Part shown: piece by piece, positions 1 through 64,000 of the stretch
Position numbering within the stretch: the stretch's first letter is position 1
Layout of the letters: each line of letters begins with the position of its first letter
From: Pirellulales bacterium
Lineage (GTDB): Bacteria; Planctomycetota; Planctomycetia; Pirellulales; JADZDJ01
DNA length: 64,000 nt
Assembly (NCBI GenBank): GCA_035656635.1
Contig: DASRSD010000099.1
Span: 2-64,001 of the forward strand
Direction of reading: 5' to 3'
Program-made: the position numbers and the translations under genes
Notes under the pieces: model-generated
What the model was told of the DNA's origin: nothing
Databases searched by the model: none
The model's input: only the letters and a program-made list of their open reading frames with translations

Positions 1-126
1 CACCCGGATGTTTTCCAGTTCCGATCACGACATTCACTGCCTGCACGATATTCTGGGCGATATTCCCACGGCAGGCTTTTTTGCCCAGGGAGAAATTGGG
101 CCCGTCGGCCAGCAGAACTTTTTGCA
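1..126 (-). CDS. hypothetical protein, 5' end only (continues past left window edge)
   Basis: ATG at 126-124 (minus) opens [42 protein letters not shown] with no stop before position 1; family not recognised. Confidence 0.3.
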
Positions 127-206
127 TGGCTTCACCGCCAGCGTGGCCCTGTTTGACGGCTAGGATAGAATGCAGAGTTGACTCTCTTTGCGGCGCGAGT
201 CTGACT

Positions 207-734
207 ATGCCGGCCACCAGCCAAATTCTGGAACAAAATTTCTTCGCTCGGCCGGCACTGGTCGTGGCTCGGGAAATGCTGGGCAAGCACCTCGTTCGCC
301 GTTGGCGAAACCGCGAGCAAGCGGTGATGATTCACGAAGTGGAAGCTTACGTTGGCCCGCACGATTTAGCCTGCCACGGCCGTTTTGGCCGCACGCCGCG
401 CACGGAGGTGATGTTTGGTCCGGCCGGGCATTGGTACGTTTACTTGTGCTACGGCATGCACTGGATGCTGAACGTAGTGACCGACGGAGAAGATTGGCCC
501 GCGGCCGTGTTGTTTCGCGGCGCGGGAGATTTCACCGGCCCGGGAAAATTGACGAAAGCGCTGCGCATCGATCGGCGGTTGAACGCACTGGCGGCCCAAG
601 AAGAAGCCGGGCTATGGCTGGAAAATCGCGGCCCCAAGGTGCGGCGTTCGCAAATTGCCCTCACGCCCCGCATCGGCGTCGATTACGCGGGCATTTGGAT
701 GCACAAGCCATACCGATTTGTGCTAAAGCCGTAG
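207..734 (+). CDS. DNA-3-methyladenine glycosylase (Mpg/AAG family)
   Basis: Internal ATG at 207 of ORF 81..734; blocks FFARPALVVAREMLGKHLV, EVEAYVGPHDLACHG, GRTPRTEVMFGPAGHWYVYLCYGMHWMLNVV match the Mpg family pattern. Confidence 0.85.
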   Translation: MPATSQILEQNFFARPALVVAREMLGKHLVRRWRNREQAVMIHEVEAYVGPHDLACHGRFGRTPRTEVMFGPAGHWYVYLCYGMHWMLNVVTDGEDWPAAVLFRGAGDFTGPGKLTKALRIDRRLNALAAQEEAGLWLENRGPKVRRSQIALTPRIGVDYAGIWMHKPYRFVLKP

Positions 735-803
735 CCAGCGGGCGCATCACAACAAGCGCGGCCCATCAGCGCAAAGTTTTTCTTTGCCATCCCTGCGCTG
801 CAA

Positions 804-2840
804 CTAATTTGCCGCGACAACACCCTGTTCCTGTGAAGGTGCGGTCAGAGATTTGAGAAACTCCACTAATTGGGCCCGCTCTTCCGGTTTGAGCATGAAG
901 AACTGCTTGGCCGAGTTGCTGGCTTCGCCCCCGTGGAAGGCAATGGCCTGCTCCAGGGTCTCCGCCCGGCCGTCGTGCAGGTAGGGGCCGGAATCGCGCA
1001 CGCCCCATAGCGGCGGAGTGCGCCACTCCTGGCGCAGTGCGCCGAAAGTTTTTTCACGGTCCGCTTTCGTCAGATGCTGCGGGCCGCCATTGGGCATATT
1101 GAATTGGGCCTGCAAGCTGGGAATGGGTTCTTCCTGTTGTTCTTCCTCCGGCGTATCGGGCACAAACACGCCGTAATTGCCGGAATCGCCCAATTCGGAC
1201 CCCATGTCATGCAACAGCAAGTCGCTGTAAATGCCGACGACGTTGCCCAATTTTTCCGCGTGGCAGTTGGCACATCCGACGGCGGCAAATTGTTTTTCGC
1301 CGACGGAGAGTATTTTGGCCTCCGCGGCGCTGGCAGGTTGATGCCGTACCGGCGCCGGCAAGTTGCCTAAGTAACTGACTAGTGCCACGCACTCCGCCTC
1401 GTCCATGTCGTGCCCCTGAGGCTTGTATTTGGGATCCGACGGCAGGCCGGCCTGGGGATGATCGGGCACATCCAACCCCAACTCGACGGCGCAGGCGGTC
1501 ATGGCAAATTCGTACAGCGATGCTTTTTGGTCTTTCCAACCGAAGCGGCCAATTTTGCCATCCTTCATTTTGGCCACGCGGCCCTGAATTTCGGGGAAGC
1601 CCTTGAATTCCTTTTTCGCCTGGTCGATCAGCACTTGATCGGGAATTTGGTCGATGAGCCCCACGCCAAACAGGGCCGTGGGATTGCGCCGCGAGCGAAT
1701 GAAGGAGAAATCGCCCACCTGCCCCTGCAAGCCTTGGGCCTGGGTCATTTGCGCCTGCATTTTGAGTTGCTGCATTTTTTGTTCGGCATCCACGCTGCTG
1801 ACCACTTTGATTTGAACGACGGGGGCAGGTGTGGTCGCTTGGTTGGCAGGCGCTAAAGCCGCGGTGTCCTGTGGGTCGGTGAAGGACGAATCATCAATTG
1901 CCATCACATTCGCATTGATACCGAACTGTCCCAGCCCCAGCATTTGCACGCGCCAGGCATCGTATTTTTCGTCCGTGGAAAAGCGATGTAACACCACGCT
2001 GCGGGCCGACAAAAAGCCGGGATGAATTTTGGCGAGTTCTGCTTTTTGGCGTTTGATTTCCGCGAGTTTTTCCTCGGGGCCAGGTTGGGCGGCAGGCTGC
2101 GCCGCGGGCGCCGCCGCTCCAGTTGGTTGGGCGGCAGGCGTGGGTACAGCGGCGGTTTGCTCGGTGGCAGGTGCAATTGCGGGAGTACTTGGAGCAGCCG
2201 GCGTGGCCGGGGAAGCAGCGACAGGCGGTGTTGCGTTGACCGCGGCCGGCTGAGCGGCATCGCTCGGCGCTGGCTGGCCGTCGCCGACGACCGTTACCTG
2301 GATATTGCCGGACGGTGGATTCGCCGTGGCGGCAGGTAGTGTATTGCTGTTTTGCGGCGCTTGATTGCGGGTGGTAAGCGTCAATGTTCCGCTACTTACT
2401 GTCACCGTGCCTGGAGTTGCCGGTTGACGGTTTTCGCCTTGGCTCAGGCTGTCGACAAAGACATTCAAAATCATGCCGGGCAACGTTTGCACGGCGGGCT
2501 GTTCCATTTGAGCGGCCTGCTGTTGCCGCACAGGATTGCTGAAGGCAGTGATGATGTCGACGTTTTTGCTCGCCGGTCCACCGCCGCCGGAGCCGCCTTG
2601 GTTATGGCAGGCCACGCAGGAGCTATCGTTAAAGACTGGTCCCAAGCCATCGCCGCCGTGAGAGCGCGGATCGTTGGGAAGCCATTCGCGCTGGAACAAC
2701 TCTTTGCCATCGGGTTTTGAAGCGCTAACCGCAACGTTATCCGGCGCCGCACCTGGCTCAGCCTGTGCGATCAATGCCAGGCCGATAACCGCCAAACCGC
2801 TCGCCGCCACCACGCAATAGAATTTAGATGTCGTGGCCAT
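804..2840 (-). CDS. DUF1111-type di-haem cytochrome c oxidoreductase, secreted, with long low-complexity linker
   Basis: 678-aa ORF; hydrophobic N-terminus; two CxxCH motifs (CVACH, CANCH); GDGLGPVFNDSSCVACHNQGG block typical of DUF1111. Confidence 0.7.
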   Translation of the reverse strand: MATTSKFYCVVAASGLAVIGLALIAQAEPGAAPDNVAVSASKPDGKELFQREWLPNDPRSHGGDGLGPVFNDSSCVACHNQGGSGGGGPASKNVDIITAFSNPVRQQQAAQMEQPAVQTLPGMILNVFVDSLSQGENRQPATPGTVTVSSGTLTLTTRNQAPQNSNTLPAATANPPSGNIQVTVVGDGQPAPSDAAQPAAVNATPPVAASPATPAAPSTPAIAPATEQTAAVPTPAAQPTGAAAPAAQPAAQPGPEEKLAEIKRQKAELAKIHPGFLSARSVVLHRFSTDEKYDAWRVQMLGLGQFGINANVMAIDDSSFTDPQDTAALAPANQATTPAPVVQIKVVSSVDAEQKMQQLKMQAQMTQAQGLQGQVGDFSFIRSRRNPTALFGVGLIDQIPDQVLIDQAKKEFKGFPEIQGRVAKMKDGKIGRFGWKDQKASLYEFAMTACAVELGLDVPDHPQAGLPSDPKYKPQGHDMDEAECVALVSYLGNLPAPVRHQPASAAEAKILSVGEKQFAAVGCANCHAEKLGNVVGIYSDLLLHDMGSELGDSGNYGVFVPDTPEEEQQEEPIPSLQAQFNMPNGGPQHLTKADREKTFGALRQEWRTPPLWGVRDSGPYLHDGRAETLEQAIAFHGGEASNSAKQFFMLKPEERAQLVEFLKSLTAPSQEQGVVAAN

Positions 2841-3084
2841 AATTCGCTTCTCCAGAAGAGCTTGGAAGCCGCGCAGAATAAAGCCTCACGATAGCACCCG
2901 CATTATAGGAAGTACCCAGCCTCCAGAGCAACAGTTTCGTTTGTAACAACCTTGTCAAATGTTCCGACGGCTGTATTCCCTCTGTAAACTTATCGGGCGT
3001 CGGCGGGTGGCAACCCGGCGATGAAACGCTGTAAATCGGGTATGATTGCAGATTGGAAGCCCCGCATTGCTATCGCCGTCCTCC

Positions 3085-3963
3085 ATGTCAATAAAATCTC
3101 AAACCGGACGCACCGAAAATCTGCCCGTCAATGGCGAAGTTCTGGCTCGGTTTGTCGGCAAAACGGCCGTCATTACCGGAGCTAGCGATCAGGGAATTGG
3201 CGGGGCCGTAGCCGAACGGCTGGCGCGGGAAGGGGCATCGGTTGTGTTGCTATCGCGCAGCGAGCCCAAGCGGCTGGTTAAGCGATTGCATCGCATGGAA
3301 CGCGGCGTGCTATTCGTGGAGTGCGATGTAACTCGCTCCCGCGACGTGCAGCGGTCGGTGGAAAAAGCCGTGGCTCAATTCGGCCAGCTCGATGTGCTGG
3401 TGAACAACGCCGGCGTGGAATGCGCACGGCCGTTTGAAAGCTTTACCGACGATCAGTGGCAGGGACTGCTGGAAGTGAATTTGCACGGGGCGATCCGGCT
3501 TTGTCGGGCCGTGCTGCCGCACATTCCTGCCAGTGGCGGCGCGATTGTCAATGTGGCTTCTGCACTGGCTTTGGGCGGCTGCCCGAGCTTCTCGATTTAC
3601 AGCGCCGGCAAGGCGGGCTTGATTGGGCTAACTCAATCGCTGGCCTGGGAATTGGCGCCCCGAAAAATTCGTGTGCTGGCGATTGCCCCGGCGCTGGTCG
3701 CCACGCCCATGACCATGAAGCACATGCAGCACTTAACGCCGGAAGTGCGAAAGCAATTGGAAGCCATACATCCGCTGGGAGTAGGCATGCCGCATGATGT
3801 GGCCGGCGCCGTGGCGTTTTTGGCTTCCGAGGACGCCGCCTGGATTACCGGCGCAACGCTGCCGCTGGGCTGGGCCCCGCATTATGCTTTGCCCGTCGCG
3901 CATTTTATGACGCCGGTGGAGGAGGCCGTACCACCCGCTTCAGCTTCCGCAAAACCGCGGTGA
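3085..3963 (+). CDS. SDR-family short-chain dehydrogenase/reductase
   Basis: TAVITGASDQGIGGAVA (TGxxxGxG), NNAG, YSAGKAG (YxxxK); ATG at 3085 preferred over TTG at 3046. Confidence 0.85.
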   Translation: MSIKSQTGRTENLPVNGEVLARFVGKTAVITGASDQGIGGAVAERLAREGASVVLLSRSEPKRLVKRLHRMERGVLFVECDVTRSRDVQRSVEKAVAQFGQLDVLVNNAGVECARPFESFTDDQWQGLLEVNLHGAIRLCRAVLPHIPASGGAIVNVASALALGGCPSFSIYSAGKAGLIGLTQSLAWELAPRKIRVLAIAPALVATPMTMKHMQHLTPEVRKQLEAIHPLGVGMPHDVAGAVAFLASEDAAWITGATLPLGWAPHYALPVAHFMTPVEEAVPPASASAKPR

Positions 3964-4050
3964 TGGGAAGATCCATCTCTAGCGGCCCGTAACCAGCGTT
4001 TTCGCAAAGAATTGGTCCGTGGGCATTTGCTGGGTAATTCGCTGACTGCG

Positions 4051-4767
4051 TCATTCGATTCGAAAAGTGCGCGGCAGAATTTGCCATTGCTCTGTGTGGC
4101 TGCCGTAGGCCAGCGTGCGCTCGGCGTACATTTGCACGACGGTCGACTTGCTCTCGCCGATTTGTGGACTGCGAATTCGAAGTCGGACGAGCACTTCGTC
4201 GCGGAGATCATCGCCGCCAATGTAAGTCGTGGAAAGGGGCTCAATTTTTGATTCTGCGCCGGCCGCCAGCAGTTGTTTGACGGGCTCCAGCTTTAAAAAT
4301 TCGTCGTATGGCTTCTTGGCGTCGGCTGATTTATCTTTCGGCTCCGTCTGTCCGCCTTGGACGACTGTGCGTTTGGCCGCCGGCAGAGTGAATTGAAAAG
4401 CGGCCAGGGGTTCGTTTTGCACAAGCAGTTCCATAAATTTTTCGGTGAAGTGCGTTGCGCGGGCTTCCAGCATATATTGCCTGCTGAGGGTGCGCACCGG
4501 GCCGGCCGCGCCAAAAAATACCGCCAAGAGCAAACCCAACAGCGCCAAGTGCCAGCCCGAAAGTTGCCGATCGGACGCGGTGATGCGCTGCATGGCGACA
4601 ATGGAAATTACGCCGGCCAGGATGGGAATGAACCACAAAATGGGTCCAATAATGGCCGCGGCCGACAGCAAGCCGAATAAAACGGCGGCCAAAGCCCAAC
4701 CGCTGATGCGGCCATACTCTATGATGTCGCGGTCCGCGGAACTTAACGGGGCGCTGGGCTGAGACAT
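4051..4767 (-). CDS. hypothetical membrane protein (two N-terminal TM hairpin segments)
   Basis: ORF 4051..4773; ATG at 4767; hydrophobic stretches WALAAVLFGLLSAAAIIGPILWFIPILAGVISIVA and LALLGLLLAVFFGAAG; last gene of the pilT operon. Confidence 0.55.
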   Translation of the reverse strand: MSQPSAPLSSADRDIIEYGRISGWALAAVLFGLLSAAAIIGPILWFIPILAGVISIVAMQRITASDRQLSGWHLALLGLLLAVFFGAAGPVRTLSRQYMLEARATHFTEKFMELLVQNEPLAAFQFTLPAAKRTVVQGGQTEPKDKSADAKKPYDEFLKLEPVKQLLAAGAESKIEPLSTTYIGGDDLRDEVLVRLRIRSPQIGESKSTVVQMYAERTLAYGSHTEQWQILPRTFRIE

Positions 4768-4776
4768 AACCAAAAG

Positions 4777-5388
4777 TTACGATCCGACGTAAATGCTCGT
4801 TGTCTTTTCAAACTCTTTCCGCCGCTGACCATATCTTAGAATGAAATCGCCGTTGGGATCAAACACGTGGGCATTGGGATCGCCCGGCGGTGGAGTGCGA
4901 GACAAAGCGCCGCCATTGCTCAACTGGTGCATGAAGGCCAGCCAATTTCGATCGGGCGCCAGCCCAAAAAACATGCGAGTTTCCGGCCGTTCTTGAAAAC
5001 CAAGGAAATTCCGCTCCAGCGGCGCCAGGTGCATGGTAAACAACATAAATTGCACCATGAGCCACCCCAGAGCGACGGCAAATACCACGCCCCCGATGAT
5101 ATCGACCATCTTTTTGAAGCGCATTCGGTGGCGCGATAGCAAATCGGTGGCCACGCGGAAAATGGTAAAGAACACGCAGAAGCAAATCCAGACGGCGATA
5201 AAATCGCAGAAGTAACCAATGCTATGCCACATTCCTTCCAGCCAATTGGCCACCGGCTCGAACAAGTTTGTGGCCAATACCGCCGCCATCAGCGCATTGC
5301 AAAACAGCAGGCCAGCGCCCCACAGGCCTTCGTTGAATACGAAAGCGACACACACGGCGAACACAACCGCAATGATTAAATTCAGCAT
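4777..5388 (-). CDS. CvpA-like integral membrane protein
   Basis: 203 aa, four hydrophobic helices, N-terminus MLNLIIAVVFAVCVAFVFNEGLWG resembles CvpA (colicin V production) family; weak assignment. Confidence 0.5.
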   Translation of the reverse strand: MLNLIIAVVFAVCVAFVFNEGLWGAGLLFCNALMAAVLATNLFEPVANWLEGMWHSIGYFCDFIAVWICFCVFFTIFRVATDLLSRHRMRFKKMVDIIGGVVFAVALGWLMVQFMLFTMHLAPLERNFLGFQERPETRMFFGLAPDRNWLAFMHQLSNGGALSRTPPPGDPNAHVFDPNGDFILRYGQRRKEFEKTTSIYVGS

Positions 5389-5421
5389 GGCAAGCTATTC
5401 ATTGAGCATCAAATTCTCAAA

Positions 5422-7239
5422 TTATCCTTTGAGCACTCGTTGCAATTCCAAAAGCGACGTGACCCCTTTGACCACTAATACCAGGCCCTCTTCCTGAAAC
5501 GTCTTCATGCCGCCGCGGCGAGCAGCCGCACGCACTAAATCGAGCTTGGGGCTTTTCATCAACACTTCGCGCACACCGTCCTCAATCACCAACAGCTCGA
5601 ACAGTCCGGTGCGTCCTTTATAACCAATGCCCTGACATTCCGGGCAAGGCTTCTTGGGATCGGCCTGCGACGGGGTGCGATATAACTGCTGCACCTTGCC
5701 GGGCGGGATGCCAAACTGCTGCAGAATTTCGGCTGGAGCGGGATAGGCTTCCTTGCAGGCATCGCACAGCTTGCGGATTAATCGCTCGCAAATGACGCCG
5801 CTGACCGCGTTCACAAAATCCTTGGGCGGCACCTTCAATAGCAACACGCGCAACAATGTCTCCGGCGCATCTTTGGAGCGCAGGCCAGTCAAAATCAGCC
5901 GATCTTCCGCGACCTGCTCGCACAGCAGCTTAGCGGTGGCGGCATCGGTTAAGGTGCGCACAACCAAAGCATTCGGGTAGGTGCGGATGATTTTTTCCAA
6001 GGCTGGCACCGGCGTTTCGCCGGCTGCGGCATTGTAGGTGGTAACCTGCAAGTTTTCGATTTCGTGCTCGCGGTTGTTGACATCTTCCACCGCGGCAAAA
6101 TCGCGCACATACCGATCACAAGCCTTCAGCGCCGCATCGAACAAATTGCTCAAGCCGCCGTTGGGCATCGAGCTAAAAATCACAAACCCCGCACTTCGGC
6201 CTAGCAATTCCTTCAACTGCTCCTGCGTTTTGGCGCGGAGGCCCAATTCTTCCAGCGAATGAACCGGGGCCTTCGTAGGATGGAATTGGGCAACCACCCG
6301 CTCGCCGTTTTCCACGCCCACACTTTGCACTTTGCAGCCATAATGAGTTTGCTTGTAATTCGCCGACAAGGTTCCCGATTGGCGCTTCGCGCGTTCGTTG
6401 GCATCCAATCCGGCCATGGTTTTCAATACGGCGACAACCATGTTGCCGGATTCACGATCGCGGGGATCGACGTTGTGCCAGACGCCGTCAATTTGAAAGC
6501 GCACCGCGACGTTGGCAGCGGTGCATTCCAGCATGATGGCGTCGCCGCGTCGGTCGAGCATGTCTGCGACCATGTCTTTGGTCAGCACGTAGCCGGGCGA
6601 GCGCCGGGCGAGCATTAAATTGGCTTCGCCATCTCGGCCGCCACCGGAAGTGGCTTTAAATTTGACCGGCGCTCCTTTTTCATGATCTTGCTGCCGTTCC
6701 GTGGCAACCTTCACGCCAAATTTTCCGGCGACTTCGGCAAATACCTGCCGCAAGTGATCGATGGTCATTACCCGTTGGTGCGATTCTACCGCCTTGTTGC
6801 GAACAACAATGTAAACGCCCACGGGAACCAAATACGTCACGGCCATCAACGGGTAAGCTACCTCGAACCACGGCAATAGCCACAGGAGCAAAAAGGTAGC
6901 GATAAACGGACCGAACATGACGCCGTTCCAAATCATGTAGCTCATGTTCAGCCGCAAGCAATCCTGGCTAACCCAGTCGGCGGTTTTCACCCACAGCAAA
7001 AACAAAATCCACACCAAGAAGAATCGCGACAAGCTGAGGTAATACCCGTGGCCGCGCCCGATATCCGGTTCTTTGCCAAATTGTGTGACCGGTGGCAGCG
7101 GATAGGTCGGCCAGCCATTGGTTTCCTCCGACTGGGCAACTCCCGGAGTACTCGGCGGCTGAGCGGGCGCGCGCGAGGGCTGCCACAACAGAATGGCCCC
7201 GGCCAGGCATACAAAAATCAGCGCTGCCCAGCGTGACAT
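5422..7239 (-). CDS. GspE/PilB-type secretion ATPase homologue, membrane-anchored, Walker A degenerate (probable pseudo-ATPase)
   Basis: C-terminal two thirds follow GspE/PilB layout incl. CDAC...CPECQGIGYKGRTGLFELL tetracysteine; Walker A position reads FSSMPNGGLSN (6145-6180); N-terminus has signal-like segment plus 3 TM helices; ATG 7239-7237 overlaps pilT stop (TGATG). Confidence 0.75.
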   Translation of the reverse strand: MSRWAALIFVCLAGAILLWQPSRAPAQPPSTPGVAQSEETNGWPTYPLPPVTQFGKEPDIGRGHGYYLSLSRFFLVWILFLLWVKTADWVSQDCLRLNMSYMIWNGVMFGPFIATFLLLWLLPWFEVAYPLMAVTYLVPVGVYIVVRNKAVESHQRVMTIDHLRQVFAEVAGKFGVKVATERQQDHEKGAPVKFKATSGGGRDGEANLMLARRSPGYVLTKDMVADMLDRRGDAIMLECTAANVAVRFQIDGVWHNVDPRDRESGNMVVAVLKTMAGLDANERAKRQSGTLSANYKQTHYGCKVQSVGVENGERVVAQFHPTKAPVHSLEELGLRAKTQEQLKELLGRSAGFVIFSSMPNGGLSNLFDAALKACDRYVRDFAAVEDVNNREHEIENLQVTTYNAAAGETPVPALEKIIRTYPNALVVRTLTDAATAKLLCEQVAEDRLILTGLRSKDAPETLLRVLLLKVPPKDFVNAVSGVICERLIRKLCDACKEAYPAPAEILQQFGIPPGKVQQLYRTPSQADPKKPCPECQGIGYKGRTGLFELLVIEDGVREVLMKSPKLDLVRAAARRGGMKTFQEEGLVLVVKGVTSLLELQRVLKG

Positions 7240-8414
7240 CAAATCATTCCCGAGGACTTGACTTCGATGCCCTTGAGGGCCATTTTCAACGCCTCCACAT
7301 TGGGCGCCACTTCCAACGCCACGGTGCGGTCGATCAATTCGCGATCGACCAATTCTTTCAGACTCATGGTGAAGTCTTGCATGCCGTCCTTGGCAGAAAT
7401 TCGAATGAGGTCCGCCAATTTTTCGTCGCGCTCTTCCAAAATTAGTTTGCGCGCCATGGCGTTGAACGTCATAATTTCGACCGTCGGCACGCGGCCCACG
7501 CCTTCCTTGATGGAAGGCAACAATTTTTGAGCCACGATGCCGCGCATGTTGAAGGCAATGGCGCTGCGCAAAGCGGTGTGCATTTCGCGGGGGAATAAGT
7601 CCAAAATACGGCTGATGGTGCTGGGGGCACTGGAGGCGTGAATGGTGCCGAACACCAAGTGCCCCGTTTCGGCTGCGTGAATAGCCGTCATAAACGTTTC
7701 CTGATCGCGCATTTCGCCCACCAGCATGACGTCGGGATCCTCACGCACGGCGTGCTTCATGCCGATCGAAAAATCCTTTACGTCGGTGCCGACTTCGCGC
7801 TGGTTGATCAGGCACTTGTCTTCCGTGAACGTGAATTCAATGGGGTCTTCCAGCGTGAGAATATGCTTGCGGTAATGATGATTGATGTAGTTCAGCATCG
7901 ACGCAATTGTCGTGCTTTTGCCAGAGCCTGTGACTCCGGCCAGCAGAACCATGCCCTGGTCGAATTTGCACAAATCTTCCATGACGGGGGGCAAGTTGAG
8001 TCCCTCGAAATCGGGAATCCAGTTGTTCACGCGGCGGGCCACCATGCCGACGTGCCCGAGCTGCTGCAGCACGTTTACGCGGAACCGCCACTTGGTGCCA
8101 TCCACATCGACCACGTGGGCAAAGTCCGAGCCGCCGGTTTCCTCAAAAATCTTTTGCCGCCGCTCATCGAACATGCCGAAGATGAGGCGGACCATTTCTT
8201 CATCTTCAATGGGGCCGCGGCTCAAAGGGCGCAGCGAACCCTTGACGCGCACATACGGGGGGCGCCCCACCTTTAAATGCAAATCGCTCCCCTCGAGTTT
8301 GACCAGGGCGCGAAACAGCTTGTCGATTTCCAACTCCTCGTGCTTGACCAAAAACCGATCGACGGGGCTCTTCGCTTTGAAGTGATGATTGTTATTGTTT
8401 TCGCCGTGAGACAT
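7239..8414 (-). CDS. pilT: type IV pilus retraction ATPase PilT
   Basis: 391 aa; GVTGSGKSTT Walker A, LVGEMRD Walker B region, GHLVFGTIHA His box; PilT-length hexameric ATPase. Confidence 0.9.
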   Translation of the reverse strand: MSHGENNNNHHFKAKSPVDRFLVKHEELEIDKLFRALVKLEGSDLHLKVGRPPYVRVKGSLRPLSRGPIEDEEMVRLIFGMFDERRQKIFEETGGSDFAHVVDVDGTKWRFRVNVLQQLGHVGMVARRVNNWIPDFEGLNLPPVMEDLCKFDQGMVLLAGVTGSGKSTTIASMLNYINHHYRKHILTLEDPIEFTFTEDKCLINQREVGTDVKDFSIGMKHAVREDPDVMLVGEMRDQETFMTAIHAAETGHLVFGTIHASSAPSTISRILDLFPREMHTALRSAIAFNMRGIVAQKLLPSIKEGVGRVPTVEIMTFNAMARKLILEERDEKLADLIRISAKDGMQDFTMSLKELVDRELIDRTVALEVAPNVEALKMALKGIEVKSSGMI

Positions 8415-8481
8415 GGCTGTGTGAATGTCGAAGGACTATTTGATGATTGTCTAAATTGCAAATTCCGGACGTTTTAATTCG

Positions 8482-9249
8482 TTATAACCGCACTGGTATT
8501 CCGCGCTGCCGCATGGCTTCTTTGGCCTGCCGGATGGTGTACTGGCCGAAGTGGAAAATGCCGGCCGCCAAAGCGGCGTCGGCGTGACCCACGAGAATTG
8601 CTTCCGCCAGATGTTCCGGATGCCCCGCTCCGCCGCTGGCCACCACGGGAATGGCAACGGCCTGGCTGACGGCAGCGGTCATTTCTAAATCATAACCATT
8701 TTGCGTGCCGTCCGCATCCATGCAGGTGAGCACAATTTCGCCAGCCCCCAGCCGCTCCACCTCCTCCGCCCAGGGGACCGCTTGTTTACCCGTCGGCACT
8801 CGGCCGCCGTTGATGTGCACTTCCCACGATTCTGACCCGTTTTTCTGGGTCCGCTTGGGGTCAATATTCACCACAATGCATTGGCTGCCAAATTTACGGG
8901 CCGCCTCACGCACAAACTCCGGATTCTTGCAGGCTGCTGAATTAATCGAGACCTTATCGCATCCGGCGTTCAACAAAGCACGAATATCATCCAACGTGCG
9001 GATTCCACCCCCCACAGTCAGCGGCATGAACACCACTTCGGCGGTGCGCTTCACCACGTCGATCATCGTGGCCCGACCCTCGTGGCTGGCCGTGATGTCG
9101 AGAAACACCAATTCATCGGCCCCCTCGGCCTCGTATCGGGCAGCCACTTCCACTGGATCGCCGGCATCGCGCAAGTGGAGGAACTTGGTGCCTTTTACCA
9201 CTCGCCCGCGGTCGACATCTAAACACGGTATGACGCGCTTGGCAAGCAT
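8482..9249 (-). CDS. hisF: imidazole glycerol phosphate synthase cyclase subunit HisF
   Basis: [20 protein letters not shown]...[11 protein letters not shown]...PLTVGGGIR...VASGGAG full-length HisF pattern. Confidence 0.95.
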
Positions 9250-9398
9250 GGATGCCGCACACAGGAGGTTAAAGACTACTGGGACTGTGCTGGAGTCAGC
9301 ACCCAGGCCCGGCTTCTACTGGCAGACCGAACTCGTCACTGTAAATACAGGCCACTCGTCGGTCAATTGCCCTATCGGTCAGGAAATCGTAAGGGAAA

Positions 9399-10913
9399 CT
9401 ATGGCACGGGTTTTCCGTCGTAGACCGGGGCGGGCTTATTCGACTGCGGCGGTAGCAACGGCAGGGGAGCCGGTATGTCCAATGTCGCCTTTGTGGTCGA
9501 CGGTCCGTTCGACGAACTTCCAGGAACTGTCGGCAAAGGCGCCGGCGGAACTGCCAAATTCTCGGACGTTGTGCCAGTGCCGTATTTCTTGAACAGCTCG
9601 GCCGCTAAGCGATCGTTGGGAGCAAGTTTCACCGCCTCGCCGAGCTCCTTGGTCGCCTGGGGGTTGAAGCCCGTCATCAAGTATTGATACGCCAACAAGA
9701 AATGCCCTTCCGGAGCGGAGGGGTTCTCTTTCACAAACTTTTCCAACGCGCGGAGATGTTCGGTGTAGCGATCTTTGTCGTTGTAGTAACTAAAGACTTC
9801 GGCCCAATCGCCAGGCGGGCCCAATGCCAATGCCACGTGCGCTTGGGCCGCGGCATCACGATACTGCCCGATTGCAAACAGAGCCAACGACATTAATTCC
9901 GGTGCTTTTGGATTCTGGGGCGATTCAACGGCCGCATGATTTGCCAACCGCAAAGCATCGCGGTACTTGCCAGCCTGAAAGGCGTCGCCCGCCTGGCCGT
10001 AAAATTCCGCGCCGGCTTGCGATGTGGTTCCGGAATCGGCATTATTCTGCGGCAACGGCGTTTCCGGCGGCAACTGATTGGCATCAACAGCATTGGGATT
10101 GCTGCCGGCATAGGCCACCGTCTCGTCGATCGGCACACCATATCCCACGGGTTGATAGTACGCGGTGTCGTAACAATAAGGCGCGCCGTAGCCATAGTAA
10201 CCAAAGCCATAAAAGCAATCGCCAAATCCGCCAAACCACCACGGGAACCAAAATGGCGCCACCACGAAGCAGTTATGGAAATGATTGAAGTTACTGAAGT
10301 GATCGAAATGGTTGAAGTTGTCGAAGTGGTTGAAGTTATTGAAGTGGTTGAAATTGCCGTCGTGGGCAAATTGACCGTTATGAAATTGATTGCCATTTAG
10401 CTGGCTAAAATGTTCGCCTTGACTCCAGTTGTGGTTGAAGGCACCGTTCAATGACGAGCTATGGGAGAAGTTGGAGAGATTGCTGTGCGAAAGGTTCGAC
10501 ATCGAGGAAAAGTTTCTCGCTGCTGCGCTGCCGCTGAAATTCGCCGAACCGGGGAAGCCGCTGTGCGACATGCCGGAAAACTCGTGCCCGGAGACTTGGT
10601 TACCGAAGTTGCTGAAGTTTCGTGCGCTGCCAGAGAAGTTTGAACCCGCGCCCATGCCGCCAAAACTTGATCCGCCTCCGAAGCTGTGCATACTCATGCC
10701 GCTACCCATACTTGTGCCGCCGCCGAACCCACCACCAAACCCGCCGCCCCCCATGTGTCCGCCTCCCATGCCTCCACCGATTGCTCCGCCTCCACCTCCG
10801 CCACCGCCTCCGCCGCCACCATGGGCAAACGCCGGATTGGAATCGGCCGGCAGCATGAGGATCGCGAATGCCGACACCAAGACTGCGAAAAAGGTTTGTT
10901 TGGTCTTCGACAT
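9399..10913 (-). CDS. secreted low-complexity (Gly / Asn-Phe-His / aromatic) protein with C-terminal TPR-like domain
   Basis: 504 aa; signal peptide MSKTKQTFFAVLVSAFAILMLPADSNPAFA; G12 run; NFNHFx repeats; FWFPWWFGGFGDCFYGFGYYGYG block; TPR-like helices (AGKYRDALRLANHAA...). Confidence 0.7.
   Translation of the reverse strand: MSKTKQTFFAVLVSAFAILMLPADSNPAFAHGGGGGGGGGGGGAIGGGMGGGHMGGGGFGGGFGGGTSMGSGMSMHSFGGGSSFGGMGAGSNFSGSARNFSNFGNQVSGHEFSGMSHSGFPGSANFSGSAAARNFSSMSNLSHSNLSNFSHSSSLNGAFNHNWSQGEHFSQLNGNQFHNGQFAHDGNFNHFNNFNHFDNFNHFDHFSNFNHFHNCFVVAPFWFPWWFGGFGDCFYGFGYYGYGAPYCYDTAYYQPVGYGVPIDETVAYAGSNPNAVDANQLPPETPLPQNNADSGTTSQAGAEFYGQAGDAFQAGKYRDALRLANHAAVESPQNPKAPELMSLALFAIGQYRDAAAQAHVALALGPPGDWAEVFSYYNDKDRYTEHLRALEKFVKENPSAPEGHFLLAYQYLMTGFNPQATKELGEAVKLAPNDRLAAELFKKYGTGTTSENLAVPPAPLPTVPGSSSNGPSTTKATLDIPAPLPLLPPQSNKPAPVYDGKPVP
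10274..10356 (-). repeat. 18-nt tandem repeat encoding hexapeptide NFNHF[N/D/H], about 4 copies
   Basis: Minus strand reads aacttcaaccacttcgac-type units: NFNHFN NFNHFD NFNHFD HFS NFNHFH. Confidence 0.8.
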
Positions 10914-11311
10914 AAGTCACCGTCCCGTAATTTAAGAGTTCGCCGCTGACGGATACACCTTCCACAACGCCGATCGACTTTTGCCGCTTTGACGTCGGTT
11001 GCATCCGGCTCTAAGCAGCAATCCGCGTGGCCCAGTAATCGCGGAGTTGGGCTCCCACTTAAAAATTATACCCGTTAAATCGCCGACAGCACGCAAAAAG
11101 TAGAAACTGCCCTGCAAACCCTGTAAACGACACCTCTTGGCCGGCTATCCACTTTCCTGCTTTGCACAATTGGATTGGAAATGATTAAAGTCCAGTGGCT
11201 TGCTTCAGGCTTCGCGGCGGCAGGATACGATGCTCGGCATGCTGCTGATGGAGGGGTTCTCCGAGGAATCCGTTGCGCGAGTCAGGCTTGAGTCTCGTTC
11301 TTCTGCGGGGC

Positions 11312-12526
11312 TCATGCCGGCCAGAAAATCGGCTTCACGATGAAGCACAACGCAATAAACATGAGCGCACTGCCGCCGGCGAGCAGCAGCGAAATCTTTT
11401 CCGAGCTGGAGGGCGTGCGGCCTTCTTCAAAAATGATGCACCGATCGAAGTTAATCGTCGGATAAGAATGAGACAGAATGTCTTTCTCTTTGGAATTCAA
11501 CGATTGAATTTGGTTGGTAACCATGCCGGGCAGTTGCGGCACGGCCAACTTCGCAATCAATTCTTGTTGGTTTGGAGTGTGCGTCGAATAAATGAGTGCC
11601 TGCACATTCGTGGCCTGATTGGCGATGCCTGGGGCGCCCGCGGCCGGATCGGCCGCGACAATCGGCACCCAGACTGCAGTCCAATCTCCTTTGGGCGCTC
11701 CTGCGTCCATTTTAGCCTGGTACGCAAAGTTGCTGCACAATTGAAAATTAGAGAGAATCAAGTTCGGATTTCCCTCGGGTCCGCGCTGAATGAGTTGCGC
11801 GAGCGATATTTTTTCCGGCTGTTGGCTGGCAGCGTCGGCCAGCTTTTTTTCTCGCAAGCCGTAGGCTAGCAGCGCCACGCCGCCTACCGCACACGCAATC
11901 ACAATGCGCAGTGTATTGCGGCTGAAGCGCGGCCGAGACAATCCGCGGCCGGACGGTTTCGAACCTGCTTTCGCAGTTGCTGGATCGCCGCCGGGGGCTC
12001 CGGTTAGCCCAGCAACGGTGGCACCGGTTTTGCGGTTATATCCGCAAGCAACGCATAACACTGCTTGAGCGGGCATCGGCTTGCCGCATTTGGGACAAGG
12101 TTGCTCCGGCTCGGATTTCAGTCCATATGCGTCGGCTTCGGTTTCGTTCCAAATGGTTTTATTGCCCGCGGACGGGGGCAGCGGCTTTGCTGTTTTCGCA
12201 GCCGGAGCGGGTTTACTTTTGCCTTTCAGAACCGGCGTATTGGCGCCTTTGACCACCATGGAAGAACTTTCGTTGGCCGCGAGGGACATGTCGTCCAATG
12301 GCGCCATGGATAAATCGTCTTCCAAGTCAGGTATTTTGGTCTGCGCCGCTTGTGGCGCTGGTTGAGGCGCCGACTTTGGTTCCGGCGACACAAACTTGGG
12401 TGATTGCTCCGGCGGCGAGGGAACTTGCACTACTTGTCCGCAGTTGGGGCATTTCGCCTTCTTGCCTGCCGCCGCGGAATCAGCCAACAGAATTTTGCCG
12501 CAGGGGCATTTGAATTTGATCTTCAT
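11312..12526 (-). CDS. hypothetical protein with two zinc-ribbon motifs and TM segments
   Basis: ATG at 12526; CPCGK...CPNCGQ and CPKCGK...CVACGYN CxxC pairs; TM helix IVIACAVGGVALLAYGL and C-terminal hydrophobic tail. Confidence 0.6.
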   Translation of the reverse strand: MKIKFKCPCGKILLADSAAAGKKAKCPNCGQVVQVPSPPEQSPKFVSPEPKSAPQPAPQAAQTKIPDLEDDLSMAPLDDMSLAANESSSMVVKGANTPVLKGKSKPAPAAKTAKPLPPSAGNKTIWNETEADAYGLKSEPEQPCPKCGKPMPAQAVLCVACGYNRKTGATVAGLTGAPGGDPATAKAGSKPSGRGLSRPRFSRNTLRIVIACAVGGVALLAYGLREKKLADAASQQPEKISLAQLIQRGPEGNPNLILSNFQLCSNFAYQAKMDAGAPKGDWTAVWVPIVAADPAAGAPGIANQATNVQALIYSTHTPNQQELIAKLAVPQLPGMVTNQIQSLNSKEKDILSHSYPTINFDRCIIFEEGRTPSSSEKISLLLAGGSALMFIALCFIVKPIFWPA

Positions 12527-12709
12527 ATTTAAGGGGGCAATCTCAGATGACTGGCGCAAAACAACTCGCCAAAGTAATCGACGGACTCAAACTTGACGGT
12601 CGTAATCTAGTTCATTATGAGCCGGCATCGAGCAGTTGGCCAGAGCGGAGTCTGGGAAACGCCCAAGCTCGATGCGAAAACGCGCAACGCCCCTTGCTGG
12701 CACTGCGGG

Positions 12710-14887
12710 TTAAGCTAAACGAACTCCGGAAAATTTTTCGACCACCACGCGGCAATCGGGAAGCGAGCCCAGAAACGTTTTTCCATACGGCTTGGTGCGC
12801 AGCCGCGGATCGAGGATCACCACCATTCCCGTGTCGGTTTTCGTCCGAATGAGCCGGCCGAAGCCTTGCTTCAATTTGAGCACGGCCTCCGGCAGTTGAT
12901 AATCGACAAACGGATTGCCCCCGGCCGAGCGGATGGCCTCCAGCCGCGCTTCCAACAGCGGACGGTCGGGCACGCTGAAGGGGAGCTTGGTGATGATGAC
13001 GTTTTGCAGCGCGTCTCCGGGCACGTCCACCCCTTGCCAGAAACTATCGGTGCCCAACAGCACGCTGCGGGGATTTTTTTTGAACTGTGCCAGCAATTGG
13101 CTGCGTGGCGCGCCGTCGGCTTGTGATAACAGCGACAAATTATGCTCGGCTAGCCAGGGCGTGAGGGCGGCGGCCGTGCGACGAAGCATTTCATAGCTGG
13201 TGAACAGCACAAACGCATGGCCATCGGTGCGGGACACGTAGCGGCGAATCATTTCCTCGCACGCCTGCTGATACGCCTGCGCATCGCTGGGATCGGGCAG
13301 GCCCTCGGGCAGAATCAATTGCACCTGTCGTTGGTAATCGAAGGGACTGCCCAAGCGAAGGCAGGCCGATTGGGTGAGGCCAATGCGGGTTTTGAAGTAA
13401 TCGAAAGCGGGATCGGGACCGCCGACATTCTTTCCAGGCTTAGTGCTCCGCGCCGCAGACTCCGCGTCGCGGCTAAACGGCTTTGATCCACTGACCGTAA
13501 GCGTGGCGCTGGTCATAATGACGCTGGGCACCACGTCGAATAGTTGTTCCCGCAGGGCGGGGCCAACATCGATGGGTGCTGCGCACAGCGCGAACCGTTT
13601 GTGGCCGCGGCGCGATTTGGTCCGCTCGATCCAATAGACGGCCTCGGGCAAATCTTGCTTGATCCAGGTTTCGATTTCGGCGGCGATGCCCCGCAAACGC
13701 TCGGCGACGGAATTGAAATCGAAGCGCTCTTTGTCATCCTTGAATTTTTCGCCGTGCTGGCGGACCAGACGCGAAAGTTTATCGAGCGCCGGGCTGAGCA
13801 AGTTGGGCACGATGTCGGGCTTGGTTACGCGGCCGTTGGCGCCGTCGTCGAGCCACTGGTCAACGTCGTGGAAGAAATCGTCGGCCCGTACTCGGCAGCG
13901 TTCTACTTCCTGCTGGGCGTCGCCCAATTTGTAATGCACCAGCAGGCCGCGATTACTGCGGTCGTTGTAAAGCTTGTTGAGCGTGTACTCAATGGCTCTG
14001 GAGGAAATGCCCAGGCCTAAATGATCGCCGGCCACGCCTTCGACGGTGTGGGCTTCGTCGAGAATGGCGACATCGTAATTGGGCAAAATACTGGCGCCCG
14101 CGCGGCGAAGAGCCAGATCGCTGAAAAATAGGGCGTGATTGACGACCAAAATTTGTGCGTGGCTGGCGCGGCGACGGGCTTGGTAATAAAAGCAATCGGC
14201 ATAGGTCGGGCAGTTGCGGCCCATGCAGTTGCCGCTGTCGCTGGTAATTTCGTCCCAGACACTGTCGATGGGGCGGAAGGAAAGATCGGCCAGCGAGCCA
14301 TCGGGAGATTGTTGCGACCAGCGGCCGAGTTCGCCCAGTTGCTCCAGTTCTTCATCGACCAGGAACAAATTCCGGGCCCGATCTTGCGCCGCGTTCAGTC
14401 GCCGCCGACTGAGATAATTGTGCCGGCCTTTCACCAGCACCGCCGTGAATTCCTGCGGCATGACGGAGCGGAGCAGAGGAATATCTTTTTGGACAAGCTG
14501 CTCCTGTAGCGCAATGGTATGCGTGGAAACCACAATGCGGCGGATGGGACGCGGTTGGCTGCCGTCCGGTGCGCTCGCTCCGCTGCGCGGACTCCGCGTC
14601 GCGGCTAAACGAGGAGAACCGGCGGTTGAATCGGCATGACGGGCATCGGGTTCTTCGTCTTCGTCATTCGTGGGCGGCGGTTCAGCGGTGACAGCGAGAA
14701 TGGCCGGTACCAAATACGCAAAGCTTTTGCCGACGCCAGTGCCGGCTTCGACCATGAGATGCCGGCGACCTTCGATCGCCGCGGCCACAGCCTGCGCCAT
14801 TTCCAATTGTTGGGGCCGCTGTTCGTAACCGGTTAGCCGCGCCGCAATGCGCCCCTGCGGACCGAGAATTTCAACAGGATCGATCAT
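12710..14887 (-). CDS. dinG: ATP-dependent DNA helicase, DinG/Rad3 family
   Basis: ATG at 14887 ([12 protein letters not shown]); [16 protein letters not shown] Walker [14 protein letters not shown] box, Cys cluster [13 protein letters not shown]-terminal [13 protein letters not shown] and KQGFGRLIR motifs. Confidence 0.85.
13445..13479 (+). repeat. REP-like element copy inside dinG (read as PFSRDAES on coding strand)
   Basis: gctccgcgccgcaGACTCCGCGTCGCGGCTAAACG; the 22-nt core is identical to 14590-14611. Confidence 0.85.
14577..14611 (+). repeat. REP-like element copy inside dinG (read as RLAATRSP on coding strand)
   Basis: gctccgctgcgcgGACTCCGCGTCGCGGCTAAACG; 32/35 identical to 13445-13479, different reading frame. 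Confidence 0.85.
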
Positions 14888-14891
14888 GTTG

Positions 14892-14975
14892 AATGACCAA
14901 TGACCAAACCTCAATGACCAAAATGCCTTGCTTCCACATTGGTCATTGGTGCTTGGTTATTGGTGATTTTGATTT
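14892..14975. repeat. two inverted arrays of heptanucleotide repeats (AATGACC)n / (CATTGGT)n
   Basis: AATGACC AATGACC AAACCTC AATGACC at 14892-14919 and CATTGGT CATTGGT GCTTGGT TATTGGT at 14937-14964; 12-bp perfect complementarity 14896-14907 / 14939-14950. Confidence 0.85.
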
Positions 14976-15837
14976 AGCGCGGTTTGGGTGCGATGGTGCC
15001 GGTTTCGGGACTGCTGGCCGTGGCGTACAGCTTTTTGGGAATACGCCCCGCCAGGTATGCTAAACGGCCGGCGGTGCAGGCCGCTTGCATGGCCTGGGCC
15101 ATGGCCAGTGGATTTTTTGCGTGGGCGATGCCCGTGTTTAGCAGCACGCCATCCACGCCCAGCTCCATGGCAATGGCCACGTCGCTGGCGGTACCCACAC
15201 CGGCATCGACAATGACCGGATAGTTAGGATTGCCATCCTTCAAATATTCCAAGCAGATGCGAATGTTGTTGGGATTCAAAATGCCTTGGCCGGAACCGAT
15301 GGGGCTGCCGGCCGGCATGACGCTGGTGGCGCCGGCTTCTTTGAGCCGCCGAGCGGTCATAGGATCGTCGGTGGTGTAGCAGAGCACTCGGAAGCCTTCG
15401 GCAACCAACCGCTCCGTGGCTTGCAGCGTGGCGATGGGATCGGGCAGCAACGTTTTGGTATCGCCCAGCACTTCCAGCTTGACCCAATCGGCGCCGGGGT
15501 TTTCCAGGCCGAGCAAAATTTCGCGACCCAGTCGGGCAACTCGGACCGCATCGTCGGCTGTGAAGCAGCCGGCCGTGTTGGGAAGCAAAATGTAGCGCTG
15601 GGTGTCGATGTGATCCAGCAGGTTGTGCCCTTGGGCATCGATCAATCGCTCGCGGCGCACGGCCACGGTAATGCAATCGGTTCCGGAAGCGGCCAGCGAA
15701 TGCGCCATTAATTCGTAATTGGCATATTTGCCGGTGCCAACAATCAGCCGGCTGCGGAGCGTGTGGCGGCCAAGCTGGAACGAATCAGCGGAAGAATCTT
15801 CGGCAGGCGCGGCAGATTTTTGGACGGTAGTGTGCAT
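14974..15837 (-). CDS. thiG: thiazole synthase ThiG
   Basis: [14 protein letters not shown]..., [37 protein letters not shown] full ThiG pattern; ATG at 15837 preferred over TTG at 15891. Confidence 0.93.
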
Positions 15838-15925
15838 CGCAATGCAAGCAGCAGGGGTGATTGAGAATGGAGGCGGCAATTGCCTACCCAAAATCCTACA
15901 TCCTCCATTATGAATTCAACATCCC

Positions 15926-16132
15926 CTAGCCGCCGCCGACCAAAGTGACGACCTCCAGGCGGTCTCCCTCGGCCAGCCTATGCTGAGCGTGTTGAGCGCG
16001 CGGCACCAACTCCAAATTGATTTCGACAGCCACGTGCCGAGCTGCCACTTCTAGCTGGGACAGCAATTGCGCCAGCGTGGTTCCCTCGGGAACCGTGCGA
16101 GTTTGGCCATTCACAAAAATCTGCATTGCCAT
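15926..16132 (-). CDS. thiS: sulfur-carrier protein ThiS
   Basis: M(AM)[21 protein letters not shown]...[13 protein letters not shown]-terminal GG, directly upstream of thiG. Confidence 0.9.
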
Positions 16133-16259
16133 TCCGCGGACAAGAACTTTGTGGCAGATCAATTCAAAGCGTTTCGATGCTGCAAATTTTATCGTCCCAG
16201 CGATAAATTGGCTACCAGCCCTGTGTACACGGACACCCAAGGCACTGGGCGGGTTAACA

Positions 16260-16287
16260 AAGGCCCCCCATGCATTACGGGGGCCTT
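16260..16287 (-). terminator. candidate intrinsic terminator at end of gene 16275..16799
   Basis: 9-bp stem AAGGCCCCC / GGGGGCCTT with 10-nt loop; on minus strand followed by a weak T-rich tract (ttgtt); stop codon lies in the loop. Confidence 0.45.
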
Positions 16288-16799
16288 ACCGCGGCTGTGC
16301 GCAGAGAGATTTTTTGCAGCAACACAAACCGCGTTTGCTGCACCCAGCCCGTAGCAGTGGTCGAGCGGCCAATGTTCCACTGCACGCCATAAGCGGCCAG
16401 CGTGCCGCTGTTGAGCTCCAAAATGTAAACGAGCGCTAAGCCAGGCTGAAATTGCGACGGCCCACGCTTTAACTCGGCCAGTCCAGTCACCATCAAAAAT
16501 TTTGGACTTTTGCTGGGGTCAAGCTGCAAATCAGTCATGACGTTGGTTTCAAACACCGTCGAAAACTGGTAGCTGAACACGTTCATGGCGGCGCCTTTCA
16601 GCACACCGGTCAACTGATCGAGAAAATACACGCCTTCTACCGTGTTATCTAATAGCCCCGTGGCCAGTTGAAAGCCATCTTGCCCACTAGTGGCTACCGC
16701 GTGCAGCGGTTGCGCGGGCATGAACACCGTCAGCAAAAAGCCGACTAGTACCCCGAGCAAAATCCATCCCCAGCGTTGGCGATTAACAGCGGTCGACAT
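16275..16799 (-). CDS. hypothetical membrane-anchored/secreted protein
   Basis: ATG at 16799 ([26 protein letters not shown]); single N-terminal TM; no family recognised. Confidence 0.55.
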
Positions 16800-17052
16800 A
16801 ACACACTCCGTGGTGCGATGCCCGGCTTGCGAACTCAGGCCGGGCATCTGACTGCAATGATAGCCCCTTGCCGAATTTGCCGCCATACAGATGACCGGCC
16901 AATTTTCTCCGGATTTTGTACGGTCCGCTAGCATCCGGCGGCGCATCTGGTACAAACTTTGACGAGGGATGCCGACGCCCATTGTCGATGCTGGGCCCGA
17001 TTGGGACGGCTTCACTTTCCGGTCAAACTGCGAACATCACGGAGCAAACATT

Positions 17053-18249
17053 ATGGCCACCAACGGTGCGCTGAATCGCAAATTGCGAATGGCGTTAATC
17101 GGCGGCGGGCAAGGGGCCTTCATCGGTCGCGTGCATGCCACGGCGGCGGTGCTCGATAACCGAGCGGTGCTGGTGGCCGGCGCGCTTTCCAGCGATTTGC
17201 AGCGTGCCAAAGCATCGGCGGCTGATTACGACATTCCCGCCGATCGGGCTTATGGTTCCTACCAGGAACTCATCGACAAAGAAAAATCGCTCCCTGCCGA
17301 TCAGCGAATTGATTTTGTTTCCATCGCCACGCCCAACCATACGCATTTTGAAATTGCCCGGGCGGCTGCGGAGGCGGGCTTCAATGTCATTTGTGACAAA
17401 CCGTTGACATTGGATTTGGCGCAGGCCGAGCAGTTGGCCGACGTAGTGGATCGCACCGGCGTGGTGTTTGCCGTCACGCATAATTACACCGGCTATCCAC
17501 TGGTGCGGCAGGCGCGGCAAATGATTTTGGGGGGCGAGCTAGGCGAAATCAACGCGATTCGTTCGTTCTACTTACAAGGCTGGCTGCGGACGCGGCTGGA
17601 ATTGCAAAACCAAAAGCAGGCTACATGGCGGTCCGATCCCAAAAAAAGCGGCGCCGCCGGCTGCTGGGGTGATATTGGCACGCACGCCTTCAACTTGGCG
17701 CGTTACACCACCGGTCTAATGCCGGAAAAAATTAGCGGCCACTTAAAAGTGTTTGAGCCCGGCCGGACGTTGGACGATTACGGCACGGTGGTGGTGCGGT
17801 TTGAAAACGGCGCGCTGGGAACGGTGACCGCGTCGCAGATCAGCCACGGCCGAGAAAACGATTTGTGGATTGAAATCGACGGCACCAAGGGCTCGCTGGA
17901 ATGGCGTCAGGAGGAGCCCAATAAAATGTGGCTCAAGCGCAACGGCCAGCCACACGCTTTGTACACGCGCGATCCAAACGCTCCCTTCATGAACGAGGCC
18001 GGCAAGGCCGCTTGCCGCTTGCCGAGCGGACATCCGGAGGCATTTTTTGAAGCGTTTGCCAACATTTACCGCGCAGCTTACGACAGCATGATTCTACGCG
18101 CGGCCGGCCAAAAATTTCCCACGGTTGATACGATTTATCCCAACGTGAACGACGGCGTGGAGGGCATGTACTTCATTCAGCAGAGCGTTGCCTCGACCAA
18201 AGAAAACGGCGCCTGGTTGCCGCTGCGGCACAAACGAGCGCGCAAATAG
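17053..18249 (+). CDS. Gfo/Idh/MocA-family NAD(P)-dependent oxidoreductase
   Basis: ATG at 17053; LRMALIGGGQGAFIGRVH Rossmann N-terminus, VSIATPNHTHFE, ICDKPL motifs. Confidence 0.85.
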   Translation: MATNGALNRKLRMALIGGGQGAFIGRVHATAAVLDNRAVLVAGALSSDLQRAKASAADYDIPADRAYGSYQELIDKEKSLPADQRIDFVSIATPNHTHFEIARAAAEAGFNVICDKPLTLDLAQAEQLADVVDRTGVVFAVTHNYTGYPLVRQARQMILGGELGEINAIRSFYLQGWLRTRLELQNQKQATWRSDPKKSGAAGCWGDIGTHAFNLARYTTGLMPEKISGHLKVFEPGRTLDDYGTVVVRFENGALGTVTASQISHGRENDLWIEIDGTKGSLEWRQEEPNKMWLKRNGQPHALYTRDPNAPFMNEAGKAACRLPSGHPEAFFEAFANIYRAAYDSMILRAAGQKFPTVDTIYPNVNDGVEGMYFIQQSVASTKENGAWLPLRHKRARK

Positions 18250-18285
18250 CCGCCCACCGTTGCAATTCAAATAGACAGCAAACGG

Positions 18286-18732
18286 TCAGACTGCCGGTAG
18301 AATGACGCCCTGGTGCCAAAAGCGTTTCAGTTCGCGCACCACGTCCAAAAACTTGGCCAGATTCACCGGCTTCACCAAATAGCTTTCGACTTGCAACAGT
18401 TGCGTGTGGGCCATGTCGGCTTCATCGGTCGAGCCGGTCAGCACCACCACGGGAATCTCAAGGAGTTCTTCGTCTGCGCGAATCTCGGACAGCACTTCGC
18501 GGCCGTTTTTTTTCGGGAGCTCTAAATCGAGCAAAATTAAATCGGGCCGCGGGGCGCGGGCAAAAATGCCGCGCCGCTGCAAGTAATCCATGGCTTCTGC
18601 GCCATCGACTACCAGCGTGCAACGGTGTTTGAAATTGGCCTTCTCCAAGGCACGAATGGCGAAGTGGGCATCCATGCGATTATCTTCCACCAGCAGCACT
18701 TCCATCGGTCGTCCAACCGTATCGTTTCGCAT
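18286..18732 (-). CDS. single-domain response regulator (CheY-like receiver)
   Basis: VLLVEDNRMD, LILLDLELPKKNG (phospho-acceptor Asp), PVVVLTGS, KP motifs; no output domain. Confidence 0.85.
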   Translation of the reverse strand: MRNDTVGRPMEVLLVEDNRMDAHFAIRALEKANFKHRCTLVVDGAEAMDYLQRRGIFARAPRPDLILLDLELPKKNGREVLSEIRADEELLEIPVVVLTGSTDEADMAHTQLLQVESYLVKPVNLAKFLDVVRELKRFWHQGVILPAV

Positions 18733-18922
18733 AGCTACCTCTAAGGACCCCTGAACGCGTCAACCACACCCCCTCCATCGCTTCCAATTATTTTACTCTG
18801 CGGCCACAATGGTTGGTACAAATTCGCAAAAGATTTTTCGCCCACCGCGAGTAGGAATTTCCTTACACAAAACAAATTTTTCCGGGCGCTGGAACGTCAG
18901 CTCCCGCCTAGGAGATACTTTT

Positions 18923-21019
18923 ATGTTCAATAACTCTGCGCGATTCCCCGTGCTTACGCCTGTTCTAATCGCTCTCGGCACGATATTTTCTCAGGCCGGC
19001 GTCACCGCCTGGGCCCAATCGCCGCGAAATAACGATGCACAAAAATCATTGCCGCCGGCAGGAATTGAAGTGCCAGTTGCGGAACGGGCCGACTTGGAAC
19101 GCGGCTTGTTGAACCTGCAGGCGGCGTTAATGGATCTGGCCGCCAGTAAAGACCATCACGTGCAGTCCTTGTTCCCCGATGTTCAAATTTACGAGCGAGC
19201 TGTCGCCAGCGCCCTGGCCAATCATGAATTTTTCGACGCCAGCGACCTGGGCAAAGCCAAGGAATTGCTGCAAGCCGGCCTGGCCCGCGCGGAGCAACTG
19301 CAAAAAGGGGAATCGCCCTGGACCAGGGCCACGGGTTTGGTCGTGCGCGGTTACATTTCAAAAATCGACGGCTCCGTGCAGCCGTATGGCTTGGTGGTGC
19401 CGATTTCGTGCCGGCCCGAAAGCGCTCATAAATTTCGCATGGACATCTGGCTGCACGGCCGCAACGAAAAGCTGAGCGAAGTCAACTTTCTGGACGAACG
19501 CAGCAAAAAGTCCGGCGAGTTCACGCCGCAAGATACCATCGTGCTGCATCCCTACGGCCGGTATTGCAATGCCTTCAAATTCGCGGGAGAAATCGACGTG
19601 CTGGAGGCCATTGAAGCGGTCAAACAACAGTATCGTATTGACGAAGATCGCATTGCCATGCGCGGGTTTTCGATGGGCGGGGCCGGCTGCTGGCACCTGG
19701 CCGTGCACTATGCTGATCATTGGGTGGCCGCCGCGCCCGGCGCCGGCTTCGCCGAGACCGAACAGTATTTGAAAATGTCGGATGCTACTCTCGACGCACT
19801 GCCGGATTGGCAGCGCAAATTGTTTTTCTGGTACGACTGCCTGCCGTACGCGGCCAATTTGTATCAGTGCCCCACGATTGCCTACAACGGCGAGGACGAT
19901 CCGCAAAAACAGTCCGCCGACGTGATGGAAAAGGCGCTGCAGGAGGAAGGTATTGCATTGCGGCGCGTCATCGGCCCGCACACCAAGCACGCTTACGAGC
20001 CCGGCGCTAAAAAAATTGTGGCTGCCGCCGTCGATAACCTGGCGGAAATTGGCCGCGAACGGGTGCCGACCGAAATTCACTTCGTCACCTACACGCTCCG
20101 CTATAACCGCATGGATTGGGTCCAAGTAGAAGGCCTGGCAGAACATTGGGCCGAGTCCACCGTGAACGCCGTGCTTTCGACCACTGAAGAAGACGAATCG
20201 CTCCTGTCGCTCGAAACCAAAAACATTACCGACCTGGCGTTGTCGTTTGCGTCGGGGTTGGCACCGTTCGACCTGGCCAAACCAGTGAAAATCGAAATCG
20301 ACGATGACAAGCTCGATGGGCCGCGCGTGTTTTCCGACCACTCCTGGGAATGCAAACTGCACAAAAACCAGCAAGGAGCGTGGGTCGTGGGTCCGCGAGA
20401 AATGGACCCGCACGATTTATTCAAGCGTCCCGGCCTGCAAGGGCCGATCGACGATGCGTTTATGGATTCTTTCCTGATTGTGCGGCCCACGGGCAAAAGC
20501 TCCCGCAGCACGGTCAGCCGCTGGGCCCAAGCCGAAATGGATCGCGCCATCATGCAGTGGCGCAGCCAATTCCGCGGCGAGGCCCGAGTGAAAGACGACA
20601 CGGCCGTGACGGATGAGGATATTGCCTCGAGCAATTTGATTTTGTGGGGCGACGAGCAAAGCAATGCGGTGATCAAGCGCATTAACGACAAGCTGCCGAT
20701 CCATTGGCAAAACGACAATGTGGTGGCCGATCAAAAGAAATATTCAGCGACCGAACGCGTGCCGGTGTTGATTTATCCCAATCCGTTGAATCCCCAGCGC
20801 TATGTGGTGCTGAACAGCGGGTTCACTTTTCGCGAGGCGGATTATTCCAGCAACGCCAAGCAAGTGCCGCGCCTGCCCGATTGGGCCATCATCGACATCC
20901 GTACCCCGCCCGACGCCACGCAGCCGGGGAAAATCGAAGCGGCGGGATTTTTTGGCGAGCGGTGGGAATTAAATCCGACCGCCGCCAAGCCCAACCGCAA
21001 CAAAACCGCGATGAATTGA
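18923..21019 (+). CDS. secreted alpha/beta-hydrolase (prolyl-oligopeptidase/esterase-like)
   Basis: ATG at 18923 preceded by GGAG; signal peptide; nucleophile elbow GFSMGGAG; 698 aa. Confidence 0.7.
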   Translation: MFNNSARFPVLTPVLIALGTIFSQAGVTAWAQSPRNNDAQKSLPPAGIEVPVAERADLERGLLNLQAALMDLAASKDHHVQSLFPDVQIYERAVASALANHEFFDASDLGKAKELLQAGLARAEQLQKGESPWTRATGLVVRGYISKIDGSVQPYGLVVPISCRPESAHKFRMDIWLHGRNEKLSEVNFLDERSKKSGEFTPQDTIVLHPYGRYCNAFKFAGEIDVLEAIEAVKQQYRIDEDRIAMRGFSMGGAGCWHLAVHYADHWVAAAPGAGFAETEQYLKMSDATLDALPDWQRKLFFWYDCLPYAANLYQCPTIAYNGEDDPQKQSADVMEKALQEEGIALRRVIGPHTKHAYEPGAKKIVAAAVDNLAEIGRERVPTEIHFVTYTLRYNRMDWVQVEGLAEHWAESTVNAVLSTTEEDESLLSLETKNITDLALSFASGLAPFDLAKPVKIEIDDDKLDGPRVFSDHSWECKLHKNQQGAWVVGPREMDPHDLFKRPGLQGPIDDAFMDSFLIVRPTGKSSRSTVSRWAQAEMDRAIMQWRSQFRGEARVKDDTAVTDEDIASSNLILWGDEQSNAVIKRINDKLPIHWQNDNVVADQKKYSATERVPVLIYPNPLNPQRYVVLNSGFTFREADYSSNAKQVPRLPDWAIIDIRTPPDATQPGKIEAAGFFGERWELNPTAAKPNRNKTAMN

Positions 21020-21151
21020 TAGGGTATCCAATTTGGAACCGATTCGGACATGTTTCAGGCACTGCTCGATAAGCTTAAGCCGTTCTCACCCCTGCCATTG
21101 GCAGACCTGGATCAAACCTGCTCTTGAATTTGCCAGACGGTCGACCACGGT

Positions 21152-21167
21152 GTATACAATGGTATAA
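21152..21167 (+). promoter_or_regulatory. candidate operator (GTATA-N6-GTATA direct repeat) upstream of the antitoxin gene
   Basis: gtatacaatggtataa, its 3' end 28 nt upstream of the antitoxin ATG; AbrB-type antitoxins usually autoregulate. Confidence 0.25.
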
Positions 21168-21195
21168 CAACTCTTTAGAGACTTTCGGTGCCGCG

Positions 21196-21423
21196 ATGAT
21201 TAAAAAATTGAGTAAACATGGTAACAGCCTGGCCCTGGTGATTGATCGGTCGATTTTGGAATTGCTGGGGATCGACGAGCGCACTTCGTTGGAAGTTTCC
21301 ACCGATGGACAGTCGCTGCTGGTAGCACCGTTGCGAGACAAAAAGCGGCGTCAACAGTTTGAGCAAGCGCTGACCGCCAGCAATAAGCGGTACGGCAAAG
21401 CGCTCAAGCGGTTGGCGGAGTGA
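21196..21423 (+). CDS. AbrB/SpoVT-fold antitoxin (Phd-equivalent partner of Doc)
   Basis: MIKKLSKHGNSLALVIDRSILELLGI swapped-hairpin AbrB/MazE motif; stop overlaps downstream GTG (GTGA). Confidence 0.8.
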   Translation: MIKKLSKHGNSLALVIDRSILELLGIDERTSLEVSTDGQSLLVAPLRDKKRRQQFEQALTASNKRYGKALKRLAE

Positions 21424-21815
21424 ACTTAAAACCGCTATTTTTGACGCTGGACGAAGTCGTGGCCATTCACAGCGACCAAATTCAACGCTACGGCGGTTCG
21501 GCTGGTGTACGCGATTGGAATTTACTGCGCTCGGCCCTAGCCATGCCCGCCGCAAGTTTTGGCGGACAGTATTTGCAGGCAGATTTGTGCGAGATGGCGG
21601 CCGCATATTTGTTTCATCTGGTGAAAAATCATGCGTTTGTCGACGGCAACAAGCGCGTCGGCGCCGTGGCTGCGGATATTTTTTTAGCATTCAATGGCTT
21701 GCATCTTATTGCCGATCAGGACGATTACACTGATTTGGTGATTGCTGTCGCTAGCGGCAAAACATCTAAATCCGCAGTGGCGGAATTCTACCGGAAGAAT
21801 GCTAAGACAGCTTAA
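21420..21815 (+). CDS. doc: Doc toxin (Fic domain, death-on-curing family)
   Basis: Fic motif HAFVDGNKRVG; N-terminal LTLDEVVAIHSDQIQRYGG typical of Doc; 131 aa. Confidence 0.88.
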   Translation: MNLKPLFLTLDEVVAIHSDQIQRYGGSAGVRDWNLLRSALAMPAASFGGQYLQADLCEMAAAYLFHLVKNHAFVDGNKRVGAVAADIFLAFNGLHLIADQDDYTDLVIAVASGKTSKSAVAEFYRKNAKTA

Positions 21816-21964
21816 CATGCGCTATGCAACCACGGTTGTCGCTTGGTTGACCTTGTTGACGCTCAGCAGGGCATTTGTTAATTTTCACGGGCGGTTTTCG
21901 CACGATTTTTTTCGGGGGAGTGAGGGCGACGGCGCGCAATTGAAAAACTGAAAGTAGAACAATC

Positions 21965-23071
21965 ATGGCACACGATGTTACGTTAATCATGGGTGATGGC
22001 ACCGGGCCGGAACTGGCCGAAGCGGCCCGCAAGTGCATCGACGCCACGGGCGTCAAAATCAATTGGGACGTGCAAGAAGCGGGCGTCGACGTGATGGCCC
22101 GCACCGGCACGCCGCTGCCGGAAGCCACGATGGAAAGCGTCAAGCGGACCAAGTGTGCGCTGAAGGCCCCCATCACCACGCCGGTGGGCACGGGCTTTCG
22201 TAGCATCAACGTGTATTTGCGGCAGGCGCTGGGCTTATACGCCTGCGTGCGGCCCTGCAAGCAATACAAAGGCGTGCGCAGTTTTTTCGAAAGCGTGCCA
22301 GTCGATTTGGTCATTGTCCGCGAAAACACCGAAGACCTGTATGCCGGCGTCGAATTTGAAAAAGGCAAGTCGGAAACCGCCGATCTGATTAAGTTCATCA
22401 ACGAAAAATCGACCGGCAACAAAATTAAAACCGGACCGCAAGAAACGGGCGTTTCCATCAAGCCGATCAGCATTTCCGGCACCGAGCGAATTGTGAAGTA
22501 TGCGTTTGAATACGCCCGCAAGTATGGCCGCAAGAAGGTGACCAGCGTTCACAAAGCCAACATCATGAAGTACAGCGACGGGCTGTGGCTGGAGGTGTCG
22601 CGGCAGGTAGCGGCCAAGTATCCGGACATCGAATTTGAAGACCGGATTGTCGACAACATGTGCATGCAGTTGGTGCAAAAGCCGGAATTGTACGACGTGC
22701 TGGTGCTGCCGAACTTATACGGCGACGTGCTCAGCGATTTGTGCGCCGGGCTGGTCGGCGGTTTGGGCGTGGCGCCAGGAGCGAACATCGGCCCGGATGG
22801 CGCTGTGTTCGAAGCCACGCATGGCAGCGCGCCCAAGTACAAAGGCAAAAACAAAGTGAATCCGACGGCCGTGATTCTGTCGGGCATGCTGATGCTGGAA
22901 CACTTGGGCGAAATCGATGCCGGCAAGCGCCTGGAAAAAGCCGTGGCCGACGTCATCGTCGAAGGCAAAAGCGTCACGTACGACTTGAAGCCGAACCGGG
23001 ATGATCCTACCGCCGTGGGCACGCGCGAAATGGCGGATGCGATTGTGGCGAAATTAAAAGCTGGCCGATAG
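21965..23071 (+). CDS. icd: isocitrate dehydrogenase (isocitrate/isopropylmalate dehydrogenase family, NAD-IDH-like)
   Basis: [57 protein letters not shown]. Confidence 0.75.
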
Positions 23072-23109
23072 CCAAGCAATTCGGCGTTGGCCGTGACAAT
23101 TTGAATGAG

Positions 23110-24522
23110 TCACTTCGAAGACGAAGCGGCGGGGGTTTTCGCACCCTCGTTAGCATGCGCCGTGGACGAGTCTGCCTTTTTGTCATCTCCCGCTGCGCCT
23201 TTTCCTTGTGTTTTCTCTAAATAAAATTGGCGAGCGCGTTCCCATTCTTCGACGCTGCGGGACTGCGGCATCTGATGAATTAGTAAGAGCGCCGCTGCTG
23301 CCACAACCCAACCGATAGCCACTACCACCCAAAACCATTTGGGACGACTGCGGAGCCAATCGCCCAGGTTTTTTGGTTCGGCTTCAATTTCGGAAACTGC
23401 TTCGTCAGCTGCAGGAAAAAACTGCGATGAATTTTTCTTGGCGGGCCAGCGTGTTTTATCTACCGGAGGCAACAGTTCCGCTTCAGGAATTTCTTGTTCC
23501 CACTCCGTTTTTACTTCTGGCGAAGCATCCTCCAGGATTGGAGCCGCGCTCGACCAATCGCTGGTCGCTGTATTGTCGATTATCTCTTCTGGGGAAGCGG
23601 CGGTGGCACGTGGCTCGTCAACCTGATCTTCGTGAAACGCGTCTTCGGCCAAGGCGTCAGCAATGATTTGATCTTCAAACGAATTGGAATCTGCAGCCGA
23701 AGCGGGCAAGTTCGGCTCGATTTCCGGAGTTGGAACTGCTGCCAACGGAACCTCGGGCGAGGGCTTTGCTATGACCGAGGGTGCCGACTCAGCGGGAATT
23801 GGTTGCGACGGCGGTATCAACTCAACGGCAGAGACTGGCGGCGCGGCGCGGGGTGGTTCCGCAGGCGAGACAACGGGCGCTTGCAGCGCAACGGACTCCA
23901 GCGTTTCGGGCACAACTTCCATCGGCGGCTTGAGCGTTACCGTGGCCAATGCTTTCGCCACCGGCGCTGCAGAAGTTTTGGCTGGAGCAGGCACGGCAGT
24001 AAATGGCGCCGCATCCAGCGATGTGGGCGTAGAAGCCGGCGTGGGAACGGATGGCTTGGGAGCGATCGGTGTGGGGGCCTTGGCAAATGGTACGACCGGC
24101 GCGGCAGGTTGAGGTGAAACGGCGGCCGCAGGCTTGGGGGCCATCGGTTTTTGAACAATCGGCTTGGCAACGCTTGGCCGTGGAGCTGCTGGTATGGGCG
24201 ATGTGGGGACAGGCACAGCGGTCTTGGGCGGCACAGGCTTGAGGGCAACCGGCGCAGGAGCAACTGGAGCTTTGGGCGCTGCGGGAAATGCCGCAGGGAG
24301 CACTGGAACTTTCGGCGCTCCTGGAACAGGTGGTTTGGCTGCGGGTGCTGCAGGAGGCACCGGAGGAACTGGAATTTTAGGTGGGATTGCCCCTGGCAAT
24401 TTAGGGGCGGCGGGCGCGGGTGTTTTGGGCGGCGCTTTTCCAGGAGCGGGCCCAAAAGCTCCCAGTGGAGCATTCTTGTCTGGATTTTTTCGCAGAAATG
24501 CCATGCGGTTCACGTGCCCCAT
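23110..24522 (-). CDS. Pro/Ala-rich disordered protein with a single C-proximal TM helix
   Basis: 470 aa; about 300 aa of PxxP/AP repeats, acidic middle, TM WFWVVVAIGWVVAAAALLLI. Confidence 0.55.
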   Translation of the reverse strand: MGHVNRMAFLRKNPDKNAPLGAFGPAPGKAPPKTPAPAAPKLPGAIPPKIPVPPVPPAAPAAKPPVPGAPKVPVLPAAFPAAPKAPVAPAPVALKPVPPKTAVPVPTSPIPAAPRPSVAKPIVQKPMAPKPAAAVSPQPAAPVVPFAKAPTPIAPKPSVPTPASTPTSLDAAPFTAVPAPAKTSAAPVAKALATVTLKPPMEVVPETLESVALQAPVVSPAEPPRAAPPVSAVELIPPSQPIPAESAPSVIAKPSPEVPLAAVPTPEIEPNLPASAADSNSFEDQIIADALAEDAFHEDQVDEPRATAASPEEIIDNTATSDWSSAAPILEDASPEVKTEWEQEIPEAELLPPVDKTRWPAKKNSSQFFPAADEAVSEIEAEPKNLGDWLRSRPKWFWVVVAIGWVVAAAALLLIHQMPQSRSVEEWERARQFYLEKTQGKGAAGDDKKADSSTAHANEGAKTPAASSSK

Positions 24523-24714
24523 TTTGGATCGGCATCCCCCGTGCCAACCGATAGATCACACCTTTAGCTAAATTTAGCTGCGCCAATGGCTAATGCAAGC
24601 ATTTGGCCCACCCTTGGCCGATCGGTAATTGCCCTCGGGAAGCCAGCGGTGAGCCGTTAAAATTCGAATCCTAATGGTGGTTTTCCGATCTTCCATTTTC
24701 CGGGACACTTTGCC

Positions 24715-25782
24715 TTGCTAAGTGCGGCCTATTTTCGCGAATTAGTCAGTGGCCAGCGGCAGGGACCGGCCGCCCACATGCTACGCGGCCTGCTGCGGTT
24801 GGCGGAGCTTCCATATGCCTGGGCAGTGAAACGGCGAAATTGGGCCTTCGATTTGGGCCAAAAGGAACGTCTAGGGGTAGGCATTCCGGTAATCAGCGTG
24901 GGGAACCTGACGCTGGGGGGCACGGGCAAAACGCCTTTTGTGGAATGGCTAACGCGGTGGTTTATGCACCGCGGTGTAAACATTGCACTGGTCAGCCGCG
25001 GATACAAAGCGGCCCAAGGCGCGCCAAACGACGAGGCCCAGGAATTGGCGCAAAAACTGCCTGGCGTGCCGCACTTGCAAAATGCAGATCGTGTGGCGGC
25101 GGCGCGCTTGGCCGTGCAAAAATTTCAGGCCGAGCTAGTCATTTTGGACGATGGCTTCCAGCATAGACGCCTGGAACGCAATTTGGATGTAGTGCTGCTT
25201 GATGCGCTGGAGCCGTTCGGCTTTGGCCATCTGTTTCCGCGGGGCATGTTGCGCGAACCACTTTCCAGCTTGGGCCGTGCTCAGGTGGCGGTGCTGACGC
25301 GCGCTGACATGGTGAACGATGCGGAGCGGGCGCGCATTCGTAGCGTGGTGTTACATTATGCGCCGCACATTGCTTGGGCCGAGTGCCGGCACGCCCCGCA
25401 CAGTTTGCTGTTGTCAGATGGTCAGCAAGAGCCGTTGGAGGCGATTCGTAATCGGCGGGTCGTCGCTTTTTGCGGGCTGGGAAATCCGGCCGGTTTTCGG
25501 CACACGCTGGCCGAGTGCGGCTGCAATGTGGTCGCCTGGCGAGAGTTTCCCGACCATTTTGTTTACAATCAGAACAGCATCCAAGAATTGTCGCTGTGGG
25601 CGGCCTCGCATGATGTCGAGGCTGTCCTGTGCACGCATAAAGACTTGGTCAAGCTTGCCGTAAATGATTTGGGAAATCGGCCGTTGCGGGCCGTACTGGT
25701 GGGGTTGGAGTTTTTGCGTGGGCAGGAAGAATTAGAAACGAATTTGGAAACACTGCTGACTCTGTGTCCGAACGTAAAATGA
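24715..25782 (+). CDS. lpxK: tetraacyldisaccharide 4'-kinase LpxK
   Basis: VISVGNLTLGGTGKTPFVEWL P-loop, SRGYK, ILDDGFQH; TTG start at 24715 (alternative ATG 24778). Confidence 0.88.
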   Translation: MLSAAYFRELVSGQRQGPAAHMLRGLLRLAELPYAWAVKRRNWAFDLGQKERLGVGIPVISVGNLTLGGTGKTPFVEWLTRWFMHRGVNIALVSRGYKAAQGAPNDEAQELAQKLPGVPHLQNADRVAAARLAVQKFQAELVILDDGFQHRRLERNLDVVLLDALEPFGFGHLFPRGMLREPLSSLGRAQVAVLTRADMVNDAERARIRSVVLHYAPHIAWAECRHAPHSLLLSDGQQEPLEAIRNRRVVAFCGLGNPAGFRHTLAECGCNVVAWREFPDHFVYNQNSIQELSLWAASHDVEAVLCTHKDLVKLAVNDLGNRPLRAVLVGLEFLRGQEELETNLETLLTLCPNVK

Positions 25783-26555
25783 CGAATCCTGCGGCAATCT
25801 CCAGCGCCAGCCCAGCGTCCGGTTGGTCCACGGTTCTGGTCGCCGGCAAACGATGCGACGTGTTTCAGCCCGCCACGCTTCATCCGGATGGGTATGCGAT
25901 AATTTATTTACACGGCGTGCACCAAAATCGGCTGGTTGACCAACCGGTGTTTACCGCCGAGTTCGCCAGGCATGGCTTGCGTGTGATCGCTCCGCTAACG
26001 GGTCGCAGTTGGTGGGCGGACCGAATCTGTCCGGATTTTGACGCGCATGTTACTGCCTATCGGCATGTCATCGACAACATTGTGCCCTACGTAGCCCAGC
26101 AGTGGCAGGTAGCTCCCACGCAATTTGCTTTGCTGGGCACCAGCATGGGCGGCCAGGGAGCGCTGCGGTTGGCGTTCAAGCAGCCGTCCACCTTTCCGGT
26201 AACAGTGGCGATTTCCCCGGCCATCGATTATCAAATTCGATGGAAAGAAGGAGACCAGGCGCTAGCGCTAATGTATCCCGATCAGGAATCGATACGGCAA
26301 GATACGGCCACGTTGCACGTGCATCCGCTGAATTGGCCGCGCCATTTGTGGTTTTGCTGTGATCCGGCCGACCACCGCTGGTACGAAAGCGCCGAGCGCT
26401 TGCACTCCAAGCTGGTGGCCCTGGGCATTCCGCACGATTACGATTTGGAAACGACCGGCGGCGGGCACAGATTCCCATACTACAACCTTATGGCGCCGAC
26501 GGCGATGCAGTTTATCGTGGATCGATTGGAACGGGAACGATTGCGAGTTGTGTAA
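25779..26555 (+). CDS. esterase-family alpha/beta hydrolase
   Basis: ATG at 25779 overlaps lpxK stop (ATGA); GTSMGGQGALRLA nucleophile elbow; putative-esterase-like layout. Confidence 0.7.
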   Translation: MTNPAAISSASPASGWSTVLVAGKRCDVFQPATLHPDGYAIIYLHGVHQNRLVDQPVFTAEFARHGLRVIAPLTGRSWWADRICPDFDAHVTAYRHVIDNIVPYVAQQWQVAPTQFALLGTSMGGQGALRLAFKQPSTFPVTVAISPAIDYQIRWKEGDQALALMYPDQESIRQDTATLHVHPLNWPRHLWFCCDPADHRWYESAERLHSKLVALGIPHDYDLETTGGGHRFPYYNLMAPTAMQFIVDRLERERLRVV

Positions 26556-26612
26556 CGGACTCCGAGCCGGCGAGAACGTGCTGTAGTTTTTCATTCGGGG
26601 GATATTTCTACG

Positions 26613-27410
26613 ATGCGTCTTTGCTGGCTGACGGATATTCATTTGAACTTTTTGACCGGCAGCGAAACCGATCATTTTTTATCCGCAGTACGGGCCACGG
26701 AGGCCGACGCCATCTTGCTCACCGGCGATATCGGGGAAGCCCGCAGCGTGGCGCCGTTGCTTACGCGGCTGGACGAAGCCTGGCAGAGACCTTTTTATTT
26801 TGTGCTGGGCAATCACGATTTTTATGGCGGATCGATCGCCGGCGTACGGAAGGAAGTTACGGCACTGGCGCGAAGCCGGCCTCGTTTAGTGTATTTAACT
26901 GCCGCCGGAGTCGTACATTTAACCGACCATGTCGGTTTGGTTGGCGACGACGGTTGGGCCGATGCTCGCCTGGGGAACTATGTGCAATCGCTGGTCATGA
27001 TGAATGATTATCGGTTGATTGCTGAATTGGCCCCGTTAACGAAGGAGTTTCGCTGGCCGAAGTTGAAAGAATTGGGCGACCAGGCGGCCGAGCACATTCG
27101 CCGGGTACTGCCGCCGGCGCTGGCGAAATATCGAGAAGTCATTTTGGCCACGCACCTGCCGCCGCTCCGCGACGCCTGCTGGCACGAAGGGCAAATTTCC
27201 GATGACGAATGGCTGCCGCATTTCACGTGTAAAGCACTGGGGGACGCCATTTTAGAAATTATGCGTGCCACCCCGCAGCGCAAGCTCACGGTATATTGTG
27301 GTCATACCCACAGCTCAGGAATTTGCACGCCGCTGCCGAATGTGACAATCCATACCGGCAGCGCACAATACGGACTGCCTAGCGTGCAGCAAGTGATCGA
27401 AATGGAATAG
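26613..27410 (+). CDS. metallophosphoesterase
   Basis: WLTDIHLN, LLTGDIGE, VLGNHDFYG, CGHTH metal-binding motifs. Confidence 0.8.
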   Translation: MRLCWLTDIHLNFLTGSETDHFLSAVRATEADAILLTGDIGEARSVAPLLTRLDEAWQRPFYFVLGNHDFYGGSIAGVRKEVTALARSRPRLVYLTAAGVVHLTDHVGLVGDDGWADARLGNYVQSLVMMNDYRLIAELAPLTKEFRWPKLKELGDQAAEHIRRVLPPALAKYREVILATHLPPLRDACWHEGQISDDEWLPHFTCKALGDAILEIMRATPQRKLTVYCGHTHSSGICTPLPNVTIHTGSAQYGLPSVQQVIEME

Positions 27411-27459
27411 AATCTTCGTCCGCGGATTGCAAATCATTTACCGCTGCGTTTTTCTCGAC

Positions 27460-28467
27460 ATGGCCGATTTTCTGCCCACTGCCCCGCTGGCCAATCTTCA
27501 ATTACGGGCGGAATTGTTGGCCCGGACTCGGCAGTTTTTTGCCGCACGTGGATTCTGGGAAGTGGAAACGCCGATCTTGTCCGCCGATGTAACCGTCGAC
27601 CGGCATCTCGATCCGCTGTCGACGGTGTTGGCTGACGATCCGCGAACCCCCAGCGCGGGCCGACGCCTGTGGCTGCAAACTTCGCCGGAATTCGGCATGA
27701 AGCGCCTGCTAGCTGCCGGCGCGATGGCCATTTATCAAATTACTCGCGCCTTTCGCAATAGCGAAATCGGACGCTTACACAATCCGGAATTTACCATCGT
27801 GGAATGGTACCGTGTGGGAGACAACATGGCGGCCGGCATGACGCTTTTGGACGATTTATGCCAAATCTTACTCGGCACGCCGCCAGCGGAACGGCTGAGT
27901 TATGCAGCGGCATTTCAACAGCACGTCGGAATCAATCCGCATGTGACCAGCACGGCCGAATTGGCGGCAGCGGCAAAACGATGCGGCGTTCAGGTTCCGG
28001 CAGGTTTGGGCACTGATCAGGACGCTTGGCGGAATGTATTGCTGGCCGAATGCGTGGAATCGCACTTGGGCCGAGAGCGGCCGACAATTTTATATGATTA
28101 TCCGGCCAGTCAAGCGGCGCTGGCGAAAGTTCGCATGGACGAATCGCTGCCGGAAAATCCAAGCAACTTTTCTGTTACCCAAGTGGCGGAGCGGTTTGAA
28201 TTATATGTGCGAGGCATTGAGCTCGCCAACGGTTACCACGAATTGCTTGATGCTATGGAATTGCGCCGCCGCAATGCCGCGGCCAATGCTGCCCGTGTGG
28301 CACTGGGAAAGCCCGCGCTGCCGGAAGAAAATCGCTTGCTGTCAGCGATGGATTCCGGACTGCCAGCGTGTACCGGCGTGGCACTGGGCTTCGATCGTTT
28401 GGTGATGCTGGCGGCTGGCGCGAAATCGTTGGCCGAAGTACTGACCTTTCCCATCGATCGTGCATAA
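27460..28467 (+). CDS. epmA: EF-P (R)-beta-lysine ligase EpmA (GenX/PoxA, class II LysRS paralogue)
   Basis: ATG at 27460; LRAELLARTRQFFAARGFWEVETPIL, LQTSPEFGMKRLLAAG, FRNSEIGRLHNPEFTIVEWY, ELANGYHEL, GVALGFDRL. Confidence 0.85.
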   Translation: MADFLPTAPLANLQLRAELLARTRQFFAARGFWEVETPILSADVTVDRHLDPLSTVLADDPRTPSAGRRLWLQTSPEFGMKRLLAAGAMAIYQITRAFRNSEIGRLHNPEFTIVEWYRVGDNMAAGMTLLDDLCQILLGTPPAERLSYAAAFQQHVGINPHVTSTAELAAAAKRCGVQVPAGLGTDQDAWRNVLLAECVESHLGRERPTILYDYPASQAALAKVRMDESLPENPSNFSVTQVAERFELYVRGIELANGYHELLDAMELRRRNAAANAARVALGKPALPEENRLLSAMDSGLPACTGVALGFDRLVMLAAGAKSLAEVLTFPIDRA

Positions 28468-28702
28468 ATCGACTGCCGCCGACGCAGCGCGCGGCAACCG
28501 CGGAACCTATGGCCGGTTATCGGGCTATAAGGCAGGAATGGAGAAACGGGGTTGGTGCGGAATTTTCGTTGCCCAAATGTCCGTTGATCGCAATTTTCCC
28601 CACCGGCGAACTTCGCATGGCGTCGGCGGCGGCTACACGTAATAATCAAAAGGGTCGATTGCCGGTCCGAGATTTTTGCCTCAATTACCAACGGAGTGCC
28701 CT

Positions 28703-30442
28703 ATGTCGTTCCGATTCGCCCTTGCTCGTTCGGGTTGCTGGACTGCTGCCTTCCTGGGCGTGACCTTGTTTTGCGTGTGTGTGGCCCGGGCTGAAAATGA
28801 AGGCCAGGATGAATTGGATAAGGCCAGTGATAAAAAGCTGGCCGCCGACAGCGTGGAAGATTTGGGCCAGGTCATTGATTTGTGCGAAAGCGCTTTGAAA
28901 AAGGGACTCGACGCCGGCAATTCGCAATTCGCCAACAATTTGCTGACGGGCACGTTGCTGGAGCGAGCCAACGTGTTGTTGAAAAACATTGTGCAGCAAA
29001 AGCCGGCGGGCTGGCAGCAATTGCGTATTCTGGCCCTGGCCGATTTAGGCAAGGCGCTGAAAATCAGCCCACAAATGGCGCCTGCCCAATTGATGATCGC
29101 CAGGTTACAGCAACTTCCGGGAGGCGATCGCGCGGCGGCGCAAAAGGCAGCTGAAGCCGCGCTCGATTTATCCAAGGATAAGCAGGAAGATCGCGTGGCC
29201 GCCTTGGTGCTCTTGGCCGACCTGACCGACGAGCCGGAGAAAAAGCTCGATTACTACGCTCAGGCTCTCAAAATTGCCCCCAACAATCAGGAAGCGTTAC
29301 GGCGGCGCGGAATGTTCCTGCTTACTTCCGGAAAAATGCAGGAAGCAGCCGCTGATTTAGACGCTGCCGCCAAGGCCGATCCGGAAGACCCCGTGCTGCA
29401 AGAAGTGCGCGGTCTGGCGTGGTTCGCGCTCAAGAATAATGACGAAGCCATCGCAGCGTTCAGCGATGAAATTAAATTGCGGCCCGAATCCGGATTGCCT
29501 TATTTGCATCGGGCACAAGTTTACGCGGTCGCCAAAAAAACAAAGGAAGCGCTGAACGACATCGATCAAGCCCTGAAGCTGGAGCCCGATAAAATTCAGC
29601 AAGTCGCCCAAGCGCTGCTGTTGAAATCGCAAATTCATCAGGAAGCCGATGACCGCAAGGCCGCACGCGCCGATTTGGACGAAGCCCTTAAAGACGTGCC
29701 AGGCTGGGCACCGGCGCTGGAAGCTCGGGCCGTGTTGTCCGCGGCGGAGGAAGATTACGGCCAAGCGATTCGCGATTCGCAAGAGCTGCTGAAGGCATCT
29801 CCACGCAATGCGCAGTTGCTGGACCAATTGGGCATGTTGTACCAGGCCAATAAGCAGCCACGCAAGGCAATTGCCACGTACAGCGACGTATTAACCGCCA
29901 ATCCTGAAAGTATGTCGGCATTGATCGGCCGAGCCGATGCTTACCTGAACCTTGGCAAACATACTGACGCCGTGGCCGATTACGAAGCAGCATTGAAGAT
30001 CAAGCCCGACGATTTGGGCGTGCTGAACAATTTAGCTTGGGTGTTGGCCACGTCGCCGGACGATAAGGTGCGCAATAGCAAGCGATCTATCGAATTGAGC
30101 ACACAGGCCGCCAAGCAAAGCGATTACAAACAGGCCTACATTCTCAGCACGCTGGCGGCAGGTTATGCAGAGTCGGGCGATTTCGACACGGCCAAGCAAT
30201 GGTCGCAAAAAGCGGTCGATTTGGGAAGCGACAAGCCCGATGTCAATGTCCAACTCAAAAAGGAGTTAAGCAGCTACGAAAACAAAAAGCCGTGGCGCGA
30301 AAAGCAAGTGATTGAAGAAAAAGACGATTCCCGCAGCGCCTCGCAACCGGATGCCAAATCGTCCGCTAAAAAACTGCCGGGTCCGCCCCCGGTTGGTGGC
30401 GACAATTCCGCAGCCAATGAAGCGCCGACAAAAAAAGAGTAA
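28703..30442 (+). CDS. secreted TPR-repeat protein
   Basis: ATG at 28703; signal peptide; at least 8 TPR-like units (e.g. AYLNLGKHTDAVADYEAALKIKPDD). Confidence 0.75.
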   Translation: MSFRFALARSGCWTAAFLGVTLFCVCVARAENEGQDELDKASDKKLAADSVEDLGQVIDLCESALKKGLDAGNSQFANNLLTGTLLERANVLLKNIVQQKPAGWQQLRILALADLGKALKISPQMAPAQLMIARLQQLPGGDRAAAQKAAEAALDLSKDKQEDRVAALVLLADLTDEPEKKLDYYAQALKIAPNNQEALRRRGMFLLTSGKMQEAAADLDAAAKADPEDPVLQEVRGLAWFALKNNDEAIAAFSDEIKLRPESGLPYLHRAQVYAVAKKTKEALNDIDQALKLEPDKIQQVAQALLLKSQIHQEADDRKAARADLDEALKDVPGWAPALEARAVLSAAEEDYGQAIRDSQELLKASPRNAQLLDQLGMLYQANKQPRKAIATYSDVLTANPESMSALIGRADAYLNLGKHTDAVADYEAALKIKPDDLGVLNNLAWVLATSPDDKVRNSKRSIELSTQAAKQSDYKQAYILSTLAAGYAESGDFDTAKQWSQKAVDLGSDKPDVNVQLKKELSSYENKKPWREKQVIEEKDDSRSASQPDAKSSAKKLPGPPPVGGDNSAANEAPTKKE

Positions 30443-30480
30443 CGCTCATTGATCCCGCCTTAGAGGCCCTGCAGGCGTAT

Positions 30481-32265
30481 TCAGGCCGTGGCGGTTTGAG
30501 CGGTGTATTGGTCGGTCCAAGCCCGCAAATCGTCGGCGCCTTTACGATGGCAAAAATCGCCAAAGGTTTCCTCCGGCTGTCGATCGTGCTTGAAATAAAC
30601 AAAAAGCGGCACCAAGGTCGGTACGACTTCTTCGGCCGAAACTAAATCTTTGTAGATGAAATTCATCCGATCGCCCAACAATCGCCCGCCGACAAACACG
30701 GTGTATTTACCTACCGTCTTGCCGACCAACCCGATGTCGCAATTGTAGGGTCGGGCGCAGCCATTGGGGCAACCGGTCATGCGAAGGGTGAAGTTTTCTT
30801 TCGCCAGGCCGAGCTTGGAAAGTTCGACTTCCAATAAGTCAATCATTCCAGGCAGGGCCCGTTCGCTTTCCGTAACGGCTAGGCCGCAGGTGGGATACGC
30901 CACGCAGGCCATCGACCATCGCCGCACGTTGGAAATTTCTTCCGACAGCGGCACGTGATGTCGCCGTAGAATTTCCTCCAACTGCCCGCGCACTTCCGGC
31001 GCCAAATCGCAAAACAAAATGCTTTGGTGTGCAGTCAGCCGAAAGCTGGGCCGCAACGTGTCGCACACTTCTCGCAGTGCGGTTTTCAGTTGTATGTTTT
31101 CGTCGTCTTTGATGCGGCCGTTTTCGATGTTCAAGCCGTAAAACATCCGGCCGTCACCCTGCTCGTGCCAGCCCATGTGATCGTTGAAGCCCCACACATC
31201 TTCCGGATCCAGCGGCTTGAGTTTGTGTCCGTAATACTCCTCGACCTTGGCTTGGAACCAGTCTAGGCCTTGATTGGCGAGTAAGTATTTTAAGCGGGCC
31301 ACTTTGCGGTCAACGCGATTGCCATAGTCGCGCTGGACTTTCACAATCGCGGTGCACACGTCGATGACCTCGTGCGGCTCGACAAAGGCCATCCGCTTAG
31401 CAATGGCGGGAAAAGTTTTGGTGGCACTGGGGGTGCAACCCATGCTGCCGCCCACCAACACGTTGTAACCCACGATTTTCCAATCGTGGCAAATGGCCAT
31501 TAAGCCCACGTCGTTGGCGTATAAATCGACGCAGTTATCGCCGGGCAAACCTACGGCGAACTTGAATTTGCGCGGCAAATACGTGGGGCCATAAATCGGC
31601 TCCACTTCAGTCTGGCCATTGCCGGAATGTGCGCCGGCGTGATGATGGCCGTTTGTTTCGCTGCCTCCCAAATATTGTTCTTCACCCGTGGCTGTATCGC
31701 GCAGCCAAATTTCGTGATAGGCGCGTGTCTTGGGCGTGAACTGTTCCACCAATCGGTCGGCCAGCGCTTGCAATTCGGCATGCACCGGGTCGCTGTAATG
31801 TGGCGCCGGGCAGCACATGACGTTGCGCTTTACGTCGCCGCAAGCGGCCAACGTGGAAAGTTTGATTTGATTAATCCGTTGAATGGTTTCATGCAGGTTG
31901 CGTTTGGGAACGCCGTGCAGTTGTAATCCTTGCCGACTGGTAATGCGCAAAGTGCCATTGCCCAACTCATCGCATAAAGCCAATTCACCCAGTAATTGAT
32001 CGGCCGTCAATCTGCCACCCGGCACCGCCGAGCGGACCATAAAAATATATTGCCGCAGGCTTTTGCCCCCCTCCTGCTTCACCCGGTGTTCGCGGTCGTC
32101 TTGCTGGTACGTGCCGTGAAATTTGAGCAGAGCCGAATTGTCCTTGTTGAATTTATCGCTGGGCTCGGCCAGTTCCTGGGCAATCGTGCCGCGCAGATAG
32201 TGGCTGTTCAGCTTGACGCTTTCGGCTGCAGAAAGCTTTTCGGAAATCGGGGTGTGTTCGGCCAT
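30481..32265 (-). CDS. assimilatory sulfite reductase (ferredoxin/NADPH hemoprotein type, Sir/CysI family)
   Basis: KLNSHYLRGTIAQEL, LLKFHGTYQQDDRE, two nitrite/sulfite reductase repeats, siroheme/4Fe-4S Cys motif TGCPNGCARP. Confidence 0.85.
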   Translation of the reverse strand: MAEHTPISEKLSAAESVKLNSHYLRGTIAQELAEPSDKFNKDNSALLKFHGTYQQDDREHRVKQEGGKSLRQYIFMVRSAVPGGRLTADQLLGELALCDELGNGTLRITSRQGLQLHGVPKRNLHETIQRINQIKLSTLAACGDVKRNVMCCPAPHYSDPVHAELQALADRLVEQFTPKTRAYHEIWLRDTATGEEQYLGGSETNGHHHAGAHSGNGQTEVEPIYGPTYLPRKFKFAVGLPGDNCVDLYANDVGLMAICHDWKIVGYNVLVGGSMGCTPSATKTFPAIAKRMAFVEPHEVIDVCTAIVKVQRDYGNRVDRKVARLKYLLANQGLDWFQAKVEEYYGHKLKPLDPEDVWGFNDHMGWHEQGDGRMFYGLNIENGRIKDDENIQLKTALREVCDTLRPSFRLTAHQSILFCDLAPEVRGQLEEILRRHHVPLSEEISNVRRWSMACVAYPTCGLAVTESERALPGMIDLLEVELSKLGLAKENFTLRMTGCPNGCARPYNCDIGLVGKTVGKYTVFVGGRLLGDRMNFIYKDLVSAEEVVPTLVPLFVYFKHDRQPEETFGDFCHRKGADDLRAWTDQYTAQTATA

Positions 32266-32515
32266 GGAGGCGAAAGATGGTTAAAAAGTGCGGACTGGAG
32301 AAATTGTACTTTGCAGCCGGCTGTCCGAATATAAATCAATTGTTATTTTAAGCGACGGATAAGTTGCCGGACGGCAGCAAAAGTGCGAGTACTTTTACAC
32401 GTATCGGCGAATGTTTAGTAAGATTATGACAATTATTACCATTTAGCACTTTCGGTCAAGCGATGATAACCTTACTTCCACCCAACCGCGAGAGCAAATC
32501 GACGTAAATCATCCC

Positions 32516-33037
32516 ATGAATCAGGCATCGGAAACCTCAGTTTCTGCGCCCATTGATCCGGCCGCCTGGCGGCACCCGGCGGTCATTTTGGCCACAGGTT
32601 TATGGATGGGCCGAATGCCTGTCGCACCCGGAACGTTTGGCACGTTGTTGGGATTGCCGTTGGCGTGGGGAATTAGTTGGATTTCCAGCGCGGCCCTGCA
32701 AAGTGTGGTTGTGGTTGTCACTTGCATTTTAGGCATTCCCATTTGCACTGCCGCGGCGCGGCGATTGGGTGGACTGAAAGACCCACAGCAAATTGTGCTG
32801 GATGAAATTGCCGCGGTGCCAATTACATTCTTTCTTGTTGCGCATGACACTTTGTCGCGGCCGTTGATTCTGTTAGCCGGCTTCATTCTGTTTCGCGTGT
32901 TCGACATCACCAAACCCCCGCCCGTCCGACAGTTGGAAAGCTTGCCAACCGGTCTGGGCATCATGGCCGACGACTGGGCCGCCGGGGTCTACTCCTGCTT
33001 AGCACTACACGCCATACTTTGGGCTGGCTGGCTGTAA
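32516..33037 (+). CDS. pgpA: phosphatidylglycerophosphatase A
   Basis: APGTFGTLLGLPLAW, VLDEIAAVP, FRVFDITKPPP, MADDWAAGVYS PgpA motifs. Confidence 0.85.
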   Translation: MNQASETSVSAPIDPAAWRHPAVILATGLWMGRMPVAPGTFGTLLGLPLAWGISWISSAALQSVVVVVTCILGIPICTAAARRLGGLKDPQQIVLDEIAAVPITFFLVAHDTLSRPLILLAGFILFRVFDITKPPPVRQLESLPTGLGIMADDWAAGVYSCLALHAILWAGWL

Positions 33038-33073
33038 GTCGTATTTCACCGCAGAGACGCGGAGACACAGAGG

Positions 33074-33952
33074 ATGACGGCTAAACTGCTCGATGGCAAA
33101 GCGCTGGCCGCGAAATTGCAGATCAACCTGCAAGCCCAGGTGGCACAGTTCCAAGCGCAATCGGGCATCACGCCCTGCTTAGCCGCAGTGTTGGTTGGCG
33201 AAAATCAGGCCAGCGAAGTTTACGTGCGCAACAAGCGACAAGCTTGCGAGCGCGTGGGCATGGCCAGCCAATTGCATCGTCTGCCGGCCAGTGCTTCGCA
33301 ACAAGAATTGTTGAGCTTGGTCGACCGGTTGAATGCTGCGCCGGCTAACGAACCGGTCCACGGCATTCTGGTGCAATTGCCATTGCCCAAACAAATCGAT
33401 GAGAAAGCGATTCTGGACGCCGTCCATCCGCTCAAAGATGTCGACGCATTTCACCCGGAAAACGTGGGATTGCTTGTACAAGGCCGGCCGCGATTTTTGC
33501 CCTGCACCCCACACGGCATTCAAAAGCTGTTGATGCACAACAGCGTAGAAACCGCGGGCCAACATGTCGTCGTGCTGGGCCGAAGCGAGATTGTCGGCAA
33601 ACCCATTTCGCTCATGCTAGTGCAGCGCGGGCCTGGGGCCGATGCTACGGTCACTATGTGCCACAGCCGCACACAAAATTTGGCAAAAATCACGCGCCAG
33701 GCCGATATTTTGATCGCCGCCATTGGCCAACCGCGGTTTGTGAAGGCGGAAATGATTCGGCCGGGGGCTGTGGTCATCGACGTGGGGGTTAACCGCGTGG
33801 AGGGCAAACTGTGCGGTGACGTGGATTTTGACGCCGTGCGTGAAGTGGCAGGAGCCATCACGCCCGTTCCAGGTGGCGTGGGCCCGCTAACGATTGCCAT
33901 GCTGCTGGAAAACACGCTGAAAGCGGCGCGACTGCAGGCGTCGGCAAATTGA
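33074..33952 (+). CDS. folD: bifunctional methylenetetrahydrofolate dehydrogenase/cyclohydrolase FolD
   Basis: LAAVLVGENQASEVYVRNK, GILVQLPLP, VVLGRSEIVGKP, TPVPGGVGPLTIAMLL. Confidence 0.95.
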   Translation: MTAKLLDGKALAAKLQINLQAQVAQFQAQSGITPCLAAVLVGENQASEVYVRNKRQACERVGMASQLHRLPASASQQELLSLVDRLNAAPANEPVHGILVQLPLPKQIDEKAILDAVHPLKDVDAFHPENVGLLVQGRPRFLPCTPHGIQKLLMHNSVETAGQHVVVLGRSEIVGKPISLMLVQRGPGADATVTMCHSRTQNLAKITRQADILIAAIGQPRFVKAEMIRPGAVVIDVGVNRVEGKLCGDVDFDAVREVAGAITPVPGGVGPLTIAMLLENTLKAARLQASAN

Positions 33953-34006
33953 ACTACTCGTTCGTGCCGTGGCTGCGCCGTTCAATGCCACCGATTCGTA
34001 AGCACA

Positions 34007-34822
34007 TTATCGGCTTGTCGAACGTTGGCGTAACGCTTCATAAAACAATACTGCGGCAGTGGCCGAAACATTCAGGCTGTCGACCGCGCCCCGCATCGGA
34101 AGGCGAATAGCAGTCATGTCGTCGCCGGTTGCAGAATTATTGCGCCACGTGTCAGATAATCCTTCCGCTTCGCTCCCCAGCACCAAGGCACATGAGTCGG
34201 TGAAATTGCAGGCGGCGTAATCAACCGCGGCATCGACCCGGGCTGCGAAAATTTTTAATTTTTGCGCTCGTAGCCAAGCTATGGTTTCGTCGCTGCTAGC
34301 CGCCAGTACGGGAAGCGTAAAAATGGCGCCCAAACTGGCGCGGATGGCATTGGGGTTGTAAAGATCCACGTCGGCCTCGGCGACAATCACAGCGGAAATA
34401 CCTGCGCCGTCGGCACTGCGCAACACCGCTCCCAAATTGCCCGGCTTTTCTACACCTTCCAGAACCGCCACTAGCGGATTGCGCGGCAAACTTAGCTCGG
34501 CCAAACTGCGCTGGGGAATTTCGGCCACGGCCAGCACTCCCTCGGCTCGGCTGCCGTATGCCAAGACAGAAAATACTGCGGACGAAACTTCGAATTGAGG
34601 AGCGTTTGCGTTTTCCAAGCGCCGCAGAAGCTGTTCGCACTCCGAACCCGTGCACTCCTCGCGGCAAATGTACAGTTCTTGCAATGTGAATCGGCCATCA
34701 AGGGCACGGCCGATTTCACGCACACCGTTAATCATAAAGCGACCTTGCTGGACCCGCTGACGCGGATTGCGTAGCTTGGCAGCGGCTTTTACGCGCGGAT
34801 TGGCAGTGCTCGTGATTTTCAT
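34007..34822 (-). CDS. TrmH/SpoU-family RNA 2'-O-methyltransferase
   Basis: ATG at 34822; NPRVKAAAKL, LEGVEKPGNLGAVLRSADGAG, LVLGSEAEGL, IPMRGAVDSLNVSATAAVLFYE. Confidence 0.85.
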   Translation of the reverse strand: MKITSTANPRVKAAAKLRNPRQRVQQGRFMINGVREIGRALDGRFTLQELYICREECTGSECEQLLRRLENANAPQFEVSSAVFSVLAYGSRAEGVLAVAEIPQRSLAELSLPRNPLVAVLEGVEKPGNLGAVLRSADGAGISAVIVAEADVDLYNPNAIRASLGAIFTLPVLAASSDETIAWLRAQKLKIFAARVDAAVDYAACNFTDSCALVLGSEAEGLSDTWRNNSATGDDMTAIRLPMRGAVDSLNVSATAAVLFYEALRQRSTSR

Positions 34823-34841
34823 GCGGGTTACCGTGCGCAAC

Positions 34842-34867
34842 AAAAAAGGATGCCCAGGGGGCATCCT
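34842..34867 (-). terminator. rho-independent terminator downstream of rpmA
   Basis: Minus strand: AGGATGCCC-cct-GGGCATCCT (9-bp perfect stem) followed by TTTTTT. Confidence 0.85.
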
Positions 34868-34934
34868 TTGATGATACTTTAATTTGCTAAGCTGCAAGCG
34901 GATGGGTGACGAACAAGTAGCCTGTTCTGGGAAC

Positions 34935-35183
34935 TTAATTCGCTTCCACCACGTTGACGCGGCGGCCGTCGCGGTCGAATTTCACCACGCCGGGAACCAG
35001 GGCGAACAAGGTGAAATCTTTACCTTGGCCGACGCCTTTGCCGGGGTGAAATGTATTGCCCACCTGACGAATAATAATGTTGCCCGCAATGACCGATTCG
35101 CCGGCATAGCGTTTGACACCGCGGCGTTGGCCGGCGGAATCACGCCCATTGCGGCTGGAGCCTTGACCCTTCTTATGTGCCAT
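34935..35183 (-). CDS. rpmA: 50S ribosomal protein L27
   Basis: [48 protein letters not shown]; ATG at 35183. Confidence 0.97.
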
Positions 35184-35254
35184 GAAAATGAGTGGTGTTG
35201 GGAGGATGGCACCGGGCCAGCGGCTCGACGCCAAATTCAGGTAAACCTTGAAAG

Positions 35255-36178
35255 TTACCGGAAAACCCACTCGTGGTCAACCTGTCCGGGCGTACCGAAG
35301 TAGATATCTTCCTTATCCGGTTCGTGTTCATCGCCGGGACGCCAGAAGTTCAGCTTCAGTGTTTTTTGATAGTAGTGCCGGCCGGTTCCGGGGGGATCGC
35401 CCAGTTTGTAGGCTCCCTGCTGGTCTTCAAATCGGTAGGCGTTGGAAAGGCCCTGCACGTAAATGTTGAAGAAATCGATGCGCGGATCAACATATTCCCA
35501 GGTGGCCACGCCCCAGACGCTGTGATCGTCGTCAGCGGTGCTCAGGGGAATGGGCTGCTTGCCCATTTGCACGGTGTCTAACAGTTTGCGATGCGAATCA
35601 TCGCGCTGCTCAATTGCTTCCTCAGCCAAAGGCAACACCCGATCGAGATATGCTTTTTTAAACTGCGGGCTTTCCAACACAAACTGCGGATGGAAATAAA
35701 CGGGTTGGGTGCTGGGCTGATTCGCTGCCAGGCTTTGATTCTTTCCCTCTTTCGCTTCGGCTTCCAAATGCTGGCCCAAGTTTTTCACACGGTACACCAT
35801 GTACCACACCATGCGGCGATCCATATGGCCATCGGCCAGTGGCATATCGACATTGATTATTCGCAGCGGCTTAAAGCTGAATTCCAAATACCACACGCCA
35901 TGGCGGAACGGAATATCTTTGGTTAGCGCTTGCAGGGTGGTGCTGGCGCTTTGCGTTTCCGGTTTCCAATCGAGCTGCTGACCGGCCGATTGAATTTCGA
36001 CAATGTCATGGGTGGTAACGGTATCTTGCGGATTGGGCTGGGCCGCAATAGTGGTTTCCACGCCCGGGCCGAGTTTGCGATACCCTTTGGGCGGATCGGA
36101 AGCGAAGGCCTGCAGCGCGCCGGCCAGCGCCCAAAGGAACGTGGCGACAGAAACGCTGGAAATTACTCGATTGAGCAT
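35255..36178 (-). CDS. hypothetical secreted protein
   Basis: 307 aa; signal peptide [26 protein letters not shown]; no family recognised. Confidence 0.6.
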
Positions 36179-36304
36179 AATTGCGGTAGCCGTCCGATGG
36201 ATAAGAAATGCCCGGAAAATTGACCTATTCCAGTATAATTACCGGTTTTACGTGTGGTCAAATCAGCGCTTTTTGGCGCGAAAACTAGGAAATTCAAGAG
36301 GCCC

Positions 36305-36595
36305 TTAGGGATTCGATTGATCTAAGGCTTTCTGCCAAGCCTGCATGTACTTGTCGTTAAGCTCCTTTATCTGCTGATTCAGCGGCGCGAATTTTTTGTT
36401 GATTTCGAGCATTTTTTGTGGGTCACCGCCATCCGCTTCAACCGCGGCCTGATACTGGGCGTCACGTTGATCTCGCAGTTTCAAATAATCTGCCAATACT
36501 TGGTCTGCAACATTTCTTAGCTCCAAAAGCTTCTCGCTCGGCACAGTTGGGCGATTCCATGAGTTCAACAATATTGCAACGCCCGCCGCAACCAA
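36305..36595 (-). CDS. small hypothetical coiled-coil protein (N-terminus probably longer, see findings)
   Basis: ORF-track TTG start at 36595; frame stays open upstream and encodes RRHLWWISATLILVAAGVAILL. Confidence 0.45.
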   Translation of the reverse strand: MVAAGVAILLNSWNRPTVPSEKLLELRNVADQVLADYLKLRDQRDAQYQAAVEADGGDPQKMLEINKKFAPLNQQIKELNDKYMQAWQKALDQSNP

Positions 36596-36645
36596 AATGA
36601 GTGTTGCAGAAATCCACCACAGATGACGTCGAACTTGCAGTGCCC

Positions 36646-37554
36646 TTAACGCCGGCGGTGTTGTTGATATCGCCGGCTGGCGTCGGCGAGGAATTGGCGT
36701 TCTTCGGCCGTCAGGCTGCTTTCGCCCGTCTGGCTGATTTTTTCCAGCAATTGATCAACGCGCTGTTGAACGCGGCCGGTCGTGAGGTAATCGTCGGGTG
36801 GTTCTTCCACTTCGTCCGGCTCGCTGTGGACGCGCAATTTAGGACCGCTGCCTGGCAGACGGATCGAGGGGACAGACCAACCCCGCGGCCAGAGCCGGAA
36901 CAAATTCCAACCGGTACGATAGTACACGAATCCGAACGCCGCTCCTCCCAAATGCGCGGTGTGAGCGGTTAAATCGCTTTGATCAAACGAACCTAAGAAA
37001 TCGAGCGCGATGAACACGATGACCAACATGAACGCCGGCACTGGCAGCACTCCCCAAATGTAAAGCATTCGACGTGGAAAGTGGCAGGCGAAAATGACAG
37101 CCACGCCCATAATACCTCCCGATGCACCCTCCACGGGAGATTTGCCCTTGGTTGCCGCGGCAATCACCACGTACACCAACCCAGCCAGAATCACCAGGCT
37201 GATGTAAAGTTTTAAAAACTCGCGCTTACCATAAATGCGTTCCACGTCGCCACCGAAAACATACAAAGCGATCATGTTGAATAGAATGTGCGTAAATCCG
37301 GAGGAATCATGCACAAATCCGTAGCTCAGTAGCTGCCAGAACTTCCACGGATGCTGAAATAAATTCGGCTCTAGCGCCAGGTGCTGTTCGATCCACGTCG
37401 ATCCACCGCGCATTTGACCCTGGGTGAAGATTTCGACCAAATACACGGCCACGTTGATCGCAATCAGCGTAGTTACAGCCGACCAATGAGCCGCCGCGGG
37501 CAGCCGCAAGCCGGGGCGATCTTCACGGTAGTAATCGCGGTCGTAAAGGCCCAT
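36646..37554 (-). CDS. rhomboid-family intramembrane serine protease
   Basis: GASGGIMGV (GxSG), HLGGAAFG catalytic His helix, 6 TM; C-terminal soluble tail. Confidence 0.85.
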   Translation of the reverse strand: MGLYDRDYYREDRPGLRLPAAAHWSAVTTLIAINVAVYLVEIFTQGQMRGGSTWIEQHLALEPNLFQHPWKFWQLLSYGFVHDSSGFTHILFNMIALYVFGGDVERIYGKREFLKLYISLVILAGLVYVVIAAATKGKSPVEGASGGIMGVAVIFACHFPRRMLYIWGVLPVPAFMLVIVFIALDFLGSFDQSDLTAHTAHLGGAAFGFVYYRTGWNLFRLWPRGWSVPSIRLPGSGPKLRVHSEPDEVEEPPDDYLTTGRVQQRVDQLLEKISQTGESSLTAEERQFLADASRRYQQHRRR

Positions 37555-37911
37555 GGAAGGATGCGGTATGTGTGAGGGGATAGAGAGCAGGCCAGAGCGG
37601 GTAATCCGGCGTAGTAATAGAAACAGAAATCAGGCCCATAAACAGCGGACGGCACGTATAGTATCGCTCAAAGATTGTACGTGGCAATGTCTCTGGTAGT
37701 GCGGCAGTAATAAAAAGCCGGCAATTTGCGGGACAAGCAGGACGTTAGTAGTGCATGCTTTGGACCGGAAATGCTCTGCCCTGAAATTCGCTGGGAGTCT
37801 ACAATTTCTGTAGCGGGAGGGAATTGCTCAGGTGCGATTGACGACAACGCGATCCATCGAACGATTTTTATCCTCTGACTGCGGTCAGGAAGCCGCGTCC
37901 ACGAGATTTTC

Positions 37912-38988
37912 ATGGATGAACAGGAGCCGGAAATGATGACCCACTTCACCTCAAATTTTGCGGCCGAGCCCGCCGCCTGCGATAATTTGCAATCGATTTT
38001 GATTAAGCGACCACAATCTCCTCGCCGCCTGATTTTAACCCTTAGCTGTTTGTCGTTCGCGGCCGTTGGCGCATTAGTGATGCTAGCCGGCTGCAACAGT
38101 AATCCGTCATTGGAAGGTTCCAATTCACCGCCTAAATTGAGCATGGCAGCCGACCAGGAAAGCGGCGATTCGGGCACATCGAGCAATTTGTCCGCCCCCA
38201 CGGTGATAAAATTCGAAGATCCGTCGGCCAAAAACAGCACCAACGGCGATGACGACGAAGCTCAATTTGAAGCGCTCATCAAAGAGTTGCGGCAAACCTT
38301 TCGAGAAGCCGATGCTGGAAAGCAAGTCGATTTCGGTCCCGTGGCCGCCAAAGTCTGCGCTCGCGTGGAAACGCATATCAACGGAGATAATTTGGATTTG
38401 GCATCGCAGGTGGCACACGAATTTGTCGCGCATGGCGCCAACGATGCCGCCCGACTGGTGTTCAATAGCCTGCACAAAATTGCGGAGAATATTGCGCCAG
38501 GCATGTTTCAGCAGTTTGCACAAGAAATCAGCACTGCCGGGCTACGGCAGTTAGATTCCTTAGGGACCAAGCCGGAGATCTCTGGACAGCTGGTAGGCGG
38601 CGGGAAGTTCGATTGGAACCAATATCGAGGTAAGGTGGTGCTGCTCGACTTCTGGGCCACATGGTGTCCAAATTGCATTGCGGAAATGCCCGAGCTGCAA
38701 AAAATTTACACAAAGTACCGCGACCAGGGCGTGGAAGTGGTTGGCCTCAGCTTGGACAACAATCGGAAAGACGTAACCGACTTTTTGGAGCACAAAACGC
38801 TGCCGTGGCCTATTTTGTTCGACGGCGAACCAACCCTTGGACAATGGGATAATCCGTATGCTAAGCAATTTGGCGTTATGGCAATTCCGGTTACCATGTT
38901 GGTCGATCGGACGGGGAAAATTATTTCGATTTACACGCCAGTCGACGAGCTACCGCAGATGTTGGACAAACTGCTGGCCCAACATTAA
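37912..38988 (+). CDS. TlpA/redoxin-like thiol:disulfide oxidoreductase lipoprotein
   Basis: lipobox-like LAGC; VLLDFWATWCPNCIAEMPEL (WCxxC); exact start uncertain. Confidence 0.75.
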   Translation: MDEQEPEMMTHFTSNFAAEPAACDNLQSILIKRPQSPRRLILTLSCLSFAAVGALVMLAGCNSNPSLEGSNSPPKLSMAADQESGDSGTSSNLSAPTVIKFEDPSAKNSTNGDDDEAQFEALIKELRQTFREADAGKQVDFGPVAAKVCARVETHINGDNLDLASQVAHEFVAHGANDAARLVFNSLHKIAENIAPGMFQQFAQEISTAGLRQLDSLGTKPEISGQLVGGGKFDWNQYRGKVVLLDFWATWCPNCIAEMPELQKIYTKYRDQGVEVVGLSLDNNRKDVTDFLEHKTLPWPILFDGEPTLGQWDNPYAKQFGVMAIPVTMLVDRTGKIISIYTPVDELPQMLDKLLAQH

Positions 38989-39115
38989 ACGTCCATAGGG
39001 TCGAAGCGGCACCGCAATGTACACGCCGCGTTCTGGAACTGAGGCACAGCATCATGGCAACGGACAACAGCAGCCCGGCCGATCGCTCAGGAATGACAAT
39101 GCCCAAACCGCACGC

Positions 39116-42100
39116 TTAGCGTTTGTCGTTGTATGACTTTAGCGCCGGGCGACTCGTGATGTTGCCGCCAGGCGGCTGATTCAAGTACGTGAACAAGTTG
39201 GCGATATCATCCAACGTGAGCGTATTCAGCAAACCCTCGGGCATGACAGAAATTTTGCACGGCAAGACTTGATCAATATCGCCGGCAGCAATGGTGGCTT
39301 TCTGACCGTTGGATTGCAACACCACCAACGAGCCATCGGCCTGCTTCGCCGCCAAGCCGGTAATACTGCGGCCGTCTGTCGTGAGTACTGTTTTGCTTGC
39401 GTACTGATCGGAAATTACCAGCGATGGGAATAAAATCGATTCGAGAATTTCTTTCTTTTGGAAACGGCGGCTGACGGTGGTGAGATCCGGCCCTACGCCA
39501 TCGCCACGATCGCCAAAGCGGTGGCAGTTGATGCACTGCGATTTGGCAAACACTTTGGCGCCCAATTCGACATTGCCGTGCGCGCCTTCGGTGCCGGTCA
39601 GGAACGTGTACAGCTCTTCGTAGGTCCATTTGTTTTCGGCAGATTCAACCGGTAGCTTGGCTTCCGGCTCGTTGGGATATGTTTCGGCAAACCATTTCTG
39701 CCAGGCGGCCAGCGCCGTCTCGGCCTTGTCTTCTGGTGTACTCAGCTGTGTGCCGGTCCAACGTTCCAGCACCTTCACCGCATTTAAGCCGCCGTTTTCG
39801 CCTAATTTCAAGCCCCGCAAAATCACTTGCCGATACGGCTCTGGGTTATCAGGAGTTTGTTCGATGTGCGCCAGAGTAATTAGCACTTGCTGAGCGAATG
39901 CTCCTTCCACCACCGGCAACGATTGCACCAGCAGCGGCCAGTTTTCGGCGCTTGGAGTTTGCGTGATGGCCATGGCAATTTGACCGCGCCGCTCGGGGAA
40001 CTTGTCGAATGTCTCGTGCAAGTAAGTGCTGGCCTGCGGATCGTGCGAACGGCCCAGCACTGCCACAATTCCAATACCCAATTTATGGGCTGCGTCTCCA
40101 TCCATGACCGCAATTTGTTTATCGAGGGCAATAATTTGAGCGATGGTTTCTGGTGGCACGTCTTCAGGCAATTTCGCCAACAATGCCAATGCGGAAGCAG
40201 GCCATTTGGCGCCGTCGGCCAATACCAGGGCCCGTTCTTCCGGTGTGAAGTCGACGAAAAAATCGCGGGAAACGCTATCGATGTAACCATCGAAGCTATG
40301 TCCGCCTGAGAGCGCGCGAGCGCTTTCATAATACTTCAGCAGTTCCAGCTTTTGCCCTGTGCTCCAGCCGTGTAAGAACCTGGCGTACAACGCCACTTGC
40401 AATTTGTCGGCCGAGGGGCTGTCGGCAGCCAGTTGTTCCAGCATCCGCTGAGCGGCTGATTTACCTTGCAAAAACACGACCAACCGCACTAGTTCGCGGT
40501 TCAATTGAGCGTTGCGGGTGGGATACTCCTTAGCGATTTTCTCCGACAGCTCCGGCACATCCGATGGCTGCAGATTGCCCCGGGCCAGTGATAATTGCAT
40601 GACTCGCAGTATGTCGAGAAAATCGGGATCATTGACGAACCCGTCCATAACGGTTTCGCAGCGACGTAAAATGGCCAAGCAATTATCGTGAGTGGGATCC
40701 ATCACCAACATGGCCCGCGCGCCTTGCACGAACGTGCGGGTTTTATCGGTACTGAGAATCGCCGCACGATATTCATCTGTGGGCAAGGTTTCCAGCAGCC
40801 GAGTGGCAGCATAGGCAATGTAACGGTGGGTGCTGCTCAACAGCGGAGCTAGTTCTTCATACTTCGGCTTTTGTCCAGCCCGAACCATCGATTCACATGC
40901 CACTCGTTGCACCACCGGATCGCGATCGCGCAGCAATTGCGCCAGCTTGACGGCTGTATCGGCATCGGGATGCAAACCCATCAAGCTGGCTACTTTGGCG
41001 CGAATTGCGGCATCCGGGTCGCTTGCCAAGCGAGACAGCTGCGCCCCGGTAGGAAACGGGCCGAATAAATGCATGAGATCCAACGCCCGGCAGCGGTCTA
41101 AACTGGCCCCCAACGGATTCTCGGCAAGGGTATTGAGTTGCTCGTCCCACGTTTTGCCTAACTGCTGCTTAAGCAGGGCGATTTTTTGTCGGGCGAAGGC
41201 GCTATTCAGTTGCGGCTGATGCAAGGCTTGATCTATGCCCTGGCCTAAAGCTACCGCATCAGCCGGCACCTTGCCGCGCCAAACAATGCGGTACACGCCT
41301 CCTTCCGTGCCGCGGCCGCCGGTGCAGAAATACAGCCCGCCATCAGGGCCCACATCCAAGCCTGTAACATTCAGCGGCTTGCCGGCGGCGAAGGTTTCCA
41401 TTTCGGTTTGATACGTGCCATCTTTGGATTTCGGGTAAATCGCCAAAATTCGCCCGCGTGACCAATCTCCTATAAACAACGCATCATGATAACGCCGCGG
41501 GAACATCACGTGATTGTAAACTACTACGCCAGTCGGCGATCCGCGCCCCGTATCGGTCATCGTGGGCAGGCTATCAAAGTTGTAATCGGGCCACACGCTC
41601 CATCCGCTGCGCGAGCCGAACTCGCCGCCGGGAGTTACGTGCAAGCTCCGAGTGGGACGATACCAGGGAAGGCCCTCGTCCCATTCCATGTCTGAATCGG
41701 CCGTGAACAATTCGCCGGCGCGATTAAATGCCAAGCTGTAGCAATTGCGAAATCCGCCGGCAAACAATTCGGCAAAGCTGCCGTTAACATCGGTGCGTAC
41801 TACCGTGCCCCCCGGCGCCTTAATGCCGGCAGCATAACCATGCGGATCTTCGTATTTAGGAGTTATTAAATCGCCTTCGTAATAATCGTGCAGCGGGCTG
41901 GTCGATGCCGGCTGCTTGTCAACTTGAGTGTGGTTGCCAAGGATAACATACAGCAGACCGTCCGGCCCAAGCGTGACGCCATGCGGCCCATGCTCAACCG
42001 AATCGCCCGTGAACTTCAGCAGCGTGTCGCACTTGGCAGCGTGGCGGTCGCCATCGGTATCAGTAAGCCGATAAAGCCCTAACCCATCGGGGCCTTTCCC

Positions 42101-43030
42101 CACGGCGAACACTTGCCCGTTCAGCGCCAAAATTCCTTGGCAATTGGTAACTTGATCAGAAAAGACTTCCGGCTTGTCGAACTTGCCTTCGTGGTTAGGA
42201 TCGCGGAATAAGAGAATTCCGGAACCTTCCTTGGAGGCTAAGATTTCGCCGAACTCGTCGAAGGCCAGGGTTAAGAGCGAGCCGGTATCTTCGGGCGCTA
42301 AAACCGTTTCTACGCGAAACTCGGGCAACGTTTCAAAACGACCGGCAGGAGCGCCCCCCGCCATTTGTACATCGTCCAACCACGGTACCGCGGTTCCCAA
42401 GGGTCCTACCACGCGGGCCGGAAGCCATTGGGTATCGTTGTAGGAATGCTTGGACCATTGTGGAAATTCCTGCAAGCTGGTGCGCCAGGTATCGTCAGTG
42501 TTATAAGCCACATAAGTGCCGCCGACATCTTTGACCAACACACGCGCCACCAAGCCGGCGCTGCCCTCAGCTTTTACCGTGGCTTTTACGGCAACCGTAT
42601 TCCGGCCAGCGGAAAGATATTTGGTAATATCGTGCGACTTCATTACTCGCCAATTGTCTCCCTCTCCTGCCGGACGACCGTTTACATACAGTTCGTAGGC
42701 ATTGTCGCAGGAAATTTGCACCTCGCCGCTTTCGGGCTGACCCAACGGAAACGACTTGCGAAAGTAGCATACGCCGGGCGGAATTTTTTTCTCGACGGTT
42801 TGCGCCGGCGACCAAATCCATTTCATCTCTTGTTGCTGTTTATCTGGCTTTAAGTCAGTTTTGGCATTAGGGTTGGCGTCGACTTTGGGATCGGCTTTGC
42901 TTTGTGCGCCAGCTGGCTGCGCGGCCTGAATGAGCAGCAGGCCTATACCCAATGCCAAAGCCAGAAGAATGCCTTCAGACAACATTCGGAGTCTGTTTAC
43001 AAAGTTCTTCGGTGCATTAGCTAATTGCAT
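39116..43030 (-). CDS. giant membrane-bound-dehydrogenase-domain / HEAT-repeat / c-type haem-binding protein (PVC-type)
   Basis: ATG at 43030 then signal/TM; beta-propeller-like segment, long HEAT-like helical region, C-terminal CINCHRFGDRGDGVGPDL cytochrome c motif. Confidence 0.7.
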   Translation of the reverse strand: MQLANAPKNFVNRLRMLSEGILLALALGIGLLLIQAAQPAGAQSKADPKVDANPNAKTDLKPDKQQQEMKWIWSPAQTVEKKIPPGVCYFRKSFPLGQPESGEVQISCDNAYELYVNGRPAGEGDNWRVMKSHDITKYLSAGRNTVAVKATVKAEGSAGLVARVLVKDVGGTYVAYNTDDTWRTSLQEFPQWSKHSYNDTQWLPARVVGPLGTAVPWLDDVQMAGGAPAGRFETLPEFRVETVLAPEDTGSLLTLAFDEFGEILASKEGSGILLFRDPNHEGKFDKPEVFSDQVTNCQGILALNGQVFAVGKGPDGLGLYRLTDTDGDRHAAKCDTLLKFTGDSVEHGPHGVTLGPDGLLYVILGNHTQVDKQPASTSPLHDYYEGDLITPKYEDPHGYAAGIKAPGGTVVRTDVNGSFAELFAGGFRNCYSLAFNRAGELFTADSDMEWDEGLPWYRPTRSLHVTPGGEFGSRSGWSVWPDYNFDSLPTMTDTGRGSPTGVVVYNHVMFPRRYHDALFIGDWSRGRILAIYPKSKDGTYQTEMETFAAGKPLNVTGLDVGPDGGLYFCTGGRGTEGGVYRIVWRGKVPADAVALGQGIDQALHQPQLNSAFARQKIALLKQQLGKTWDEQLNTLAENPLGASLDRCRALDLMHLFGPFPTGAQLSRLASDPDAAIRAKVASLMGLHPDADTAVKLAQLLRDRDPVVQRVACESMVRAGQKPKYEELAPLLSSTHRYIAYAATRLLETLPTDEYRAAILSTDKTRTFVQGARAMLVMDPTHDNCLAILRRCETVMDGFVNDPDFLDILRVMQLSLARGNLQPSDVPELSEKIAKEYPTRNAQLNRELVRLVVFLQGKSAAQRMLEQLAADSPSADKLQVALYARFLHGWSTGQKLELLKYYESARALSGGHSFDGYIDSVSRDFFVDFTPEERALVLADGAKWPASALALLAKLPEDVPPETIAQIIALDKQIAVMDGDAAHKLGIGIVAVLGRSHDPQASTYLHETFDKFPERRGQIAMAITQTPSAENWPLLVQSLPVVEGAFAQQVLITLAHIEQTPDNPEPYRQVILRGLKLGENGGLNAVKVLERWTGTQLSTPEDKAETALAAWQKWFAETYPNEPEAKLPVESAENKWTYEELYTFLTGTEGAHGNVELGAKVFAKSQCINCHRFGDRGDGVGPDLTTVSRRFQKKEILESILFPSLVISDQYASKTVLTTDGRSITGLAAKQADGSLVVLQSNGQKATIAAGDIDQVLPCKISVMPEGLLNTLTLDDIANLFTYLNQPPGGNITSRPALKSYNDKR

Positions 43031-43370
43031 AACAATTCCCCGTCCGCCTAAATGGAGAGATTCAATAGCTTTGCGAAATGATGACGATGTTCGTGCAGAA
43101 TCCCCGTCGGGAATGAACTTGCGTGGGGAAACGCACCGCGCTTTCTGTTGGGCTGCACTGCTGCCACCCAAGCGGCGGAACATTAACGGGTTTTGGCAGC
43201 CCAAGCAACACGGATTCTGCCGCTAGCACACCGCCCAGTAGTCTGCTTGACCGCCTCCCAAGCCACGGTTTAGCATGCGGTTAAGCACTGGACGTAAAAT
43301 TGGCTTCGGTGCATAGTGGGCGGTTTATGTGGCCCTAGCTGGCATTGCCCAATCTGGAAGAGAACAACCC

Positions 43371-45329
43371 ATGACGGAACGAAGTTGGCTCGCCGCATTG
43401 CTAACAGTTGCCGGATGCGTATTCATTTGCGGCGATTTTAGTCCGCTGGCATATTCCGCCACGACCGGCGATAGTTCCGCTGCGGCCGCCAAGCCAGACG
43501 CTGCTTCTAATCCCCCGGCCACTCTGGCCGAATTGGATAAATCGGTAGAGTGGGTCGACAAGCCGGTCTACGATTCTTTGAAGCTATTGGCCGACGATTT
43601 GGTCCAACACCCCCCGCTCGTCAGCGCGGCTGAAGCGCTCAAGCTGAAAAACGACAGCCCGCAGAACAACGAAAAAATCATCAGCGCATTGGGCCGCTTG
43701 CCCGCCGGCGGCGAAAAGCCCGACGATCACGCCCGCATCATGCGGTACTTAATTGGCGACATCAACAGCGCCAATCCCGTCATGGAAGACACTATTTATG
43801 AAGCAACCGTACTGGCGCAGAGCAAGTTCGGCCTGATGATCTACAACTGGAAAATGCAGCCCAATTATTGCGATGCCGATACCACCGTTCGCTGGCAGCA
43901 AAGCAAAGACCATTTAATCGACAAAGTAACCATGCGGCGCGATTGCTTTTGGTCCGACGGCAAGCCGATCACCGCGCACGACATTGCCTTTTCGTTCCAC
44001 GCCATCATGAACGAAAAAATTCCCGTTCCCGCTATGCGTACCGACACTAGCAAGCTGCGCGACGTCGTCGCCTACGACGATTACACCGTCGTCTATTTCC
44101 ACAAGCAAGCGCTGGCCACGGGTGACGGGTACTTGAACTTCGGGATTATTCCCGAGCACATTTTTAAGCTGCTGTACGACAAGCTCAACCGTGGCATGAC
44201 GTTCGACGAGTTGCTACAGACCCCCGAATATCAACAGACGGAGCTGCATCCTGTTTCCGGCAATGCCTATGTCATGACCAACCGCATTCGCAACCAGGAA
44301 ATTGTCTTTAAGCGCCGCGACGATTGGTACCTGCAAAACGGCAGGCAGGTGCGGCAAAAACCATTCTTCGAGGAAATTCGCTTTGCCATTAAGGAAGATC
44401 CCAACACCGCGCTCTTGGATTTGAAGCGCGGCACCCTGGACGATTACGAAATTCAGCAGGCGCAATGGGCCAATCAAACCAATGATGCCGAGTTCTACCG
44501 CAAAAACACGAAAGCCTACGGCAGCGAATGGACCTATTTTTTCTTCGGTTGGAATAACGATTCCGATTCGGCCCCGTTCTTCCGCGACCGCCGTGTCCGC
44601 GAAGCCATGTCGTACGCCTTTGATTATCGCGAATTAATCGACAAAACTTTGTACGGCCTATGCCAGCAATGCACTGGCATTACCAATCCGGAAGCCTGGT
44701 ACGCGCCGAAAACGCCGCTGAAGCCGTACGTGCAGGATCTCGACAAAGCGGAAAAACTGCTCGACGAAGCTGGTTGGGTCGACAGTGACGGCGACGGCAT
44801 CCGCGACAAAATGGTCAACGGCCAACGCGTCAAATTCGAATTCAGCATGACCGTGAAAAACGATCCGGAACGGATCAAAATATGCGAAATCATGCAATTC
44901 AACCTGCAGCAACTGGGCATCACCTGCAACATCAAGCCCATGGAAGGCACACGCTTGTTCGAAAAGCTGTTGAAGCGCGAATTCGAAGCGGAATTCAGCG
45001 GCTGGGGCACCGGGACCGATCCGGCCGAAGACGAAAACGTTTGGGCCTCCACTGAAATACCCGACGAGGGCCGCAATTATTTGGCGTACAGAAATCTCGA
45101 GGTCGATAAACTGTTCCAACAGGGAATCGAGGAATTCGAACCCGCCAAACGCGCGGAAATTTACGCCAAAATTGACGAGTTGATTTATCACGATCAGCCA
45201 TGCACGTTTCTTTACTGGCGCAGCGCCTTCTACGGCTTTAACAAGCAATTGCGCGGGTACAAGTTCAGCCCGCGCGGACCGTACGATTACTCTCCTGGGT
45301 TCAGCAGCATTTGGATGACTGCCCAATAG
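43371..45329 (+). CDS. ABC transporter substrate-binding protein, peptide/nickel family 5 (OppA/DppA-like)
   Basis: ATG at 43371, signal peptide with Cys; family-5 SBP length and blocks; first gene of ABC operon. Confidence 0.8.
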   Translation: MTERSWLAALLTVAGCVFICGDFSPLAYSATTGDSSAAAAKPDAASNPPATLAELDKSVEWVDKPVYDSLKLLADDLVQHPPLVSAAEALKLKNDSPQNNEKIISALGRLPAGGEKPDDHARIMRYLIGDINSANPVMEDTIYEATVLAQSKFGLMIYNWKMQPNYCDADTTVRWQQSKDHLIDKVTMRRDCFWSDGKPITAHDIAFSFHAIMNEKIPVPAMRTDTSKLRDVVAYDDYTVVYFHKQALATGDGYLNFGIIPEHIFKLLYDKLNRGMTFDELLQTPEYQQTELHPVSGNAYVMTNRIRNQEIVFKRRDDWYLQNGRQVRQKPFFEEIRFAIKEDPNTALLDLKRGTLDDYEIQQAQWANQTNDAEFYRKNTKAYGSEWTYFFFGWNNDSDSAPFFRDRRVREAMSYAFDYRELIDKTLYGLCQQCTGITNPEAWYAPKTPLKPYVQDLDKAEKLLDEAGWVDSDGDGIRDKMVNGQRVKFEFSMTVKNDPERIKICEIMQFNLQQLGITCNIKPMEGTRLFEKLLKREFEAEFSGWGTGTDPAEDENVWASTEIPDEGRNYLAYRNLEVDKLFQQGIEEFEPAKRAEIYAKIDELIYHDQPCTFLYWRSAFYGFNKQLRGYKFSPRGPYDYSPGFSSIWMTAQ

Positions 45330-45374
45330 TTCGTTTTCCTGTGCGATTCCTTGTTCATCCGGCGTTAACCGTTC

Positions 45375-46367
45375 ATGTGGAATTATTTGGTCCGGCGACT
45401 GATTTTGGGAATTTTCACCCTCTGGGCGGTCACGTTTTTGGTGTACATGCTCATTCGCTGGATGCCGGGCGATCCGCTCTTGGCCCGCATGGAACAAATG
45501 TCGGCCGGGAAAAAAATTCGCGCCGAAGACCGGGAGCAGATGAAGAAAATCTATGGGCTCGATAAGCCTGCCGCTGTCGCCTACTTCGCCTGGCTGGGCA
45601 ATGTGCTGCAATTGAATTTGGGAAATAGCTTTTCGCGCTATCAGCCGGTCACGCAAGTCATTGGCGAACGGATTGGCCCCACGCTGCTCCTCTCTGGCAC
45701 GTCGCTGCTGCTGGGGTATTTGCTGGCCGTGCCAATGGGCTTGTATGCCACGGCTCGCGGCGGCAAGCTCGACGAGCGCGCACTCAGCGTCAGTTTATAC
45801 ATGCTGTACTCGCTTCCAGCATTTGTGGCGGCGTTGTATTTGCAGATGATTTTTGCTGTTAAGCTGCAAGGCACGTGGCTGGAATTGCCGCTGGACGGCA
45901 TGACCGGCGGAGGTTTTGATGGTTTTTCCATGTGGGGAAAAGCCTGGGATTTATTTCAGCACGCCTTGCTTCCCACAATTTGCATGACCTACGGCACGCT
46001 AGCCTACGACACGCGCTTCATTCAGGCCAACATGCAGGAAGTGCTCCGGCAAGATTACATTCGCACCGCGCGCGCCAAAGGCGTGTCGCGCACCAGGGTT
46101 ATCGTGCATCATGCCTTCCGCAACACGCTGATTCCGTTCGTCACCATGCTAGGACTGGAGTTACCTTTAGTGCTAAGTGGGGCAATCATCCTGGAGCAAA
46201 TTTTCACCTGGCCGGGCATGGGTCGGCTGTTTTTCGAAGCCATCCGCGAATACGACTATCCCACGATCATGGGCCTAGTGTTGTTGTTTTCTGTCCTGAC
46301 ATTGCTGGGGCAACTGTTGGCCGACATTTTATACGCCGTGGTCGATCCGCGCGTAACCTATTCATAA
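45375..46367 (+). CDS. ABC peptide transporter permease (OppB/DppB-like)
   Basis: MWNYLVRRLILGIFTLWAVTFLVY N-terminus; EAA-loop region DYIRTARAKGVSRTRVIVHHAFRN. Confidence 0.88.
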   Translation: MWNYLVRRLILGIFTLWAVTFLVYMLIRWMPGDPLLARMEQMSAGKKIRAEDREQMKKIYGLDKPAAVAYFAWLGNVLQLNLGNSFSRYQPVTQVIGERIGPTLLLSGTSLLLGYLLAVPMGLYATARGGKLDERALSVSLYMLYSLPAFVAALYLQMIFAVKLQGTWLELPLDGMTGGGFDGFSMWGKAWDLFQHALLPTICMTYGTLAYDTRFIQANMQEVLRQDYIRTARAKGVSRTRVIVHHAFRNTLIPFVTMLGLELPLVLSGAIILEQIFTWPGMGRLFFEAIREYDYPTIMGLVLLFSVLTLLGQLLADILYAVVDPRVTYS

Positions 46368-46474
46368 TCCAAAACAAATTCAAACTGCCTATACACGCAG
46401 GCGCGCCGTGGAAAGAACGAAGCCGAATCTTTTCCTGTCTTTCTCTGTGTCTGCGCTTCTCTGCAGTTAAAAAT

Positions 46475-47593
46475 ATGTCCACCGTTCCCACCGTTCCGCC
46501 GCTCGTCGATGAAAACATGCAGGCCGTACCGGCCAAATCGCGCGGTTTTTGGGGCGAAGCATGGCGGCGCTTTCGACGGCGAAAACTGGCGATGGCGGCG
46601 TTGGTGTTTGTCGGCTTTTTGTCGCTGGTTGGAATTTTTGCACCGGCCATTGTCGGCACCAAGCCGCTCATTTGTAAATACAAAGGCAAAATCTATTTTC
46701 CCGCGCTCGGATATTTGAACAGCGATTGGGAAGATCAAGCGCTGGCGATTAAAGAAATGCGCTTGATGTACGCCACGAATTTGAAAAAGAAAGACCCCGA
46801 CAGTTGGGCGATTTGGCCGCTTATTTATCAGGACCCATTCCGCCGTGTCCGCGACGACGAATGGGACAACCGCCCCGGCAATCCCTCAGGTGCCGACGGC
46901 ATCCCCAACCGATTCAATTTATTTGGGACCACCGACAATGGCTACGACGTGTTCGCCATCATGGTGCACGGCACCCGCACCGCAATGCTGGTCGGTTTTG
47001 TGTCGATGGGCATTGCGGCACTCATCGGCATTGTGTTGGGTTCGCTGGCCGGATATTTTCGGGGTCCGATCGACTCCGCCATTAGCCGGCTGATTGAAGT
47101 GGTGTTGTGCATTCCCACGCTGGTGTTGATTTTGGCTTTGGTCAGTCTGCTGGAAAAGCCAACCATTTGGGACACCATGGCGATCATCGGCTGCACGCAG
47201 TGGACTAGCATCGCCCGGTTGGCAAGGGCCGAATTTTTGAAGCTGCGCGAAAGTGAATTTGTGATGTCTGCCCGGGCACTGGGTGTGCGTCCGGGGCGTA
47301 TTATTTTCCGTCACGTCCTGCCCAACGCGCTTGCACCAGTGCTCGTGCCCATTACATTCGGCATTGCCGGAGCAATCTTGATTGAAAGCGCGCTAAGTTA
47401 TCTGGGTTTTGGCCCGCCGCCGCCCAATCCCGATTGGGGCGATTTGCTGTCGCAAGGACGTGCCAACATGCAAATGTGGTGGCTGATTTTGTTCCCTGGT
47501 CTAGCTATTTTCTTTACCGTGCTAGCTTACAACCTGATTGGCGAAGGCCTGCAAGAAGCGACCGATCCCCGCCTGCGCGAAGCAGGAAAATAA
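46475..47593 (+). CDS. ABC peptide transporter permease (OppC/DppC-like)
   Basis: In-frame ATG at 46475 of ORF 45932..47593; FWGEAWRRFRRRKLAMAALVF; EFVMSARALGVRPGRIIFRHVLPN. Confidence 0.85.
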   Translation: MSTVPTVPPLVDENMQAVPAKSRGFWGEAWRRFRRRKLAMAALVFVGFLSLVGIFAPAIVGTKPLICKYKGKIYFPALGYLNSDWEDQALAIKEMRLMYATNLKKKDPDSWAIWPLIYQDPFRRVRDDEWDNRPGNPSGADGIPNRFNLFGTTDNGYDVFAIMVHGTRTAMLVGFVSMGIAALIGIVLGSLAGYFRGPIDSAISRLIEVVLCIPTLVLILALVSLLEKPTIWDTMAIIGCTQWTSIARLARAEFLKLRESEFVMSARALGVRPGRIIFRHVLPNALAPVLVPITFGIAGAILIESALSYLGFGPPPPNPDWGDLLSQGRANMQMWWLILFPGLAIFFTVLAYNLIGEGLQEATDPRLREAGK

Positions 47594-47599
47594 ACAATC

Positions 47600-48673
47600 A
47601 TGCGATCCTCTGCGTCCCTTGTGGTAAATCAAACCTTTACTATGCCTCCTCTGGTGCAAATCGAAAACCTCCGCACGTGGTTTTACACCGACGAGGGCGT
47701 GGTCCGCGCGGTGGACGATGTTTCGTTAACCATTCCCCGCGGCAAAACTTTGGGCGTGGTGGGCGAAAGCGGTTGTGGCAAAAGCGTTACGGCCCTGTCC
47801 ATCATGCGGCTGGTATCATCGCCGGGTCACATTGCCGGCGGGCGAATTGTTTTGCACGACAATGGTCAACCGCTGGTGCTGTCTGAATTAACCGACCGGG
47901 AAATGCGGCGCATTCGCGGCGGAAAAATCTCCATGATTTTTCAAGAGCCCATGACGTCGCTCAATCCAGTGTTCACCATCGGTGCACAAATTGCCGAGGC
48001 CGTGCGGCTGCATCAAAAAGCCAGCGCCGCCGAAGCGCGCCGCCGCGCAATCGACATGCTCCGCAAAGTCGATATTCCCGCGCCGGAAAAGCGGGTCGAT
48101 GAATACCCGCACCAGTTTTCCGGCGGTATGCGGCAACGGGCGATGATTGCCATGGCCCTCTCGTGTAATCCACAACTGTTGATTGCCGACGAGCCAACCA
48201 CCGCCCTGGACGTCACGATTCAAGCCCAAATTCTCGATCTGTTGCGCTCCTTGCAGCGAGAATTTGGTATGTCGATTTTGATGATCACGCATGATCTGGG
48301 CATTGTGGCCGAAATGGCGGACGACGTGGCGGTGATGTATGCCTCCAAGGTTGTGGAATACGCTCCTGTGCAGGAGCTGTTTGCTCATCCACTGCATCCG
48401 TACACCGTGGGACTATTCCAATCGCGGCCCGAAGCTGGCAAGACAAACTCCCCTACTATTCCACGCAATGGACAACGATTGCGAACCATTCCCGGCATGG
48501 TGCCTAGCCCATTGTATTTTCCCAGTGGTTGCAAATTTCATCCACGTTGCCCGTTCAATGATGGCCAGCGTTGTACGGCAGAAGAGCCCGAACTCCGCGA
48601 AATTACTCCGGGCCACTTTGCCCGCTGCCACTTTGCGGGTCAGTTGGATTTTTCCAAAGGAGGCTGGAAATAA
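47600..48673 (+). CDS. ABC peptide transporter ATP-binding protein (OppD/DppD-like)
   Basis: GESGCGKS Walker A, FSGGMRQR signature, [12 protein letters not shown] Walker B; alternative start 47642. Confidence 0.9.
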
Positions 48674-48675
48674 TC

Positions 48676-49782
48676 GTGGCGGGTCCCTTGCTACAAGTCG
48701 AAAACCTGCAGCAGCACTTTCCAGTGCGCAAAGGAGTATTGCGAACGGTGGCAGGGTATGTCCGGGCGGTCGACGGAATCTCGTTTGAAATTGCCGAGGG
48801 AGAAACGCTGGGACTGGTGGGCGAAAGCGGCTGCGGAAAAACCACGGCCGGCCGAACATTGCTGAAATTGCTGAAGCCCACCAACGGGCGTATCCACTTT
48901 GCCGGCCGCGACATTACCCGGTTGCACGGGGCCGGTTTGCGCAGCCTTCGGCGCGACATGCAAATTGTGTTTCAAGATCCGTACGGCTCGCTCAATCCGC
49001 GCATGACAGTCCGTAGCATTGTCGAAGAAGGCTTGGTCGTGCACGGCCTGGGGAATCGGCGGCAACGGCTGAACCGAGTAATTGAATCACTAGAAGAAAC
49101 GGGGCTCGATCGCCGCTACCTGAACCGGTATCCCCACGAGTTTTCCGGGGGGCAGCGGCAGCGGATTAGCATTGCCCGGGCGTTGGCCTTGAAGCCGCGG
49201 TTTGTGGTGTTGGACGAACCGATTTCAGCGCTCGATGTTTCGATTCAATCGCAGATTATCAATCTGCTGGTGCAGTTACGTGAAGAGTTAAAGCTGACGT
49301 ACTTATTCATTTCGCACGATTTGTCGGTGGTGGAATACATCAGCGACCGAGTAGCGGTAATGTACTTGGGCGAAATTGTGGAGTTGGCCGGCAGCTACGA
49401 ACTGTATCGGAATCCGTTGCATCCCTATACTCACTCGCTGCTGTCCAGTATCCCGTCGATGGATCCCGGACGCCGGCGGAAACGAATTTTACTGCAGGGA
49501 GACGTGCCCAGTCCGATCAATCCGCCGTCAGGCTGCCGGTTTCATCCTCGATGTCCCTTGGCCATGGACGTATGCCGCACGACTCCGCCGCGGGAGCTGA
49601 AGTTGGCAACTGCCGCCGTCGCTGAACCGAATTCATCCAGGGCAACAAATGGTTTGGATCACGTGCACCTGGTGCGCTGCCATGCCGTGGAACAGGAACT
49701 GGAGCGGGGCCAAACGGATACAGCTCAAATCAGCCGAACGATTCGTGAACAAATGGCTAACAAGCAACCGGCGACAAATTGA
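48676..49782 (+). CDS. ABC peptide transporter ATP-binding protein (OppF/DppF-like)
   Basis: GTG at 48676, 3 nt after oppD-like stop; [28 protein letters not shown]; Cys-containing oligopeptide C-terminal domain. Confidence 0.88.
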
Positions 49783-49797
49783 ATTACACCCGGTCAA

Positions 49798-50679
49798 TTA
49801 GCGATCATCACTGGGCATGTGCCATGTTCGTTTGGGCAGTGCGATTTTTCGAGAAAACTGTGCCGCGGATGCCTTGGGTGGGGAATCGGCGGCCAGCAGT
49901 TGATCGACCATCGCCTGAGTATCGGTCGCCACGGCAGATAGTCGTAGATTCCAAAGCGAGTGATATACTCCTGTCGAATCGAACAAGTATCCCGGAAAAC
50001 ATATCAAAATGGCGCCGGCGATGCTGTTGTTCAAATCGGTATTTGGCGTAACGCCGCGCAAATGTGCATCGAACGTGGCGCGAAGCGAAGTCGCAATCAA
50101 ATGCCAAGCTCGTGCCCGCACTTGTGGTTGATGGGAACGATCAAAATCTCGGGAAAATTCCTCTGTTCGAGCAGCATCGTGGGCAAATGATGCCGCATGG
50201 ATTAGCGAACCCAAACTACCCAACAGCAAATCGGTCCATCGTTCGGTCAGACGGCGCAAATGGTTTAGGCCGCCTCCATTTTCCGCGTTTTGCGGATTAT
50301 ATGAGATCAGGTTGAGCACGCGGTTCGAAGCTTCCAAATGTCCTGCCATCACGCTGGCCGCCACCGGTTGCGCTTCGCTGCTGCCCGCAACATAATCCAT
50401 CGCTGTCAAGATGCTCGACCACACGCGCGTAAGCATTTCGCTGACGAGAATTTCTGCACACACCGCTTGCAAATTACGGACACCGACAGTTTCTTCCGTA
50501 CAGCTCGCCGACGGCGGTTGCACTTCACGCAGTGTTCGGTTCCAGCGGTCTAACCGGCATTTGGAGACGGTCCAGTATTGAGCTAGCGCAGCAGTGGGAA
50601 CTTGCCGTACGCTACCAATTAGTACGGGCCCTTGTGAGGCAACAAACACGGCTAGGTCGATCAGCTCGCGGGCGTGCAT
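49798..50679 (-). CDS. hypothetical all-helical protein
   Basis: ATG at 50679 (MHARELIDLAVF...); no family recognised; convergent with ABC operon. Confidence 0.5.
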   Translation of the reverse strand: MHARELIDLAVFVASQGPVLIGSVRQVPTAALAQYWTVSKCRLDRWNRTLREVQPPSASCTEETVGVRNLQAVCAEILVSEMLTRVWSSILTAMDYVAGSSEAQPVAASVMAGHLEASNRVLNLISYNPQNAENGGGLNHLRRLTERWTDLLLGSLGSLIHAASFAHDAARTEEFSRDFDRSHQPQVRARAWHLIATSLRATFDAHLRGVTPNTDLNNSIAGAILICFPGYLFDSTGVYHSLWNLRLSAVATDTQAMVDQLLAADSPPKASAAQFSRKIALPKRTWHMPSDDR

Positions 50680-51017
50680 GCAATGGAAAGCATTTTGGAG
50701 ATTGAAGTTGGAACGGCAAGAGCTTTCCTTCTCTGCGGGCGATGGAAAAGAGCCCGAGGGGACAAGAGCTCTTAACCACCGCCGCAAGAGAAGTGGATCG
50801 GGGGGGATCCATAAGGAGGTGATGGGTCCCTAATGCACGTGTAGTGCCAAATGGCCCGGAACGCATCTAAGGGGGAATGCGATCGCGCCGAAACACCGCT
50901 TCTGCAAGAGTTTATCACTCGGCGTGGCCAAGATTCCGCGAAGACCTCGGCGTAAAGTTGTTGCCGCAGTCCACCATTCATGGGGCCGCGGCGTTGTCGC
51001 CAAGCAACATTGGATTG

Positions 51018-51980
51018 TTACTTGGACGGAATCGGCAGCGGCGCCGGGCCAATTACCGTGTCGTCAGGGCCTCGACCCGGCCCCACTTCTTGATCGGCGT
51101 TGGTGTAGATGTTGTCACCGCTTGGCAGAGTGGGCGTGGTTAAATAGCCCGTGTGTAAATCGTCGAACAACACATTTTGCCCGCTGCCGCCGTGATTGGG
51201 GCTGTTCGTTCCGTTCATTCCAGGCCGGTCGCCAAATACGCCAACATTCGGCCGCTCCTGCTTGCGCTGCAGCTTATATTTGCCGTCTTGCATATAACCC
51301 ACCGGGCCGCCGTAACTGCCGCTCAATTGGGGCAGCATTTGAGACAAAAGCGCGGCATCCATTGCTTCCACTTGTTCGACCGTCGGCACGCGGAATTTGG
51401 AGCTATCCGCATCGGAAGAAGAAGGGCAAATCAGCGTCCGGGCCGATTGCGGCAAATAACCCTCCAACTTCGGCGCCCACATGCCCACGGCGTTCACCTG
51501 GTCGCCGGGTCGCACGGCCGGATAATAACCGCCGTTGCGATTGCTAAAATCGGCGGCGGCATAGCCTATGTCTTTCAAATTCTTTTCGCAGGCCAGAACT
51601 TGCGAGTGCGCTTGGCTTTGATAAATCTGCGGCACGAAGAAAATCGCCACCGAAGCGGCAATCGCGCCGGCCACGCCTAGTTCCAGCCATGTCCACCGCC
51701 GCGAAATCCTGGGCGACGTGCCGCCAGCCGGCGGCGATAACGCCGCCGGCATGATTTCCGTGCGCGAATACACAAAATCACAGCAGCGCGCGGCCAAGCC
51801 CACAGGTGGCTCGTGATCCAAACGGCCTTCCGCTAGCGGGGCCAAGCTTCCTCGCAGCAATTCCAATTCCCGCCGGGCAACTTCATCCTGCGCTAGGTGC
51901 TGTTCCACCAGCGCTCGCTCCTCGGGCTCAATGGCGCCCACTAGGTAGCCCAGCAAATGCTCGCGGATGGAATTGCTCAT
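51018..51980 (-). CDS. anti-sigma factor with DUF1559/pseudopilin-like extracytoplasmic domain
   Basis: N-terminus HLLGYLVGAIEPEERALVEQHLAQDEVARRELELL (anti-sigma N-domain style), one TM, then ACEKNLKDIGYAAADFSNRNGGYYP and C-terminal HGGSGQNVLFDDLHTGYL resembling DUF1559 signatures; starts 6 nt after the sigma gene stop. Confidence 0.65.
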   Translation of the reverse strand: MSNSIREHLLGYLVGAIEPEERALVEQHLAQDEVARRELELLRGSLAPLAEGRLDHEPPVGLAARCCDFVYSRTEIMPAALSPPAGGTSPRISRRWTWLELGVAGAIAASVAIFFVPQIYQSQAHSQVLACEKNLKDIGYAAADFSNRNGGYYPAVRPGDQVNAVGMWAPKLEGYLPQSARTLICPSSSDADSSKFRVPTVEQVEAMDAALLSQMLPQLSGSYGGPVGYMQDGKYKLQRKQERPNVGVFGDRPGMNGTNSPNHGGSGQNVLFDDLHTGYLTTPTLPSGDNIYTNADQEVGPGRGPDDTVIGPAPLPIPSK

Positions 51981-51986
51981 GATCGC

Positions 51987-52640
51987 TTACTCATCATCGC
52001 TCGGATGTTTGTTCGTCCACGCTTCGTTCAATTTCAAAATGGCCGCATGCATCCGGCTTTTCACGGTGCCGACGGGAATATCCAGCACCTCGGCGGCCTC
52101 GCGATACTTCATTCCTTGGTAATACACCAATAACACGGCTTCGCGCAACGCTTCGGGCAACTCGGCAATGGCTTGTTGCACCCATTGGCGGCGCTCATCT
52201 GTTTCTAAGTTATCGACTGCCAGCGGCTCTTTGCTGGTGAGCAAATCGAGCAGCGAACCGACATCGTCTTGCGTATCGTGGTGATGACCGCGGCGATCCA
52301 AGCTGACCATTTTGTGCCGCCGGTTGCGACGCTGGGCATCAATCGCCTGGTTGGTGGCGATGGTGTACAGCCACGGACGCACTTTGCGTCCCTCTTCAAA
52401 CTGGTCGGCCTTCAAATACAACTGCAGGAACGTCGCTTGGAACACGTCTTCTGCCATCGTGGCATCGCTCAGATAGCGACGCAAATAGCTGTAAAGTTCG
52501 CGTTCGTAGCGTTGCACCAGCAACTCAAAAGCCCGACGACCCCCACGCAACCGATGCTCCATTAACAGCTCTTCGTCGGTTTTCCGAGCCAAAGCTTCGG
52601 GAGTGTCGGTTTGCGATTGTATGTCGATGGCACTACTCAT
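51987..52640 (-). CDS. ECF-type RNA polymerase sigma-70 factor
   Basis: ATG at 52640; region 2 FELLVQRYERELYSYLRRYL...DVFQATFLQLY...RPWLYTIATNQAIDAQRR; region 4 LPEALREAVLLVYYQGMKYREAAEVLDIPVGTVKSRMH. Confidence 0.9.
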   Translation of the reverse strand: MSSAIDIQSQTDTPEALARKTDEELLMEHRLRGGRRAFELLVQRYERELYSYLRRYLSDATMAEDVFQATFLQLYLKADQFEEGRKVRPWLYTIATNQAIDAQRRNRRHKMVSLDRRGHHHDTQDDVGSLLDLLTSKEPLAVDNLETDERRQWVQQAIAELPEALREAVLLVYYQGMKYREAAEVLDIPVGTVKSRMHAAILKLNEAWTNKHPSDDE

Positions 52641-52730
52641 CTTTATACGCCCCGGCTGGGAAGCGGTTCGCGGTGGGGGCCCATTGCCGGGGCAAAGTTT
52701 CGCCCAAATTCCCCCTGGCAAAGCACGAGC

Positions 52731-52759
52731 ATTATACATGGCATTTTTCCTTCTGTCCG
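52731..52759 (-). promoter_or_regulatory. candidate sigma-70-type promoter for the ECF sigma operon
   Basis: Minus strand CGGACA-N17-TATAAT, about 90 nt upstream of ATG 52640. Confidence 0.3.
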
Positions 52760-53368
52760 ACTCATTGCCGGCGAGCGCACACGATGAGAAGAATGAAGGA
52801 AAATGACTGCGCGTCGCAGGGGTCGAACGGGTTCGCACCCTACATTCGCAAGTGCCGTGCCTGCCAACCATTTGCAACCATTCACCGCAGATATCGGCGG
52901 CAGGCTGCAAAACCCTCTCGCCACAAACCCTTAGCGAACAGGCGCTTTCGTCACCATATTGGAACATAGCCCATTTCGGGCGACCGCGAACAACCGGCGG
53001 GCAAATCGCTGGAAACCCGCTTTTTCTCGGCTCATGCCGAAACGGCAGTCTCGAATTGAGACGCCCTTGGCAATTGCGGCCATTCGCACGGACGAAAGTT
53101 GCCGCCGGCTTTTGTCCCCGATTATTATTTTCCGGACAGAACTGGAATGTTTTGTCGCAGGCTCGCTGCTGCCGGCAGGGAAAATTCGCGGATTTGCCAA
53201 GTGTTGTGCGTGACATAATCAGGCCAGTTTGCGTCGCAAAAGATGTATTGTTGGTGAATTGTTGCTCGTCAGGTCAGTGATCGGTGGTCGGTAAAAATTA
53301 GCCCCGGCTCTGCCGGGGGGCCGCAGCGGAAAACGGTCGCATCATCCCGCCGCATGGCACAAATTTTA

Positions 53369-53392
53369 AAAGCCGCGACCGTCTGTCGCGCT
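53369..53392 (+). repeat. 24-nt hairpin element AAAGCCGCGACCG-NNN-GTCGCGCT, copy 1
   Basis: aaagccgcgaccgtctgtcgcgct; matches 56620-56643 except the 3 loop positions. Confidence 0.7.
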
Positions 53393-53751
53393 TGCCCATG
53401 GGAACCCGTCGCACTGGCCCATGGGCGGCTGCCGACGAGTAATACCAGTGATACATCAGGTTTACCAGTGTTACGGTACAGACGTACACTATAGCAGAAC
53501 AGTGGCCCAAAAGTTAGCCAAAAAATTTTCCGGCTGCGAATTTTTTTACCCCAGAGGACGCAGGGGAACACAGAGGCAGTGAAGGCTTAATATGGGACTT
53601 CAAACCGTATTTAAGAGCTGCGCGCGTCAGCAAGCGGCTAGGACAGCAGCGACAATTGCTACAACTGCTATGGGACATTTCGCCAAACTACGCCAGAATG
53701 GTTGCGTTTCGAGTTCATCGTTTATATACAAGTGTATAGGAGACATCGACC

Positions 53752-53935
53752 GTGAGCGATAATTCGAAAATCGAATGGACCGACGCCATCGTGGAACCCC
53801 GTGCGCGGCTGCGTAAAAATCAGCCCCGGCTGCACGCATTGTTATGCTGCCACCTTCGCCGAGCGTTTCCGCGGCGTGCCAGGGCATCCGTATGAGGGCG
53901 GGGAGAATGTTTTACTTCACCCACAGGTGGGAATG
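53752..53935 (+). pseudogene. DUF5131 (phage Gp37/Gp68-like) gene fragment, frameshifted and 3'-truncated
   Basis: GTG 53752 gives VSDNSKIEWTDA; after 1 extra nt the next frame gives WNPVRGCVKISPGCTHCYAATFAERFRGVPGHPYEGG; only about 60 codons remain. Confidence 0.6.
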
Positions 53936-53940
53936 CTTAC

Positions 53941-53985
53941 TTCAAATCCACCGTCCAGTAGGCGTTGTCGACGAAGGTTTTTCGG
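53941..53985 (-). pseudogene. relic copy of the 3' end of the HNH endonuclease gene
   Basis: about 41/45 identical to 55718-55762; minus strand still reads KTFVDNAYWTVDLK-stop versus KTFVDSAYWTVDLK-stop in the intact gene. Confidence 0.8.
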
Positions 53986-54036
53986 AGGCAGGTTGCATGC
54001 CGCGGGGCCCGGTGGGTGAGCCGCGGGGCCGTGGAG

Positions 54037-54080
54037 ATTAAAACAGCGGCACCCCTGCGTGGCCGCAGAGGCTAAGCGGG
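54037..54080 (+). repeat. REP copy 1 (stem variant CTGCG/CGCAG)
   Basis: attaaaacagcggcacccCTGCGtggcCGCAGaggctaagcggg. Confidence 0.85.
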
Positions 54081-54135
54081 ATCGGCAGGGCGCGGCGGCG
54101 AAGGGGTGAATGGCTGCTGCGCGAACTAAGCCGGA

Positions 54136-54603
54136 TTACGCCACTGTGAAATCCCAGCCGGAAAGAACCAGGCTGGGCAGCAATTCGGGATTGTGGCTGA
54201 CGAGCTTGATTTCGATCGACCGCGGGCCGGCGGGAATTTTCAATTCCGCTTCGTAGGTGGCGCACCACTGCGTTTCGTCTTCGAACGGCTCCTCGGCCTG
54301 GTCGCGAGGAATGTAATCGTCGTCCACAAAGACCAACTCCTCAACCAGCTTGGCGGGCACCCAATCGGCGTGCGATTGCACATCGTCCTGATCGGTCGGG
54401 TTGTTGGGGTCGCCTATCCGCACGAAAATTTCCGCTTCGTCGAACGGGCCGTAAGAATTGGAATGCGTAATGCGGACCGTGGTGGGCCCGGCGGCGGTGG
54501 GCTGTTCCGGAATGGTGATGCCCTGTATTTCGGATTCGGCCGGCAGCTCCCAAAAGTTGGGCGAATCAGAAACCATTTTGTGCGTGGCGGCATTGGGGCT
54601 CAT
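54136..54603 (-). CDS. hypothetical acidic protein (passenger between REP copies)
   Basis: ATG at 54603 (MSPNAATHKMVSDSPNFWELP...); 155 aa; no family recognised. Confidence 0.5.
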   Translation of the reverse strand: MSPNAATHKMVSDSPNFWELPAESEIQGITIPEQPTAAGPTTVRITHSNSYGPFDEAEIFVRIGDPNNPTDQDDVQSHADWVPAKLVEELVFVDDDYIPRDQAEEPFEDETQWCATYEAELKIPAGPRSIEIKLVSHNPELLPSLVLSGWDFTVA

Positions 54604-54728
54604 ACGCGGTCCTCGCTGGTCAGTAAATGAGATGAGAATTTGAGACAGGACGCGAAGGCGAACGCCGGCTGTTATCGCGCGCGGCGAAGCCAGATGCAAG
54701 TGTTGTGGGACCGGGGAAATTAAAACAG

Positions 54729-54770
54729 ATTAAAACGGCAGGACCCCGCGTGGCCGCGGGGGCTAAGCGA
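54729..54770 (+). repeat. REP copy 2
   Basis: attaaaacggcaggaCCCCGCGtggcCGCGGGGgctaagcga; left end ATTAAAACAG duplicated at 54719-54728. Confidence 0.85.
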
Positions 54771-54922
54771 ATGAGTGGCGGGGGCTAAGCGGGTTCGGGG
54801 CAAAGCGGTATGATATGGGCCGCGAGGGCCAAGCGGGAGGATGGAGTGGCGAGGGGCAAAAAAATGAGGCGGTTGGAAATTCATGGTTAGCCCGGTCGGC
54901 CACGACCGGTGGAGCATTCGCA

Positions 54923-55630
54923 ATGTCGCGACCGGTAATTGGTTACCATTCGATTTTCGGCGCGTATGGATTTTGGCTTCCGAATGATCCCCGCGGGTCA
55001 TGGTCAGAGGTTGTGAAAGCCGAGCACTTGAAACCCTTTGGGGAACCGATTCATCCTGGCACGCGACACTCGGTTGCAAATCGAAAACACGATTCAGCCC
55101 TGCGGCTTGCGGCGAAACAACATCTGCTGCGGAAGAATGTCACATTCCGCGACGACCAAATTGAATGTCTGGCTGGCGGTTTTGGTGAATTGATCCGGCA
55201 AATAAAACTCGTCGTGTTTGCATTGGCGATCATGCCGGACCATGTGCACTTGGTTTATCCTCGACCCGAATGCGATGCGGAGGAATTTGTGGGCATGCTG
55301 AAGCGCGCGGGATCCAGGGCGCTGCGGAAAGCGGGGCTGCATCCGTTTGGCAAGGTCGATGATACCCGCGCGAAAGGTGAAAGCAGAACCGCTTGCGTGG
55401 ACGCGGGTGAAGCGGACGAAGAAATATCCCGCGTGGACGCGGGGGCTAAGCGGGAGAGGCGGTTGCCCACACCATGGGCCGAGAAAGCCTGGCACGTTTA
55501 TTTACACGACAAGCAGGAAATACGGCACAGGATTGGATACGTAGTGCAGAATCCCATCCAAGCGGGCAGGCCCGCGCAGCATTGGGATTTCGTGACGGCG
55601 TTTCACGATACGCCGCGTGGTTGCGGGTAA
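54923..55630 (+). CDS. REP-associated tyrosine transposase (RAYT; IS200-like Y1 HUH family)
   Basis: ATG at 54923 after GGAG; HUH motif MPDHVHLV; C-terminal catalytic-Tyr helix RIGYVVQNPIQAG; flanked by REPs. Confidence 0.8.
   Translation: MSRPVIGYHSIFGAYGFWLPNDPRGSWSEVVKAEHLKPFGEPIHPGTRHSVANRKHDSALRLAAKQHLLRKNVTFRDDQIECLAGGFGELIRQIKLVVFALAIMPDHVHLVYPRPECDAEEFVGMLKRAGSRALRKAGLHPFGKVDDTRAKGESRTACVDAGEADEEISRVDAGAKRERRLPTPWAEKAWHVYLHDKQEIRHRIGYVVQNPIQAGRPAQHWDFVTAFHDTPRGCG
55389..55454 (+). repeat. two REP copies inside the RAYT ORF
   Basis: ccgcttGCGTGGACGCgggtgaagcgg (55389-55415) and cCCGCGTGGACGCGGgggctaagcggg (55428-55454), translated ACVDAGEAD and SRVDAGAKR. Confidence 0.85.
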
Positions 55631-55632
55631 GG

Positions 55633-55715
55633 AAATAACCCCGCGTGGCCGCATGCGATTAATTCCCCGCGTGGCCGCGGGGGCTAAGCGGGATGACAGG
55701 TTGCGGGGGCTAAGC
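55633..55715 (+). repeat. REP copies 5 and 6 plus a half copy abutting the HNH stop codon
   Basis: aaataaCCCCGCGtggcCGCatgcg / attaattCCCCGCGtggcCGCGGGGgctaagcgg / gcgggggctaagc. Confidence 0.85.
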
Positions 55716-56347
55716 TATTTCAAATCGACGGTCCAGTAGGCGCTGTCGACGAAGGTTTTCCAGCTTTCGTACTTGGGGTTATCGAGCTTCACGGACAATA
55801 GCGGGCTGCGCTTCGGCTTAATTGGCGGGCGGACCAATTTCATGTGCGCTTCGTGCGGCGTGCGGCCCCCTTTGCGCACGTTGCAGTTGACGCAGGCGCA
55901 CACCACGTTTTCCCAACTGGTTTCGCCGCCGCGGCTGCGGGGCATGATGTGATCTAAGCTCAATTCGCTGGTTGGGAACACTTTGCCGCAATATTGGCAA
56001 TGGTTGCCGTCGCGGGCAAACAGATTGCGGCGGTTGAAGCGCAGCGTTTGCCGCGGCACTTTATCGTAAGAGAGCAGCCGGATGACGCGCGGGGCTTGCA
56101 GCTCGAAATTGACAGCGCGAATCCAATCTTCGTGCTGCTGCTTGCAGGCGGCCCGCATGGTGCTGATTTCCAACCAGGTTTCGAAGTTGTAGTTGGCGTA
56201 TTGGCCTTCTTCGAAATGAATGACTTCGGCCAGCTCGCGGAACAACAGTCCCAAGGCCCGGCGGACGTTGATGACGTGCACCGCCATGTAAAACCGGTTG
56301 AGCACCAACACGCTGGAACTAAGCCCGCCTTGAGCAAATGCCGTCAT
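55715..56347 (-). CDS. HNH endonuclease
   Basis: HCQYCGK...LSLDHIMPRSRGGETSWENVVCACVNCNVRKG (HNH with CxxC pairs); 210 aa. Confidence 0.88.
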   Translation of the reverse strand: MTAFAQGGLSSSVLVLNRFYMAVHVINVRRALGLLFRELAEVIHFEEGQYANYNFETWLEISTMRAACKQQHEDWIRAVNFELQAPRVIRLLSYDKVPRQTLRFNRRNLFARDGNHCQYCGKVFPTSELSLDHIMPRSRGGETSWENVVCACVNCNVRKGGRTPHEAHMKLVRPPIKPKRSPLLSVKLDNPKYESWKTFVDSAYWTVDLK

Positions 56348-56560
56348 GCAAAAGCCTCCGCCGCTTGATCAATCAACAAAATCTTCCAAGCAAGGTCGGC
56401 TTTGACCGGTCAGTACGGGCCCAAAACGCTTTTTGCGGCAAGCCGTACACGGTCTAATTTACAGCCAACCCGCCATTGAATTTGCGTCGCTATTTATTGT
56501 AACTGGCGAGGGTGTAACAAACCAGTCTTGTTTGGGGTGCCCGAAGCGAGTATGGAGAAA

Positions 56561-56602
56561 GCGGTAGGCGGTAGGCGGCGGGCAGTAGGCAGCAGGCAGT
56601 GG
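56561..56602 (+). repeat. heptanucleotide tandem array, 6 units GC(G/A)G(T/C)(A/G)G
   Basis: GCGGTAG GCGGTAG GCGGCGG GCAGTAG GCAGCAG GCAGTGG. Confidence 0.85.
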
Positions 56603-56619
56603 GGAAAGTGGATGGTTAT

Positions 56620-56643
56620 AAAGCCGCGACCGGTGGTCGCGCT
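56620..56643 (+). repeat. 24-nt hairpin element, copy 2
   Basis: aaagccGCGACCggtGGTCGCgct; 6-bp stem. Confidence 0.7.
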
Positions 56644-57050
56644 ACGGGCGAAGCCAGCCATGGCCACAGCAAGCATTGGCAAATTGCTTGGTAAAAATCG
56701 AATTCTAATTGGTTCGTCACCAGCAGATTGCAGGGATGATAGCGGATTGCTGGATCGCGCCGGCTGCATGGTTTCATGACCGGCGGCGCCGGAGGCGGGT
56801 TCGCGCTGCGGTGCATTTGTTCACATCCGTGACGCACTTCCATTGCACTTACAACACGCCGGGTGCAGACATGCGGGGCAGGTTGTGTCAATAGGTTTTC
56901 AAATTATTTTGGAATCATCTTTTCGCGTGCAAAAAAATTTGGGAGTTTCCCTTGCGGCGCGCAACGAAGCGGCAGTAGGATTGAAGTTAATAAGAATACA
57001 CGTCGAAATGGAAATGACGGCTACCTTTTTTCAATCGTGGGGTGCGTGCG

Positions 57051-57359
57051 ATGATTCAGCATATGTGTGATCTGTGCAAGCGTTTGATCGACACGGAGCA
57101 GGATGTGCGCTACGTGGTCAAAATGGAAGTGTACGCTGCGTTGGATCCGGCACTGGACGAAACCGACGATGACCGCGATGGCTTGCAGGAAGTTCAGGAA
57201 ATGCTGCAACGCATGGAGGAAACCGGCACCGAAGGCGTGGCCGAGGAAGAAGTGTATCAGCAGATGCGCTTCGATTTGTGCCCGGAATGCCGCAAGAAGT
57301 TTTTGAAGCAGCCGCTGGGTCGCGAAGCGATCAAGCACTTTGATTTCAGTCAGAACTAA
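57051..57359 (+). CDS. small acidic zinc-ribbon-like protein
   Basis: MIQHMCDLCKRLI...FDLCPECRKKF (two CxxC pairs), acidic centre; ATG at 57051. Confidence 0.55.
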   Translation: MIQHMCDLCKRLIDTEQDVRYVVKMEVYAALDPALDETDDDRDGLQEVQEMLQRMEETGTEGVAEEEVYQQMRFDLCPECRKKFLKQPLGREAIKHFDFSQN

Positions 57360-57396
57360 CTGGGATTCCAGCCAGTACTAACTGGGATTCAGCCAG
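57355..57396 (+). repeat. 21/20-nt tandem direct repeat spanning the stop codon
   Basis: ACTAACTGGGATTCCAGCCAG t ACTAACTGGGATTC-AGCCAG. Confidence 0.85.
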
Positions 57397-57599
57397 AAGT
57401 GATTTTTTTGAAACTGCTGGCGCTAAGCAGTTGGCGGTAGGCGGCCGCCGGCTGGCTCGGTTGAAGCGCTGCGAATGAATTGGTCCACGGCTGTGGCTGT
57501 TGGGCATCTCTAGGCAATTGGCATGCGCGAGGCGCCGCTGCTTGTGAGCGCCGGGGCGTGCCGCTAAAATTGCGACTTGCGCGGCGGTGATTTTTTCAC

Positions 57600-57634
57600 G
57601 CTCCGCTTGCGCATCGCGGCTAAACCGCAAGCGG
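57600..57634 (+). repeat. third copy of the dinG-type element, as a 9-bp hairpin
   Basis: gctCCGCTTGCGcatcgcggctaaacCGCAAGCGG; shares GCTCCGC and TCGCGGCTAAAC with the 13445 and 14577 copies. Confidence 0.7.
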
Positions 57635-57696
57635 ATAGATGCCAACGTGTCGAATCGTCTCTTGATTCTCGACCCTCAACCCTGAGCCCTGCTTTC

Positions 57697-58773
57697 ATGT
57701 CCACTCTGAAATTGGCCGTAATTCCCGGCGACGGCACCGGGCCGGAAGTGACCGCCGAAGCCCTCAAAGTGCTGAACGCCGTGGCCCCGCTGGAAAATTT
57801 TAAGTACGAAACCACGCCTTTCGATTGGGGCTGCGAGCGATATTTGAAAACCAAGGAAACGCTGCCGGCCGGCGGCGCCGACGAGCTGCGAAAATTCAAC
57901 GCCGTGTTTTTGGGCGCCGTGGGCCATCCCGACGTGGCGCCGGGCATTATCGAAAAAGGGCTGCTGTTGGCGCTGCGATTCGAGCTGGATCAGTATATTA
58001 ACTTGCGGCCGGTGCAATTGTTCCCCGGCGTGGAAACTCCGCTGGCGGGCAAGGGACCGAAGGACATCGATTTTGTCGTCGTCCGCGAGAACACGGAAGA
58101 TTTGTATTGCGGCGTGGGGGGATTTCTCAAAAAAAACACGCCCGACGAAGTGGCCACGCAAGCCGCCGTGTATACCCGCAAGGGTTGCGAGCGCTGCATT
58201 CGCTGGGCGTTTGAGTACACCCGCAAGCGGAATAATCCCAAGGGAAAAATGCTGACGCTGGTAGCCAAAACCAACGTGCTGACCTTCGGGCACGATTTAT
58301 GGTGGCGGGCCTTTCAGGCCGTGGCGAAAGATTACCCCGACGTGAAGGCCGATTACAACCACGTGGATGCCTGCTGCATGTGGATGGTGAAATCGCCGGA
58401 ATATTACGACGTAATTGTCACCACGAACATGTTCGGCGACATCATCACGGATTTGGGGGCGATGATTCAGGGCGGCCTGGGCGTGGCGGCCGGCGGGAAT
58501 ATCAATCCCGATCCGGGCGGCGTGAGCATGTACGAGCCGATGGGAGGCAGCGCGCCCAAGTACACCGGGCAGAACGTCATCAACCCCATCGCCGCCGTGG
58601 GCGCGATGAGCATGCTTTTGGAACATTCAGGCCAACCGAAAGCCGCGGCCCGGGTGATGAAGGCCATCAAGCAAGTGACGGGCACGAAAATGAAAAGCCA
58701 GGCCGCCGGCAAAATGGGCTACAGCACCACGCAGGTCGGCGACTTGGTGTGCGAGGCGATGGTGAAGGGGTAG
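57697..58773 (+). CDS. isocitrate/isopropylmalate dehydrogenase family enzyme (3-isopropylmalate or tartrate dehydrogenase-like)
   Basis: ATG at 57697; [61 protein letters not shown]. Confidence 0.75.
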   Translation: MSTLKLAVIPGDGTGPEVTAEALKVLNAVAPLENFKYETTPFDWGCERYLKTKETLPAGGADELRKFNAVFLGAVGHPDVAPGIIEKGLLLALRFELDQYINLRPVQLFPGVETPLAGKGPKDIDFVVVRENTEDLYCGVGGFLKKNTPDEVATQAAVYTRKGCERCIRWAFEYTRKRNNPKGKMLTLVAKTNVLTFGHDLWWRAFQAVAKDYPDVKADYNHVDACCMWMVKSPEYYDVIVTTNMFGDIITDLGAMIQGGLGVAAGGNINPDPGGVSMYEPMGGSAPKYTGQNVINPIAAVGAMSMLLEHSGQPKAAARVMKAIKQVTGTKMKSQAAGKMGYSTTQVGDLVCEAMVKG

Positions 58774-58786
58774 CTAAGCTAATTGA

Positions 58787-59002
58787 TCAAATCACTTCCA
58801 CCAAGTACGTCGTTATCCAGATGTCAAGTTGTTGGAAGCGTTCTTTCAGCCGCTCTTTGAAATTGACGAAGAATTGGCGGTTTTCGCCAAATTGCTCTTC
58901 CAATTCCAATAGCGTATCGGCAAATAATTCGCCTGGCACTGGCTGGCCACTATTGAACTTGGTGGGCAGCAGTAGTTCGAAACGCCGGGATTGCTTCTGC
59001 AT
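58787..59002 (-). CDS. small hypothetical protein (downstream member of overlapping pair)
   Basis: 71 aa, MQKQSRRFELLLPTKFNSGQPVPGELF...FKERLKERFQQLDIWITTYLVEVI. Confidence 0.45.
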   Translation of the reverse strand: MQKQSRRFELLLPTKFNSGQPVPGELFADTLLELEEQFGENRQFFVNFKERLKERFQQLDIWITTYLVEVI

Positions 59003-59180
59003 ACGTTGCTGGTCCCTCAGCGGTAAAGCGGATGCCTTCTGACGCGAGAGCGGTCAATGCGGTTTCGATGACGAGCAGCTCGCCGGAAGCATAAGTCGTG
59101 AATGAGAACCGTCCTGCCAAATAGCCCAACGCTTGGCGCTTAGATTCACGATCCGGAAATCGAATGCGAATAAGTTTCAT
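58950..59180 (-). CDS. small hypothetical protein (upstream member of overlapping pair)
   Basis: 76 aa, MKLIRIRFPDRESKRQALGYLAGRFSFTTYASGELLVIETALTALASEGIRF. Confidence 0.45.
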   Translation of the reverse strand: MKLIRIRFPDRESKRQALGYLAGRFSFTTYASGELLVIETALTALASEGIRFTAEGPATYAEAIPAFRTTAAHQVQ

Positions 59181-59223
59181 ACCGGAATTCTAACCCATTA
59201 TAGGGCGGTTGGCAACGAAATGT

Positions 59224-60447
59224 TTATCCCGGCGGGTTGGGAAGCGCGAGGCTCGGGGTGCTGCTGACCGATTGCAAATCGCGGTAGGCTTTTAGCAGAC
59301 CGTAGGTTTCCTGAAATTCAGGACGCTGGGTGAGGACTTTATACTTGGCGTCGGTGGCCACGGCCTTGTAACGCTTCACGGCGGCTTCAACCACATCAGG
59401 CTGCGGCGAGCTGTTGGCGGTGTTCAGCTCCGGCGGCAGGGCCAAGTAACTTTGCCAGCGGCTGTCGACGCGGCTGTTCAATCGCTGCGAAGCATTCAGT
59501 AACCGGCCGCGAATATCGGCCAGGTCGGAAGGCAACGTGTTCATCGCCAGCGCTGGCGGACCGGCCGCGGGAACCATGCCGGCCATTTGTGGCATGGCGG
59601 TGACTGGCTGAGCGGGCATGGGTTGCCCAGGAACCGGTTGACCAGGCGCGCCGGCAGGAACCGCGCCAACGGGCATGGCCGCTACCGCAGCCGGTGGCGC
59701 GTTGGCGTAAGCGGCAATCGTGGCCAGCAGATTGGCGGCCGATAGCGGCAACGTCGGCGCTTGTCCCGGCGGAGCATCGGGCCACAAGATGCCGGTGCCA
59801 CGGTAGTAAGCGGCGGTGGCGGCATTATCCATGGAAATGACGGAGCCATCCAGCGCCGCTCCGGCGAACAATCCGCGACTGCGAGAGTAAGAATATACTT
59901 CGGCTTTGAGTTGCACGTCGGTGGCAGCCGAAGCATCGCGACCCACCGGTCCGGCGGCGGCCGAGGCCGTGACCCCCATCGTGAACTTGCCGTTGAGCAA
60001 GCCCTGCACACTCTGTCGAGTTTTGAAAACCAGAATGACATCGGTCGATTGCACGCCGGCCTGCCAGCCGATGCTCCCGCCGGCAATGGTAATGAAGCTG
60101 GGCGCTCGCCAGGCGCCTTGATCGTTGCGCATGACCAGCACACCCCGGCCGTAGCGGGCGCCAATAATAAATCCACCTTTGATCAGCCCCGGCGCGATGG
60201 CAATCGCCTGGGCATCATGCAGCAGCGCGCGGGGGATGGCTCGGGCCGGCGCCGCCATAATTTCGTTCAGTACTTGCGTGGCCGCTTCGATGGTGGCTGT
60301 TTCCGGAGTTTTCGGCGCCGCAATGACCGATTGCATCTGCGGGGCCGGCTGCGCGTATTGCCCGTAAACGGCCGATGGCGTGCCAGCGACGGCCAACCAC
60401 AGGGCCAGCACCGGCATCGAAAAACATGCAGCAAGTGAAAATTTCAT
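59224..60447 (-). CDS. secreted SYLF (DUF500/Ysc84-like) lipid-binding domain protein with Pro/Ala-rich linker
   Basis: ATG at 60447 with signal peptide; GGFIIGARYGRGVL...GGSIGWQAGVQSTDVILVF...GVTASAAAGPVGRDA...YSYSRSRGLFAG. Confidence 0.7.
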   Translation of the reverse strand: MKFSLAACFSMPVLALWLAVAGTPSAVYGQYAQPAPQMQSVIAAPKTPETATIEAATQVLNEIMAAPARAIPRALLHDAQAIAIAPGLIKGGFIIGARYGRGVLVMRNDQGAWRAPSFITIAGGSIGWQAGVQSTDVILVFKTRQSVQGLLNGKFTMGVTASAAAGPVGRDASAATDVQLKAEVYSYSRSRGLFAGAALDGSVISMDNAATAAYYRGTGILWPDAPPGQAPTLPLSAANLLATIAAYANAPPAAVAAMPVGAVPAGAPGQPVPGQPMPAQPVTAMPQMAGMVPAAGPPALAMNTLPSDLADIRGRLLNASQRLNSRVDSRWQSYLALPPELNTANSSPQPDVVEAAVKRYKAVATDAKYKVLTQRPEFQETYGLLKAYRDLQSVSSTPSLALPNPPG

Positions 60448-60650
60448 GGCGTCCGTACCTCGCGGGAATGATCCCTGGAAATGCTCAACCGTGGGGCAAG
60501 TGTACCGCCCTGTGGGTTTCCGCCACAACGCCGATTTGCAGCCGTGGGGTTCTTGCAAGATAATAAGGCCCGATTTCTTCAATCCCCTACGCCCGCGAGC
60601 GCAGCTGCAGGGTAATGGGGCAACGGTGAAATATCGAAAGCAGGTGCAGC

Positions 60651-61190
60651 ATGGCCAGCCAACCAACCGACTTGGGCGCGGTGTTCGACGAACACATGCG
60701 CTACGAGTTTGTCGATCTCGATGTGGAGGCCACCATGCGCACAATGACGGCCCAGCCGCACTTGACCCATGTGCCCACGCTCACCGGCGGCCGCAATTGG
60801 GAAGAAGTGCGAAATTATTATCGCGATCATTTCGTGGGGCATTGGCCGGCAGATACCAAAATGATTCCCATTTCGCGCACCGTGGGAACCGATCAAATCG
60901 TCGACGAGTTCGTCGTGTGCTTCACGCACGATATTCCCATGGACACCATGCTGCCGGGCGTGCCGCCCACGGGCAAATACGTGGAGCTAGCGCACGTGGC
61001 CATTGTGAAGTTCGCTGGCGGCAAAGTCGCCCACGAGCACATTTATTGGGACCAGGCGTCGCTGCTGGTGCAGGTGGGTTTGTTGGATCCGAGCAAACTG
61101 CCGGTGACCGGCGCGGAACAGGCGAAAAAAATTCTCGATCACACCCGGCCGATGAACGCGCTTCTGGAACGCAAGGCGGAGCAATCGTGA
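60651..61190 (+). CDS. SnoaL-like / NTF2-fold family protein
   Basis: 179 aa; YYRDHFVGHWPADTKMIPISRTVGTDQIVDEFV...VAIVKFAGGKVAHEHIYWDQASLL pattern. Confidence 0.55.
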   Translation: MASQPTDLGAVFDEHMRYEFVDLDVEATMRTMTAQPHLTHVPTLTGGRNWEEVRNYYRDHFVGHWPADTKMIPISRTVGTDQIVDEFVVCFTHDIPMDTMLPGVPPTGKYVELAHVAIVKFAGGKVAHEHIYWDQASLLVQVGLLDPSKLPVTGAEQAKKILDHTRPMNALLERKAEQS

Positions 61191-61340
61191 TGAAAGTAAT
61201 TTGACGTCACTGCACGTTAGCTGGCTATGTGACTGGTGATCGAGACATTCAGAGTATTGTCGGTCTGCTGGATTGGCGCGACGGGCGGGCGAACGCACAG
61301 CATCGGCTGCGCAATTTCTTACCACTTCGGAGGCATGGTC

Positions 61341-61889
61341 ATGGAACATGAAAAGCTGCATCTGACGCCGATCGAAAAGCCGCGTGGATTGCTGGTGAGG
61401 CTGGCGTATTGGCTGAGCAAACGGCAATACGGCAAAGTGCTGACACCGATGAAAGTGGTTTATGCGCGCAAGCCGGGACTCATTCACATTGTCCGGCAGA
61501 TTCTGAAGGTACAAAAAAGTTTGACGCTGGAGCCGGCCGTTCAATACCTGGTTTCAGTACAGGTGTCGCGAATGAACGGTTGCCGATTCTGTGAGGATAT
61601 TGGTTTGGCGCACGCCATTCAGCAACGGATCGGCAAAGACCGGTTCGCGGCGCTCGAAGATTACCGCACCAGCCCCAGCTTTACTGAGCGGGAGCGAGCG
61701 GCGCTGGCGTTTGCCGAAGAAGCGACACGAAACCACGCCGTGAGCGAAGAAACGTGGGCCGCGGTGAAAAAGCACTTCACCGACACGCAAATTGTGGAGC
61801 TCGTGTGGCTGAACGCAACCGAAAATTACTTCAATCTGACCGCCGCCGTGCTGGGAATCGGGTCGGACGAGTTGGCTGGAAAGCTGTGA
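61341..61889 (+). CDS. carboxymuconolactone decarboxylase (AhpD-like) family protein
   Basis: VSRMNGCRFCEDIGLAHA (CxxC), FTERERAALAFAEEAT, ELVWLNATENYFN. Confidence 0.75.
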   Translation: MEHEKLHLTPIEKPRGLLVRLAYWLSKRQYGKVLTPMKVVYARKPGLIHIVRQILKVQKSLTLEPAVQYLVSVQVSRMNGCRFCEDIGLAHAIQQRIGKDRFAALEDYRTSPSFTERERAALAFAEEATRNHAVSEETWAAVKKHFTDTQIVELVWLNATENYFNLTAAVLGIGSDELAGKL

Positions 61890-61939
61890 GTGGCGATTTA
61901 CAATGAAGAGCCAGATGGCGGTAATGTAGAGGAGCACAA

Positions 61940-63355
61940 ATGAAAATGCATTTACGGCTTTTACTTGTCTCGATACTTTTGCTTGTGGTCTGCCCTTCTG
62001 CTTCGGCAGACGAATACGGCGATTCCATACAAACATTTCTCAGCAAAGCTTTTGAAAGCAAGGATGCTGGCCTGGTCGTCGGAATTGTGGATGAACATGG
62101 CAGCAGAATTTACAGCGCCGGTAAATTGGATAACGGAACTGACAAAGACGTCGATGGCGATACCGTATTCGAAATCGGCTCGGCCACTAAAACTTTCACC
62201 GCGCTGCTGTTGGAAGATCTGGTGGAGCGCGGGGAAATGAAGCTGGACGATCCGGTGTCGAAGTATCTGCCCGAGTCGGTCACAATGCCGACCCATGGCG
62301 GCAAAGAAATTACGCTGTTGAATCTGGCGGCGCAGGATTCGGGACTGCCGTTTAACCCCGGCAATTTCACAGGCGCTAATTCCGCCGAAAGATTTTCCAG
62401 CTATACCGTGCCAAAAATGTACGAGTTTCTGTCGGGCTATCAACTAACCGAAACTCCTGGCGAAAAATTCCAATACTCCAATCTCGGCATGGGATTATTG
62501 GGGCATGCGATGGAGCGGAAGACCGGCCGGGATTTCGAGTCGCTTGTCGTCGAGCGAATTTGCCGACCGCTACGCATGGAGAGCACATGCGTCACGTTGA
62601 CTGCGGCATTAAAAGCGCGGCTGGCAACTGGGCACGACGAATCTGGCAAACCCTGTCCCAATTGGGAAATGCCGGCCATTGCCGGCGCCGGGGCTCTGCG
62701 TTCCACGGCCAACGATTTGCTGAAATATGCCGCAGCGGAAGTTGGCTTGGCCGATTCCGCACTCACTCCGCTGATGCAAAAAACGCACGTCCTTCAACAC
62801 CACGACGCCCAAGTCCGCGACGACGTTCCGGGCCATTCGGCGCTCCCCTGGTTCGACGAAGGTGTTTATAACCCGCCCGGTTCGGAGTTGTTTGGCCACC
62901 CGGGCGGCACGGGGGGATACAACAGCTTTATCGGCCTCGATCTCAAGCAGCGCGTGGGCGTCGTGGTGCTGACCAATCAAACGAAAGTGCATTCTTCGAT
63001 GTTGGGTTGGCGAATTCTCCAGCATGCGCACTTCGATGGAATTGATCCGGAAAAAATGATGGCCCTGCGAGAAAAGATCGGCGTGGGAGCCAAGCTTGAC
63101 CTCGACAAAGAGTCGCACGAACTAAAAATCATCGGTGCCATTCCAAACTCGCCCGCCGACGTCGCCGGGTTATCCACCGGCGGACTAACTGTACGTTCGA
63201 TCGACGGCGTTAACCCCACGGGAAAATCGCTGCTGCAATGCATGGCGCTCATCAAGGGGCCCGAAGGTGCGATCATCCGCTTCAAGCTTGTCGATCAAGA
63301 CGGAAACGTGAAAACGGTCGAAATCGCGCGAAAAAAATACCTCATCGATGGCTGA
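61940..63355 (+). CDS. secreted serine hydrolase (class C beta-lactamase/PBP-like) with C-terminal PDZ domain
   Basis: GAGGAG then ATG; signal peptide; FEIGSATKTF (SxxK), YSN; C-terminal GAIPNSPADVAGLSTGGLTVRSIDG PDZ-like. Confidence 0.8.
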   Translation: MKMHLRLLLVSILLLVVCPSASADEYGDSIQTFLSKAFESKDAGLVVGIVDEHGSRIYSAGKLDNGTDKDVDGDTVFEIGSATKTFTALLLEDLVERGEMKLDDPVSKYLPESVTMPTHGGKEITLLNLAAQDSGLPFNPGNFTGANSAERFSSYTVPKMYEFLSGYQLTETPGEKFQYSNLGMGLLGHAMERKTGRDFESLVVERICRPLRMESTCVTLTAALKARLATGHDESGKPCPNWEMPAIAGAGALRSTANDLLKYAAAEVGLADSALTPLMQKTHVLQHHDAQVRDDVPGHSALPWFDEGVYNPPGSELFGHPGGTGGYNSFIGLDLKQRVGVVVLTNQTKVHSSMLGWRILQHAHFDGIDPEKMMALREKIGVGAKLDLDKESHELKIIGAIPNSPADVAGLSTGGLTVRSIDGVNPTGKSLLQCMALIKGPEGAIIRFKLVDQDGNVKTVEIARKKYLIDG

Positions 63356-63429
63356 TAAAGTCCATCACGGCAAATCGTGCCGCTTGACATCGCCGGCATT
63401 TCTGCCCACGATTTGAGGAAGCAAACCAT

Positions 63430-63477
63430 GGGGATGGGGTCCCCCGCAACCGCCTTCATTGGCTGATGACTCCTACC
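63430..63477 (+). promoter_or_regulatory. fluoride riboswitch aptamer (crcB motif)
   Basis: GGGGAUGGGGUCCCCC-GCAACCGCC-UUCAUU-GGCUGAUGACUCCUACC: P1 GGGG/CCCC, AACCGCC, P3 GCC/GGC, 3' GACUCC pairs with loop GGGGUC; lies upstream of crcB. Confidence 0.85.
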
Positions 63478-63520
63478 GAAACGCAAGCTGCGCGGTGGGA
63501 GACTTTTTGCACAACCAAAA

Positions 63521-63548
63521 GCTCTGCCGCTGGGCAGGGCTTTTTTTG
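63521..63548 (+). terminator. rho-independent terminator (riboswitch expression platform; also ends the upstream hydrolase transcript)
   Basis: GCTCTGCC-gctg-GGCAGGGC (8 bp, one G-U) followed by TTTTTTT. Confidence 0.85.
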
Positions 63549-63617
63549 TTCGTGGATGGCATCCTCAAAAATAGCGCCGCTCAACGCCGGCGGCTCGATG
63601 CACAGCGGATGAGTAAT

Positions 63618-64000
63618 ATGCTCAAATGGATTTTTATTGCCGCCGGCGGAGCGTTGGGCTCCGTGTTACGCTATGCCGTGCAAGGTTGGTTTCGAGAAGC
63701 CTTTGGCGCGCGGTTTCCCTGGGGAACGTTTGTTGTCAACATCACCGGTTGCTTGCTGATTGGGCTGCTGGCCGGTTTGTTCGCTGGCCCGCGAATCATC
63801 CGCGATGAATACAAAATCGGCCTGATGATTGGCGTGCTGGGCGGCTACACCACATTTTCCAGTTTCGGTTTGGAAACGTTCAACCTGGCCCACGAGGGAG
63901 AGTTTCGCTTGGCGCTGGTGAACATGGCGCTCAGTTGCGCAGTCGGCTTCGTGGCCGTATGGATTGGCTACCGGCTGGCGGAACGTTGGTTTGGAGTGTG
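63618..64000 (+). CDS. crcB: fluoride ion channel CrcB (3' end beyond window)
   Basis: MLKWIFIAAGGALGSVLRYAV...FPWGTFVVNITGCLLIG...GVLGGYTTFSSF; open to the window edge, hence absent from the ORF track. Confidence 0.9.
   Translation, partial: MLKWIFIAAGGALGSVLRYAVQGWFREAFGARFPWGTFVVNITGCLLIGLLAGLFAGPRIIRDEYKIGLMIGVLGGYTTFSSFGLETFNLAHEGEFRLALVNMALSCAVGFVAVWIGYRLAERWFGV

Follow-up and report, generated by a model that had tools for sequence, protein, structure and literature searches.

A probable REPtron in a planctomycete: a RAYT-type nuclease gene embedded in hairpin repeats with a TTAG foot

To our knowledge, work on REP/RAYT systems has been done almost wholly in Proteobacteria, and surveys of such systems rely on a GT[AG]G foot and on the Pfam Y1_Tnp profile. 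In the REPtron of E. coli K-12 (tnpA_REP/rayT, Y and Z2 REPs; 4ER8), a single Y1 HUH/Tyr gene is flanked by inverted hairpins, the two stem types (Y and Z REPs) are always opposed in orientation, a conserved tetranucleotide lies at the hairpin foot, the tyrosine motif reads Y-x3-N-P, and the units also occur scattered outside genes, in the form of inverted doublets (BIME/REPIN). The planctomycete locus reported here is alike in each of these respects, the dispersed doublets being found in related genomes. It differs in its foot, which is TTAG (tail GCTAA(A/G)C) instead of GTAG, in its short, perfect, bulge-free stems (7-8 bp; 4-nt loop), in a protein of about 197-235 aa with a conserved N-terminal YGFWLPNDPRGSWS segment and a sub-cut-off RAYT score, in a hairpin that often lies over the stop codon, and in a host of another phylum. 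Insertion sequences of the IS200/IS605 type (IS608, ISDra2) share the Y1 HUH fold; in IS608 and ISDra2, single-stranded subterminal hairpins are recognised and a foot-adjacent tetranucleotide guides cleavage, as is likely here too. On the other hand, IS copies are multiple, near-identical, and mobile, often come with tnpB, and carry Y-x3-Q, whereas the present gene is syntenic over a long divergence, lacks tnpB, carries Y-x3-N-P, and has hairpins that mostly occur where the gene is absent.

The preliminary description of this locus knew of no report of such a system from the phylum; the literature does hold some. Quentin et al. 2018 describe a TnpAY1 class in Planctomycetes (PMC6006769), and the text and supplementary intragenic table of Di Nocera et al. 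2013 report GTAG REP families together with many RAYT genes in Rhodopirellula baltica and list Planctomyces genomes (PMC3733652). The R. baltica families (GTAG-20, -21, and -22 in that table) belong to the same phylum and to the same kind of system, with many tyrosine-transposase genes, flanking palindromes, and singletons and dimers, some of them intragenic (PMC3733652). They differ in their feet, which in the text are GTAG, GYAG, GYRG, GTRG, GTMG, and GTGG, none with T in first position, and in their intragenic peptides, which are unlike PRGRGG or RVDAGAK, the comparison being one of the text and supplementary peptides (PMC3733652). REP/RAYT is therefore known as a kind of system, also in Planctomycetes, and what looks undescribed is the TTAG-tagged family, set apart from the R. 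baltica families by that text and those peptides. With a TTAG foot and with most members lacking a precomputed Pfam match, this family would evade both of the survey filters mentioned above.

The window analysed here, the whole 64-kb stretch of a Pirellulales contig (DASRSD010000099.1), contains what we regard as a likely REPtron, in which one domesticated and vertically inherited HUH/Tyr (Y1) nuclease of the RAYT/TnpA_REP type would be associated with the REP hairpins cognate to it. This agrees with the first proposal of a RAYT-type gene lying amid hairpin repeats of its own, the repeats being non-random and the protein nearer to RAYTs than to IS200. Five strong hairpin units, accompanied by decayed and half copies, span 54050-55693, where the chance expectation is zero. 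The consensus CCCCGCG-TGGC-CGCGGGG-GCTAAGCG is found at 54055, 54746, 55429, and 55667 with 3, 0, 1, and 0 mismatches, respectively (0.00 copies expected in shuffled sequence), and a covariance model run over the whole window with filters off gave strong matches at 55662, 54741, 55424, and 54050 on the plus strand and at 54881 on the minus strand. At the left edge, two degenerate half units, GCCGCGGGGCC (53998-54036, plus strand; direct reading), are similar to the 3' arm of the unit without its tail, and the cluster thus begins at about 53998. Unit F1 (54050-54081, plus strand; 27.9 bits, E 4.6e-6), with three mismatches, the stem CTGCG/CGCAG, and the tail GGCTAAGCGG, adjoins the 3' side of a conserved 155-aa gene on the minus strand. 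The double substitution previously noticed in this copy (CTGCG...CGCAG for CCGCG...CGCGG) is real, but the outer stem has a C/A mismatch, and F1 folds weakly, the hairpin not being its minimum-energy structure. An A/T-rich leader, ATTAAAAC, stands twice before unit F2 (54718-54740, plus strand; direct repeat D11, 86% identity), and a similar one precedes F1 (54035-54049, plus strand; D11); such a leader had been taken as part of the units but is absent before the others. Unit F2 itself (54741-54772, plus strand; 39.7 bits) is an exact consensus copy, the DNA of which folds into a 7-bp stem with a 4-nt loop (z-score -2.5), and a run of half units made of 3' arm and tail, GTGGCGGGGGCTAAGCGG, GGGGCAAAGCGG, and GGCCGCGAGGGCCAAGCGGG, lies at 54775-54838 (plus strand; repeat families D3, D5, and D6). 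Half copies of the form GGGGCTAAGCG, correctly noted before among the full ones, start at 54781, 54797, and 55706.

The fifth strong unit, R (54881-54912, minus strand; 36.1 bits; fold z-score -2.9; inverted repeat I2), sits upstream of the RAYT gene, 11 nt from its start codon. It reads TTAGCC-CGGTCG-GCCA-CGACCG-G and has an alternative, fully compensated stem, CCGGTCG/CGACCGG, together with the loop TGGC of the F units and a tail that likewise starts with GCTAA and then continues with C. The view that all copies share one orientation is thus contradicted by R, and so is the contrast formerly drawn with BIMEs, because R is an inverted partner having a different stem and related genomes hold many inverted doublets; the window has one F...R inverted pair (54741-54772 and 54881-54912). 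Two REP copies missed by the preliminary description lie in frame inside the RAYT ORF, namely a decayed unit, CTTGCG-TGGA-CGCGGG-TGAAGCGG (55388-55411, plus strand; repeat D2), and unit F3 (55424-55455, plus strand; 38.5 bits). A further decayed unit, CGCCGCG-TGGT-TGCGGG-TAA (55608-55630, plus strand), lies over the RAYT stop codon and is translated as PRGCG*. Beyond it come a truncated unit with the 5' arm, the loop, and part of the 3' arm (55638-55653, plus strand; repeat D4, 100% over 15 nt), the exact consensus unit F4 (55662-55693, plus strand; 40.1 bits; fold z-score -2.0), and a half unit, GTTGCGGGGGCTAAGCT (55700-55716, plus strand; repeat D3), which shares 2 nt with the HNH stop codon. 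The earlier count of at least six copies is reached only when the imperfect ones at 55388-55411, 55608-55630, and 55638-55653 are included, the exact consensus occurring in two. F-type hairpins of like orientation are present on both the upstream and downstream sides of the RAYT gene.

The RAYT-like HUH/Tyr (Y1) gene (54923-55630, plus strand; 235 aa) starts at ATG 54923, which matches its homologues, beginning MSRP..YH. Both motifs first reported for this ORF, DHVHLV and RIGYVVQNP, are present and of Y1 type; the HUH pair is H107/H109, and the catalytic tyrosine, assigned from the motif YVVQNP, is Y206. H107, H109, Y206, N210, and P211 are invariant in 69/69 aligned homologues, and the consensus of the tyrosine motif, YVExNP, follows the Y-x3-N-P pattern of RAYTs and not the Y-x3-Q of IS200. 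The protein scores 25.1 bits with Pfam Y1_Tnp (cut-off 23), 46.2 bits with NCBIfam NF047646 REP_Tyr_transpos, which is below the curated cut-off of 80, and 23 bits with the IS200 model. All 69 family members match REP_Tyr_transpos, more strongly than IS200 (best E-value 1.5e-16). Foldseek searches with the AlphaFold model (mean pLDDT 78.7, pTM 0.75) gave ISDra2 TnpA, 4er8 TnpA_REP, and IS608 as best matches (E 1e-4 to 2e-3, probability 1.00). As judged from motifs and profiles, the ORF is a HUH/Tyr Y1 enzyme closer to RAYTs than to IS200. This bears on a rival explanation, also anticipated in the preliminary description, in which the locus would be an ordinary IS200/IS605-type insertion sequence, the hairpins would form its subterminal ends on the left and right, and additional copies would be debris of transposition. 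The same-orientation F hairpins on both sides of the gene do resemble IS200 ends, the IS200 model is matched by 49 of the 69 family members, and ISDra2 TnpA ranks slightly above TnpA_REP, as the best PDB match, both in Foldseek and in a sequence search of solved structures. We nevertheless consider this explanation improbable, since REP_Tyr_transpos scores above IS200, the tyrosine motif is of the RAYT type, and the gene lies within an inverted pair, the unit closest to its start codon having the opposite orientation.

Inheritance of the gene speaks in the same sense. The order R-RAYT-F-HNH-100aa-Iso_dh is common to the window and to locus L004, between which synonymous sites are saturated (dS 2.7; dN/dS 0.085), and such conservation of the HNH and Iso_dh neighbours argues against an ordinary IS, as does the failure to find a tnpB neighbour in the window or the other loci examined or a plasmid copy by tblastn of the RAYT against 72,556 plasmids. 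A single RAYT copy is found within the 64 kb, its position conserved relative to L004; each RAYT protein cluster looked up led to one genomic context; and a RAYT dN/dS of 0.09-0.18 indicates purifying selection. Tailed hairpins of both orientations flank every one of the RAYT homologues of 38-70% identity (L001, L002, L004-L007, and L112), and in these loci, as in the window, an R unit lies upstream and an F unit downstream or over the stop codon, the R unit being at the equivalent place in L004, L005, and L007. Layouts of the type -/+ or -+/-+ surround the RAYT in many of 80 metagenome loci. The family-wide layout is therefore one of head-out inverted hairpins bracketing the RAYT gene, as in classical REPtrons and BIMEs. 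The neighbouring genes are more variable: L001, L002, L006, and L007 have RAYT neighbours other than HNH, and L005 has a differing sequence downstream of the RAYT, where the contig ends within the next gene. A functional link between HNH and RAYT was rejected, their adjacency being common to the syntenic L004 only, and HNH is taken as a mere neighbour. The ORF at 54136-54603 was likewise discarded as element cargo, being a member of a widespread conserved 153-aa family. A DUF5131 fragment and a duplication of the HNH 3' end give the surroundings of the locus a scrambled appearance, and a search for a sigma-70-like promoter at the locus found none.

Across the family, the unit consists of a GC-rich stem of 7-8 bp with a 4-nt loop, followed directly by the tail GCTAA(A/G)C; the loop is TGGN in this lineage. 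The complementary strand reads 5'-G(T/C)TTAGC-hairpin, which puts TTAG where classical REPs have their GTAG guide/foot. The GT[AG]G foot is absent, the invariant flank in two unit alignments being GCTAA (columns 22-26), or 5'-TTAGC on the other strand; TTAG and GTAG thus occupy an equal position at the hairpin foot and differ in the first base. Full copies in the window have a 7-bp stem and a 4-nt loop, with fold z-scores of -2.0 to -2.9. When 83 units were chosen by their tail only, the 7-bp/4-nt geometry paired in 65.9% of cells versus 47.4% in shuffled units, a level reached by 0/500 shuffles, with double changes at 7/7 stem pairs; G-T pairs are tolerated. In the 80 metagenome loci, stems and loops vary widely, and the tail GCTAA(A/G)C is kept. 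Of 239 tails located close to 88 RAYT genes, 47% immediately follow a perfect hairpin of 6 bp or more (6% in shuffles), and units bracket the gene in 44 of the 88 loci. The selection on the hairpin that had been argued from the F1 substitution is supported by the tail-selected alignment, in which covariation is clear.

Units of this type are also dispersed. A scan with the query CGCGTGGNCGCGGNGGCTAA returned at least 120 stretches in about 35 MAGs, and all but one of those listed are labelled Planctomycetota. A RAYT is nearby in 1 of the 120 stretches listed, each of at most 8 kb, and the 119 sites among the matches listed that have hairpins with no transposase near them argue again against an ordinary IS. 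The same 120 stretches hold 33 -+ doublets with spacers of 0-25 nt, often combining two different stems, and many unit-bearing contigs occur per MAG among the matches listed. The preliminary description had asked whether the repeat is confined to its locus; at the family level, many Planctomycetota genomes carry it at scattered sites with no RAYT close by. An exact 25-mer from the window had no match in a metagenome collection that lacks this contig, a result uninformative on dispersal. Crude gene calls (greedy ORFs covering 87% of the DNA) include 50 of 148 dispersed units (34%), a third of these lying within 45 nt of the ORF end, and the dispersed units are mostly between genes. Around other RAYT genes, 1-3 additional units are found per 20 kb, and in 8 of 17 cases the loop of a distant unit is also that of the units flanking the RAYT at the same locus, compared with 3.9% across loci.

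Such a distribution, mainly extragenic and with frequent inverted doublets between genes, would also suit host regulatory or structural elements (transcript-end stabilisers, T-less terminators, or protein-binding sites) that are not mobilised by the RAYT; the tolerance of G-T pairs is compatible with an RNA function, and secondary roles of this kind are known for classical REPs (PMC6006769). We think it unlikely that this is the whole explanation. The bracketing of half of the RAYT loci (44/88) and the match of lineage-specific stems and loops to distant copies at the same locus tie the hairpins to the gene, and the copies within the RAYT ORF are more simply explained by a mobilising enzyme. 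Intrinsic terminators were rejected, F units having no downstream T-tract and the terminator scan giving fewer sites than shuffles, and Rfam returned no family match at the locus. A host role is not exclusive and could accompany RAYT-driven spread.

Returning to the REPtron, the hairpin is probably the element recognised by the RAYT enzyme, if described relatives are a guide. By analogy with E. coli TnpA_REP and IS608/ISDra2, the enzyme would bind the folded hairpin on single-stranded DNA, and the foot tetranucleotide would position cleavage; with a foot that is TTAG rather than GT[AG]G, the guide-recognition step is an extrapolation. Cutting and rejoining through a 5'-phosphotyrosine bond at Y206 could then spread or maintain REP units. 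The enzyme may act preferentially in cis, and such a preference would account for the full, truncated, and half units piled around the gene and for the in-frame copies in its disordered loop. That F2 and F4 are perfect and mutually identical suggests recent copying or conservation. This identity, the intact ORF with all invariant catalytic residues, and the purifying selection on the gene (dN/dS 0.09-0.18) make it very improbable that the locus is a decaying remnant, with an inactive RAYT, local copies that are relics, and a genome devoid of a living REP population, even though every strong unit in the 64 kb is at the locus, the stop-codon unit has decayed, as have one of those in the ORF and several more, and the surroundings (DUF5131 fragment, duplicated HNH 3' end) look scrambled.

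Alignment to homologues shows that the REP copies are inserted in frame within the RAYT gene. The decayed unit at 55388-55411 falls within an insertion relative to 197-aa homologues, and the F3-encoded residues ..SRVDAGAKRE.. belong to a loop that separates the HUH and Tyr motifs and is modelled with low confidence (pLDDT ~50 over residues 141-185). In-gene REP insertion has been described as unique to TnpAY1 subclass 2.4 (PMC6006769). That subclass (RAYT group 4; Cyanobacteria, Bacteroidetes; PMC6006769) is alike in having in-frame REPs between the HuH and Tyr motifs, in numbers that differ between relatives. Its insert, however, lies between beta3 and alphaC, and the subclass has long REPs, double-footed in some cases, in which the foot is GT[AG]G (PMC6006769), whereas the present insert comes after the post-HUH helix and before the W strand (residues 141-185), and the motifs are DHVH and W[HK] here versus NH[IFV]H and WQ. 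The homology search returned 2,640 relatives, most without a precomputed Pfam match. Among 120 homologues, 17 terminate in PRGRGG, the translation of an intact unit; to judge from these C-termini, the hairpin often provides the RAYT stop codon (PRGRGG*).

A broader and more doubtful proposition is that the locus represents an undescribed, phylum-wide Planctomycetota REP/RAYT lineage (Planctomycetia and Phycisphaerae) with a TTAG foot, taken jointly with the linked proposals that the RAYT gene may itself lie, as spacer, between two head-out REPs (TTAGCC-hairpin, gene, hairpin-GGCTAA), that the dispersed doublets with 0-25 nt spacers may be deletion derivatives of the RAYT-containing unit, and that the hairpin may double as RAYT stop codon and C-terminus. 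If true, this lineage would offer a living picture of the origin of REPINs from an autonomous element and a natural experiment in guide-tetranucleotide recognition by Y1 enzymes. Confirmation would also broaden the known rules on which sequences Y1 nucleases accept as guides and would mean that a REP core is kept across class-level divergence. Annotators would gain a simple signature, a hairpin with GCTAA(A/G)C behind it, by which to recognise a common repeat, one that yields spurious C-termini (PRGRGG), in-frame gene inserts, and probably assembly breaks in these GC-rich genomes.

Within the 64-kb window, strong units are confined to the RAYT locus. A scan for any hairpin followed by CTAA gave 11 sites in the window versus 11.25 in shuffles and was set aside as not discriminating; this generic criterion being too loose, the covariance model was used instead, and it yielded three weak relatives in the remaining 62 kb. 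One, ...GACTCCGCGTCGCGGCTAAACG (13446-13482, plus strand; 19 bits, E 0.0016), lies inside a DinG-like helicase gene. A 22-nt exact repeat of it occurs at 14590, and a second weak copy (14592-14614, plus strand; 16.6 bits, E 0.008) lies in the helicase gene in another reading frame, within a ~45-aa insertion relative to the Pfam DEAD profile. Units of this weaker type flank RAYT genes in metagenome loci.

The region 54037-55715 holds a short-repeat family that had been described largely correctly from the outset: CCGCGTGGCCGCGGGGGCTAAGCG, with up to 3 mismatches, occurs four times in the 64-kb window (54055, 54746, 55429 and 55667, all on the plus strand; 0.00 expected in shuffles) and has no further copy elsewhere in it, and there are seven occurrences of the 3' half, GGGGCTAAGCG, of which three stand alone as half copies. 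The double substitution CTGCG/CGCAG of copy 1 is likewise real. A repeat finder added an inverted relative at 54887-54904, reading CCGGTCG-TGGC-CGACCGG-GCTAA on the minus strand, with the loop and tail of the forward units and a wholly different, fully compensated stem; decayed copies lie at 55388-55411, over the stop codon of the RAYT gene (55608-55630) and at 55638-55653. Both exact copies fold into a 7-bp stem with a 4-nt loop, as does the inverted unit (z-scores -2.0 to -2.9), and the minimum-energy fold of copy 1 and of the copy within the ORF (55424-55455) is not the hairpin. A covariance model based on 43 units, run over the window with filters off, gave five strong matches, all at the RAYT locus; beyond these, it proposed only a weak hairpin at 53292 and two weak copies in a gene for a DinG-like helicase. 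Units are packed unusually densely at this locus, some of them within the RAYT gene itself. The weak hairpin (53292-53320, minus strand; CCCCGGC-AGA-GCCGGGG followed by CTAATTTT; 15.3 bits, E 0.019 with the REP model) sits some 600 nt to the left of the cluster; it may be either a unit in decay or a terminator-like hairpin with no relation to the family. For the units themselves, a reading as pure terminators or a known RNA is unsupported, because no T-tracts occur 3' of the forward units and the locus has no Rfam match; the hairpins may still have a secondary host role.

The RAYT gene lies in a long ORF (54815-55630) whose true start is the ATG at 54923, since homologues begin MSRP..YH at that point; this start is preceded by GGTGGAG and agrees with all homologues. 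The JGI gene call (GTG 55013, 205 aa) leaves out 30 conserved residues at the N-terminus, which hold the first beta strand and the YGFWLPNDPRGSWS motif. The 235-aa product scores 25.1 bits against Pfam Y1_Tnp (cut-off 23), and lies closer to RAYTs than to IS200, with 46 bits against NCBIfam REP_Tyr_transpos (cut-off 80) versus only 23 bits against IS200. H107, H109, Y206, N210 and P211 are invariant across 69 aligned relatives, and N210 and P211 therefore make the tyrosine motif RAYT-type Y-x3-N-P, not IS200-type Y-x3-Q (motif definitions from PMC6006769). The best PDB matches of the AlphaFold model (mean pLDDT 78.7) are ISDra2 TnpA, E. coli TnpA_REP (4er8) and IS608 TnpA, in agreement with a profile search of PDB sequences. 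Typical members of the family have 197 aa. Compared with them, the protein has about 38 extra residues between HPF and RLPTPW, a low-confidence segment of the model that consists of two translated REP units (..RVDAGAK..); the closest relatives carry one to three REP units at the same place, and RV.A.AK is present in 6 of the 120 best homologues.

Genomic context fetched for homologues at 38-70% identity showed tailed hairpins in both orientations bracketing the gene in all cases with enough flank (L001, L002, L004-L007 and L112). Upstream, an inverted unit stands a few tens of nt before the start, often with a forward unit ahead of it; downstream, a forward unit lies at or just past the stop, often with an inverted unit next to it, before or after. 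Where forward unit and stop overlap, CCG CGT GGC CGC GGG GGC TAA is translated as PRGRGG*, a C-terminus found in 17 of the 120 best homologues. The REPtron interpretation of the preliminary description holds, and its argument from a single orientation fails on the inverted unit, on this bracketing and on the -+ doublets of related genomes. Across 80 further metagenome loci, stems and loops vary widely (e.g. CGGCCCG-TATA, GGGGATC-TTAC and CGTCGAG-CAGG) and the tail GCTAA(A/G)C or CGCTAAAC is kept. Five metagenome loci of other subclades of this RAYT family (L155, L178, L152, L187 and L192) have very different flanking hairpins (GGGGATC-TTAC-GATCCCC, CGGCCCG-TATA-CGGGCCG, CGTCGAG-CAGG-CTCGACG), often as -+ doublets on either side of the gene, and retain a (C)GCTAA(A)C tail.

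When sites within 300 nt of 88 RAYT genes were selected by the tail only, 47% were immediately preceded by a perfectly paired hairpin of 6 bp or more, versus 6% in shuffled sequence. With a fixed 7-bp/4-nt geometry, 65.9% of cells paired in 83 such units, versus 47.4% with shuffled partners (0 of 500 shuffles reached the observed value) and 39-47% with slid partners, and two-sided changes were seen in all 7 stem pairs. Because stems and loops vary and the tail persists across RAYT loci, the conserved element is the flank, which on the other strand reads 5'-G(T/C)TTAGC directly at the hairpin foot, where classical REPs have GTAG. The five loci of other subclades suggest that hairpin and enzyme co-diversify as the foot stays fixed.

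In related genomes, the hairpins extend beyond RAYT loci. A scan with CGCGTGGNCGCGGNGGCTAA, one genome per species, returned at least 120 stretches of at most 8 kb from about 35 MAGs, and among the matches listed all but one were labelled Planctomycetota (Pirellulales, Planctomycetaceae, Thermoguttaceae, Phycisphaerae, Tepidisphaerales), with many contigs matched per MAG. Confinement of the repeat to the RAYT locus, a point raised in the preliminary description, holds for the strong units of the window (5 of 5) but not for related genomes, where 1 of the 120 listed stretches encodes a RAYT. The dispersed units listed are often -+ doublets with 0-25-nt spacers and outward-facing TTAG heads, in which the two stems frequently differ, and units are depleted from ORFs (34% inside crude ORF calls covering 87% of the DNA). 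Around four other RAYT genes, the covariance model located one to three additional units per 20 kb, and distant and RAYT-flanking units of the same locus shared the loop in 8 of 17 cases versus 3.9% across loci. Of the 120 listed stretches, one falls outside the phylum (L106, JAJFKG010000057.1): it carries a single head-out doublet of the unit and belongs to a MAG labelled Gammaproteobacteria. Either misbinning of the contig or a transfer might explain it. Beside the RAYT gene of L001, on an 878-kb contig, the carbamoyl-phosphate synthase large subunit (6005-9872) is broken up into about six small gene calls, with a weak REP-model match inside (6845-6866); assembly frameshifts or repeat insertions could account for the splitting.

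The homologue locus L004 shares with the window the order inverted unit, RAYT, HNH gene, 100-aa ORF and isocitrate/isopropylmalate dehydrogenase; its RAYT gene is saturated at synonymous sites relative to that of the window (dS 2.7; dN/dS 0.085; 0.18 against L005). No tnpB neighbor was found in any locus examined, and the protein had no relative among 72,556 plasmids. Together, these results fit a gene passed on vertically and under selection rather than an insertion sequence. The minus-strand ORF between copies 1 and 2 (54136-54603), considered as possible cargo of the element, is an ordinary neighbor from a conserved 153-aa family that is widespread. The entire cluster lies between the two copies of a direct repeat of 44 nt (53938-53981 and 55716-55759; 91% identity). 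Each copy represents the 3' end of the HNH gene, with its last 14 codons and part of the stop, and the left one is an orphan fragment that shares 93% identity with the L004 HNH 3' end. This arrangement suggests a local duplication or rearrangement and not a target-site duplication. Just to the left of the orphan, a DUF5131 (phage Gp37/Gp68-like) gene is represented by an N-terminal piece that is truncated and disrupted in its frame (53753-53910; PF07505, 36 bits, profile positions 15-74 of 243).

There is ample earlier work on REPtrons, BIMEs/REPINs and RAYTs, and the phylum is not new territory, contrary to what was first supposed, since Di Nocera et al. 2013 (PMC3733652), with two Planctomyces genomes among the strains analyzed, reported for Rhodopirellula baltica both REP families tagged with GTAG and "a plethora" of tyrosine-transposase genes. 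All GTAG variants listed in the text of that paper keep the first G, in contrast to TTAG here. According to Quentin et al. 2018 (PMC6006769), which used a Pfam profile as entry filter, most RAYT subclasses have canonical GT[AG]G feet, with atypical structures in subclass 2.6 and in class 3 (Planctomycetes-associated; foot CnGA, motif Y-x4-Q), and in-frame REP insertions are called unique to subclass 2.4; the DHVH, W[HK] and YV.xNP motifs of the present family match no motif row of that study. Most members of this family have no precomputed Pfam hit. A full-text literature search for REPs in Planctomycetota found no treatment besides these two. Within this known kind of system, the TTAG-footed REP/RAYT lineage, widespread in Planctomycetota and differing from the Di Nocera families as given in the text of that paper, looks like an undescribed variant.

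The DinG-like helicase ORF (12710-14914, minus strand) contains an exact 22-nt repeat, GACTCCGCGTCGCGGCTAAACG, at 13458-13479 and 14590-14611, translated in two different frames; one copy falls within a stretch of about 45 aa that has no counterpart in the Pfam DEAD profile. Because this unit type also flanks RAYT genes in metagenome loci, the two copies look like in-frame REP-derived inserts of a second REP subfamily.

Follow-up and report, generated by a model that had tools for sequence, protein, structure and literature searches.

In-frame REP insertions within RAYT genes were described by Quentin, Siguier, Chandler & Fichant (2018, BMC Genomics 19:475; PMC6006769), who reported them in genes of subclass 2.4 and in some of subclass 2.8, and who modelled the region that receives the REP as a peripheral extension. 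The same authors placed the Planctomycetes under class 3 only, where the Y motif ends in Q; the signature of class 2 TnpA_Y1 is Y---NP, with the asparagine at Y+4 serving as the third metal ligand (PMC6006769). In E. coli TnpA_REP, the αC–β4 loop is bracketed by DNA-contacting residues (K82 and R78; W94, Q95 and R97), such that residues on both sides of the loop touch the REP hairpin and its GTAG foot (PMC3479197), and Quentin et al. describe the αC–β4 region as ‘neighboring’ hairpin recognition (PMC6006769). In-frame REPs and Rickettsia palindromic elements (RPEs) in other genes have been catalogued by Di Nocera et al. (2013; PMC3733652), where the work of Ogata et al. is cited.

The RAYT-like HUH/Y1 gene considered here lies on the forward strand at positions 54923–55630 of the window (the whole 64-kb stretch of DNA that was analysed) and encodes 235 aa followed by a stop codon; the native length of the protein is 197 aa. 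The ORF reads ...ESRTACVDAGEADEEISRVDAGAKRERRLPTPWAEKAWHVYL...IGYVVQNP.... Its start at ATG 54923 (MSRPVIGYH...) was picked by homology, with the N-termini of the homologues P0003 and P0004 aligning from MSRP. Gene callers put the start of this gene wrongly. The identification drew on Pfam, NCBIfam and homologues: the score against Pfam Y1_Tnp (25.5 bits) passed the cutoff of 23, the score against NCBIfam REP_Tyr_transpos (46.2 bits) was below the cutoff of 80, and there were 2816 homologues of the protein, many of which carry the JGI name RayT. An HMM search over all ORFs of the 64-kb window gave no second RAYT, i.e. one copy in 64 kb. The HNH gene downstream is common to the loci L002 and L003, and this shared synteny points to probable vertical inheritance.

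Both catalytic motifs are present. The HUH motif, D106-H107-V108-H109, is encoded at 55238–55249, and its D106, H107 and H109 are invariant in the family alignment. The catalytic Tyr motif, Y206-V-V-Q-N210-P211, is encoded at 55538–55555, and Y206, N210 and P211 are likewise invariant. It has the form of the class 2 signature (Y206-VVQ-N210-P211), by which the gene is assigned, from its sequence, to class 2. The AlphaFold2 model of the protein was of moderate quality (mean pLDDT 75, pTM 0.72) and consists, in order, of strand β1 (residues 7–14), helices 58–65 and 77–93, strands 100–103 and 107–113 (the latter with the HUH motif at 107–109), helix αC (119–136), a low-confidence stretch, strand β4 (190–194) and the Tyr helix (197–213) with Y206. 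When the model was compared to the PDB using Foldseek, the top match was 4er8_A, the E. coli RAYT–REP complex (E 9.9e-5, TM to target 0.53), followed by the TnpA proteins of ISDra2 and IS608. Searching PDB sequences with a profile of the family gave only weak matches, to ISDra2 TnpA and 4ER8 (E 1e-4 to 6e-4), and class membership therefore rests on the motifs, the fold and the context.

The protein shares with E. coli TnpA_REP (subclass 2.2; PDB 4ER8; Messing et al. 2012, PMC3479197) the HUH/Y1 fold, Y---NP with the asparagine at Y+4, inverted REP flanks, and a hairpin with a tetranucleotide foot. In contrast, the two proteins are only ∼10% identical in sequence, the E. coli gene is without an internal REP, and the window family has a long conserved N-terminal segment (YGFWLPNDPRGSWS...). 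The REPs also differ, that of E. coli having a GTAG foot and a bulged long hairpin, whereas the REP of the window has a TTAG foot, a perfect stem of 6–7 bp and a 4-nt loop. With the TnpA of IS200/IS605 elements such as IS608 and ISDra2 (subclass 1.1) there is a likeness in the HUH/Y1 fold and in the hairpin-recognising single-strand DNA chemistry. The IS200/IS605 enzymes, however, have Y---Q, are about 150 aa long, act as obligate dimers and belong to multi-copy IS with subterminal hairpins; the window gene has Y---NP, one copy was seen, and its location is syntenic.

We defined the REP consensus unit as CCCGCG-TGGN-CGCGGG-GGCTAAGCGG and scanned the 64-kb window for it at three or fewer mismatches, with 100 shuffled windows for comparison. 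Four sites were found (54054, 54745, 55428 and 55666), all on the forward strand and all within 54054–55691, and there were no matches in any of the 100 shuffles. The site at 55428 lies inside the gene; the others lie around it. The 5′ flanking cluster (54744–54841) contains a full unit (54744–54770), two tail-only units (54775–54792 and 54797–54807) and a degenerate unit (54818–54841). A unit farther upstream (54052–54103) has 3 mismatches and is 83% identical over 52 nt to 55665–55714. The 3′ flanking cluster (55638–55716) contains a partial unit (55638–55653), a full unit (55665–55691) and a 3′ half-unit (55700–55716). A further, degenerate REP, CCGCGTGGTTGCGGGTAAGG (55613–55632; 1 mismatch to the hairpin pattern), lies over the 3′ end of the gene, where it encodes PRGCG and provides the TAA stop codon. 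Many homologues terminate in PRGRGG, which corresponds to CCG CGT GGC CGC GGG GGC TAA. Consensus and partial-unit scans gave no REP copies in the 64-kb window away from the neighbourhood of the gene.

One REP upstream of the gene has the opposite, TTAG-foot orientation (54887–54909; forward-strand sequence TTAGCC-CGGTCG-GCCA-CGACCG-G, a member of two inverted-repeat pairs). This hairpin (−8.9 kcal/mol, z −2.5) is diverged with its foot and loop unchanged; it lies 14 nt upstream of the ATG and abuts a GGAG in the ribosome-binding region. The hairpin upstream of the orthologues is conserved, with stems that differ yet remain complementary. Together with the oppositely oriented units at 55613–55716, the 54887–54909 hairpin gives the gene the inverted REP flanks of a REPtron. 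The same arrangement in canonical form was seen at L102, from a Phycisphaerae MAG, where a RAYT gene with no insert has TTAGCCCCCGCGGCCACGCGGGG in front of it and, overlapping its stop codon, CCCCGCGTGGCCGCGGGGGCTAA in the reverse orientation behind it. The foot of this REP is TTAG (CTAA on the forward strand in most copies), as against the GT[AG]G of TnpA_REP.

The gene and its REP form a genuine REP–RAYT system. The pattern CCGCGTGGNCGCGGNGGCTAA was found in at least 120 stretches of the genome collection, nearly all of them from Planctomycetota MAGs (Pirellulales, Planctomycetaceae and Phycisphaerae). Among the matches listed, several MAGs had 6–10 separate sites, and there were 17 inverted pairs, most commonly spaced by 46 nt, which is REPIN-like. 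We infer that the REP is also dispersed across this particular genome. Of 147 dispersed copies among the matches listed, 35 lay in stop-to-stop ORFs of at least 200 aa, a count in which, without gene calls, upstream extensions and antisense ORFs are not separable from coding sequence.

Within the gene, the original prediction had identified two REP copies in frame, and this was borne out: one copy is perfect, the other is degenerate, and the frame stays open across both (translated as ...ACVDAGEADEEISRVDAGAKRERR...). The perfect copy (internal copy 2) has its core at 55428–55453, CCCGCG-TGGA-CGCGGG-GGCTAAGCGG, with no mismatches to the consensus, and folds with a 6-bp stem (centroid −7.6 kcal/mol). 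With its flanks it spans 55419–55462, where it is translated as (EEIS)RVDAGAKR(ERR); over these 44 nt its identity to the 3′ flanking REP unit is 82%, and its A/T-rich 5′ flank (GAAAT...) is common to other REP units. The degenerate copy (internal copy 1; 55389–55415), CCGCTT-GCG-TGGA-CGC-GGGTG-AAGCGG, is translated as ACVDAGEA. Its tail has been changed by an indel (GGGTG--AAGCGG) and its core stem is just 3 bp; it folds at −7.5 kcal/mol through an outer CCGCTT/AAGCGG stem. Both internal copies contain the exact 13-mer GCGTGGACGCGGG, which is otherwise absent from the window and did not arise in any of 100 shuffles. The spacing of 39 nt first given for the two copies holds from start to start, whereas between the hairpin cores it is 36 nt (12 codons). 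A candidate remnant of a third REP 5′ arm, ACCCGCGCGAAAGG (55364–55377), was picked out by eye against the orthologous ACCCGCGTG of L001; it is very degenerate and is given with low confidence. The TGGA loop, which had been described as a variant, is this REP's most frequent loop in other genomes: among the matches listed, loop base 4 was A in 96 of 147 copies (C in 28, T in 15 and G in 8).

The internal copies occupy a single expanded linker. We compared the stretch between LHPF and RLPTPW in 121 family proteins, using HMM anchors. In 99 of the 121 this linker is 9 aa long and in about 20 it is 16–78 aa; in the window gene it is 38 aa (residues 143–180, encoded at 55349–55462). The ∼29 additional residues (∼87 nt) consist of one pristine and one degenerate REP unit. 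The alignment thus supports a REP-derived insertion that separates the HUH-containing core from the helix of the catalytic Tyr, as had been proposed. In the AlphaFold2 model, residues 150–159 and 163–177 have pLDDT values below 50 and lie between helix 119–136 and strand 190–194. The REP-encoded insert is therefore predicted to be a disordered segment of the αC–β4 loop, and the structure prediction to which the original prediction had pointed agrees with a loop. As the αC–β4 loop is near the DNA contacts in E. coli TnpA_REP, the neutrality of an inserted peptide is not assured, and by analogy with that enzyme the peptide may influence how DNA is bound.

Expanded linkers of this kind recur in relatives. 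The closest of these form, with the window gene, clade A (window gene plus P0002–P0006; 63–71% BLASTP identity). The genes at L001, L002, L003 and L205 each contain 1–3 units of the clade A REP (REP-A), with the site and the reading frame of those in the window gene (RV[DGA]A[GA]AK). The L001 linker has two full units as well as degenerate ones (SRVGAGAK, PRVAAGAK, VNAGAK), that of L002 one full and one half unit (RVDAAAK, DAAAK), that of L003 one degenerate and one perfect unit (SVDAANK, RVDAGAK) and that of L205 a single unit (PRVAAGPK). The 9-residue linker of L204 is what remains of a REP 3′ half (DAAPKQDR). Outside clade A, L206 (P0007) has one unit with a diverged, complementary stem (CACGTCG-TGGA-CGACGTG-GCTAAGCG), which is translated in phase as HVVDDVAK.

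A second set of inserts was found in a distant lineage, about 45% identical, which we termed clade B. Clade B has its own REP, CGCCGCGTGGGCGCGGCGGTTAACCC(A/C)GGCG.CCACGCCGG (REP-B), which at L124, L128 and L131 both flanks the gene and occupies the same linker in frame (RRVGAAVNPG.HAG); the L124 linker contains 21-nt tandem copies of it. The clade B loci came from a scan of metagenome contigs for closer relatives, in which the best matches were 46–47% identical and no new clade A members were found. In neighbour-joining bootstraps, clade A was recovered in 100% and clade B in 97% of replicates, and A+B was monophyletic in 0 of 100, with insert-free lineages between. That the two clades are never sisters and are separated by insert-free lineages implies that this one loop gained inserts independently two or more times. 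Within both clades the insert has also been lost or contracted (P0005 in clade A; P0080 and P0103 in clade B).

All recognisable internal copies share one phase relative to the hairpin, with two of the three frames being open. The search for a counter-example favoured the original prediction: no REP-free homologue turned up with a comparable peptide, and the REP type of each insert is the one that borders the gene in its clade. Fine variants of the internal and flanking REPs (CGCGG[G/C]GGCTAA and the loop) agree in the window, L002 and L003 and are mixed in L001, L205 and L206, so that the evidence for agreement between internal and flanking copies is limited to the coarse match of REP-A or REP-B. 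The 9-codon linkers of insert-free genes contain no consistent shared DNA target motif, and only a few are REP-like (L133, GCGGCGTGGCGGGCGG; L184; L185); therefore, we do not claim a target site.

These features can be set against the subclass 2.4 cases, in which cognate REPs likewise flank the gene and sit within it. The motifs differ: DHVH, WH and YVVQNP in the window gene (W[KHRQ] and YVExNP in its family) as against NH[IFV]H, WQ and YIxNNP in subclass 2.4 (Bertels group 4). The insert is in the αC–β4 loop, whereas in subclass 2.4 it is between β3 and αC (Figure S7 legend, PMC6006769); the foot of the REP reads TTAG, against GT[AG]G in subclass 2.4; and the hosts are Planctomycetota rather than mainly Cyanobacteria and Bacteroidetes. 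Beyond the subclass 2.4 record, the evidence here is for two or more independent gains, in each of which the REP is specific to the clade. The window gene appears to resemble the 2.4 cases in its working while lying, by its motifs, outside the definition of that subclass. Similarly, the intragenic REPs and RPEs (PMC3733652) are palindromes translated as segments of 20–80 residues in apparently functional proteins; they often form dimers or clusters, and their survival is thought to be confined to permissive loops. Their hosts, however, are unrelated housekeeping genes, many of them for DNA repair or replication, whereas here the host is the putative mobiliser and the site recurs across clades.

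The core of the coding sequence was used to examine selection on the gene. In this core the window gene has nucleotide identities of 79, 71 and 69% to the insert-bearing orthologues of L001, L002 and L003, respectively. The corresponding dN/dS values were 0.06–0.13 (0.06–0.21 for all pairs), with pS values of 0.53–0.76 in the core comparisons, i.e. with synonymous sites near saturation. As the low values were obtained against orthologues that bear inserts, selection operated with the inserts present; at the level of the sequence, the gene is shown to be under purifying selection. A DNA-level analysis of 88 loci gave none that was split between frames at the linker. The sole defect among them was in L003, where a 2-nt frameshift near codon 22 reflects either an assembly error or a decaying copy.

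Taken as a whole, the data are in our judgement best explained by a functional, vertically inherited RAYT that tolerates in-frame cognate REPs in a disordered loop, an account we consider probably correct. Of the two outcomes offered in the original prediction, tolerance of a REP-encoded loop is thus the one favoured by the intact motifs, the low dN/dS and the absence of linker frame breaks. The gene would encode a RAYT-type HUH/Tyr single-strand DNA nuclease/transposase within a cluster of cognate REP hairpins, i.e. a REPtron. Cognate REP units would enter the coding sequence at the short αC–β4 linker from the dense clusters beside the gene, by RAYT-mediated insertion in cis or by recombination or gene conversion with the flanking REPs. 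Only in-frame, stop-free copies would survive, since a disordered surface loop would permit extra residues where the rest of this small protein would not. Once inside the linker, units would amplify in multiples of three and decay, giving the variable length and copy number. The extra peptide is presumed to be functionally neutral.

Passive tolerance alone is insufficient, however, given that the 3′-most internal copy is at consensus despite the saturated synonymous sites. Its core is identical to that of the L003 internal copy at 26 of 26 positions, while the two genes are only 68.5% identical in nucleotide sequence. The use of a single phase likewise goes beyond what passive tolerance accounts for. 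Such identity to the consensus needs recent re-insertion, gene conversion or homogenisation with the genomic pool of REPs, or a constraint at the DNA level.

The last of these leads to the rival that survives best, although it overlaps the preferred explanation: that the internal REPs have been co-opted, either as a DNA- or RNA-level cis site for self-regulation (via the RAYT or via the transcription or RNA-decay machinery) or as a basic peptide that tunes REP recognition. The conservation of the 3′-most unit between the window and L003 speaks for co-option, as does the persistence of the insert while clades A and B each diverged. The loop is next to the W motif and to those αC residues which touch DNA in 4ER8, and a conserved REP hairpin also adjoins the ribosome-binding region. 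A promoter scan gave no promoter-like site. A terminator scan gave one terminator-like match, the minus strand of an internal REP, which resembles a hairpin followed by a T-rich stretch, but there was no enrichment over shuffles. Moreover, the insert is absent from 99 of the 121 family members and has shrunk or disappeared within both clades; it varies freely in length, in number of copies and in peptide sequence, and its older copies decay; it is predicted to be disordered; and recent re-insertion from the genomic pool can also give identity to the consensus. Co-option is, in our view, an unlikely account of these copies.

A further possibility is that the codons of the αC–β4 linker are a hot spot for self-targeting, into which the enzyme repeatedly inserts or renews its cognate REP in cis at one nucleotide phase. 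If true, this would explain the use of the same site and frame in non-sister clades with different REPs as well as the consensus state of the 3′-most copy. The single phase of all the inserts hints at site or phase specificity over random insertion followed by filtering. The recurrence at the same loop in two independent clades, on the other hand, fits a hot spot and a selective filter on insertions from nearby clusters equally well. The original prediction had the element targeting its own mobilising gene; active targeting of this kind is no more than plausible, and the hot spot in its full form is, in our view, a speculative and rather improbable proposal. Were it correct, the specificity of REP insertion would be recorded naturally, and in selectable form, in the linker, which might also serve as a feedback device in which REP activity changes the DNA-contact neighbourhood of the enzyme or its expression.

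The second outcome offered in the original prediction, that the gene is a copy recently inactivated by REP invasion, fared much worse. In its favour, an insertion of ∼87 nt lies between the two catalytic motifs of a 200-residue enzyme, the L003 orthologue is frameshifted, and the NCBIfam score falls under its cutoff. Nevertheless, the frame is open, the H-U-H, Y, N and P residues are intact and the insert is in a loop; the core dN/dS values against insert-bearing orthologues are those of a constrained gene; and the ∼20 cases in two clades are all in frame. A pseudogene is thus largely refuted and very improbable. Finally, the REP hairpin is as GC-rich as the gene and some insert-free 9-aa linkers, such as that of L133, hold REP-like strings, but that the REP family was born from this stretch of the RAYT gene, or that the likeness arose by chance in GC-rich coding sequence, is almost certainly wrong, as chance similarity is refuted by the shuffled windows and by homology that reaches into the A/T-rich flanks of the unit, and the reverse direction needs an ancestral insert where the tree says otherwise, most family members being without the segment in genomes that have the REP nonetheless (e.g. 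L102 and its MAG) and two different REPs occupying the one site in two clades.

The preferred reading, a working RAYT that tolerates its own REPs, describes a phenomenon that is known in kind. The original prediction implied a novelty that the literature does not bear out, since RAYT genes with in-frame internal REPs had been reported by Quentin et al. (2018; PMC6006769); the additions are the change of loop and two or more convergent gains with clade-specific REPs. The 2018 observation is thereby extended to a deep-branching phylum, another subclass and another loop. For annotation, the locus is relevant as a mis-started gene whose stop codon is provided by a REP. Since insertion events are seldom caught, little is understood of the copying of REPs and REPINs or of the sites at which they land. 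A RAYT family with repeated entry at the same loop offers a compact comparative system in which to ask about insertion-site specificity, about a preference for insertion in cis and about how changeable the αC–β4 loop is near the DNA-binding surface. The extension of the 2018 observation suggests that self-invasion is a general property of REP–RAYT systems, rather than a quirk of one subclass.

The start of the RAYT gene is ambiguous, with candidates at 54815, 54923 and 55013. The ATG at 54815 opens the longest ORF, in which the upstream REP cluster would be translated. In the public annotation the gene (P0001, 205 aa) begins at the GTG at 55013 and lacks both the YGFWLPNDPRGSWS motif and the conserved strand at the N-terminus. 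We selected the ATG at 54923 because this start is supported by homology. Just upstream of it lies a REP hairpin with a TTAG foot (54887–54909) that abuts a GGAG. A hairpin with the same foot is found at the orthologous positions in the clade A loci L001, L002, L003 and L205 and in L206, which lies outside this clade; in the clade A locus L204 it is positioned further upstream. Across the loci the foot and the GCCA/TCCA loop are kept, and the stem varies in sequence with complementarity retained (CGGTCG/CGACCG; CCCTCG/CGAGGG in L206; CGCTCG/CGAGCG in L204). It looks like a 5′ REP conserved in structure, possibly with a regulatory role.

Many RAYTs in the family also take their C-terminus and stop codon from a REP. 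The window protein ends in a REP-supplied PRGCG and stop (55613–55630), and REPs are similarly placed at the RAYT 3′ end in L205 (707–733), in L204 (777–800) and in the insert-free Phycisphaerae RAYT of L102 (6087–6109). For L204, the stop is a TAG from the GCTTAGCC foot in the opposite orientation. About 19 of 120 family proteins have the ending PRGRGG (CCG CGT GGC CGC GGG GGC TAA).

In the distant clade B lineage, the RAYT linker of L124 contains three 21-nt tandem units (CGCCGCGTGGGCGCGCAGATA; 800–885), which show a truncated REP hairpin amplified locally and in frame. In the L003 orthologue, 2 nt are missing from the stretch GACCCGCG(CG)GATCGTGG (824–836), which causes a frameshift near codon 22; either the copy is decaying or the CG repeat was misassembled.

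Convergent with the RAYT is a minus-strand gene (55715–56347) for a 210-aa HNH endonuclease (HNH_5, 63 bits); IscB and Cas9 HNH domains give weak, partial matches. The gene is a conserved RAYT neighbour in L002 and L003. The space between the two genes holds REP units with an A/T-rich flank, which on the HNH strand would read as a hairpin and T-run. Within the RAYT, the terminator scan identified an intrinsic-terminator-like site on the minus strand, comprising the internal REP hairpin (55428–55443) followed by ATATTTCTTC (55418–55427). This site could act as a stop for antisense read-through out of the HNH gene; in the scan that included it, enrichment over shuffles was not found.

Comparing the window with itself revealed a 44-nt repeat (53938–53981 and 55716–55759, 91% identical). 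The copy at 53938–53981, 1.78 kb upstream, corresponds to the 3′ end of the HNH gene, which encodes KTFVDNAYWTVDLK and the stop; a second repeated pair lies in the same area (54052–54103 and 55665–55714). Between the two HNH 3′-end copies are REPs, a 187-aa minus-strand ORF (54136–54699) and the RAYT, an arrangement that suggests a rearrangement or duplication linked to the REP/RAYT cassette.

In the genome contig scan, the same 21-nt REP core was conserved, among the matches listed (L004–L123), between two Planctomycetota classes, Planctomycetia and Phycisphaerae. One of these matches, L096, comes from a MAG with a Gammaproteobacteria label; either mis-binning or transfer could account for it. 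The RAYTs of the two Planctomycetota classes are only ∼45–50% identical. Judged by these matches, the 21-nt core has an unusually wide distribution for a REP.
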